Shown: piece by piece, positions 1 to 12,192 of the stretch | Numbering within the stretch: the stretch's first letter is position 1 | Layout of the letters: every line of letters begins with the position of its first letter | Virus genome (UHGV): UHGV-0062900 | DNA length: 12,192 bases | Strand: one strand, 5' to 3' | From: a virus | Notes under the pieces: generated by a model | Database searches by the model: none | Seen by the model: only the letters and a program-made list of their open reading frames with translations | Told to the model about the DNA's origin: nothing | Position numbers and translations under genes: made by a program

Positions 1-127
1 TAGCATGTCTTTTCCCTTCTGGTTAACATGACATACCAATAACTCTTGTCTAAAAAGCCAGCAAGATAAAAAGCCAGTATTCACGACCACCAGCGTGTTT
101 ACTGTACTGCACAAGGTTTACAGGTAC

Positions 128-152
128 AAAAAAACCGCTCAGCGGCGGGTTT
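128..152 (-). terminator. Rho-independent terminator-like hairpin for leftward transcription (possible tR'-type terminator)
   Basis: On the minus strand the sequence reads aaacccgccgctgagcggttttttt: a short GC stem (ccgc/gcgg, loop tga) followed by a run of 7 T. On the plus strand the same hairpin is preceded by an A-run. Confidence 0.4.
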
Positions 153-305
153 AAGTTGTGTGGCGAAGTAACCACTCTTAACACAGTAAACGAGAATATG
201 CGGACCGCGTAAGTTTTTTTTGATAGATTATGCATATGCAACGAACCTAGGATCATTAACAAATCACAACCCATTGATTCAAAAGGATAATAAAGGGTAA
301 TTTTA

Positions 306-1238
306 ATGACTACTACAGCCACTTCCGCGCCACTAACTAAACAAAAAAAAATGCGTATCGGTTTCTTCCAAAGCTCCTCAGGAACGAAGTCAACTACATC
401 AAATGCACAACTTGCATTTGACAACATGTATACAACCATTGTTACACCTTCGCAAAATTCTTATACCGCTGAGTTTGATAAGAAAAAATTAAAGATTGTA
501 TTCTTAGAAAAAGACGCACAGGCGGAGTTCTATTTTGGTTATCTATCATGCTCTCGTGATGGTTTCCACTTACCTTATATTGGTGATGAAAATTGGGATG
601 AGCACAATATTCCGTTAGATGATAAAAAATATATAGTCGAACGCACTTATTTTATTTACTACTATAAGAAAGACATTCTTGTTTTATCTCAAAATCATTT
701 AGGACCTAAAGTTTCCGATTTAGCATTTCTTTTATTCAATTTTTCTGAAGAAAACAAACCTGTAGCGTTTGAGGCAATTTGGAAAAAAGAAAGTGTAAAA
801 GAACTACTTGAAACAGGAAGCACTTTACGTAGCTGTGAAATTACACTCGCCGCTCCACGTAATTTTAGCGCAACGGATTATGACCTTTCGAATTCATTTT
901 CCAAAAGTATGATTGAAATGATGGCTGGGATGGGCGGTTCGCATTTAAAACTATCACTTAGAGGTAGAGCATCGCAACGTAAATTAATCCGTGGTTATCT
1001 CAGTGATGAAGTAAAAAGTGGAATAAAGGAATTAATAGAAAAAGTTCCTCACTTATTACGTAAAGCTAATGTCACTGAACCTAAAAATACTCATTCAAGG
1101 AGTCTTCTCAATCAAGTTCTGATCAGTGAAAAAAACATTAACACAAAAGATGGCTACGCAAAAGAAACAGATGTGCGTACTGCCTTGATCAGTGCTAAAA
1201 TTGAACATGGTCAGTATTTAAAGCAATATGAAATCTGA
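306..1238 (+). CDS. Hypothetical soluble protein, first gene of low-GC two-gene cassette; candidate RexA-like sensor
   Basis: 310-aa ORF; alternative ATG at 351 gives MRIGFF... Purine-rich AAGGG at 294-298 upstream of ATG 306. Sampled stretches are roughly 28-33% G+C by manual count, against mid-50s in the neighbouring Q and nin genes. No hydrophobic segments. Size and partner gene resemble lambda RexA (279 aa); recalled motif resemblance (MRIGFF vs RexA MKNGFY; GPKVSDLAFLL vs RexA GPTTSDLTDFL) is from memory and unverified. Confidence 0.6.
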   Translation: MTTTATSAPLTKQKKMRIGFFQSSSGTKSTTSNAQLAFDNMYTTIVTPSQNSYTAEFDKKKLKIVFLEKDAQAEFYFGYLSCSRDGFHLPYIGDENWDEHNIPLDDKKYIVERTYFIYYYKKDILVLSQNHLGPKVSDLAFLLFNFSEENKPVAFEAIWKKESVKELLETGSTLRSCEITLAAPRNFSATDYDLSNSFSKSMIEMMAGMGGSHLKLSLRGRASQRKLIRGYLSDEVKSGIKELIEKVPHLLRKANVTEPKNTHSRSLLNQVLISEKNINTKDGYAKETDVRTALISAKIEHGQYLKQYEI

Positions 1239-1252
1239 TCTTATTTTTAAGG

Positions 1253-1705
1253 ATGATGATTATGCTTATTAAAGTTTTAATTAACATAGTTATCAGTGGG
1301 CTGTTAGCTTGGGTGCTTGGGAAATACCTAGCGCCTATGGCTCACTCTGATATCTTAAGTACAGCCGGAGTGTTATCTACGGTGGCAGGCATTTTGTTTG
1401 GTTTTGTATTGGCCGCTATTTCCATCTTCAGTTCTGCAAGTTCAAGTACTGATGGAATTATTTTTGCTTTAAAACAAAACAAGATTTTACCTAAAATTAT
1501 TCATAACCTGTTATCTACGGGAGTTACCTTAATATTAGCATGTATTTTCCCGCTGATAGCAATGTTTATAAATGAAAAAATCACCATTACCTCTGTAAGA
1601 CTTGATTTCGCCCTAACCTTATATGGTTTCTCGACCCTGATCGTATCAATAGTTTCATTTGCAAGTACCTGGAGGAAAATAAACTGGATATTACCCCACA
1701 TATAA
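1253..1705 (+). CDS. Small integral membrane protein with four predicted transmembrane helices, second gene of cassette; candidate RexB-like effector
   Basis: 150-aa ORF 14 nt after the upstream stop; ATG at 1262 is better spaced from AAGGA at 1249-1253. Four hydrophobic stretches at about residues 5-26, 34-60, 82-106 and 120-139. Same low-GC composition as the upstream gene. Size and topology match lambda RexB (144 aa, 4 TM). Confidence 0.65.
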   Translation: MMIMLIKVLINIVISGLLAWVLGKYLAPMAHSDILSTAGVLSTVAGILFGFVLAAISIFSSASSSTDGIIFALKQNKILPKIIHNLLSTGVTLILACIFPLIAMFINEKITITSVRLDFALTLYGFSTLIVSIVSFASTWRKINWILPHI

Positions 1706-1711
1706 TATTAA

Positions 1712-1731
1712 GCAGGTGCAAGCACACCTGC
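1712..1731. terminator. Hairpin between convergent cassette and Q gene (possible bidirectional terminator)
   Basis: gcaggtg-caagca-cacctgc: 7-bp perfect inverted repeat with 6-nt loop, 7 nt after the membrane-gene stop and 18 nt before the Q stop. Flanks are AT-rich on the minus-strand side (ttaatattata) but there is no clean T-run on the plus side. Confidence 0.45.
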
Positions 1732-1748
1732 TTATCCAAACCAAGATA

Positions 1749-2111
1749 TTAATCCATATCTAAGCTAACATTTAGAATAGCTAGACAACCTTCTATAAAT
1801 CCCTCAGCCATCTGTATCTCAATGCGTATTATTTTCTCATCCTTTTTGCGAGCTTTAGCGAGCTTTCTTTTAGAGATACCGTATAGGTAATGGGCAACAA
1901 GAAGCGAGTGTTCTTCAGGTCTTTTTTGCTTTAGACGAGCAAGACAACCTTCAATAATTAATGCATCACTATCTGAACAAGCCTGACGTGTTTTGCTTGT
2001 ATAGGGAAGAAGCCCTTTAAACCCAGCAGCTATAGGCGAATAGTCTACCCCAGAACTATCACTCGCCGCCCATGCACCCCAACGATCCAGAACCATCTGA
2101 ATATCACGCAT
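1749..2111 (-). CDS. Late-gene antiterminator Q, phage-21/QuuD-type (Phage_antitermQ family)
   Basis: Translation MRDIQMVLDRWGAWAA...IAAGFKGL...AEGFIEGCLAIL matches the remembered pattern of the short (~125 aa) Q family such as DLP12 QuuD. The track ORF starts at a TTG at 2126; ATG at 2111 is preceded by GGAGA at the right spacing, so 2111 is taken as the start (120 aa). Last gene of the nin operon, as expected for Q. Confidence 0.72.
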   Translation of the reverse strand: MRDIQMVLDRWGAWAASDSSGVDYSPIAAGFKGLLPYTSKTRQACSDSDALIIEGCLARLKQKRPEEHSLLVAHYLYGISKRKLAKARKKDEKIIRIEIQMAEGFIEGCLAILNVSLDMD

Positions 2112-2128
2112 CAACTTTCTCCACAAAA

Positions 2129-3124
2129 TCAGGCCAGCACGCCAGTTGCCAGCGCGCGATCGATAAAACGAAATATCAGCTCCAACTGGGAGCCATACTT
2201 CTCTTCAAATGCCACGGTATCCGCATGCAGCTCGTCGTGATGCTTTCTGCACAAAGGCAGCACGAAGAGGTCATGCGCTTTTGTACCTATTCCACCCTGA
2301 CCGTGGCCTATCAGGTGGTGGGGATCATCAGCAGGCTTTCCACAACATGCACACGGCTGCGTCTTAACCCAGCGCGTGTACTTTTCGTTAACCCAGCGGC
2401 GACGTTTTGGGCGTAACATAAAAGACTCCGGCGACTCCGGATCCACTTTCAGCGCCAGCACCTTTTTCGCTTTATTCTGGATGATGCTGGTGGCCGGAAC
2501 CGAAGGAACAAGGTCACTCTCCCGGGTGACAGACGGCACAACAGGCTTCGGTAATCTCAGTGCCTTACGGGCTGCACTTTCAGGTAAGGCATCCGCCAGA
2601 TCATTACGAACCAGCCACCAGCACAGTTCCGGCATTGTCACAACGTGACTATCATCAAAACCGAGATCCCGACGCACGACAGACAACACCCAGCGGGCAC
2701 AGTTATCCGTTGCCATTGATTCCAGCCGTTCCGTGAACTGATCGCGCAGCTGGTTATCGCAGTGCCAGCACAGACAGATTGCGCCCGGCGCGTGACGCAT
2801 TGTGGTCATGTTCTCGCTGTGCCAGTCGGAATGAGGCCACTGGCAGCCTTTTTCACGAAGTAACCAGCTTTCAAGACATTCCACGCCACCAGCACGACGG
2901 ATCACTGCCTCATTGCGGAACACGGCCCGAACGGCAGGATCATCCGCCAGCGGTTGTGATGCCGCCGGAACAGCACCACTGGCGAAAGATGAATAACGTT
3001 CCGGCTCAGGCTCCAGCAGGACACGCCCCTGCATAAACAGGGGCATCAGCTCTGAACCTGGTCTGAACAATACGATCCCCATACGCGGGGCAATTTCAGG
3101 GGTCAGTAGTGCTCTCACGGTCAC
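2129..3124 (-). CDS. DUF968-family phage protein with C-terminal Cys/His-rich (HNH-like) motif (YdfU-like)
   Basis: 331-aa ORF; C-terminus CACCGKPADDPHHLIGHGQGG...LCRKHHDELHAD and an internal CLCWHCDNQ motif resemble the DUF968/YdfU family of lambdoid nin regions (family assignment from memory). Start is uncertain: the track start at 3124 is a GTG, 1 nt after the upstream stop; the first in-frame ATG is at 3082. Confidence 0.6.
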   Translation of the reverse strand: MTVRALLTPEIAPRMGIVLFRPGSELMPLFMQGRVLLEPEPERYSSFASGAVPAASQPLADDPAVRAVFRNEAVIRRAGGVECLESWLLREKGCQWPHSDWHSENMTTMRHAPGAICLCWHCDNQLRDQFTERLESMATDNCARWVLSVVRRDLGFDDSHVVTMPELCWWLVRNDLADALPESAARKALRLPKPVVPSVTRESDLVPSVPATSIIQNKAKKVLALKVDPESPESFMLRPKRRRWVNEKYTRWVKTQPCACCGKPADDPHHLIGHGQGGIGTKAHDLFVLPLCRKHHDELHADTVAFEEKYGSQLELIFRFIDRALATGVLA

Positions 3125-3125
3125 C

Positions 3126-3923
3126 TCAATGAACGGTATCGAGCAGCTTTAACAGCTCAGGGAATCGGGATTCGAAGAAATGCGGCTGCGTCTCGCGCGG
3201 ATTTGCGGGACTGGTGATGTTCTTGCCGAACATGCAGCCTTTCGCTGTCAGCGACCAGAATTTTTTGATGTTGTTAATCGCGGTACGGCTGTATCGTTCG
3301 CGCTGCTCGACGATCCCCAGCTTCGCCATCTGGTGATATGCCTGATTAGCTGTTAGGCGGATACCATACTGTTTCAGCAGTGCACTCAGCGACAGCGTAG
3401 GGCGACTTGAGCCATCAGGCGCGTCTGCAGGAGCATCAATGGCATAGCGTGGTGCCAGATTCGGTAAGCCAACAGCCTCCTGGAGTTTCTGACAGGCCCC
3501 AAGCACAGATGAGTTAGACAGGTTTAACTCCCGGCGCATAAAGTCCAGCAGAATCACGCCAGCCTGCATCTTGTCAGCAGCCTGCCCGGATAATTTTTCC
3601 GGTGCGCTGGTTACCATATCGAAAGTACGGATCACCTTCAGATGGAATGACGGGCTGATCCACATTGCATAGGCATACACCAGTTCTTTGCAGACATACG
3701 TCCCCTGGTTATTTCCGCCACGACTAACGTTAACTGGCTCTATATTGACCGAGTTGCAAATCTGCAACTCGCTTATTAAACGTTCGGTTTGCTCATTGCG
3801 GAGCCAGAATGCAGGCTTATGCTTATCCAGAGAACCAGCAGCCCTGTGCAGATCGTTCAGGCTGTAACGCCCATAAGCATCACGACGAACTTCAATACCA
3901 TCAATGACCATCAGATTATTCAT
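3126..3923 (-). CDS. KilA-N domain protein (Roi/antirepressor-like)
   Basis: N-terminal MNNLMVIDGIEVRRDAYGRYSLNDLHRAAG...KPAFWLRNEQTERLI...GTYVCKELVYAYAMWISPSFHLKVI is a KilA-N-type domain; the C-terminal half is antirepressor-like. Start set at ATG 3923, preceded by AAGAGGAGA 8 nt upstream; the track start at 3956 would overlap rusA by 14 nt. Confidence 0.65.
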   Translation of the reverse strand: MNNLMVIDGIEVRRDAYGRYSLNDLHRAAGSLDKHKPAFWLRNEQTERLISELQICNSVNIEPVNVSRGGNNQGTYVCKELVYAYAMWISPSFHLKVIRTFDMVTSAPEKLSGQAADKMQAGVILLDFMRRELNLSNSSVLGACQKLQEAVGLPNLAPRYAIDAPADAPDGSSRPTLSLSALLKQYGIRLTANQAYHQMAKLGIVEQRERYSRTAINNIKKFWSLTAKGCMFGKNITSPANPRETQPHFFESRFPELLKLLDTVH

Positions 3924-3942
3924 ATTTCGTTTCTCCTCTTGA

Positions 3943-4332
3943 TCAGGCGGCTGCACCCGCCGTTTTCTCGTACTTACTGATAGTGATCTCGACCTTCCCT
4001 TCCGGGATAACCGGTCCCCACTCCACCAGCATTCTTTTCACCTGGCTGTCGTCTTCCCACACACCCGCGTGGGTCAGGGCGTCAAACAGCGCCTTGTTAT
4101 AGTTGTCCAGATCGCGGATCCGGTTATCCGGAGGAAACAACACGATCTCCACTGAAGCAGGTGCCGACGTTGGTTTTGGCAGACGACGTAACTGCTCAAC
4201 TATTGCTGCACACGCCGCGCTCTGGAATTTGCGCCCCGCCGCGCTTATCAGGCTCTTACCTGCAAACGCCCCTTTGTTGGGGTGTCGCCAGTACGTGTTC
4301 ACGCTGGGCGGGAAAGGCAGGATCAGCTTCAT
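3943..4332 (-). CDS. rusA: RusA-family Holliday junction resolvase
   Basis: 129 aa; LPFPPSVNTYWRH...RDLDNYNKALFDALTHAGVWEDDSQV carries the conserved RusA motifs (DLDN, FDAL, xDDxQ). ATGA overlap with the upstream gene stop. Confidence 0.85.
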   Translation of the reverse strand: MKLILPFPPSVNTYWRHPNKGAFAGKSLISAAGRKFQSAACAAIVEQLRRLPKPTSAPASVEIVLFPPDNRIRDLDNYNKALFDALTHAGVWEDDSQVKRMLVEWGPVIPEGKVEITISKYEKTAGAAA

Positions 4333-4655
4333 ACTTTCAGACCCCTCTCATGTAACCAGTGGGCTGCACGCAGCCTGGCGTTTTCCTCACCGGCAAGCAG
4401 TGAGCGGATAATCCCGACCGCCTCGCTGTCGTCGTCCTTGACCGCGGTATGAAGCGTTATCCCCCGGGCCACACCACGCTTTATCGTGATGACGCCTTTT
4501 TTCTCCAGTGCGCGAAGATGCTCCACCGCTGCATTCACCGAACGGTATCCCAGCATGGTTGCCACCTCCTGATTGGTTGGCGGGAAGCCACGTTCTTTCT
4601 GATAAGAAATCAGCATATCCAGCACCTGCTGCTGGCATTGAGTTAACGTCGTCAT
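4329..4655 (-). CDS. LexA N-terminal DNA-binding-domain-like protein lacking the S24 peptidase domain
   Basis: 108 aa; MTTLTQCQQQVLDMLISYQKERGFPPTNQEVATMLGYRSVNAAVEHLRALEKKGVITIKRGVARGITL aligns with the LexA winged-helix domain (MKALTARQQEVFDLI...[36 protein letters not shown]...RGIRL). There is no Ser/Lys peptidase domain. GGGAGA Shine-Dalgarno 7 nt upstream; ATGA coupling to the methyltransferase stop. Confidence 0.7.
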   Translation of the reverse strand: MTTLTQCQQQVLDMLISYQKERGFPPTNQEVATMLGYRSVNAAVEHLRALEKKGVITIKRGVARGITLHTAVKDDDSEAVGIIRSLLAGEENARLRAAHWLHERGLKV

Positions 4656-5305
4656 GCCACCATCTCCCTGACCAGTTTTTCTGCCTGCTGGCGAACCTGC
4701 GCCAGAAAGGCCTCACCACATGCCTCAAGTTCATCGCGCCCGATGTAGCTGATTGCCGGTCCCTTCCAGGTCTTGTCGAAAACAGCAATAGCACCAGCGA
4801 AGAAAGCTCCTGTCGGCACCTGCTTCTCATCCTTCGGGATAAACCAGGCAGGCAGTTCAAAACCGATACGCCCGCGAATAAAAGCAATATGATCTGCATC
4901 TTCCGGCCACCACACTTCGCTGGTGGCAGCTTTGATCAGGAAAACATAGCGCCCACCTTTATCACGCATGGCACTGGCATGCTTCATGATGTAACGCATG
5001 CCTGTGATGTATTGCCCCTCATGCTGACTGGCGCGGCTGTATGGGGGATTACCAAAGGCAGCACCTTTAAGCTCCGCAAGGCGTTCTGACCAGTCATGCG
5101 CCAGCGCGTTGTCTTCCGCCGTGTAATACGCAGCACATTTGGCGTTATCACCGTCAGTGAACAGATCCAGAACAAACGGGCCAAACAGGGTGTTAATTCC
5201 CCAGAAAATGTTGTCCGGCGTGCGCCACTGATCGCCCACTTCCTTCAGTTCATGGGCTGGTTTGTTCCGCAGTTCCACCAGCGCCTGGCAATATTTATTA
5301 CTCAT
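4652..5305 (-). CDS. Phage-type DNA N6-adenine methyltransferase (Dam-like, NPPY motif)
   Basis: W-TP ... DLFTDGD ... AFGNPPYSRA motifs are typical of the phage Dam family. Start set at ATG 5305, which overlaps the upstream stop as TAATG; the track start at 5338 is a GTG giving 228 aa. Confidence 0.75.
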   Translation of the reverse strand: MSNKYCQALVELRNKPAHELKEVGDQWRTPDNIFWGINTLFGPFVLDLFTDGDNAKCAAYYTAEDNALAHDWSERLAELKGAAFGNPPYSRASQHEGQYITGMRYIMKHASAMRDKGGRYVFLIKAATSEVWWPEDADHIAFIRGRIGFELPAWFIPKDEKQVPTGAFFAGAIAVFDKTWKGPAISYIGRDELEACGEAFLAQVRQQAEKLVREMVA

Positions 5306-5799
5306 TAAGCCCCCACGTAATTCCCTGACAGATACCACTCATCACCCGGTACAGCGCGCTTGCTGCTTTTCCGTAAACACCGCTCACGACGCGCAAGAAA
5401 ATTGTTTCGCTCTGGCTGGGAGTGGCTTTCACGGAATGCCGCCATCCACACCGTTGCAGCACGACGGTATAAGCCCCTCGACTCCAGTTCTTCCGCCTGG
5501 CGGGTCAGGCACAAAATCACCCGGGGATCGTTAGTGCCGACATAGAAATTGCGCACAGGTCTGGTTTCACGAACTGGTTGCGGTTCCGCCTCCTGCGCTC
5601 TCTCAGTCAGGCGCGGGAAATGTCTGCGTGTATCCCCTTCACAACGGTGAGCCACACGACCACTCTGACGTAACTTGCTTGCTGACTGCAGAACGCGCTG
5701 CCGTGAGTAACCTGCAAAAGCATCCGCAATGTCTCCGGAAGTACACCCCGGATGGGCTTCAATGTATTTCTGAACTTCATTCAAAAGACTCATGATCAC
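5305..5799 (-). CDS. YfdN-like prophage protein (164 aa) with PerC-like C-terminal motif
   Basis: Length equals that remembered for K-12 CPS-53 YfdN (164 aa). C-terminal LESRGLYRRAATVWMAAF resembles the PerC/Pch activator signature (from memory). The track start at 5799 is a GTG; ATG at 5793 is an alternative. Stop overlaps the methyltransferase start. Confidence 0.55.
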   Translation of the reverse strand: MIMSLLNEVQKYIEAHPGCTSGDIADAFAGYSRQRVLQSASKLRQSGRVAHRCEGDTRRHFPRLTERAQEAEPQPVRETRPVRNFYVGTNDPRVILCLTRQAEELESRGLYRRAATVWMAAFRESHSQPERNNFLARRERCLRKSSKRAVPGDEWYLSGNYVGA

Positions 5800-6614
5800 C
5801 CCCTGAATCCTGCCGGGATCTGGCTGTAGTCCACGTTGTCGTAACTGGCTTTGAAGTACGGGTCCTCGCGTCTGGCTGCAGATACCGCAGGAACTTCCCA
5901 GGATTCTTCGAAATGACGATCCGGACCAAAGAACGTGACAGCCTGTTTCACAAATTGTGTGCCGCTGTTACCCATCGCAGATACCCAGCCCGCGTAGCGT
6001 TTCACACCTTCCAGCATGGTTTCGGGGTTTACCCCCTCATTCAAACGGGCTTTCCAGGCTTTGAAGGCTGCAGATTTTGAATTGCCACCAGCACGTTTGG
6101 GATATACCAGCCATGCCTGCTCAAACTCCGGAGAGTATTCCGGTCGGTTTGAACGAACTCGCACGGACTCATCAACTGATGCACCAACAGCTATTGGTTC
6201 ATTGACTGGTTCTTTGACTGGTTCAAAAGAGTGACTGGTTCTGGGTGAATCTCCTGCACTACCCCCTGGTGCAACTCCTGCACTACCTGGTGAATTTGCT
6301 GCACCAGATAGTGAATTATTTGCACTACCCCCTAGTGAATCTCCTGCACCATCAAGATGAAGGAGATAGATATTACTTGAGTTACCTTTTTCACCTTTCC
6401 GGGTGACTTTTTTTACCAGCCCGGACTCACAAAGGGCCGCAATATGATTCATCACAGAACGTTTGCTAATCTCGCACTGGTCAGCAATATGCTGGTAGCT
6501 GGGCCAGCACTCACCCTGATCGCTGGCATTATCAGCCAGCTTGATCAGAACCAGTTTTCGCAATGGATTACCCACTCGAATTTTCATCGCTTTAACCATC
6601 AGCTCCATACTCAT
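5796..6614 (-). CDS. Replication initiator, O-like: N-terminal winged-helix/HTH domain, Gly/Ser/Ala-rich linker, C-terminal domain
   Basis: N-terminus KIRVGNPLRKLVLIKLADNASDQGECWPSYQHIADQCEISKRSVMNHIAALCESGLVKK is the HTH type common in phage replication proteins. Low-complexity linker GDSLGGSANNSLSGAANSPGSAGVAPGGSAGDSP is encoded by tandem DNA repeats. Position matches K-12 yfdO (O-like fragment). ATGA overlap with the upstream gene. Confidence 0.6.
   Translation of the reverse strand: MSMELMVKAMKIRVGNPLRKLVLIKLADNASDQGECWPSYQHIADQCEISKRSVMNHIAALCESGLVKKVTRKGEKGNSSNIYLLHLDGAGDSLGGSANNSLSGAANSPGSAGVAPGGSAGDSPRTSHSFEPVKEPVNEPIAVGASVDESVRVRSNRPEYSPEFEQAWLVYPKRAGGNSKSAAFKAWKARLNEGVNPETMLEGVKRYAGWVSAMGNSGTQFVKQAVTFFGPDRHFEESWEVPAVSAARREDPYFKASYDNVDYSQIPAGFRG
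6202..6353. repeat. Iteron-like tandem direct repeats inside the O-like gene (candidate replication origin)
   Basis: Three copies of TGACTGGTTC at 6203-6212, 6215-6224 and 6232-6241. Then about five imperfect ~21-24 bp units built on tgcact-acc(cc)-ctggtgaa at roughly 6244-6270, 6271-6293, 6294-6315, 6316-6339 and 6340-6353. Moderately AT-rich stretch follows at about 6355-6420. Confidence 0.6.
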
Positions 6615-6847
6615 GCTGCACCTCCGAGATGCTTCATGTTTTTTCCGGAGCGAAAGGCTATAAGCGGCATACTGACGCGGTAATTACGGCCAAGCGGTTC
6701 ACAAATCACCTTCTGGCATTCACGGTCAACCAGGCTAACACGTAGAACATGCCCTGCAGGTGTGGTGTACCACTGCCCAACTGTAGGAATTGATATTTTT
6801 TTACGCTGAAGTAAACGGTGAATATTGAGGATCAACGGATTAAGCAT
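6611..6847 (-). CDS. Hypothetical small protein (78 aa)
   Basis: ORF within the coupled operon; its ATG lies 2 nt upstream of the stop of the preceding gene, and its stop overlaps the O-like start (ATGA). No recognisable motif. Confidence 0.4.
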   Translation of the reverse strand: MLNPLILNIHRLLQRKKISIPTVGQWYTTPAGHVLRVSLVDRECQKVICEPLGRNYRVSMPLIAFRSGKNMKHLGGAA

Positions 6848-7676
6848 GACGATGCCCTCCGCTGATATTCAGGAGACGGTGAATATGAAGATTAGCCTTA
6901 TCCGCCAAACGAATACGTTCAGCCTGCAAGTTAAGAAGGGTTTCTACCAGAAGTTGATGCGCCTGCGGATCTGAAAGAGTTACCTTGCGCAGAGCACGTA
7001 GTGCTGTTGTTACATAACTGAGTTTATGTAAGTCTTCATCATTCAGACGAGTGAGGGCTGGGACAGTAGCCATGATGGCAGCCTCCTTGATCGGTGAAAT
7101 ACTTCCACCACCGGAAACGCCAATTTCGCTGGTGGTGAACTGAACGGGGTTGGCGTAACCGGTGATCAAGGAAACCGGCGCATCTTTCGATGCCCCCGCC
7201 CAGCCCACCATAACTTTGATGTGAGCAAATGCGGACGATAAAAAAGACGCTGGCGCGTCATATATCGCCTTGATCAATTCCAGGACGCCAATCCCGGCAC
7301 CCGCTTTATAAGGTGCCTGAACAGTGTAACGTCCCGGAATGGCAGAATCAATGTGCTGGTGGTCCTTCACACTCAATAAAATCACGCCTGAATTTCCACA
7401 AAGGACTAAAGCACTCATGCGGGTAGTCTTTGCGAAGATAGATAACGCGCTGTGTTTCTGGCTCCCAACGAATAACATGAACATAAAGTCCTCTTCCGTC
7501 ACGAAACCAGCGGTTAAGTTCCTGCACAACTCGCCCCCCACAGTCAGGTAAAGTTCTCTGTGGTTACTTACAGCCAGGTGATTTGGTAATCTGCATTCAT
7601 GCCGTAACAACAGGTGTTCAGCGACGCTGACCACCAGCTGTTGCGACAAACGGTTATTTGCCGTTAAACTGTTCAT
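6840..7676 (-). CDS. Hypothetical protein (278 aa) in the replication module; function unknown
   Basis: Long ORF, ATGA-coupled to the upstream gene. No Walker A motif, so not an obvious DnaC/P-type helicase loader. No family recognised. Confidence 0.5.
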   Translation of the reverse strand: MNSLTANNRLSQQLVVSVAEHLLLRHECRLPNHLAVSNHRELYLTVGGELCRNLTAGFVTEEDFMFMLFVGSQKHSALSIFAKTTRMSALVLCGNSGVILLSVKDHQHIDSAIPGRYTVQAPYKAGAGIGVLELIKAIYDAPASFLSSAFAHIKVMVGWAGASKDAPVSLITGYANPVQFTTSEIGVSGGGSISPIKEAAIMATVPALTRLNDEDLHKLSYVTTALRALRKVTLSDPQAHQLLVETLLNLQAERIRLADKANLHIHRLLNISGGHRHA

Positions 7677-8236
7677 GCGTTAGTTTCTCCACAGACACAA
7701 AACGCCACGACGCCCGGAGCTGCACACTCGCGGGCGTCACTCTTTTCTGGAGCGCAAAAGATTTTGTAGACCAGTGCTGCATGCTCTTGGAGCTTCGAAA
7801 TTGACAGATACAACTCATCATTAATTGCTGTCTGCTCGTGTGGCTCCACGACCCCATCTTCGATTGCCGAACGAATCTGCTTTGAGTAATTCCCGATCTG
7901 TTCGATGACTTCCAGCAGGCGCTGGTTTATATCGGCGTTCTCTACTTCCTCAATTTCAGGAAGCGATACGAACACCCCACCAGCAGACTGTGCGACAGCA
8001 TCCGCAATGTAGTGAGTGCCAGCCGCGCGCTGTAAAACCATTGCCCATCCCAGCGGGAAAATCTGATCGCCATCGGCACGAAGGCGGTTAAATAATGCGT
8101 TCTCTGTTACATCCAGCCAGTCAGCTGCTTCAGCGTAACCACCCGGCAACGCTGCGATAGTTTTTCTGACAGCTTTCACGTACCACTCAGGCTGTTTTTC
8201 TACTTTCCAGTGATACTTACCCACGGTTAGCCTCAT
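7673..8236 (-). CDS. cII-position regulator candidate (possibly YdaT-like CII functional analogue)
   Basis: 187-aa ORF immediately downstream of cro, where lambdoid phages encode CII or YdaT. Assignment is by position only; sequence family not verified. Confidence 0.45.
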   Translation of the reverse strand: MRLTVGKYHWKVEKQPEWYVKAVRKTIAALPGGYAEAADWLDVTENALFNRLRADGDQIFPLGWAMVLQRAAGTHYIADAVAQSAGGVFVSLPEIEEVENADINQRLLEVIEQIGNYSKQIRSAIEDGVVEPHEQTAINDELYLSISKLQEHAALVYKIFCAPEKSDARECAAPGVVAFCVCGETNA

Positions 8237-8267
8237 CGTTCTGTGGTTAAAAATTGAAGGTGTTCTG

Positions 8268-8468
8268 TTAATCTTTCGGATAGATATCCGGTCTTAAGTC
8301 AGATTTCGTAATTGCACCTGACGTGCATTGCTCAAGTTTTTTCGCCAGCACAAAACTGGCTTTTTTATAACCATTGAAAACCAGCCGTAAGTAGCCAGGT
8401 GTTGAGCCAACTTTTCCGGCCAACTCGCCCTGCTGTTCTTTGGTTAAAGAGTCCCAATACGCTTTCAT
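8268..8468 (-). CDS. Cro-like small DNA-binding regulator
   Basis: 66 aa from ATG 8468 (MKAYWDSLTKEQQGELAGKVGSTPGYLRLVFNGYKK...), with GGAGG (complement of 8479-8483) upstream. The track start at 8492 coincides with the predicted PR -10 and is rejected. Divergent from the cI-type repressor. Confidence 0.65.
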   Translation of the reverse strand: MKAYWDSLTKEQQGELAGKVGSTPGYLRLVFNGYKKASFVLAKKLEQCTSGAITKSDLRPDIYPKD

Positions 8469-8558
8469 ACAATATGTACCTCCGGTATACATATTACATG
8501 ATTAAAATGAACCTTCAAGATACTTGTACCTTATCGGTACAAAGGTTTTAATTTCGTT
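8469..8558. promoter_or_regulatory. Immunity switch region: divergent PR (leftward) and PRM-like (rightward) promoters with dyad operator candidates
   Basis: PR on the minus strand: -35 TTGAAG (complement of 8513-8518), 16-nt spacer, -10 TAATAT (complement of 8491-8496). PRM-like on the plus strand: -35 TTGTAC 8524-8529, 17-nt spacer, -10 TTTAAT 8547-8552, with cI ATG at 8559, implying a leaderless cI mRNA. Dyads: TTGTACC-ttatc-GGTACAA at 8524-8542; CATACAA-T-ATGTACC at 8466-8480, which resembles the OL palindrome. Confidence 0.55.
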
Positions 8559-9233
8559 ATGAAAACAATCCATGACATCCGGCGGTCTAACGCCAGAAAA
8601 CTGAGAGATGGTGTTGGCGGAAATTCATCCTTTGCCACCATGATTGATCGCGAGCCAACCCAAACCAGCAGGTTTATGGGGGATGGCGCTACTAAAAATA
8701 TCGGTGACAGCATGGCACGGCACATCGAAAAATGTTTCGACCTGCCTGTCGGATGGCTTGATCAAGAACACCAGACAACGAACATCACAAAAAAACCTGA
8801 TGTTTCAATCACTAACAAACAAATAACGTTAGTCCCTGTCATATCATGGGTACAGGCCGGAGCATGGAAAGAAGTTGGCTATTCTGAGGTTGATTTGAGC
8901 ACAGCAGAAACGTATCCCTGCCCTGTACCCTGTGGCGAAATGACTTATATCTTGCGGGTGATTGGTGATTCAATGATTGATGAGTACCGCCCTGGAGACA
9001 TGATTTTTGTTGATCCCGAAGTCCCTGCCTGCCACGGTGACGACGTTATTGCATTGATGCACGATACAGGCGAAACCACCTTCAAGCGATTGATAGAAGA
9101 TGGAACACAGCGTTATCTCAAAGCATTAAACCCAAACTGGCCTGAGCCTTACATTAAGATTAACGGTAATTGCTCTATAATTGGTACAGTGATTTTCTCG
9201 GGAAAACCAAGAAGATACACAATAAAGGCCTAA
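8559..9233 (+). CDS. CI-type prophage repressor with C-terminal S24 (LexA-like) autopeptidase domain
   Basis: 224 aa. C-terminal VIGDSMIDEY...GDMIFVDPE...TFKRL carries the Ser (GDSM) and Lys (FKRL) catalytic dyad; a candidate Ala-Gly cleavage site lies in VQAGAW. N-terminal HTH-like region. Divergent from cro. Confidence 0.85.
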   Translation: MKTIHDIRRSNARKLRDGVGGNSSFATMIDREPTQTSRFMGDGATKNIGDSMARHIEKCFDLPVGWLDQEHQTTNITKKPDVSITNKQITLVPVISWVQAGAWKEVGYSEVDLSTAETYPCPVPCGEMTYILRVIGDSMIDEYRPGDMIFVDPEVPACHGDDVIALMHDTGETTFKRLIEDGTQRYLKALNPNWPEPYIKINGNCSIIGTVIFSGKPRRYTIKA

Positions 9234-9245
9234 TCAATATTTATG

Positions 9246-9268
9246 AACCTGCTTCGGCAGGTTTTTTT
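9246..9268 (+). terminator. Rho-independent terminator downstream of the repressor gene
   Basis: aacctgc-ttcg-gcaggtt: 7-bp stem with GNRA-like tetraloop, followed immediately by ttttt(t), 13 nt after the cI stop. Confidence 0.7.
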
Positions 9269-9272
9269 ATAC

Positions 9273-9305
9273 TTGACAATGTACCCATGAGATACATAAT
9301 GTATC
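9273..9305 (+). promoter_or_regulatory. PL-like early-left promoter with overlapping operator palindrome
   Basis: -35 TTGACA 9273-9278, 16-nt spacer, -10 CATAAT 9295-9300. Perfect 15-bp palindrome GATACAT-A-ATGTATC at 9291-9305 overlaps the -10; an ATGTACC half-site lies in the spacer (9279-9285). Confidence 0.6.
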
Positions 9306-9872
9306 TAAAAGAAACATAACACAGGCAAGATTAAAACAAAATTTGGTTGTAACACGGCGTATGGCACATGCGTCGTTAGCGGTCTGGTGACGTTAAAGGG
9401 GACAATCCACTCCTTGCTCGAGCAAACAAACCAGGTAGCCGGAATGTGCAAGTCAATGATGATGCTGATAAGACGCCTAACCAGCGTGGCGATTCGGTTT
9501 GACGCCTGGGAAGAGACCAGGGTGCAACGATGAGGGCATTTATGGAGCCGCGACAAAGTGTGGTGCCGTAACTGGCTAAGTGCTCTCAGCGTTGTGGTAA
9601 TCCGCGAAATGGCGCGGCGGTAAGTATGGCGGGGTTACTCTTTCCCCGTTGAGGACACCGGATTGTCAGGTTGACCAGCCACTGCTTTGGCGGTACCAGT
9701 TTGTACCCTTGCTTCCGGCTGGTACCGCTCTTTTTACAAAACAGAGAAGAGCATCACCGGACGACGGGCTCATAACCCAATCCATCCGGGCGGCAGTCAC
9801 CGCAGGTGTTCTTCTCTGTTTTGTGGAGAAACCAACCGACCTTGCAGGGTCGATATGATGAGGAGCAGCAAA
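9306..9872 (+). other. Long ORF-poor structured leader of the early-left operon (candidate cis-acting RNA element or sRNA)
   Basis: About 570 nt between the PL-like promoter and the first well-supported start (9873), with no plus-strand ORF over ~30 codons having a Shine-Dalgarno. Long-range inverted repeat: 9731-9755 pairs with 9805-9829 (perfect 14-bp core acaaaacagagaag / cttctctgttttgt), enclosing the hairpin gcgg-cagtca-ccgc (9790-9803). Additional hairpin ccgcg-aaatgg-cgcgg at 9602-9617. Confidence 0.35.
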
Positions 9873-10235
9873 ATGGCTAGCGAACGCAGTACTGATGTGC
9901 AGGCATTTATCGGGGAGCTGGACGGCGGCGTATTTGAAACCAAAATCGGCGCTGTTCTCAGTGAAGTCGCTTCCGGTGTGATGAACACGAAAACCAAAGG
10001 TAAGGTCTCGCTCAACCTGGAAATCGAACCGTTTGATGAGAACCGTGTGAAAATCAAACACAAACTCTCATATGTTCGCCCGACTAACCGCGGGAAAATT
10101 TCTGAAGAAGACACCACCGAAACACCGATGTATGTCAATCGCGGTGGTCGCCTGACTATTCTGCAGGAAGACCAGGGACAATTACTGACTCTTGCCGGTG
10201 AACCTGACGGAAAACTTCGCGCAGCAGGTCATTAA
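9873..10235 (+). CDS. YfdP-like early protein (120 aa)
   Basis: ATG 9873 is preceded by AGGAG at 9861-9865 with a 7-nt spacer. Length 120 aa matches that remembered for K-12 CPS-53 YfdP. The track's longer ORF from 9687 is an unsupported N-terminal extension through the structured leader. Confidence 0.65.
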   Translation: MASERSTDVQAFIGELDGGVFETKIGAVLSEVASGVMNTKTKGKVSLNLEIEPFDENRVKIKHKLSYVRPTNRGKISEEDTTETPMYVNRGGRLTILQEDQGQLLTLAGEPDGKLRAAGH

Positions 10236-10300
10236 TATCGTTCTTAATTAACTGATTATTTATCTCATCACTGAATATCTTTATATAGTGAGGACTTATT

Positions 10301-11125
10301 ATGTCTCAGAACTTAGACGCAACCGCAATTAATCAAATCCATGCCCTTATTTCTGCTCAGGGTGTTAATGAAATTATCAGTAAGATTGGTGCCGATGCTG
10401 TGGCATTGCCTGAGAATTTCCGCATTCATGATCTGGAAAAATTTAATTTAAATCGCTTCCGTTTCCGTGGTGCGCTTTCCACTGCCAGCATCGATGACTT
10501 TACCCGTTATTCTAAAGATCTTGCAGATGAAGGCACCCGCTGCTTTATCGATGCTGATAATATGCGTGCCGTCAGTGTGCTTAACCTGGGTACTATTGAT
10601 GAACCAGGTCACGCAGATAACACCGCCACACTCAAACTGAAAAAGACAGCACCGTTCTCTGCTCTGTTGTCTGTTAACGGCGAGCGTAACTCCCAGAAGT
10701 CACTAGCAGAATGGATTGAAGACTGGGCCGACTATCTTGTGGGCTTTGATGCTAATGGTGACGCTATTCAGGCAACAAAAGCGGCTGCGGCTGTCCGTAA
10801 AATCACGATTGAAGCAAACCAGACCGCTGATTTTGAAGATAATGACTTCAGCGGCAAACGCTCCCTGATGGAGTCTGTCGAAGCGAAGACCAAAGACATT
10901 ATGCCAGTGGCATTTGAATTTAAATGCGTTCCGTTTGAAGGTCTGAAAGAACGTCCGTTTAAATTACGCCTCAGTATTATCACTGGCGATCGTCCTGTAC
11001 TGGTTCTGCGCATTATTCAGCTGGAGGCGGTGCAGGAAGAAATGGCTAACGAATTTCGTGATCTGCTTGTTGAGAAATTCAAGGACAGCAAAGTAGAAAC
11101 CTTTATTGGTACTTTCATCGCCTGA
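10301..11125 (+). CDS. yfdQ: YfdQ-like protein (DUF2303 family), 274 aa
   Basis: 274-aa ORF with GAGGA Shine-Dalgarno 5 nt upstream. Length and gene order (before the HD-domain gene) match K-12 CPS-53 yfdQ, from memory. Confidence 0.75.
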
Positions 11126-11137
11126 TTTCATTACTGC

Positions 11138-11159
11138 AAATGCCCCTGCGGGGGCATTT
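11138..11159 (+). terminator. Intercistronic hairpin between the yfdQ-like and yfdR-like genes (attenuator or stabiliser; weak terminator)
   Basis: aaatgcccc-tgcg-ggggcattt: 9-bp perfect inverted repeat with 4-nt loop. No strong downstream T-run (followed by atggaaacg). Confidence 0.3.
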
Positions 11160-11252
11160 ATGGAAACGTAATTTACTCAATAATCGCCGGATGGTGAGGG
11201 ATTTTTTTTACCAGAATTCAGCGCGGTGCAGCGCATATACGTGGAGAACAAA

Positions 11253-11789
11253 ATGTCATTTATTAAAACTTTTTCCGGGAAGCATTTTTATTATGACAGG
11301 ATAAATAAAGACGACATCGATATTAACGATATCGCGGTTTCCCTTTCAAATATCTGTCGCTTTGCCGGACATCTTTCACATTTCTACAGCGTCGCCCAAC
11401 ATGCGGTTCTTTGCAGCCAGCTGGTGCCGCAGGAATTTGCTTTTGAAGCGTTAATGCATGATGCAACAGAAGCGTATTGCCAGGACATTCCCGCACCACT
11501 GAAACGCCTTCTTCCTGACTATAAACAAATGGAAGAAAAAATAGACGCCGTAATCCGTGAGAAATACGGGTTACCCCCAGTTATGAGTACGCCCGTGAAA
11601 TATGCCGATCTCATCATGCTGGCAACCGAACGCCGCGATCTCGGGCTTGATGATGGCTCTTTCTGGCCTGTACTGGAAGGTATCCCGGCAACAGAGATGT
11701 TCAACGTGATTCCACTGGCACCGGGCCATGCCTACGGGATGTTTATGGAACGCTTTAACGAGTTATCGGAGTTACGCAAATGCGCATGA
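11253..11789 (+). CDS. yfdR: HD-domain phosphohydrolase, YfdR-like 5'-deoxynucleotidase (178 aa)
   Basis: Start at ATG 11253 (MSFIKTFSGKHFYYD...), with GGAGA 5 nt upstream. HD motif in HFYSVAQHAV...MHDATEA. Length 178 aa matches K-12 YfdR. The track start at 11226 is rejected. Confidence 0.8.
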   Translation: MSFIKTFSGKHFYYDRINKDDIDINDIAVSLSNICRFAGHLSHFYSVAQHAVLCSQLVPQEFAFEALMHDATEAYCQDIPAPLKRLLPDYKQMEEKIDAVIREKYGLPPVMSTPVKYADLIMLATERRDLGLDDGSFWPVLEGIPATEMFNVIPLAPGHAYGMFMERFNELSELRKCA

Positions 11790-12142
11790 ATGTTTTCGAA
11801 ATGGAAGGGTTTCTTCGTGGGAGATGTGTACCGCGAGATCTGAAAGTAAATAAAACAGATGCTGAATACCTAGTGCGTAAATTCGATGCGCTTGAAGCTA
11901 AATGTGCAGCACAGGAAAACAAAGTAATACCAGTGTCAACTGAACTGCCACCAGCAAATGAAAGTGTTTTGTTATTCGATGCTAACGGAGAAGGCTGGCT
12001 AATTGGCTGGCGTTCTCTCTGGTACACCTGGGGACAAAAAGAAACCGGAGAATGGCAATGGACATTTCAGGTCGGGGACCTTGAAAACGTCAATATCACT
12101 CACTGGGCAGTAATGCCAAAAGCACCGGAGGATGGAGCATAA
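11780..12142 (+). CDS. YfdS-like protein (120 aa; DUF551-like C-terminus)
   Basis: ORF overlaps the yfdR-like stop by 10 nt. Length matches K-12 YfdS; Trp-rich C-terminal segment (GWLIGWRSLWYTWGQKETGEWQW). Confidence 0.65.
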   Translation: MRMNVFEMEGFLRGRCVPRDLKVNKTDAEYLVRKFDALEAKCAAQENKVIPVSTELPPANESVLLFDANGEGWLIGWRSLWYTWGQKETGEWQWTFQVGDLENVNITHWAVMPKAPEDGA

Positions 12143-12192
12143 TGACCACTTTTACCGACAAAGAACTGATTAAAGAAATTAAAGAGCGTATC
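12142..12192 (+). CDS. 5' end of next early gene (YfdT-like), truncated by the window edge
   Basis: ATG at 12142 overlaps the upstream stop as TAATG; 17 codons (MTTFTDKELIKEIKERI) run to the window end. Confidence 0.5.
   Translation, partial: MTTFTDKELIKEIKERI

Follow-up and report, generated by a model that had tools for sequence, protein, structure and literature searches.

The virus genome UHGV-0062900, of which a stretch of 12,192 nucleotides was analysed here (the window), carries beside an antiterminator gene a pair of genes whose first product, ORF A, has the fold of RexA and is homologous to it, and whose second, ORF B, has four transmembrane (TM) helices and, at the level of its family, a link to RexB. 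The pair probably represents distant homologs of RexA and RexB in a prophage moron, which would abort infection by signaling from a sensor to a channel; we put the probability of this reading at roughly 0.7.

Both genes sit in a low-G+C cassette at approximately positions 185–1748 (about 35% G+C). It forms an accessory operon in its own right, a ‘moron’, within an E. coli lambdoid prophage. The cassette and its borders comprise the following features:

1–184, minus strand: phage backbone left of the slot; leader of a small ORF, a methylase and the lysis operon, with two terminator-like hairpins
146–134 and 94–73, minus strand: the backbone hairpins, terminator-like in a terminator scan
185–305, plus strand: cassette-specific 5' region with a hairpin and T-run (197–220) and a weak sigma-70-like site (263–291)
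[quoted passage not shown]
1262–1705, plus strand: ORF B, 147 aa (alternative start at 1253, 150 aa); four-TM membrane protein, RexB-like candidate effector
1709–1734, both strands: cassette-end hairpin, 11-bp stem, -15.5 and -17.0 kcal/mol, between the stop codons of ORF B and Q
1749–2126, minus strand: Q antiterminator gene (Pfam Phage_antitermQ, E 3.7e-52), right border of the cargo slot

The original prediction had placed a pair of ORFs at 306–1238 (plus strand, 310 aa) and 1253–1705 (plus strand, 150 aa) on the strand opposite to Q. Both exist, and they are convergent with Q (1749–2126, minus strand). The 14-nt gap given between them holds for the start at 1253, but widens to 23 nt for the likelier start of ORF B, the ATG at 1262 (147 aa, MLIK...) that is used in RefSeq and by nearly all homologs. 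The cassette was also said to be foreign in composition, and its G+C content is clearly low, but at 35.3% over the region rather than 28–33% (ORF A 35.2%, ORF B 36.3%; 100-nt segments range from 22 to 50%). Its neighbors were put in the mid-50s; this is right for the genes of the nin region, at 51–56% (56.0% for the DUF968 gene), but not for Q, at 41.5%. The slot between Q and the lysis genes was correctly named, judging by the gene order of a 100% identical RefSeq prophage: Q, ORF B and ORF A (reading toward Q), a 67-aa ORF, a DNA methyltransferase, holin, lysozyme and Rz. RefSeq names ORF A ‘DUF6731 family protein’. The slot between cI and PL is indeed empty, the ~450 bp (9234–9686) after the cI-like gene (8559–9233) lacking any plus-strand ORF that reaches 60 aa.

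The two hairpins claimed to bracket the cassette are both present, at 134–148 and 1709–1734. The former is terminator-like on the minus strand, with a stem and a run of seven T residues. The latter appears to be a terminator-like end of the cassette and, on the opposite strand, of the Q transcript, and every cassette variant carries a hairpin of its own at this position. The plus-strand hairpin and T-run at 197–220 is likewise kept in all DUF6731 cassette variants. Terminator-like sites number seven, versus 1.5 +/- 1.3 in shuffled sequences. Promoter-like sites occur at chance frequency, and we infer a promoter upstream of ORF A only weakly, from a candidate site, ATCACA-17-GATAAT (263–291), that matches the consensus at nine of twelve positions. 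The late promoter PR' was sought by a promoter scan and an alignment of phages, and no site could be placed. Across four aligned phages the backbone is invariant to approximately position 184 and diverges beyond, one of the phages carrying different cargo.

By profile comparison, ORF A is a remote but demonstrable homolog of RexA. The Pfam family DUF6731 (PF20505) covers its residues 12–273 with 44 bits, above the gathering threshold of 27, and is matched by 123 of 138 relatives of ORF A. The HMM–HMM comparison called for in the original prediction aligned DUF6731 with RexA over 254 colinear columns (hhalign probability 93%, E 3.5e-7), pairing residues 17–310 of ORF A with 1–270 of RexA. The score of 53 compares with 14 +/- 2.4 for column-shuffled controls, and shuffle and reversal controls together gave 14–17. 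The DUF6731 HMM finds RexA homologs (n = 29) at E 1.4e-7; conversely, 19 of the best 20 hits of a RexA HMM among 2081 ORFs are DUF6731 proteins. Two motif resemblances had been proposed, accurately so for RexA: the lambda protein begins MKNGFY and contains FGPTTSDLTDFL, and hhalign pairs these with MRIGFF and LGPKVSDLAFLL of ORF A. The basic residues R219 and K221, required for DNA binding by RexA, align with E258 and K260 of ORF A, so the basic pair is not conserved.

The predicted secondary structure of ORF A comprises seven strands plus helices in residues 12–169, a module of four strands and two helices at 176–281 and a C-terminal helix at 287–305. This arrangement is consistent with the split globular domain and inserted dimerization domain of RexA, that is, with its two-domain, RdgC-like fold. 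RexA did not serve as a basis for the model, since its structure (8TWQ) dates from 2024 and modeling was template-free.

The similarity to RexA lies beyond the reach of simpler searches. BLASTP of ORF A against lambda RexA and a profile search of PDB sequences were non-significant, and among the families listed the curated Pfam RexA family (PF15969) matched neither ORF A nor any of the 138 family members. The PADLOC RexA model missed ORF A, though it scores lambda RexA at 1.3e-108. Narrow profiles of enterobacterial members only, or single Rex sequences as targets, gave non-significant hhalign results; the link to Rex emerges only with profiles that include distant family members.

ORF B matches RexB in size and has four TM helices. 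The four helices proposed at the outset are borne out by hydropathy and by an AlphaFold2 model (pLDDT 82), which places helices at residues 2–22, 28–59, 75–102 and 114–146 and a short helix at 66–72. The family of ORF B appears to be linked to RexB through its distant members, more weakly than ORF A is to RexA. Among 2081 ORFs, a RexB HMM gives its four highest ranks to products encoded beside DUF6731 genes (E 2.8e-5, the best, and 5.4e-3), and the same distant partners are found by an HMM of enterobacterial ORF B relatives alone, built without them (E 2.5e-6 and 7.9e-18). Direct hhalign comparison of the ORF B family with RexB gives P values of 1.6e-4 to 8.6e-4 (about 1e-4 to 1e-3) with a probability of only 23–51%, a weak match. 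Its alignment of ORF B 12–80 with RexB 18–85 scores 31.6, whereas shuffles reach 12.6 +/- 2.3 and a reversed profile 12.4. A motif in the loop between TM2 and TM3 is common to RexB (RRLAKIREYGYM) and a distant partner protein (RRLIQKMKEYGHY); the equivalent loop of gp31 of mycobacteriophage Sbash is functionally essential (PMC6426596).

Searched with Foldseek against BFVD, the ORF B model found no match at E <= 1e-3 and lambda RexB was absent from the top 50, while an Sbash protein of 165 aa, which matches gp31 in size, ranked second with a probability of 0.99. BLASTP against lambda RexB was non-significant. The Pfam RexB family (PF15968) matched neither ORF B nor 22 family members, and the PADLOC RexB model, which scores lambda RexB at 8.6e-61, missed ORF B. 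A MotA/ExbB-like reading of ORF B was rejected, the only basis being a sub-threshold Pfam match (E 0.12) in 4 of the 22 members.

The adjacency of A and B is obligate across phyla. All five distant DUF6731 genes have an ORF of 134–153 aa directly downstream, all seven genomes reached through ORF B carry A upstream, and the two are neighbors in nearly every locus examined in Enterobacterales, Vibrio, Nitrosomonas and Desulfoluna. Gene order and length are preserved in the pair at identities ranging from 100% to as low as ~20%, and the family alignments hold many invariant residues. Among 80 IMG/VR loci, 78 hold the A–B pair and 71 have a Q gene of the same type, convergent and 20–43 bp past the B gene.

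The cassette is also mobile, as well as foreign in composition (35% G+C versus 50–56%). Alleles of 62 and 47% identity are found in the same slot, and PhiR40_1 has different cargo there. In a PM2-like Vibrio prophage the pair adjoins the integrase, and IMG/VR shows further slots. The cassette is rare: among 5426 complete E. coli genomes, 18 have this allele and 96 any relative detectable at the nucleotide level (~0.3–1.8%), the carriers including STEC and clinical strains. DUF6731 as a whole counts 191 representatives at 50% identity (E <= 1e-3).

Lambda RexAB, Sucellos, RexABpp and Sbash gp30/gp31 suggest a mechanism by analogy: DNA binding, activation of B by A, depolarization and exclusion are all modeled on them here. 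Presumably the cassette is expressed in the lysogen from a promoter of its own, in the opposite direction to Q. ORF A, with a two-domain fold of the RexA/RdgC type, would most likely be a dimeric sensor that binds DNA non-specifically and is triggered by an infecting phage, via its DNA, a protein–DNA intermediate or a phage protein. Activated by A, the four-TM inner-membrane protein ORF B would most likely oligomerize or open as a channel or pore, and the open form would collapse the membrane potential and ATP. The infected cell would then stop growing or die before the cycle of the invader ends, by abortive infection or exclusion.

Since ORF A is a RexA homolog and the cassette lies where the early operon (Q) meets the late one, the pair might instead mainly tune the lysis–lysogeny decision of its own prophage. 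Lambda RexB modulates proteolysis, and RexA, which binds CI as well as DNA, tilts the switch toward lytic growth. RexA acts on this bistable switch independently of RexB (PMC11077077). However, this pair is also found in unrelated kinds of phage that use other switches, such as the PM2-like Vibrio prophage and the other IMG/VR slots, and in cargo of the V. cholerae type too if it equals Sucellos. It has no linkage to cI here, and rare, divergent alleles that swap in one slot are typical of defense cargo, not of core regulation. A role mainly in the switch is unlikely on this evidence.

A tight operon for a small four-TM protein and its soluble partner could also be an addiction or stress-death module, ORF B being a membrane toxin that ORF A checks or triggers and that stabilizes the prophage rather than senses phages. 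Overexpression of RexA in P. putida does lead to RexB-dependent growth arrest (PMC12894663). Nevertheless, no TA family in Pfam, NCBIfam or PADLOC matches, and all validated relatives act as anti-phage systems; a module of this kind is decidedly unlikely, and it overlaps with the abortive-infection model rather than excluding it.

The holin, lysozyme and Rz genes nearby might suggest an accessory lysis function, with ORF B as a timing protein like a holin or antiholin, and a few members of its family faintly match holin-like Pfam families (E 0.006–0.07, 1 of 22 members each). This was rejected as very improbable: the pair and the lysis genes are encoded on different strands and the pair has its own terminators, a canonical holin of the lambda family is already encoded, other elements carry the pair away from lysis genes and B invariably has a RexA-like partner. 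That low G+C and rarity mark a piece of horizontally acquired DNA that is decaying and no longer functional is scarcely credible and was likewise rejected, as both ORFs are intact and 99.4–100% identical in 18 complete genomes from varied hosts and the pair is deeply conserved.

If the pair is an abortive-infection system of the RexAB type, DUF6731 gains a likely function and mechanism where Pfam had a ‘domain of unknown function’. Pfam has no partner family for ORF B, and standard annotation gives DUF6731 plus a hypothetical protein; NCBIfam, PHROGs and PADLOC offered no function for the pair, and no mention of DUF6731 or the accessions was found in the literature searched. RexAB is the oldest known phage-exclusion system, and its relatives would reach far beyond lambda, missed by current defense finders (PADLOC v2). 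The cassette flags a rare, swappable set of defense alleles in the Q-adjacent cargo slot of E. coli lambdoid prophages, and its diverse homologs are handles on signaling from a RexA-like sensor to a RexB-like channel, among them the conserved N-terminal strand, GPxxSDL and the TM2–TM3 loop of the membrane partner.

A wider reading, speculative and rather unlikely as a whole, is that DUF6731 and its four-TM partner form a branch of their own in the Rex superfamily, distinct from lambda Rex, Sucellos and RexABpp. This branch would be large, spanning Proteobacteria and reaching at least one Desulfobacterota genome. Its distant members would be the first bridge at the sequence level from RexB to the ‘analogue’ membrane partners, with the cytoplasmic TM2–TM3 loop as a candidate interface between A and B. 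The constant placement convergent with Q might let Q-dependent late transcription run antisense through the cassette, by which the prophage would silence its own suicide system at induction.

As to known systems, the original prediction of a RexAB-like pair of sensor and membrane effector is supported by the sequence links of both proteins and the RexA-type fold, and its alternative of a novel system is not needed. The PADLOC check that it proposed went against it, the RexA and RexB models matching neither protein. The pair is rightly called ‘RexAB-like’, but it is not ‘RexAB’ strictly speaking, the curated Pfam and PADLOC Rex models being unmatched. Lambda RexAB (RexA, PDB 8TWQ) has ~12% identity to the pair. 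As in lambda, a small four-TM protein is encoded directly downstream in the same operon, but lambda rexAB lies downstream of cI in the PRM transcript, whereas the pair here runs toward Q and has the late leader on its other side; it stands beside Q rather than after cI, and is not co-transcribed from PRM. RdgC (PDB 2OWL) is far more distant than RexA, and is a chromosomal housekeeping gene without a membrane partner.

Sbash gp30/gp31 and gp44/gp43 of the Gordonia phage CarolAnn, both from Actinobacteria hosts, are prophage-expressed pairs of a soluble and a four-TM protein with proposed depolarization. Genes 30 and 31 of Sbash follow the lysis genes and, like the pair here, are not adjacent to the repressor; gp30 is longer, at 372 aa, and carries DUF4747. 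Neither gp30 nor gp31 (KP027201) has detectable sequence similarity to this pair or to lambda Rex. RexABpp (PP_5643/PP_5644) of P. putida prophage P1 lies downstream of a CI-like repressor (PMC12894663), and is known here from primer-derived termini alone. The start of RexBpp, MLIGQLANP, against MLIKVLINI of ORF B, is a weak hint; a primer-derived 25-mer was not found in viral or metagenome collections, and no representative shares the termini.

Sucellos (SclA/SclB) is a cassette of the V. cholerae chromosomal integron, which we infer to be VCA0367–0368, whereas the pair here sits in a prophage Q slot. It consists of two genes, both required, with an abortive-infection phenotype and SclB as a predicted TM pore; its structure is described as RexAB-like, yet it is missed by the Rex Pfam domains, and is reported mostly in prophages, often of Salmonella, and later in a Nitrosospira phage (bioRxiv 10.1101/2024.07.02.601686). 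The DUF6731 family likewise has members in Vibrio, Salmonella (B homolog P0128) and Nitrosomonas. Compared by description and taxonomic spread, Sucellos and the DUF6731 pair probably belong to the same family. Divergent systems of the RexAB type have already been validated in Sucellos, RexABpp and Sbash gp30/gp31, and the pair described here is not a new kind of system.

The window comes from a lambdoid prophage of E. coli. Several complete E. coli chromosomes match positions 1-2200 at 100% identity, but only 18 of 5426 complete E. coli genomes have these positions in full. Its features around the gene pair are:

73-94, minus strand: terminator-like hairpin (94-73), ahead of a 67-aa ORF starting at 6
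134-146, minus strand: terminator-like hairpin (146-134), ahead of the same ORF
134-148: hairpin from the terminator/hairpin scan, terminator-like when read on the minus strand
306-1238, plus strand: ORF A, 310 aa
1253/1262-1705, plus strand: ORF B, 150/147 aa
1709-1734: hairpin with an 11-bp stem
1749-2126, convergent with ORF A and ORF B: Q antiterminator gene (Pfam Phage_antitermQ, E 3.7e-52)

The gene order in an identical RefSeq prophage (L001) is DUF968 - Q / ORF B <- ORF A / 67-aa ORF - DNA methyltransferase - holin - lysozyme - Rz, and therefore the pair occupies the cargo slot between Q and the lysis genes, as originally predicted; the two hairpins said to bracket it (134-148 and 1709-1734) are also found. 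The low G+C content attributed to the cassette holds as a contrast but not in its figures: 306-1705 has 35.3% G+C rather than 28-33%, and Q has 41.5% rather than a value in the mid-50s, with DUF968 at 56.0% and the remainder of the window at 50.0%. Within the cassette, G+C is lowest at the junction of the two genes (22% over the 100 nt of 1196-1295), where in-frame ATGs at 1253, 1256 and 1262 lie downstream of AAGGA at 1247-1251; homologs and RefSeq favor the ATG at 1262 as the start of ORF B. Further accessory genes lie near the lysis module of L001, outside the window (5934-6227 and 7600-8652 of that locus), namely an iss/bor serum-survival lipoprotein gene and the DNA methyltransferase, the latter between the cassette and the holin.

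The limits of the cassette emerge when the window is aligned with phage cdtI, whose allele of the pair is 62% identical, with an E. coli prophage whose allele is 47% identical, and with phage PhiR40_1. The backbone is constant to about position 184 and again from the Q stop codon (1749), everything in between is different, and each cassette allele has its own hairpin after gene B; thus about 185-1748 is an exchangeable, self-terminated cargo module. In PhiR40_1 the counterpart (2575-3223 of that phage) holds an unrelated 148-aa ORF antisense to Q and a 37-aa ORF, which makes the site a general hotspot for cargo, and there the cargo seems always to be antisense to Q among the cases examined. 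All three DUF6731 cassette alleles (window 197-220, and two others) have a plus-strand hairpin at the left edge (TGCGGACCGCG), followed by a run of eight Ts, upstream of gene A; it may serve the cassette as an insulator-terminator or as a regulatory leader. Backbone 1-184, on the minus strand, is invariant in the four phages and looks like a late-operon leader. Neither a promoter nor a qut site could be placed in it, nor was a Q-dependent late promoter located, and the four-phage alignment revealed no conserved sequence between the Q stop and the cargo.

The two genes travel together. Among 80 IMG/VR loci encoding relatives of ORF A, the B gene is directly downstream in 78 and a convergent Q gene lies 20-43 bp past B in 71, the remainder being in other prophage contexts. 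B is next after A for distant metagenomic DUF6731 genes (5/5), and the same order is seen in all seven genomes reached via B (Citrobacter, two Xenorhabdus, Pseudoalteromonas, Endozoicomonas, Desulfoluna and a Nitrosomonas MAG), so that B follows A in nearly every locus examined; the genes frequently overlap or are a few bases apart. A pair with 39% and 27% identity is found right after the integrase gene of Vibrio phage 10N.286.54.F4_PE001 (PQ189356, 1389-2896), a 14.6-kb PM2-like (Vinavirales) temperate element, a Vibrio cyclitrophicus prophage, which belongs to a different virus realm than the lambdoid host phage. A nucleotide-detectable relative occurs in 96 of 5426 complete E. coli genomes, and the pair is nearly missing from plasmids (3 of 72,556).

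ORF A belongs to Pfam DUF6731 (E 2.6e-11) and to a PHROGs family of unknown function; it has no match in NCBIfam or PADLOC, and a literature search found no mention of DUF6731 or of the accession numbers. An exhaustive profile search recovered 191 representatives (50% identity level, E <= 1e-3), mostly of 280-310 aa. Comparison with lambda RexA is non-significant by BLASTP (E 0.3-0.4) and with a narrow profile (E 0.07-0.16), and a profile search of PDB sequences did not find RexA. When a diverse DUF6731 alignment (138 sequences) is compared by hhalign with a RexA family alignment (24 sequences), the probability is 93% (E 3.5e-7) over 254 colinear columns, ORF A 17-310 corresponding to RexA 1-270; an independent MAFFT build gave 76-92%. 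The score of 53.4 compares with 14.3 +/- 2.4 (maximum 20.6) for 100 column-shuffled RexA profiles and 16.6 for a reversed one. A DUF6731 HMM retrieves RexA homologs at E 1.4e-7 (n=29), and when a RexA HMM is run on 2081 six-frame ORFs, 19 of its 20 best matches are DUF6731 proteins. The RexA motifs cited in the original prediction are genuine and are aligned by hhalign (MKNGFY/MRIGFF and FGPTTSDLTDFL/LGPKVSDLAFLL).

By predicted secondary structure, ORF A has an N-terminal domain of seven strands, an inserted four-strand/helix module and a helix at the C terminus, which is compatible with the layout published for RexA. Its structural matches include, below the top one, CHL4 (7.5), RdgC (7.2) and CENP-N (7.1), with IML3 (6.7) at rank 8, and all four are named as RexA structural relatives in the RexA structure paper (PMC11077077); RdgC is also the top Foldseek match (E 1.8e-4). 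The controlled profile matches, together with these structural relatives, make ORF A a remote homolog of RexA, and DUF6731 may be regarded as a family of RexA-like proteins.

The four hydrophobic helices expected in ORF B are seen by hydropathy and in an AlphaFold2 model (pLDDT 82). It has no Pfam family, its sole match being a sub-threshold one to MotA/ExbB (E 0.12). Against a RexB family alignment, hhalign gives a probability of 23-51% (P 1.6e-4 to 8.6e-4) in a constant register, ORF B 12-80 with RexB 18-85, and a score of 31.6, where shuffled profiles give 12.6 +/- 2.3 and the reversed one 12.4; this direct link is suggestive only. The transitive evidence from HMMs is stronger. An HMM of lambda-type RexB proteins, run on the 2081 distinct ORFs of all fetched non-Rex loci, ranks partners of DUF6731 genes first to fourth (E 2.8e-5, 5.4e-3, 0.16 and 0.18), and the first two of them are detected, clear of noise, by an HMM from enterobacterial ORF B relatives only (E 2.5e-6 and 7.9e-18). 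The region common to the ORF B family and RexB takes in the TM2-TM3 loop (RRLAKIREYGYM in RexB, RRLIQKMKEYGHY in a distant partner); the equivalent loop of Sbash gp31 is essential for defense (PMC6426596). Matches of the ORF B model in BFVD are weak, with nothing at E <= 1e-3 and no lambda RexB among the best 50. At rank 2 is a 165-aa protein of mycobacteriophage Sbash (prob 0.99, TM 0.50), as long as gp31, which is the RexB-like half of a Rex-like system that has been validated. Homology of ORF B with RexB is probable.

The slot between cI and PL, where lambda carries rexAB, is empty as had been claimed: about 450 bp to the right of the cI-like gene are without a plus-strand ORF of at least 60 aa. 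The genes of this part of the window are:

5796-6614: replication-initiator-like HTH_36/DnaD_N gene, on the other side of the Phage_ASH ORF from the CII-like gene
6840-7676, minus strand: ORF of 278 aa with an Ash-family domain (Pfam Phage_ASH, E 1.3e-18)
7673-8236: CII-like gene, flanking the Phage_ASH ORF
8559-9233: cI-like S24-peptidase gene
9687-10235: ORF of 182 aa, no Pfam match
10301-11125: DUF2303 protein
11226-11789: YfbR-like HD-domain protein

Positions 9234-12142 form the early-left region, of mostly unknown function.

Homology and architecture make a RexAB-type abortive-infection or exclusion module the best explanation of the pair. ORF A would be a dimeric DNA-binding sensor that activates ORF B on infection, and activated ORF B would act as a membrane channel or pore, depolarizing the cell. 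Every functional step of this model is inferred from lambda RexAB and three validated divergent systems, Sbash gp30/31, Sucellos (SclA/SclB of V. cholerae) and RexABpp of P. putida. A caveat to the role of ORF A as DNA-binding sensor is that the alignment shows no conservation of R219/K221, the residues with which RexA binds DNA.

The prediction of a RexAB-like pair is thus supported by the hhalign and HMM links, the RexA-type structural relatives and the adjacency of A and B. What is new is that DUF6731 is linked to RexA, that a sequence bridge leads towards RexB, that the family is broad and that PADLOC v2, a standard defense annotator, misses the pair. Strictly defined, RexAB does not include it: the pair is matched by neither the Pfam nor the PADLOC models for Rex, the latter scoring lambda Rex itself at 1e-108 and 1e-60, and the pair is not beside cI. 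ORF A and the architecture do fall within a broader, fold-defined RexAB-type group, in which ORF B is a candidate member. Sucellos (bioRxiv 10.1101/2024.07.02.601686) is described as structurally RexAB-like, is missed by the Rex Pfam domains, needs both genes and has an abortive phenotype; it was reported from Vibrio, often from Salmonella prophages and later in a phage of ammonia oxidizers. These published descriptions suit the DUF6731 family, to which Sucellos may belong. In Sbash (2934-4509 of that locus), the Rex-like genes 30/31 come right after lysin A, lysin B and holin and not beside the repressor, a lysis-proximal position that parallels that of ORF A and ORF B.

Follow-up and report, generated by a model that had tools for sequence, protein, structure and literature searches.

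A phage-borne LexA-type DNA-binding domain without the peptidase half: a possible RecA-insensitive stand-in for LexA in the nin/Q operon of lambdoid prophages

The early operon of the virus genome UHGV-0062900 encodes a 108-residue protein that carries the winged-helix DNA-binding domain of LexA and has no peptidase domain, and the gene is under strong purifying selection. We consider it a serious possibility, though one that stops short of probable, that the protein is a RecA-proof stand-in for LexA which would bind CTGT-type SOS operators during lytic growth. The stretch of DNA analysed (the window) is 12,192 nucleotides long and the features needed to follow the argument are listed below.

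4329..4655, minus strand: LexA-like gene, 108 aa, ATG start, stop codon included (ORF list; PF01726; PHROG 362)
4452..4655, minus strand: LexA-type winged helix-turn-helix, codons 1-68 (Pfam match and AlphaFold2 superposition)
4500..4538, minus strand: predicted recognition helix VNAAVEHLRALEK, codons 40-52 (helix in the model)
4332..4451, minus strand: linker and two-helix tail, codons 69-108, a putative dimerisation element (model and family conservation)
4663..4668, minus strand: Shine-Dalgarno-like GGGAGA within the 3' end of dam, with the ATG 7 nt downstream
4652..5338, minus strand: phage Dam, N6-adenine methyltransferase (PF05869, E=1.1e-45)
3943..4332, minus strand: RusA Holliday-junction resolvase (PF05866, E=6.1e-15)
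3126-3956, minus strand: KilA-N protein (Pfam match)
2129-3124, minus strand: DUF968/HNH-like protein (Pfam match)
1749-2126, minus strand: antiterminator Q (Pfam match)
8559..9233, plus strand: CI-type prophage repressor with S24 peptidase (PF00717, E=1.5e-26)

The assignment to LexA rests on several concordant searches. The Pfam family PF01726 (LexA_DNA_bind) matches residues 1-65 over the full length of the profile (positions 1-65 of 65) with E=2.9e-19 and a score of 69 bits (cut-off 23.7), and phmmer against the PDB returned both the E. coli LexA DNA-binding domain (1lea) and full-length LexA chains at E of about 1e-15. The lexA equivalog model TIGR00498 scored 70.8 bits, below its cut-off of 110.95, and only model positions 1-91 of 203 were aligned. 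An ungapped comparison of residues 1-69 with E. coli LexA gave 35/69 identities (51%) and all of the LexA motifs named in the preliminary description of this DNA are present, namely PPT at 25-27, RSVNAAVEHL at 38-47 and KGVITI at 53-58. An AlphaFold2 model (pLDDT 85.9) consists of a winged helix-turn-helix at residues 1-68, a low-confidence linker and two helices at 72-88 and 93-103. The best Foldseek match in the PDB is the LexA-DNA complex 3jso_B with an rmsd of 0.9 A over 68 residues, so that the structure prediction proposed earlier as a check bears out the fold.

The DNA-reading surface is largely that of E. coli LexA. In the model the predicted recognition helix spans residues 40-52 with S39 immediately N-terminal to it. 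Four of the five residues reported to contact DNA in E. coli LexA (PMC13416735) are unchanged in the window protein (S39, N41, A42 and E45) and the fifth, E44, is a valine. H46 and the wing residues R64-G65-I66 are likewise identical between the two proteins, whereas P40 of LexA is also replaced by valine. Family members at 35-50% identity all share S39, K53, R64, G65 and I66, conservation of N41 and H46 is 90% or higher, and the position of LexA E44 is never acidic among the members aligned. A number of distant members have altered recognition helices (P0207 with T42/I45, P0172 with L45, P0220 with Y41 and P0088 with G45), so not every member can be expected to read CTGT in the manner of LexA. 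The boxes upstream of P0207, P0172 and P0220 are canonical despite these changes.

What distinguishes the phage protein from LexA is the rest of the chain. The S24 peptidase and dimerisation domain with its Ser/Lys dyad, expected of a LexA, is absent as the chain stops at residue 108 and a Pfam search of the protein gave no match to PF00717. HMMER aligns Ala88-Gly89 with the LexA cleavage site Ala84-Gly85, but in most family members the Ala-Gly is replaced (LVGE, LANE, VERE, LTRK, IDDQ and others) and in the model a confidently predicted helix occupies this region, where LexA has a strand and loop. The preliminary description was thus correct that the protein has no autocleavage domain of its own and, because a conserved cleavage site is missing as well, the protein would be beyond removal by activated RecA. 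The S24 domain gives way to a tail of 40 residues with two helices, for which LexA has no equivalent. The tail helices are predicted at a pLDDT of about 90 and the family-specific consensus of the tail, EAxxxIRxLLAxExxARxRAxxWLxxxG, is kept down to about 40% identity. No PDB entry found with Foldseek covers the tail, and the whole-chain matches to 2g9w, 6kta and MepR are weak (rmsd 5-12 A, 13-26% identity). A similar plan of a winged helix followed by helices occurs in BlaI/MecI, the N-terminal region of DtxR/MntR and MarR; this is a likeness by analogy only as no sequence homology is detectable in the tail. We suggest that the tail is a dimerisation element, which would allow self-association in place of the LexA C-terminal domain. 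Heterodimerisation with host LexA, which had also been proposed, is unlikely because LexA dimerises through its C-terminal domain (PMC10584840) and this domain is missing here.

The gene is embedded in an operon, in agreement with its earlier placement in the nin/Q operon. The TGA stop of the upstream dam overlaps the ATG of the LexA-like gene in a 4-nt ATGA, and its own TGA stop overlaps the ATG of the downstream rusA in the same way. The genes for KilA-N, DUF968 and Q make up the rest of the co-transcribed module 3' of rusA in a gene order that recurs in relatives, and the window gene has the early-right (nin) position upstream of RusA and/or DUF968 and Q. The same order was found in SfV, mEp460 and mEp390 and in loci from metagenome, genome and virus collections. 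Among the diverged loci examined, RusA lies directly 3' of the LexA-like gene or one small ORF away in most, and DUF968 was found in all of those long enough to show it. A consensus scan of the minus strand from 4655 to 5800 gave no internal promoter for expression in the lysogen, and PADLOC gave no meaningful match for the LexA-like protein or its neighbours. The annotation by the SfV authors includes a putative dam promoter. In the reading we favour, the protein would be made from the delayed-early rightward transcript after prophage induction or infection, with its translation coupled between those of Dam and RusA.

A cleavable CI repressor is present in the same prophage, as the preliminary description had it, with a Peptidase_S24 domain, an Ala-Gly at 100-101, a GDSM serine motif and Lys176. 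Its counterpart in a relative (L135) is annotated ymfK, 'LexA family protein'. The further statement that two LexA-superfamily regulators coexist has to be put differently: CI is LexA-like only in its S24 half and the 108-residue protein only in its winged-helix half, and no Pfam domain shared by the two was detected.

The family has long been annotated and is not new as an object, and the window gene is an ordinary member of it. The window protein is identical to RefSeq WP_000210164.1 ("LexA family transcriptional regulator"), a family which at NCBI runs to about 105-118 aa, and it matches PHROG 362 ('transcriptional repressor') with E=1.4e-59 over residues 1-108 and profile positions 1-106 of 106. 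This match is full-length and includes the tail, whose consensus is common to members at 40-50% identity. Members with proteins 96-100% identical include SfV orf42, mEp460 gp46 ('LexA DNA binding domain protein'), Pham 237 in Stx phages and genes of cdtI, SfII, SfIV and Stx2a/Stx2c phages, and these share the position between Dam (or PerC) and RusA. The gene is carried by 2233 of 5426 complete E. coli genomes (41%). A pfam01726 protein has been catalogued in 15 Stx phages (PMC8136144), and our literature search for functional work on the family found catalogue mentions only (PMC8136144).

All 85 copies compared are intact and comprise 53 distinct nucleotide sequences. Their pN/pS is 0.056, with 0.014 in the DNA-binding domain and 0.145 in the linker and tail. 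The protein hardly changes between phages that have exchanged the surrounding immunity, Q and late modules, which would fit a target that is not tied to one phage module, for example host SOS boxes. Between lineages, in the diverged loci, the LexA-like protein is 42-51% identical compared with 66-79% for RusA and 50-68% for DUF968. The profile search of genome contigs for relatives was based on an alignment of seq­uences from seven members.

In order to look for candidate operators we scored the window with a 20-nt SOS-box matrix, for which an uncurated set of 20 E. coli boxes served as training data. The top score was 9.9, which is below the lowest score of any training box (13.2) and close to the median of the best scores in shuffled sequence (9.7). 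Allowing at most one mismatch, CTGT-N8-ACAG occurs 5 times in the window with 4.3 expected, and the sole exact match (7558-7573) lies within a coding region, has a matrix score of 8.0 and is a chance-level number. The search of the window for LexA boxes recommended in the preliminary description therefore yielded no credible SOS box. A search of the window for CTGT half-site pairs with different spacing produced no convincing candidate, none of its inverted repeats near promoters is a CTGT/ACAG palindrome, and the linked module at 2129-5338 has no palindrome of this type. There is also no SOS box 5' of the LexA-like gene in the window, where the gene lies inside the early operon, as there would be under autoregulation in the style of LexA.

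Upstream SOS boxes were found only in distant relatives, in the loci L006, L007, L098, L150 and L151 and in Edwardsiella phage EPP-1. In these operons a canonical SOS box with a matrix score of 20-27 stands at the head and overlaps the -10 element. In L006, L007 and L098 a small ORF, phrog_1813 in L006 and L007, separates the box from the LexA-like gene; in L150 the two are separated by DinI and a small ORF, which is taken to be phrog_1813 on the model of L136; in L151 two boxes precede a 95-aa RecA C-terminal-domain protein, a small ORF and the LexA-like gene; and in EPP-1 the box is followed by a Rha/Ant antirepressor and a LexA DNA-binding domain of 71 aa. Closer to the window, L074 and four other loci whose LexA-like gene is 99% identical to that of the window have an SOS-box promoter between RusA and the KilA-N gene. 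SfV, mEp460 and a close prophage relative have a canonical box at the 5' end of a late-region methylase gene (TACTGTAAAAATAAACAGTG in SfV and mEp460), which in the prophage relative falls about 350 nt past the left edge of the window. SOS boxes at the same sites, the late methylase and, weakly, the gap between RusA and the next gene, also occur in related phages without the LexA-like gene, and 3 of 9 control loci of this kind had strong boxes. The genome-level association of gene carriage with SOS boxes is hence not specific and was dropped as evidence.

From the sequence, occupation of SOS boxes by the LexA-like protein is plausible. The free N-terminal domain of LexA retains some SOS-box binding and repression and has to be cleared by the cell through ClpXP (PMC10584840), and the rigid spacing of the LexA box has been ascribed to contacts made by the wing of this domain (PMC8565304), which suggests that a protein consisting of the DNA-binding domain could still measure an SOS box. 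A close parallel to the phage protein is LexA(1-84), the fragment left after RecA*-stimulated self-cleavage, which is likewise a free DNA-binding domain and whose residual binding and repression is the activity proposed here. Cleavage of LexA exposes latent ClpX-recognition motifs (PMC10584840). The phage protein, in contrast to LexA(1-84), ends in ...ERGLKV and has an additional helical tail, and we infer that it should be stable and possibly dimeric. As Neher et al. reportedly found in 2003, the host fragment ends in ...VAA and is recognised by ClpXP.

As a stand-in for LexA, the protein would read CTGT-type half-sites through its winged helix and re-impose repression on SOS-box promoters once host LexA has been destroyed. 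Its targets could include the host SOS regulon and the LexA-controlled antirepressors of rival prophages and, within its own phage group, those late-region methylase, dinI-like and KilA-N/Rha antirepressor genes that have SOS-box promoters. This reading is weakened by the lack of a credible SOS box in the window, by the altered recognition helices of several relatives, by the non-acidic residue at the position of LexA E44 and by the SOS boxes of related phages without the gene. Comparable modulators of the SOS circuit, from phages and hosts, are DinI-like proteins and GIL01 gp7, tools by which mobile elements damp or redirect SOS signalling. These are unrelated in sequence to the LexA-like protein and work differently: gp7 stabilises LexA on DNA, and DinI and gp7 act on the RecA or LexA protein rather than replacing LexA at the operator. 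Among the distant relatives, an SOS-box operon with a LexA-like gene opens with DinI in one phage and with the RecA C-terminal-domain protein in another. A wider reading, which we regard as rather doubtful, is that the lambdoid prophages present in some 40% of E. coli genomes bring with them a surrogate LexA that is proof against RecA. After induction this protein would turn the host SOS regulon off again and silence colicin genes, the LexA-controlled antirepressors of other prophages in the same cell and further SOS-triggered elements, and in related phages its gene would be part of a dedicated, SOS-induced anti-SOS operon together with DinI or a free RecA C-terminal domain.

The protein might instead be a phage-specific transcription factor, in which the LexA-derived domain has been retargeted to a non-SOS operator of the phage itself with another spacing or half-site, and would adjust expression of the nin/Q module, or the activity of some other phage promoter, without regard to the host SOS regulon. 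The lack of an SOS box in the window and the variable recognition helices of P0207, P0172, P0220 and P0088 speak for this, the faster divergence of the protein between lineages than that of RusA and DUF968 is what would be expected if specificity diversifies, and the new C-terminal module could set a new half-site spacing. No candidate operator emerged, however, either among the inverted repeats near promoters in the window or in the tightly linked module, and the LexA contact residues are retained in the window-type protein, itself near-invariant across phages with differing modules, which is hard to square with a target on a particular phage module. We consider this reading unlikely. An improbable alternative is that the protein is not a transcription factor at all and serves as a DNA-binding accessory that targets or restrains RusA and/or the DUF968 HNH-like protein, at a fixed ratio set by translational coupling. 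Such a role would account for the ATGA overlap with rusA and for the company of RusA and DUF968 in the diverged loci. Against it, in Klebsiella phage ST846-OXA48phi9.1 and in L150 the LexA-like gene and DUF968 are not separated by RusA, RusA lies upstream behind another gene in EPP-1, a reverse-strand gene intervenes in L149, and closely related Dam-RusA-DUF968-Q or RusA-DUF968-Q modules occur without the gene (vB_EcoS-733R5, YeP2, AH07). RusA moreover acts on its own as a resolvase in phage 82 and DLP12, and a recognition surface under such extreme constraint suggests that binding is sequence-specific. The loci without adjacent RusA and the RusA modules without the gene led us to reject an obligate partnership of the two. 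A type II toxin-antitoxin pair, with a short-tailed DNA-binding antitoxin overlapping a downstream nuclease toxin, was likewise rejected, given that the two genes are not an obligate unit and that RusA belongs to the Holliday-junction resolvase family PF05866.

Two further readings take the region around Ala88-Gly89 or the shortness of the chain as their starting point. The protein could be an SOS decoy in which RSLLAGE (GRVAAGE in LexA) docks in RecA* or in the C-terminal active site of LexA or CI and modulates cleavage. The HMMER alignments to LexA and TIGR00498 do extend to residue 90-91 and so take in the cleavage site, but posterior support is low in the hinge and cleavage part and, with the Ala-Gly unconserved and the region predicted to be helical, cleavage-site mimicry was rejected and a decoy of this kind is very improbable. 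To a functionless, decaying remnant of a captured lexA we give next to no credence. The protein is shorter than LexA and its homology may run just beyond the cleavage site as this would predict, but the reading is already contradicted by the selection analysis, with every copy intact, and also by the conserved tail in relatives at 40% identity, the good Shine-Dalgarno sequence, the coupled translation and the 2233 complete E. coli genomes that carry the gene.

If the protein does occupy SOS boxes, a large fraction of E. coli, Shigella and Stx prophages would possess a switch able to free SOS expression from RecA control as soon as the phage becomes active. This would bear on Stx-phage induction and toxin release under antibiotics, on competition among co-resident prophages with LexA-controlled antirepressors and on SOS-dependent mutagenesis in infected cells, and it would represent a natural case of a repressor domain freed from its signal-sensing half. 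Should it bind an operator of its own instead, it would be an example of phages retargeting the domain of a host global regulator. Under either reading the LexA-like gene is abundant and strongly constrained.

The window spans the early region of an SfV/mEp460-like lambdoid prophage of E. coli, and the closest complete phages (1720a-02, Stx2a/Stx2c phages, mEp460 and SfV) show 97-98% identity to it over 3900-5400. Its genes are given here in transcription order, with the forward-strand repressor last:

8268-8492 (-), Cro-like gene, first in transcription order
7673-8236 (-), CII/CP76-like gene
6840-7676 (-), Ash-family gene
5796-6614 (-), replication gene
5305-5799 (-), PerC/YfdN-like gene
4652-5338 (-), Dam
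4329-4655 (-), LexA-like ORF of 108 aa
3943-4332 (-), RusA
3126-3956 (-), KilA-N protein
2129-3124 (-), DUF968/HNH-like protein
1749-2126 (-), antiterminator Q, last in transcription order
8559-9233 (+), CI-type repressor with S24 peptidase domain

The LexA-like gene has ATGA overlaps at both its junctions, with Dam and with RusA, and a Shine-Dalgarno sequence (GGGAGA) lies 7 nt upstream of its start, so that the protein is expected to be made along with Dam and RusA from the early-right operon; a simple scan found no promoter belonging to the gene itself. With DUF968 and Q downstream this agrees with the placement in the nin/Q operon made in the preliminary description, which was also right that the prophage encodes a CI of the cleavable type. 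Following cI there is a terminator-like hairpin (9245-9264). The near-consensus promoter behind it (TTGACA-16-CATAAT, 9273-9300) overlaps with a palindrome of the ATGTA-N9-TACAT type (9279-9317), and the divergent cro/cI region contains a similar one (8465-8501); the two probably represent OL and OR for this immunity type. Beyond Q lies a convergent cassette of two genes (306-1705, +). The first (306-1238, +) encodes a protein with a DUF6731 match in Pfam (E=2.6e-11) and the second (1253-1705, +) a hydrophobic protein of 150 aa, probably in the membrane; neither protein had a match in PADLOC. A hairpin with a perfect 10-bp stem (1709-1734) separates the cassette from Q. Relatives carry other reverse-strand cargo after Q (prophage L135, 9252-11641; mEp390, L138, 5635-6453; Klebsiella phage L136, 2586-3978, behind an SOS box at 3994) and the slot looks like a site for cargo or a possible defence hotspot.

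Residues 1-65 of the LexA-like protein cover the Pfam LexA_DNA_bind model from end to end (E=2.9e-19), PDB chains of E. coli LexA match it with E about 1e-15 and ungapped identity to E. coli LexA is 35/69 over residues 1-69, with all of the motifs originally quoted being present. An AlphaFold2 model built from a 21-sequence family alignment (mean pLDDT 85.9) predicts a winged helix-turn-helix for residues 1-68 and, after a linker of low confidence (69-74), two helices (72-88, 93-103), and the top Foldseek match in the PDB is operator-bound LexA (3jso_B), with 68 residues aligned at an rmsd of 0.9 A, as expected of the LexA winged-helix domain first proposed. The absence of the autocleavage domain is also borne out, as Pfam gave no Peptidase_S24 match and the alignment to the NCBI lexA equivalog model ends at position 91/203 with a score under the cut-off. 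No PDB structure found by Foldseek covers the tail, whose consensus (EAxxxIRxLLAxExxARxRAxxWLxxxG) is common to full-length relatives at 40-52% identity, and the two helices are thus a conserved part of the family and not read-through. HMMER places an Ala-Gly pair on the LexA cleavage site; we rejected it as a cleavage site since it is not conserved among family members and the stretch is predicted to be helical. This protein lacks features that define LexA: the S24 domain, a conserved cleavage site, autoregulatory boxes (in the window) and an equivalog score above the cut-off. Its proper label is therefore not 'LexA' but a variant derived from LexA that carries a new C-terminal module.

As an object the protein is already known and correctly annotated. 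Of 5426 complete E. coli genomes, 2233 contain the nucleotide sequence, with identities mostly of 95-99% and up to 4 copies in one genome, under the annotation 'LexA family transcriptional regulator'; the identical protein is RefSeq WP_000210164.1 and PHROG 362 'transcriptional repressor' matches with E=1.4e-59. It is orf42 of SfV and gp46 of mEp460 ('LexA DNA binding domain protein'), is also found in cdtI, SfII, SfIV and Stx2a/2c phages, and is catalogued as Pham 237 (pfam01726) in 15 Stx phages (PMC8136144), a catalogue entry being all that we found in the literature, with no experiment on the protein. All 85 collected copies (53 distinct nucleotide sequences) are intact, with a pN/pS of 0.056 for the whole gene, 0.014 for the DNA-binding domain and 0.145 for the tail. 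Among the 1.84 billion representative proteins searched there were short relatives of about 105-118 aa that align over the whole length at 40-52% identity. This is a working gene of a recognised family. Three metagenomic proteins of about 160 aa (P0152, P0156, P0160) carry two tandem LexA-type DNA-binding domains and no S24 domain, and may be single-chain 'pseudo-dimers', another route around the missing LexA C-terminal domain.

Gene neighbourhoods were compared across some two dozen diverged loci taken from phage, genome and metagenome sequences. In most of these RusA follows the LexA-like gene immediately or after a single ORF of 66-67 aa, and next come KilA-N or Rha/ANT (or nothing), DUF968 and Q, while the upstream neighbour varies (Dam, C5 methylase, PerC or replication gene). 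The pairing with RusA is not obligatory: RusA is missing from Klebsiella phage ST846-OXA48phi9.1 and locus L150, a reverse-strand gene separates the two in L149, and Edwardsiella phage EPP-1 has a 71-aa tail-less version after an antirepressor, with RusA further upstream. Close Dam-RusA-DUF968-Q modules also exist without the LexA-like gene. Between lineages the LexA-like protein is more diverged (42-51% identity) than RusA (66-79%) or DUF968 (50-68%).

SOS boxes were scored with a 20-nt matrix derived from 20 E. coli boxes rather than from a curated set (training boxes score 13-27). The search for LexA-box-like sites suggested at the outset gave no SOS box in the window, where the best score (9.9) is at the level of shuffled sequence. 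The sole exact CTGT-N8-ACAG (7558-7573, CTGTGGTTACTTACAG) lies inside the Ash-family gene with a GC-rich spacer and a low score of 8.0, and the number of matches of this type is at the chance level of shuffled sequence. Relatives carry canonical boxes, those of SfV, mEp460, L135, L002 and L074 scoring 20-27:

34170-34189 in SfV (L134), late-methylase box
41021-41040 in mEp460 (L133), late-methylase box
8635-8654 in prophage L135, late-methylase box, about 350 nt past the window's left edge
7205-7224 in phage LLS (L142), late-methylase box
7739-7758 in locus L007, late-methylase box
31970-31989 in mEp460 (L133), cI-internal box
836-855 in locus L002, cI-internal box
4700-4870 in IMG/VR phage L074, region of the post-RusA box TACTGTATTTATGAACAGTG and the terminator-like hairpin ahead of it

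The late-methylase boxes are at or just upstream of the 5' end of a DNA methyltransferase gene, which suggests that this orphan methylase is LexA-controlled. The gene occupies the slot that separates Q from the lysis genes, where Stx phages have their stx genes. The dinI-like promoter of mEp460 has two canonical boxes. The near-perfect boxes (26-27) within the S24 cI coding sequence of mEp460 and L002, some 170-230 nt from its start, recur in the same or near-identical form in L090 (1103-1122) and 12 IMG/VR loci (e.g. L010 330, L015 1094); the cI of the window is of another type and has no internal box. Five IMG/VR phages with a 99% identical LexA-like gene (L074, L057, L076, L077, L084) have a box, behind a terminator-like hairpin, directly after RusA and before a KilA-N variant with a different N-terminal domain, which resembles an antirepressor-type gene under LexA repression. 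No box separates RusA from KilA-N in the window, where the two genes overlap. Strong boxes were also present in 3/9 related control loci lacking the LexA-like gene, including a late-methylase box in one such phage, and box carriage is thus not specific to carriers of the gene.

More telling is the context in a second, more remote branch of the family. Here the operon containing the LexA-like gene starts behind a terminator, and a canonical SOS box overlaps the -10 region of its promoter. The order in L006, L098 and L007 is box, small ORF (phrog_1813 in L006 and L007), LexA-like gene, RusA, DUF968 and Q, with a 67-aa ORF (phrog_1212) before RusA in L006. In L150 (513-785) the box is followed by a DinI homologue and a small ORF, probably phrog_1813 by analogy with L136, and then the remainder as in the L006 group. 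L151 (2742-3097) has two boxes and, ahead of the same genes, a stand-alone 95-aa RecA C-terminal domain protein (PF21096, E=9e-10, 39 bits against a cut-off of 27) that could be a RecA modulator. EPP-1 has a box, a Rha/Ant antirepressor and then the 71-aa LexA domain. Judged from these arrangements, the gene would be switched on upon host LexA cleavage in this branch, and in L150 and L151 would be co-expressed with a protein acting on, or resembling, RecA. Such a context fits a role inside the SOS circuit, for example feedback on SOS-box promoters or SOS shut-off. The L006 repressor is a 128-aa HTH protein in which no S24 domain was detected, so that host LexA may directly control the late operon of this phage. 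Its early operon is interrupted by a reverse-strand pair (2863-4232), an RNase_A_bac toxin-like gene and a second gene whose immunity-like Pfam match (CdiI_2) is faint; the pair immediately precedes the SOS-box promoter driving the genes from the LexA-like one to Q.

The recognition helix has the pattern S-x-N-A-A-x-E-H, which we take to be the gamma/beta-proteobacterial type that goes with CTGT-N8-ACAG boxes. Family-wide S39, K53, R64, G65 and I66 are invariant, conservation of N41 and H46 is 90% or more, and at the LexA DNA-contact positions the window protein has S39, N41, A42, V44 and E45; Ser39, Asn41, Ala42, Glu44 and Glu45 of E. coli LexA are those involved in DNA binding according to Knegtel 1995, as cited in PMC13416735. 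The LexA N-terminal fragment retains some SOS-box binding and repression and for that reason has to be cleared by ClpXP (PMC10584840), and wing contacts of the N-terminal domain are given as the cause of the fixed spacer in LexA boxes (PMC8565304). These two points make operator binding by a domain-only protein plausible. Heterodimers with host LexA, as initially envisaged, are unlikely because LexA dimerisation is carried by the missing C-terminal domain (PMC10584840); the helical tail is an obvious candidate for self-association. In several members of the more remote branch the recognition helices are changed (P0172 L45, P0207 T42/I45, P0220 Y41) with canonical boxes in front, and at least these may read something else.

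Our best reading, held tentatively, is that the protein would act as a RecA-insensitive LexA surrogate, binding CTGT-type operators during lytic development. The fold, the contact residues, the loss of the cleavage module, the very strong constraint under which the DNA-binding domain evolves and the presence of relatives in SOS operons argue for it, as does near-invariance across phages with shuffled modules, which fits a target outside any single phage module. Against it stand the lack of an SOS box in the window, the non-specific co-occurrence with boxes and the variable recognition helices of some members. The main rival, a retargeted, phage-specific regulator, is possible and rather unlikely. 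An accessory of RusA or DUF968 is improbable, being weakened by the loci without RusA pairing and the modules without the LexA-like gene. That the protein serves as a cleavage-site decoy is very improbable, and a dead remnant, contradicted by the selection analysis (85/85 intact, pN/pS 0.056), is scarcely credible.

The gene will be no surprise to readers of phage annotations. The anti-SOS hypothesis for it is coherent though tentative, and the protein is common, constrained and easy to test.

Follow-up and report, generated by a model that had tools for sequence, protein, structure and literature searches.

The initiator gene and its neighbours

The stretch of phage DNA analysed here (the window, 12,192 nucleotides) carries a replication initiator gene of 272 aa at positions 5796-6614, identified from its open reading frame and translation together with Pfam and PHROG matches. 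The gene runs on the minus strand, which corrects the earlier note on this DNA. HTH_36 is the Pfam match of its N-terminal domain (E 1.8e-11, 44.1 bits), and PHROG 270, "replication initiation protein", matches the product with an E of 6.9e-88. The protein shares 99% identity with the "replication protein" of mEp460, SfV orf39, cdtI and Stx2c/Stx2a phages, and some homologues are annotated in databases as DnaD-like or "primosomal protein I". A total of 5428 homologues were counted at E <= 1e-5, one 90% cluster having 2852 members, and the N-domain was matched by a further 7511 representatives.

The order of domains is a winged-helix N-domain, a linker predicted to be disordered, and a helical C-domain. 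The N-domain (aa 1-88, encoded by 6351-6614 of the minus strand) was delimited with AlphaFold, Foldseek and the family alignment. In the AlphaFold model it is formed by helices H3-11, H17-28, H40-47 and H51-64 and a hairpin at 67-85, with a pLDDT of 72-86. Helix H51-64 (KRSVMNHIAALCES, encoded by 6423-6464 on the minus strand) is the predicted recognition helix, from its place in the model and its covariation with the iteron arms (see below). Only one winged helix is present in the model, and Foldseek matched it to generic winged-helix proteins, including DnaD-N and the Orc1/Cdc6 WH domain, at E ~0.01-0.02. The ~50 N-terminal aa are almost unchanged across the family in an alignment of 59 clusters. 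Residues 91-157 form a low-confidence segment (pLDDT ~30). As the model of the whole initiator is poor (pLDDT 56), no conclusion was drawn from it on the C-domain. DnaD_N scores 24.3 bits on the initiator, under the 27-bit cut-off of that Pfam family; neither Phage_rep_O (at E <= 0.01) nor a Rep_3-type family was found among the Pfam matches, and a sequence search against solved structures gave nothing significant.

The C-domain, encoded by 5796-6190 on the minus strand, is an exchangeable module. It belongs to no family in Pfam or NCBIfam, but its PHROG matches are "DnaD-like helicase loader" and "primosomal protein", and it is presumed to recruit a helicase or a loader. This region has 79.7% nucleotide identity to the "O" genes of Stx1a phages, whose N-domain is unrelated and whose iterons differ.

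The next gene (162 aa, 5305-5793, minus strand) starts 2 nt past the initiator stop; its C-terminus is PerC-like, and it is neither a helicase nor a loader. The genes following the initiator are, in turn, PerC-like, Dam, LexA-DBD, RusA, KilA-N, DUF968 and Q, and no helicase or loader gene was found between cI and Q. PADLOC returned nothing for the unannotated genes of the window. Among 56 clusters of relatives, a lambda-P-like partner gene lies downstream in 24, a DnaC/IstB-like one in 18 and a DnaB-like one in 4; initiators with no such partner also occur.

Repeats in the linker-coding region

Tandem repeat analysis, which the earlier note had called for, was carried out with Tandem Repeats Finder and gave two arrays inside the initiator gene: a 21-24-bp array of 4.6 copies at 6245-6349 and a 12-bp array at 6195-6225. 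No second array of the 21-24-bp kind was found by this program in the rest of the 12 kb, including the cI-Q interval. Read on the gene (minus) strand, the larger array consists of five units with a common 15-bp dyad core, GTGMA-N5-TKCAC, spaced 24/21/21/24 bp apart. Five matches to this pattern in the window compare with 0.09 expected, and five were reached in none of 200 shuffles. In gene order and all on the minus strand, pattern matching placed iteron 1 (GTGCAGGAGATTCAC) at 6335-6349, iteron 2 (GTGCAAATAATTCAC) at 6311-6325, iteron 3 (GTGCAGCAAATTCAC) at 6290-6304, iteron 4 (GTGCAGGAGTTGCAC, a perfect 5-N5-5 palindrome) at 6269-6283, and iteron 5 (again GTGCAGGAGATTCAC) at 6245-6259. These correspond to the family positions -107, -83, -62, -41 and -17, respectively, counted from a conserved block that follows.

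The repeats code for aa ~88-141 of 272, between the winged helix and the helical C-domain. The earlier note had reported about five imperfect units of ~21-24 bp and a shorter three-copy repeat, all in the inter-domain linker-coding part of the gene. Both repeats are borne out, the first by the 4.6-copy array and its five dyads and the second by three exact copies of TGACTGGTTC on the plus strand, and so is their location, given the low-confidence segment between HTH_36 and the C-domain. The extent proposed there (6202-6353) does contain repeats, but they begin further out, at 6191.

One explanation for such repeats is that they are a by-product of a low-complexity Gly/Ser/Ala/Pro linker, with selection or slippage acting on the peptide. 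All five units of the window are indeed in frame and encode xGGSAGDS-like heptads and octads, as the 24/21/21/24-bp spacing allows, and disorder is predicted for the linker. Near-identical genes also have 1, 2, 5, 7, 8 or 9 iterons, the kind of drift in copy number that slippage would give. A related-loci search with the N-domain alignment gave a set that holds only near kin of the window and was used for copy-number and diversity counts rather than as an unbiased sample. In this set, 8 of 50 arm sites and 13 of 55 spacer sites are variable, a weak contrast. The prophages P0042, P0028 and P0040 have only 1-2 iterons or lack the block.

We compared 59 non-redundant clusters from phages and Gammaproteobacteria, in which the dyad sequences vary and their positions are constant. 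A 5-N5-5 dyad occupies position -17 in 49/59 clusters, -41 in 47/59, -62/-63 in 42/59, -83/-86 in 30/59 and -107 in 13/59, against a background of 1.5 per position. The arms are of the types GTGCA/TGCAC, GTGAC/GTCAC, GTGTA/TACAC, GGGCA/TGCCC, TGCCR/YGGCA and GTAGGC, and every iteron type has the 5-N5-5 inverted repeat, a symmetry for which the coding of a protein gives no reason. Spacings of 21, 22, 23 and 24 bp were found in 47, 16, 11 and 47 cases; at 22 or 23 bp, identical 15-mers of a single gene are read in different frames. Information content tracks the dyad and not the codon phase: it is ~2 bits at the third codon positions of the arms, which are the most conserved, and 0.1-0.9 bits at the first and second positions of the spacers. 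Fixed positions, a copy number of 1-9 and mixed frames together indicate DNA signals and not codon-level repetition. Codon-level low complexity, which the earlier note had named as the finding that would speak against its reading, is thus excluded by the frames, the spacing, the dyads and the information content.

Covariation of the iteron arms with the recognition helix

The residues that follow "QCE" (aa 50-58, at helix H51-64) track the arm type. The pairs found were S[KR]RSV[MI]NHI with GTGMA, SKRSVMRHI with GTGAC, [GS]RSTVKVHI with GGGCA, S[KR][ST]AVRxHI with TGCCR, and SRKTAIGHI with GTGTA. Over the 59 clusters the helix-arm covariation has a Mantel rho of 0.21, a value that was reached in 0 of 500 permutations. 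Part of it could be plain linkage, because the iterons are physically adjacent to the N-domain coding region.

Compensatory differences between dyad types can also be read as stem covariation, as if the signals acted in RNA, the dyads forming mRNA hairpins and the neighbouring block being a motif for translation, stability or frameshifting. Conservation of the block at synonymous sites (see below) would be expected from an RNA function as well. Pairing within the dyads does not agree with this: at arm position 4 the half-sites vary independently, 56 of 125 combinations being pair-compatible where 59 are expected, and the C-U and A-G mismatches are the commonest. This fits recognition of half-sites rather than hairpin pairing. 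The predicted RNA fold of the region is not unusual (z -0.65), Rfam gave nothing above noise and only a sub-threshold microRNA match, and the 21-24-bp phasing suits a DNA helix. A role in RNA is, on these grounds, very unlikely. From the sequence comparison we conclude that the repeats function as DNA, with a conserved architecture and with arms that covary with the DNA-binding helix.

A conserved block next to the iterons

Two bases beyond the last dyad, with the dinucleotide CC parting it from iteron 5, lies the block AGAACCAGTCACTCTTTTGAACCAGTCAAAGAACCAGTCAATGAACCAATAG at 6191-6242. On the minus strand it has the form AGAACCAGTCA-CTCTTTT-GAACCAGTCA-AA-GAACCAGTCA-AT-GAACCAATAG, and it was recognised by its direct repeats and its conservation across the family. 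The GAACCAGTCA repeats were mapped to 6232-6241, 6215-6224 and 6203-6212; a further copy, which is degenerate, lies at 6191-6200. On the plus strand TGACTGGTTC occurs exactly three times, at 6203-6212, 6215-6224 and 6232-6241; with one mismatch allowed the window has 4 matches where 0.63 would be expected, a number reached in 0/200 shuffles. Copies 1 and 2 of GAACCAGTCA are 17 bp apart and are therefore in different reading frames.

A motif of roughly 40 bases beside the iterons is almost identical among related phages from a wide range of bacteria. No fewer than 120 viral contigs and 45 species genomes of Gammaproteobacteria carry an exact 28-mer of the block, which was met in Pseudomonas, Shewanella, Haemophilus, Photobacterium, Xenorhabdus, Proteus, Erwinia and others. 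Synonymous sites were assessed in 120 contigs selected by the pattern R-T-S-H-S-[F/L]-E-P-V-x-E-P in any codons: 117 have the canonical block bases, and the other 3 have one synonymous change each. In L260, a family member with an intact gene, the block is kept in the +1 frame, so that the peptide is changed and the DNA is kept. When relatives were sampled by the N-domain only, 95 of 121 full-length representatives had the block in frame 0, and the rest were mostly frame-shifted or had 12 bp only. By these counts the block is conserved as DNA and its synonymous sites are almost frozen.

These results also bear on the linker peptide as the source of the repeats. The GAACCAGTCA copies occupy two frames in the window itself, identical 15-mers stand in different frames in relatives, dyad symmetry is found in every type with arm third codon positions the most conserved, and the block survives in another frame. 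The frame and synonymous-site results already refute this explanation for practical purposes, and we give it almost no weight.

The block is also a place of exchange. The N-domain, the iterons and the block travel as a unit, and the crossover to other C-domains is at the block, where blastn matches end (query 395-413, a mosaic breakpoint); in P0059 and P0072, foreign N-domain/iteron cassettes are joined to the C-domain of the window. Such breakpoints would be expected if the block had no replication role and were a recombination "linker" for module swaps, and the peptide encoded by the block, RTSHSFEPV, is common, as a needed peptide motif would be. The frame change in L260, however, loses the peptide and keeps the DNA. 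To keep ~30 bp nearly identical in several orders of Gammaproteobacteria takes strong purifying selection, for which evolvability alone is an unlikely source. Moreover, the lambda O gene and P22 gene 18 have different iterons followed in the same position by a common block, ACACAAAAGACAnTAT(n)ACAAAAGA. We consider it rather doubtful that the block has no part in replication, and treat it as a candidate opening or loading site and, in addition, a module joint.

A more specific proposal can be made only tentatively, and we rate it as somewhat less than an even chance. The GAACCAGTCA block may be a sequence-specific, non-AT-rich element for duplex opening or helicase loading, near-identical in thousands of temperate phages that otherwise exchange their iterons and helicase-recruiting domains freely; it would be read by the invariant ~50 N-terminal aa or by a conserved host factor of the Gammaproteobacteria; it may also serve as a universal recombination joint for swapping origin specificity.

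A candidate replication origin inside the initiator gene

Taken together, the dyads and the block suggest that 6191-6349 is probably the replication origin of this lambdoid prophage, lying within its initiator gene where the linker is encoded. Initiator dimers would bind the five GTGMA-N5-TKCAC dyads with the recognition helix of their winged-helix N-domain and would assemble a nucleoprotein complex like the "O-some" of lambda. With an iteron spacing of about two helical turns, the bound dimers would be on one face of the DNA. A flanking segment would then open, most likely the GAACCAGTCA block at 6191-6242, which has the same position as the conserved AT-rich block in lambda and P22. The exchangeable C-domain would bring in the helicase; with no gene for a helicase or its loader in the cI-Q interval of the phage, this would presumably be host DnaB with a host loader. 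No DnaA boxes were found in the window and no sigma-70 promoters in 5700-6900, so nothing points to host-factor input. In this reading of 6191-6349, we infer the binding, the opening site and the origin activity from the sequence features described above.

Duplex stability gives a second candidate for the opening site. The moderately AT-rich stretch at 6354-6400 (GC 0.34) has a 40-bp duplex stability z of 2.0, the 94th percentile of the window, and the least stable flank of the repeats is on this, the N-terminal side (6350-6400). The block has a GC of ~0.42 and a z of 0.7-0.9 in the window, with a family mean of 1.33, and the strongly AT-rich tract of ~40 bp that could be looked for directly downstream of the last iteron is absent. 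By eye, the corresponding blocks of lambda and P22 are much richer in AT. The earlier note was correct that a moderately AT-rich stretch is adjacent to the repeats, but the stretch is on the flank opposite to that of the AT-rich region in lambda and P22. It encodes the wing (KGEKGNSSNIYLLHL), a conserved part of the DNA-binding domain. In the family the stability z at -130 to -100 is ~1.0 on average and exceeds 1 in 58% of the clusters, and in one Pseudomonas-phage version that was read the counterpart of the stretch is GC-rich. For an assignment of the unwinding site by duplex stability, both flanks are only modestly unstable. A terminator-like hairpin on the plus strand at 6391-6406 is at chance level.

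The dyads could instead be sites at which the initiator regulates its own gene or its copy number, as a roadblock or by titration, with the origin elsewhere. In iteron plasmids (RepA, RepE, pi), Rep dimers bind inverted repeats as operators, and the helix-arm covariation would speak only for cognate binding and not for initiation. The sites are, however, more than 260 bp into the coding region with no promoter-like site near, their fixed junction with a block conserved as DNA is hard to explain for an operator, and the cI-Q interval has no other repeat array. The arrangement is also that of lambda, P22 and phage L, and there the origin is accepted or proposed to be the in-gene iterons (PMC8022706, PMC7466680). 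An autoregulatory role with an origin elsewhere is therefore unlikely, and an origin at 6191-6349 is the reading we prefer.

The origin of this gene family is undescribed in the searchable records and literature on SfV, ST64B, mEp460, Eru phages and HTH_36 initiators; a literature search for the motif itself gave unrelated primer matches only, and no binding or origin-activity experiments on family members were found in the searchable literature. The initiator type is very common, and the gene is carried by Shiga-toxin (Stx2a, Stx2c), cdt and serotype-converting phages. Effective Shiga-toxin production is thought to need phage replication (PMC7466680). A located origin would be a target for mini-replicons and for incompatibility and interference tests, and the 28-mer, as a simple genomic marker, would allow origins to be annotated in prophages. 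From the natural series of helix/iteron pairs, the code by which a winged-helix initiator recognises its sites can be read directly. Finally, a frozen block that is not AT-rich raises the question of how the duplex is opened and what reads the block.

Comparison with known replication systems

Among the replication units defined for Stx phages, "Eru6" and "Eru5" contain the same gene, the Eru6 reference Stx2a_WGPS2 (AP012537) being 98.8% identical. The Eru types were defined by gene content, the Eru6 product was described just as an HTH_36 protein, knowledge of the proteins that replicate Eru phages was stated to be lacking altogether, and the Eru papers make no mention of iterons or an origin (PMC8951638).

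Iteron plasmids (RK2 TrfA, F RepE, pPS10 RepA, R6K pi), whose unwinding elements hold repeated 13-mers, also combine a winged-helix initiator with a repeat array. In these plasmids the duplex opens at adjacent short direct repeats, and some initiators contact single-stranded DNA there. A plasmid Rep has two winged-helix domains in tandem and binds its direct repeats as a monomer, whereas the phage initiator has one winged helix and its dyad iterons imply dimers. Origins of these plasmids are intergenic and the candidate origin of the window is in-gene; no sequence relationship between the initiator and the Reps of iteron plasmids was found.

In P22, gene 18 carries an annotated origin with phage-specific in-gene iterons, and the repeat region of gene 18 of phage L was proposed as the origin on the same reasoning (PMC8022706). 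P22 gp18 has no detectable similarity to the initiator (BLASTP E 5.1). Unlike the initiator family, P22 has a lambda-type AT-rich block (ACACAAAAGACA...) past its iterons. GAATCAGTCAA is present at the P22 iteron/AT-rich junction; since a degenerate iteron of P22 overlaps it, this is possibly a coincidence. Some family members, such as Stenotrophomonas phage BUCT709 and L260, have a P22-like DnaB-type helicase as the next gene and share with P22 a CCCCCTnACCCCCnAAnGGGGGA palindrome, which in them follows the block.

The closest likeness in arrangement is to lambda and to the Stx phages 933W and P27, where the origin is likewise in the linker-coding part of the initiator gene, with 4-6 dyad iterons 20-24 bp apart (20/24/23 bp in lambda, 24/21/21/24 bp here) and, in lambda, a conserved block directly past the last iteron. 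Iteron number differs among lambda relatives and changes protein length, as in this family; lambda has 4 and Stx phages have 6 (PMC7466680). In contrast, lambda O (Phage_rep_O) has no sequence homology to the HTH_36 initiator, the 15-bp 5-N5-5 iterons are unrelated in sequence, a ~40-bp AT-rich tract stands downstream where the window has the GAACCAGTCA direct repeat (GC ~0.42), and lambda encodes the P loader whereas this phage has no P-like loader. The earlier note had called the gene O-like. Homology to O did not hold, the initiator being of the HTH_36 type, but the O-like logic did, with iterons in the linker, covariation of helix and arms, and a lambda-P-like neighbour in 24 of the 56 clusters.

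The initiator gene and its repeats

The initiator gene (minus strand, 5796-6614, 272 aa) lies in the early-right operon of a lambdoid prophage. Beyond a cI-like repressor gene (8559-9233, plus strand), the minus strand carries in order a cro-like gene, cII (CP76), the gene of an Ash-family protein, a small ORF and the initiator gene, followed by genes for a PerC-like protein, Dam, a LexA-DBD protein, RusA, KilA-N, DUF968 and Q. The initiator shares 98-99% identity with the "replication protein" of mEp460, SfV (orf39) and cdtI, and with its counterparts in Stx2c phages and Stx2a_WGPS2, which serves as the reference of the "Eru6" replication type (PMC8951638). It matches replication initiation protein in PHROGs and HTH_36 of Pfam at residues 17-67; its AlphaFold model has a winged helix (residues 1-88), a low-confidence stretch (91-157) and a helical C-domain.

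The three copies of a short repeat reported in the earlier note were found as TGACTGGTTC on the plus strand at 6203, 6215 and 6232, and Tandem Repeats Finder returned a period-12 array at 6195-6225 and a second array, with period 21-24 and 4.6 copies, at 6245-6349. The roughly five larger units, also described there, share the core GTGMA-N5-TKCAC on the gene strand, with 5 matches against 0.09 expected; we call these dyads iterons. Along the gene strand, the winged-helix region is followed by the five dyads, the dinucleotide CC, a block conserved across the family (6191-6242) and the C-domain. The block reads AGAACCAGTCA CTCTTTT GAACCAGTCA AA GAACCAGTCA AT GAACCAATAG.

Several neighboring genes were also noted. 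The slot directly after the initiator, occupied by a helicase loader gene in relatives, holds in the window the PerC-like gene (5305-5793, minus strand), which starts 2 nt past the initiator stop and encodes a PerC-like transcriptional-activator C-terminus; cdtI is without it, and Dam follows directly. In the nin-like region, the gene separating Dam from RusA encodes a 108-aa protein (4329-4655, minus strand) made up of a LexA DNA-binding domain only (Pfam E 2.9e-19), without peptidase domain; it might mimic LexA or compete with it. Plus-strand genes border the early operon at 306-1705, beyond Q (DUF6731 and an unannotated 150-aa ORF), and at 9687-11789, beyond cI (an unannotated 182-aa ORF, DUF2303 and a YfbR-like protein). 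These two regions contain the window's least stable DNA, which is also its most AT-rich, and their genes gave no match to PADLOC defence models.

Conservation of the layout

By blastn, conservation of the gene in Vibrio and Stenotrophomonas phages is confined to some 40 bp around the GAACCAGTCA copies (90-97% identity). The layout of these loci is that of the window with different dyads, namely three of GTGAY-N5-GTCAC in Vibrio phage D67 and four of CTATGCC-N-GCATAG type in Stenotrophomonas phage BUCT709; phage cdtI has eight copies of the window-type dyad. A 28-mer scan found at least 120 loci in IMG/VR and at least 45 in a set with one genome per species, the genome matches being all Gammaproteobacteria, among them Pseudomonas, Shewanella, Haemophilus, Photobacterium, Xenorhabdus, Photorhabdus, Proteus, Providencia, Erwinia and Pantoea. 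When these loci were collapsed into 59 clusters with distinct upstream sequences, dyads stood at the following positions relative to the block: -17 (49 clusters), -41 (47), -62/-63 (42), -83/-86 (30) and -107 (13), over a background of ~1.5 per position. The five iterons of the window fall exactly at these positions.

Copy number varies among near-identical genes: iterons number 1, 2, 5, 7, 8 or 9, and the 12-bp-spaced GAACCAGTCA unit is present in 2 to 5 exact copies. Widespread prophage alleles (proteins P0028, on 64 contigs, P0037 and P0042) have only one or two iterons, one allele (P0040) lacks the last iteron and the block, and a frameshifted copy in Erwinia tracheiphila (L170, ~4155-4578, minus-oriented sequence) ends early at the block. 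Such alleles are either minimal origins or decayed prophages.

Repeats as DNA signals

Codon-level low complexity, raised in the earlier note as a possible sole cause of the repeats, is ruled out by frame changes among copies, dyad symmetry and information by codon phase, including conservation at third positions, all of which speak for DNA signals. In the window, 17 bp separate the first and second GAACCAGTCA, the first being read R-T-S-H and later copies E-P-V. Among relatives, iteron spacings of 21, 22, 23 and 24 bp occur in 47, 16, 11 and 47 cases, so neighboring copies of one 15-mer are often out of frame; at one locus (L083), GTGCAGGAGATTCAC is translated both as SAGDS and as VQEIH. Every iteron type has the form of a 5-N5-5 inverted repeat. 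Type-A iterons (n=120) hold ~2 bits at third codon positions within the arms and 0.1-0.9 bits at first and second positions of the central spacer, the outer three arm bases having served for selection. At arm position 4 the two halves take C or A independently of each other (pair-compatible in 56/125, 59 expected), which argues against the dyads being an RNA or cruciform stem and fits half-sites that are degenerate and recognized by a dimeric protein. The RNA fold of the region is unremarkable, and Rfam gave no match above noise.

The block, too, is frozen as DNA. An any-codon pattern scan for R-T-S-H-S-[F/L]-E-P-V-x-E-P returned 120 contigs, 117 with the canonical bases and each of the other 3 with a single synonymous change. 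The block is kept across hosts from AT-rich Vibrio to GC-rich Stenotrophomonas, with unalignable flanks. An N-domain-only search of 1.84 billion representatives, without selection on the block, gave 7511 relatives; of the 121 full-length proteins in the best 150 of these, 95 show the frame-0 peptide, altered in no more than a few residues; in at least 4 the same DNA is translated in the +1 frame (ESVTLLNQSMNQS), and most others have (H)PEPVxEPVxEP versions. One +1-frame case (L260), an intact 288-aa gene with a DnaB gene next, has six dyads and then CACCC-GAATCAGTCACTCTTTTGAATCAGTCAATGAACCAGTCAA; because one base of the block is missing, the DNA is retained but encodes an altogether different peptide. 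Variants elsewhere mostly affect the 7-bp spacer (ZF40, PseuP_222) or one copy of the repeat (24B/Min27, phiV039C). In the 24B/Min27 group (24B "O", L128:2400-2900; Min27 "O", L257; P0235) the first repeat is GAACCTATCA, and the frame past the block differs between records (24B O, 258 aa; Min27 O, 222 aa; P0235, frame-shifted); these differences may be genuine frameshifts or may stem from sequencing or annotation.

Recognition helix and module exchange

In the N-domain alignment the first ~50 residues are almost invariant, and the segment after "QCE", which falls in the model's third helix (H51-64), changes along with the arm sequence. In winged-helix proteins the third helix is expected to be the one that recognizes DNA. 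Judging from the alignment, iteron specificity covaries with this predicted helix: S[KR]RSV[MI]NHI goes with arms GTGMA/TKCAC, SKRSVMRHI with GTGAC/GTCAC, SERSVQNHI with GTGCA/TGCAC, [GS]RSTVKVHI with GGGCA/TGCCC, DRSTVR[KR]HI with the GTAGGC type, S[KR][ST]AVRxHI with TGCCR/YGGCA and SRKTAIGHI with GTGTA/TACAC. Linkage contributes part of this covariation, although the C-domain, equally near the iterons on the DNA, is freely exchanged. Stx1a phages join the window's C-domain (79.7% nucleotide identity) to an unrelated N-domain and unrelated repeats without the GAACCAGTCA block, and P0059 and P0072 have it with foreign N-domain/iteron cassettes. Crossovers fall at the conserved block. In one Stx1a phage (Stx1_14040 "phage replication protein O", L127:2750-3310), the different N-domain (MRPSDLLLDFGHPVAYYPGL...) is followed by a linker with its own repeats (GGGAAACCCGTTTTCGGGAAA / GGGAAA..CCGCGGA type); this is probably a third kind of in-gene origin.

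A candidate origin

By its anatomy, the repeat region is most likely an origin of the lambda kind. Initiator dimers would bind the phased dyads, the DNA would open in a flank of the dyads, and the exchangeable C-domain would bring the helicase. The downstream partner gene is lambda-P-like in 24, DnaC/IstB-like in 18 and DnaB-like in 4 of 56 clusters; since no helicase or loader partner gene lies downstream of the initiator in the window, its phage presumably relies on host functions.

Opening may take place at the block or at the AT-rich flank. The block has a GC of ~0.42 and modest instability in the window (z 0.7-0.9); its family mean z of 1.33 is the highest within 300 bp either side. The AT-rich stretch pointed out in the earlier note, on the other side of the dyads, is less stable than the block in the window (z 2.0), but it codes for the DNA-binding domain's conserved wing; in the family its z averages ~1.0, and it is GC-rich in the one Pseudomonas-phage version read. 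Inside it, antisense to the initiator, is a terminator-like hairpin, TCACCTTTCCGGGTGA then CTTTTTTT (6391-6406, plus strand); such hairpins are at chance level (1 against 0.9 expected). No DnaA box or promoter was found nearby. The block could be read by the invariant N-terminal 50 residues or by a host factor common to Gammaproteobacteria; by analogy, it could instead make single-stranded DNA contacts, as occur in some iteron plasmids.

No origin is annotated at the block in any of the 137 phage records that contain it, and NCBI names the protein only "helix-turn-helix domain-containing protein". The papers classifying Stx-phage replication regions do not mention iterons or an origin, and say that the replication proteins of these phages are entirely uncharacterized. 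We found no prior description of this origin, and one may exist in older subscription literature, which was outside the search. The origin call itself would not surprise a specialist; less expected, and directly testable, are the constant 24-21-21-24 spacing of the dyads, the paired series of helices and half-sites, and a conserved block that is not AT-rich and is independent of reading frame.

Comparison with lambda, P22 and other systems

Origins within the initiator gene are established in lambda, P22 and 933W/P27, and one has been suggested for phage L (PMC7466680, PMC8022706). Iteron number is 4 in lambda and 6 in the Stx phages 933W and P27, with 13 extra O residues (PMC7466680), the same copy-number behavior as among relatives of the window's initiator. 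That lambda's iterons lie inside O, as stated in the earlier note, was borne out by its sequence, with four annotated iterons spaced 20/24/23 bp and immediately followed by ACACAAAAGACACTATTACAAAAGAAAAAAG. The annotated P22 origin in gene 18 has four different repeats, then ACACAAAAGACAATATACAAAAGACAATAAA. At the junction of its last iteron and AT-rich block (L130:1405-1420), GAATCAGTCAA is identical to GAATCAGTCA, the repeat variant of L260, a match that could be chance, as a degenerate P22 iteron overlaps it. The palindrome-like CCCCCTnACCCCCnAAnGGGGGA is common to P22 gene 18 (L130:1465-1490), past the AT-rich block, and to members with a DnaB-type helicase next (L003:1960-2000; also L014, L031 and L173), directly past the conserved block; it may be the start of a helicase-specific C-domain module or a further origin element. 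The window's initiator belongs neither to the lambda O family nor to the two-domain plasmid Rep family. In lambda and P22, variable iterons adjoin a block common to phages, and the window's family follows the same logic, but with another initiator fold-family and another shared block.

Follow-up and report, generated by a model that had tools for sequence, protein, structure and literature searches.

A probable cassette of untranslated RNA modules heading the early-left operon of an Escherichia coli prophage

Organization of the leader

The window, a 12,192-nt stretch of E. coli prophage DNA (UHGV-0062900), carries a ymfK-like repressor gene and its terminator immediately upstream of a PL-type promoter (Table 1). 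The leader studied here (9306-9872) follows this repressor-controlled promoter and comprises 570 nt, devoid of conserved ORFs and more structured than expected by chance, that end at yfdP. Judging from the promoter elements, transcription would start near 9307. Relatives of the two operator-like sites that overlap the promoter are found at 8475-8541, between the repressor gene and a cro-like gene. The fold of the whole leader has an energy of -215.9 kcal/mol (z score: plus strand, -3.98; minus strand, -2.73), in agreement with a preliminary description of this region as an ORF-poor, highly structured leader of ~570 nt downstream of PL.

Just two plus-strand ORFs occur between the promoter and the yfdP start, encoding 48 (GTG start, 9387-9533) and 69 amino acids (TTG start, 9649-9858), and both lack a Shine-Dalgarno sequence and a Pfam match. 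A protein-coding reading of these ORFs and of an 83-residue ORF on the minus strand was rejected, given that Pfam matches are lacking, the frames are unconserved and the spacings are not multiples of three. The spacings between conserved blocks spread over all three mod-3 classes (21/18/14 and 26/16/11), and no reading frame is open throughout 53 homologs. The yfdP product is neither Arg-rich nor N-like, and no N-like gene follows the leader in the window or in any of 25 further context types that were sampled, as the preliminary description had proposed for this locus.

Sequence comparison resolves the leader into three RNA modules, each also present in other phage contexts. The module boundaries, homologies and covariation, the missing coding potential, and the geometry of the terminator and stem are established here. 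On these grounds we favor, with a probability of about 60%, the view that the gap behind PL is an untranslated cassette of RNA genes heading the early-left operon, and thus goes beyond a simple 5' UTR.

Table 1. Features of the leader and its flanks in the window
Feature	Position	Strand	Basis or remark
Repressor gene, ymfK-like	8559-9233		Terminator just upstream of PL-type promoter
Intrinsic terminator of repressor gene	9245-9271	+	8-bp stem (9245-9264) and T-run; -11.6 kcal/mol, z -5.3
PL-type sigma-70 promoter	9273-9300	+	-35 TTGACA 9273-9278, -10 CATAAT 9295-9300, spacer 16; 11/12 consensus positions
Two operator-like sites, type TGTACC-N5-GGTACA	9280-9296, 9300-9316	.	Overlap promoter; direct/inverted repeats
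Module A, conserved pseudoknotted RNA domain, ~170 nt	9351-9532	+	Covariance model R1: 142 bits, E 1.5e-41, single copy
Module A P1	9355-9363/9367-9375	+	
Module A P2	9383-9387/9431-9435	+	
Module A invariant 19-mer GGUAGCCGGAAUGUGCAAG	9434-9452	+	
Module A P5	9473-9477/9483-9487	+	
Module A pseudoknot, from P5 loop	9479-9482/9496-9499	+	
Module A P7	9505-9509/9517-9521	+	
Extension hairpin A', GAGGGCAUUU ... AAGUGCUCUC	9532-9587	+	Alignments; present in minimum-energy fold
Module C, 5' structured domain of DicF-type precursor	9591-9676	+	94% identical to Qin ~50-130 nt 5' of DicF
Hairpin CCGCG-AAAUGG-CGCGG	9602-9617	+	In module C
DicF-family sRNA body and intrinsic terminator	9677-9735	+	Alignment with Qin DicF and e14 copy
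DicF-type core UUGGCGGUACCAGUUU	9687-9702	+	Inside terminator hairpin
Terminator stem, perfect 10-bp	9690-9699/9719-9728	+	Followed by CUCUUUUU; U-tract to 9735
Long hairpin, ~23 bp, topped by two small hairpins	9733-9828	+	RNAfold -49.1 kcal/mol, z -8.6
Conserved block UGUGGAGAAACCAAC	9822-9836	+	Directly precedes GC hairpin 9836-9853
Small GC hairpin	9836-9853	+	Just 5' of yfdP ribosome-binding site; -8.5 kcal/mol
yfdP, first translated gene of operon	9873-10235	+	Shine-Dalgarno GAGGAG 9860-9865; RefSeq annotation of near-identical locus; phrog_204, function unknown

Module A is a covarying pseudoknotted domain

Module A has five helices that covary, including a pseudoknot, with ~60 invariant and largely unpaired bases around the pseudoknotted core; its invariant blocks are AGCGGUC, the 19-mer and GGCG. 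Across 40 sequences that are less than 96% identical, 93.6% of cells are paired, and 13 pairs and 89 cells are changed on both sides. None of 500 shuffles scored as high, and slid controls were 27-50% paired. The alignment of relatives suggested in the preliminary description thus does reveal compensatory changes in module A. G-U pairs are common on the plus strand alone (7:23 GU in 19 sequences, 10:20 UG in 38, 33:94 UG in 40), and this fixes the strand that is transcribed. The copy in the window makes all 28 pairs except 9477:9483 (C-A), the last pair of P5, and its pseudoknot is AACC/GGUU, the rarer compensated variant. RNAalifold returned an alternative long-range fold in which GCACAU pairs with AUGUGC. 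This pairing is wholly compatible with the alignment, yet it is invariant, so that covariation speaks neither for nor against it, and it does not account for the G-C/A-U covariation seen at 9:21 in the local P1; it may form a second pseudoknot beside the local fold.

The domain recurs in other phages. P1 has it between trnI and ban, phiV10/epsilon15-like phages have it immediately 5' of tRNA-Arg, and many early-left leaders of lambdoid phages throughout Enterobacterales contain it as well. Carriers number at least 120 IMG/VR contigs and at least 22 Enterobacterales genome contigs from 17 genomes. In ~45% of loci a same-strand tRNA-Ile directly precedes it or a tRNA-Arg directly follows it. P1 module A begins 12 nt past the CCA of trnI and lies mid-operon, without a terminator before ban. 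In phiV10 the extension of module A runs as far as the tRNA-Arg RNase P site, and the phiV10-type unit (module A, tRNA-Arg, terminator) seems self-contained; extension hairpin A' of the window is shared with these loci, where it adjoins the tRNA-Arg 5' end. A terminator of the form UUGGCGGU...ACCGCC-U4, with covarying stems, lies 246-918 nt 3' of module A at 80 of 131 distinct loci and never 5' of it. Promoter-like signals occur near module A at 35 of 129 loci (27%), compared with 44 of 460 control windows, and in the window type the -10 hexamer is ~50 nt 5' of P1. Two general rules were rejected: module A does not always start at +1, the promoter scan being positive in just the 27% of loci given above and negative for phiV10, and it has no general link with rrn-type boxA, which follows it at 2/129 loci only. 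Some genomes contain two to three copies, whereas the window has one and no PR-side twin. Module A shifts between unrelated genomes as a module and has no conserved protein neighbor.

No Rfam family matches module A, and nothing on it emerged from the papers searched, whether the target was the 19-mer, RNAs of the P1 ban region or later work on sRNA-17 (see below). It is apparently a widespread, undescribed RNA domain, strongly covarying and pseudoknotted, in model phages that include P1, phiV10 and mEp390. The Rfam search proposed for the leader gave no family match at all: at the gathering threshold the only hits in the whole window are C4 and isrK, both outside the leader, and the sub-threshold matches in 9200-9950 are terminator look-alikes.

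A DicF-type unit and a long stem precede yfdP

Downstream of extension hairpin A', the leader contains a DicF-type unit (9591-9735) that opens with module C, the location of the 9602-9617 hairpin noted in the preliminary description. Compared with locus L001, module C lacks 29 nt after 9676, including the closing-stem 3' strand CCACAAC. This deletion is private to the window copy, being absent from 5,426/5,426 E. coli genomes and 124/124 related loci. The CGGRUUG segment has two mutually exclusive pairings with one compensatory change each; a covariation test of module C as a putative four-way junction was dropped, as the 53 distinct copies are too similar. Module C fills the slot of the real tRNA-Arg of phiV10, and the stem base GUGG...CCAC is common to both, although neither ARAGORN nor the Rfam tRNA model detects a tRNA in the window.

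The body and terminator of the unit fold at -21.5 kcal/mol (z -3.1). A cluster of GGTACC/TTGTACC motifs that had been pointed out here is present, but its members are the two arms of the 10-bp intrinsic terminator, which had gone unrecognized. Two stretches, UUGGCGGUAYCAGUUU and CCGCYCUUUUUA, do not vary among the window, Qin and e14 copies. In Qin, the Rfam DicF match (76.7 bits) lies 46 nt 3' of an 87-nt match to module C. The Rfam DicF model (RF00039; gathering threshold 48 bits) has no match in 9200-9950 of the window, even at E values up to 10, and the proposed link of the window element with DicF rests on the 16-nt core, the terminator, synteny and the shared upstream domain.

The 5' arm of the long hairpin (9733-9828) begins in the terminator U-tract. 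An inverted repeat had been described here previously, enclosing a GC hairpin. The repeat is real, with arms 84% complementary, and encloses the GC hairpin (GCGG...CCGC), but its arms lie at 9736-9760/9800-9824, ~5 nt from the positions first given, and a second small hairpin is also enclosed. RNAfold lengthens the stem to 9733-9828, and none of 200 shuffles is equally stable. Other terminator types have stems of 8-25 bp from the same start, with the exception of one type with four pairs and of Qin, in which the stem is outside the folded stretch. In the e14 copy, pairs are kept via G-U/G-C changes. From its predicted structure and its position, which corresponds to that of the RNase III site behind DicF, the hairpin is a probable RNase III substrate. 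The cluster of GGTACC motifs is a terminator, and the long inverted repeat probably a stem for RNase III; neither is an antiterminator structure. The UGUGGAGAAACCAAC block and a hairpin are also found in the e14, mEp390-type and L156 versions.

Comparison with DicF and sRNA-17

DicF is antisense to the ftsZ translation-initiation region, binds Hfq and is processed at its 5' end by RNase E; its 190-nt species includes an upstream precursor domain of ~137 nt. This 190-nt species is RNase III-dependent, a 53-nt species is RNase E-dependent, and RNase III forms the 3' end of a 72-nt species (PMC10448788, PMC5069750). Like the window element, dicBF of Qin (RF00039) is part of the early-left operon of a lambdoid prophage and is preceded by a PL-like promoter under repressor control. 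The 87-nt upstream precursor domain is 94% identical and found in the same order and at the same distance, the core UUGGCGGUAYCAGUUU is the 5' arm of a Rho-independent terminator, and a long stem begins at the U-tract, just before the ribosome-binding site of the next gene. The two differ in the 3' arm and loop, the window having a perfect 10-11 bp stem (-21.5 vs. -15.9 kcal/mol for DicF), and the DicF 5' seed UUUCUGGUGACG is missing from the window element. The next gene is yfdP in the window and dicB in Qin, and the window precursor is 29 nt shorter by deletion. In a crude RNAduplex test that ignores accessibility, complementarity to the ftsZ leader does not clearly rise above chance for the window variant (z -0.56, compared with -1.39 for DicF), and the known targets of DicF probably do not carry over. 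By analogy with DicF, it is very likely that the DicF-type unit is processed. In the window copy, processing may be impaired because 29 nt of the precursor closing stem have been lost, and this deletion may render the copy defective.

The suggestion that the leader is processed to an sRNA gains ground both from the presence of a DicF-family unit and from a sister copy that has already been published as sRNA-17. This 193-nt RNA of E. coli K1 RS218 was delimited by RACE and Northern blotting, and yfdP rose 95-fold when it was deleted; the authors drew no link with DicF, and took the module A region as the sRNA-17 promoter (PMC7719688). The sRNA-17 locus belongs to the same (mEp460-like) prophage family as the window, lies upstream of yfdP and shares the 5' start GUUGUGG. 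Its 3' half and terminator, GCGGUACCAG...CUGGUACCGC, are the same bar one loop base (ACCC in the window, ACAC in RS218). However, only the first ~10 nt and last ~65 nt of sRNA-17 match the window; between the closing-stem strands RS218 has inner domain C2, where the window has the Qin-type domain C with its deletion. The list of 'degenerative sRNA-17' loci in the same study contains CP010157, which is 99.9% identical to the window, its PCR primers match window positions 9463-9483 and 9851-9871, and its sRNA-17 alignment matches the DicF-type unit (PMC7719688). By these sequence matches, the window copy falls into that 'degenerative' class. The 95-fold rise of yfdP in the mutant could be due to the inserted resistance cassette, and the RNA cassette described here provides a cis explanation for the derepression.

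These reports and annotations could be taken to place the signal in the DNA, with module A as the ArcA-regulated promoter region of sRNA-17, or the leader as decayed coding sequence ('ymfH', phrog_33599). The predicted ArcA box GTTA-N14-GTTA does correspond to window positions 9375-9396, and the authors describe ArcA-dependent expression (PMC7719688). PGAP and K-12 annotation place ORFs such as 'ymfH' over the terminator and long stem, and phrog_33599 matches residues 27-63 of ORF 9649-9858. We consider this DNA-level explanation very unlikely, given that five helices with compensatory changes and with strand-specific G-U pairing indicate RNA rather than a DNA site for protein binding. Module A is also present without an sRNA-17-type unit after it, as in P1, and the study of Qin found no internal promoter for DicF. 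The annotated ORFs vary in frame and length between types, carry frameshift flags and lie on hairpin arms that covary, and the matched part of phrog_33599 sits on the hairpin. The 'ymfH'-type ORF calls and phrog_33599 thus probably reflect RNA rather than protein.

A single recurring cassette (5' domain, tRNA or folded insert, UUGGCGG terminator, RNase III-type stem) ties together DicF, sRNA-17 and many unannotated gaps behind enterobacterial prophage early-left promoters.

Proposed sequence of events

For the transcription start, the terminating fraction, the RNase cleavages and any trans-acting targets, we infer the following course. Departure of the LexA-like repressor from PL would allow transcription from ~9307, with module A made first; its partner is presumably a host component. 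The DicF-type unit would follow, its folded 5' domain preceding the GCGGUACCAG...CUGGUACCGC hairpin and U-tract, at the end of which (9735) a large share of polymerases would terminate, yielding a leader RNA of ~430 nt. The precedents of DicF and sRNA-17 suggest that RNase III and RNase E would shorten this transcript to a stable species with the terminator hairpin at its 3' end. Polymerases that read through would make the 23-bp stem, and its cleavage by RNase III would part the ncRNA from a yfdP message that retains a 5' hairpin (9836-9853) beside its ribosome-binding site. With termination at 9735 and an RNase III cut, the cassette would therefore both generate an sRNA and attenuate or insulate the early-left genes behind it. 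Some mechanism of read-through is plausible because a strong terminator stands between PL and all early-left genes.

Possible functions of module A

An RNA like HK022 put had been proposed as one possibility for this leader. The put RNA suppresses termination in cis via the beta' zinc-binding domain of RNA polymerase. It measures ~70 nt, forms two stem-loops and is found in one copy 3' of each early promoter (PMC9378689). Module A resembles put in its early position in the PL transcript of a lambdoid phage without an N gene and, hypothetically, in the logic of an RNA element followed by terminators. In contrast to put, it measures ~170 nt with five helices and a pseudoknot, is single-copy, and is also found in P1 and podophage contexts beside tRNAs. 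Neither a module A profile (nhmmer) nor the covariance model matched HK022 positions 20,000-32,000, and homology with put is not upheld.

Module A might nevertheless be a functional analog of put that belongs to an unrelated family, namely a processive antiterminator or anti-Rho RNA that acts in cis and needs no factor. It would modify the very polymerase that had just made it, allowing transcription from PL to continue beyond the DicF-type terminator into yfdP through xis/int. Consistent with this are the enrichment of promoter-like signals near module A, the strong terminator 3' of it at most loci (all early-left genes of the window lie behind one), the absence of an N-like first gene, and near-invariance in unrelated phages, which suits a conserved host target such as RNA polymerase. 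Against it, module A differs from put in sequence and architecture and has no second copy on the PR side. The phiV10-type unit looks complete alone, the P1 copy has no terminator to overcome before ban, two loci also have an rrn-type boxA after module A, and Qin expresses dicB beyond the DicF terminator without any module A. On balance we find antitermination by module A unlikely, and are a little more reserved about a fuller proposal, in which module A represents a second family of RNA antiterminators that are self-sufficient and structurally unrelated to the first. Such an RNA, made as early phage transcripts begin, would load onto E. coli RNA polymerase and carry it through the DicF-type terminator and any Rho sites. 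If this were true, such a family would be common to P1, epsilon15-like and many N-less lambdoid phages, serving long untranslated RNA operons.

It is conceivable, if tentative, that module A is a stand-alone stable ncRNA, released from early transcripts by tRNA processing in P1 and phiV10 and by RNase III/E in lambdoid phages, and acting in trans on a conserved host protein or RNA. Its position beside same-strand tRNA genes (P1 trnI, phiV10 tRNA-Arg), its travel between unrelated genomes, the invariant unpaired bases around its core and its multiple copies in some genomes all point in this direction. It would then resemble the protein sponges 6S and CsrB, or ROOL and GOLLD, structured ncRNAs of phages and prophages that are often encoded beside tRNA genes. 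However, it matches none of these four or any other Rfam family, and ROOL and GOLLD are 500-800 nt long and occur mainly in Firmicutes and other non-enteric lineages, whereas module A is ~170 nt and limited to Enterobacterales phages.

A riboswitch-like leader that senses a metabolite or tRNA and sets passage through the downstream terminator would account for the position near the transcript 5' end, the pseudoknotted core, the invariant junction bases and the 3' terminator. We give this very little credence, given that the terminator is 150-800 nt away with a whole tRNA or folded domain between, P7 and the terminator are not joined by any alternative pairing, a terminator is lacking in the P1 context, and no riboswitch family matches. 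As P1 and E. coli genetics are easy, the function of module A is directly testable, with an effect on polymerase, host-factor binding and processing as candidates.

Setting and composition of the leader

The window covers the immunity region of a lambdoid prophage of E. coli, and a near-identical locus is annotated in strain 203740 (see table). The early genes beyond the 640-nt gap that follows the repressor gene are on the plus strand, which is therefore that of the 'leftward' early operon. The near-consensus promoter just 3' of the repressor-gene terminator is overlapped by two TGTACC-N5-GGTACA sites, the best copies of which occupy the cro/repressor intergenic region. This promoter is PL with its operators, and the five operator-like sites form the OR/OL layout expected for ymfK-type immunity; transcription would start near 9307.

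All features of the leader reported in the preliminary description were found, with coordinates agreeing to approximately 5 nt; the observation is real, and the leader holds more structure than was recognized there. The only plus-strand ORFs are of 48 and 69 aa, with GTG/TTG starts, no Shine-Dalgarno sequence and no Pfam match, in line with the region being called ORF-poor. It folds as a structured RNA (z −3.98 for the plus and −2.73 for the minus strand, relative to shuffles). The inverted repeat forms a stem of approximately 23 bp (−49.1 kcal/mol, z −8.6), the short upstream hairpin is present, and the GGTACC cluster is revealed as an intrinsic terminator, a perfect hairpin with a U-run behind it (−21.5 kcal/mol, z −3.1). 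A repressor-controlled promoter is followed by three conserved non-coding RNA modules; all early-left genes lie behind a strong intrinsic terminator, and a long stem adjoins the first ribosome-binding site. BLAST comparisons with 5,426 genomes of E. coli and with 50,697 phage records identify the 567-nt leader as a mosaic, the separate parts of which recur independently of one another. Rfam gave no match to the leader at the gathering threshold nor at E up to 10.

Features of the window and of comparison loci (L numbers)
Feature	Position	Strand	Remarks
C4 antisense RNA	7128-7215	-	Rfam, 82 bits
isrK	7240-7316	-	Rfam, 64 bits
Operator-like sites (three)	8475-8541		cro/repressor intergenic
ymfT, cro-like			divergent from ymfK; annotation of 203740 locus
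ymfK, LexA/S24-type repressor	8559-9233	+	Peptidase_S24 match; annotation of 203740 locus
Repressor-gene terminator	9245-9264		upstream of PL
PL	9273-9300		TTGACA-16-CATAAT
Operator-like sites (two)	9280-9316		at PL
Leader segment	36-292 of leader		shared with P1-type phage-plasmids, phiV10/epsilon15-like podophages
Leader segment	286-372 of leader		in most E. coli genomes, within Qin prophage
Leader segment	371-567 of leader		in e14, SfV, SfII, SfIV, ST64B, others
Module A	9351-9532	+	pseudoknotted RNA domain
Predicted ArcA box	9375-9396		GTTA-N14-GTTA; inside P1 and P2
sRNA-17 check primers	9463-9483, 9851-9871		PMC7719688
DicF-type unit	9591-9735	+	
Hairpin	9602-9617		
29-nt deletion	9676/9677		between CA microrepeats
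Terminator hairpin	9690-9699/9719-9728	+	10 bp
Long stem	9733-9828		arms 9736-9760/9800-9824
Small hairpin	9836-9853		followed by Shine-Dalgarno, yfdP
yfdP, yfdQ (DUF2303), yfdR, more small genes, integrase		+	beyond 640-nt gap; integrase adjoins tRNA-Thr; 203740 annotation
CDSs/ORF over terminator and long covarying hairpin	9649-9858; L004 3363-3674; L005 3361-3671		L004, K-12 'ymfH'
Weak R1 match	L005 2538-2658		
P1 region with module A, DicF 5'-end remnant and 14-codon ORF	L007 1500-1790		

Module A

Alignment of the window with P1, phiV10, SPN1S and mEp390 shows invariant blocks, variable hairpins between them and clear compensatory changes. The five-helix model comprises a hairpin (P1), a helix around a variable domain (P2), a hairpin with loop UCACC (P5), a pseudoknot between this loop and GGUG, and a hairpin with loop GAAGAGA (P7). 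Across 40 sequences that share less than 96% identity, pairing is kept in 93.6% of cells, and both sides change in 13 pairs (89 cells). None of 500 shuffles matched these values, and controls with the 3' partner shifted by 1–3 columns gave 27–50% pairing with no more than 15 double changes. Compensatory changes are present in every helix of module A including the pseudoknot (C-G in 36, A-U in 4), for which the window carries the rarer form AACC/GGUU. In an alternative fold from RNAalifold, the P1 loop (GCACAU) is joined to an AUGUGC that lies inside an invariant 19-mer; this pairing is 100% compatible yet invariant, and may represent a second pseudoknot. G-U pairs are frequent on the plus strand (33:94, for example, in 40/40 sequences), and the RNA is therefore read in the PL direction; a purely DNA-level role is very improbable. 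Coding was considered and rejected, as conserved-block spacings take all values modulo 3 and no frame stays open.

Exact matches to the 19-mer (GGTAGCCGGAATGTGCAAG) occur in at least 120 IMG/VR contigs and in 24 contigs of a one-genome-per-species collection, 22 from Enterobacterales and two from MAGs, one of the latter having the 19-mer without module A. The Enterobacterales carriers are Escherichia, Citrobacter, Klebsiella, Enterobacter, Kosakonia, Kluyvera, Phytobacter, Buttiauxella, Pseudescherichia, Pseudocitrobacter, Superficieibacter and Ca. Erwinia. Some genomes hold two or three copies on separate contigs (L230/L249/L250 of Phytobacter ursingii, L233/L245, L231/L234, L243/L251). The literature searched contains no description of module A and no instance of the 19-mer. 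Module A appears to be a widespread, strongly covarying and so far undescribed family of phage RNAs, and is the portion of the leader that merits further work.

In P1, module A starts 12 nt past the CCA of trnI and extends to the ban leader; 3' of it is a remnant of the DicF 5' end (AUUUUCUGGUGA; GATTTTCTGGTGATGAC), nothing else of DicF being kept. The same P1 region has a 14-codon ORF with a stop overlapping the ban start codon (TAATG). In phiV10-type phages, an extension hairpin comes after module A, and tRNA-Arg(UCU) adjoins that hairpin. A same-strand tRNA, either trnI-type before or tRNA-Arg after, is found at fixed distance in approximately 45% of 127 loci. This tRNA-flanked arrangement in P1 and phiV10 is best matched by an RNA that is set free and acts in trans by binding a conserved host factor, a tentative reading with a probability of roughly 0.3.

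In mEp390, the window and many lambdoid IMG/VR contigs, module A lies downstream of the repressor gene and PL, and in the window type a −10 hexamer lies approximately 50 nt 5' of P1. A promoter-like signal upstream is enriched (27% of loci vs 10% of control windows), though not universal. The first ORFs 3' of module A belong to approximately 25 unrelated families, those tested being PHROG 'unknown function'; none is N-like. A riboswitch-type sensor is very improbable. The promoter-proximal position, the terminator 3' of module A and the absence of an N gene would suit a cis-acting, put-like effect on polymerase, which we consider rather unlikely. Membership of the put family itself is rejected on every testable point. 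R1, the covariance model of module A, matches the window once (142 bits) and finds no match in HK022 (20–32 kb), Qin or e14. The put idea of the preliminary description is retained only as a functional analogy.

A weak, shortened R1 match in L005 (21 bits, E 3e-4), downstream of a different (XRE-type) repressor, looks like a decayed module A copy in the same leader position. In two of 129 distinct loci (L089, L033), a hairpin and then a perfect rrn-type boxA (UGCUCUUUAACAA) follow approximately 130 nt past the 19-mer.

The DicF-type unit and sRNA-17

Part of the leader is already known under two names, the DicF family and sRNA-17; the window carries a new and damaged form of this unit. Qin has the 87-nt match between ydfC and dicB, ending 46 nt upstream of the Rfam DicF hit. 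Aligning the window, 203740, Qin and e14 reveals a common upstream domain, then a segment absent from the window, and an invariant core (UUGGCGGUAYCAGUUU and CCGCYCUUUUUA). Scanning with this core retrieved canonical DicF, the window type, the e14 type and further types, in all of which the terminator 5' arm is GGCGGU... and the stems covary (GGCGGUACCAG/CUGGUACCGCC, GGCGGUGAU/AUCACCGCC, GGCGGUCG/CGACCGCC, GGCGGUGG/CCACCGCC). Of 131 distinct loci, 80 have a DicF-type terminator 246–918 nt 3' of module A, and none has one 5' of it; in phiV10 the terminator is immediately 3' of tRNA-Arg. Canonical DicF loci have no module A.

The unit starts with GUUGUGG, which pairs with CCACAAC directly 5' of the sRNA body. 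These strands enclose one of three inserts: the Qin-type domain C in Qin (L003 3000-3115) and in the window (9591-9676), the unrelated domain C2 in sRNA-17 (L018/L023), or, in phiV10 (L008 1742-1818), a real tRNA-Arg(UCU) with an acceptor stem that starts GUGG...CCAC. Such interchangeability suggests that inserts are swapped as cassettes at the base of the tRNA acceptor stem. Domain C has two mutually exclusive CGGRUUG pairings, each with one compensatory change.

In the window, 29 nt (CATACGCCTGAGTGACAACCCCACCACAA) are missing, a deletion that none of the 5,426 E. coli genomes and none of 124 related loci share; it removes the 3' strand of the precursor closing stem, which is thereby broken. 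The window variant keeps the DicF core but lacks DicF's 5' seed, and a crude test ignoring accessibility gave no counterpart of DicF's ftsZ complementarity.

sRNA-17, 193 nt long, was mapped in E. coli K1 RS218 with RACE and Northern blotting (PMC7719688). From the published primers and supplementary alignment it is the C2 version of the DicF-type unit, running from CGUUGUGGUGAAUGCG to CUGGUACCGCUCUUUU; check primers of that study match the window, and strain D10, which is 99.9% identical to the window, belongs to its 'degenerative sRNA-17' class. The authors did not make the link to DicF, and treated module A DNA as the sRNA-17 promoter with a predicted ArcA box (PMC7719688), which in the window falls within two module A helices. 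Deletion of sRNA-17 raised yfdP 95-fold, and yfdR too, with a pKD cassette inserted and the terminator left in place (PMC7719688). We take the yfdP increase to be probably a cis or polar effect on the adjoining operon; such a construct would also permit read-out from the cassette.

The 3' end of the leader and a proposed mechanism

A stem of 8–25 bp begins in the terminator U-tract in nearly every type, with unrelated sequences (ACAAAACAGAGAAG..., ACAGCAGGACGCC..., CACAACUGAAAGCGCG...); one terminator type has only four pairs at this position. The partner arm of the Qin stem (GUGAAUUUUGUGAUG) lies approximately 165 nt downstream, beyond the stretch folded, and this pairing is read from the sequence. 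The e14 copy keeps the pairs of the window's long stem via G-U/G-C changes. A conserved block (UGUGGAGAAAC) separates the long stem from the small hairpin.

DicF provides a precedent for processing: its 190-nt species needs RNase III and its 53-nt species RNase E, with no internal promoter found (PMC10448788), and RNase III makes the 3' end of a 72-nt form, located just past the terminator (PMC5069750). If the leader behaves like DicF and sRNA-17, many transcripts would end at 9735 on derepression and be trimmed to a stable, terminator-ended sRNA. Read-through transcripts would be cut by RNase III within the long stem, freeing the ncRNA and leaving the yfdP message with a hairpin-protected 5' end. 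Through termination, trimming and cutting, the cassette would thus be both an sRNA source and an attenuator or insulator for the early-left genes.

Three protein annotations coincide with terminator-plus-stem RNA and are probably spurious: the K-12 'ymfH' CDS, a PGAP 'frameshifted hypothetical protein' and phrog_33599. The only Rfam matches in the window, C4 and isrK, are on the opposite strand (7128-7316), in the PR-side operon. The two are neighbours, overlap the 5' portion of an ORF annotated 'ash family protein', and resemble an antisense control module of the P1-immI/Gifsy type.
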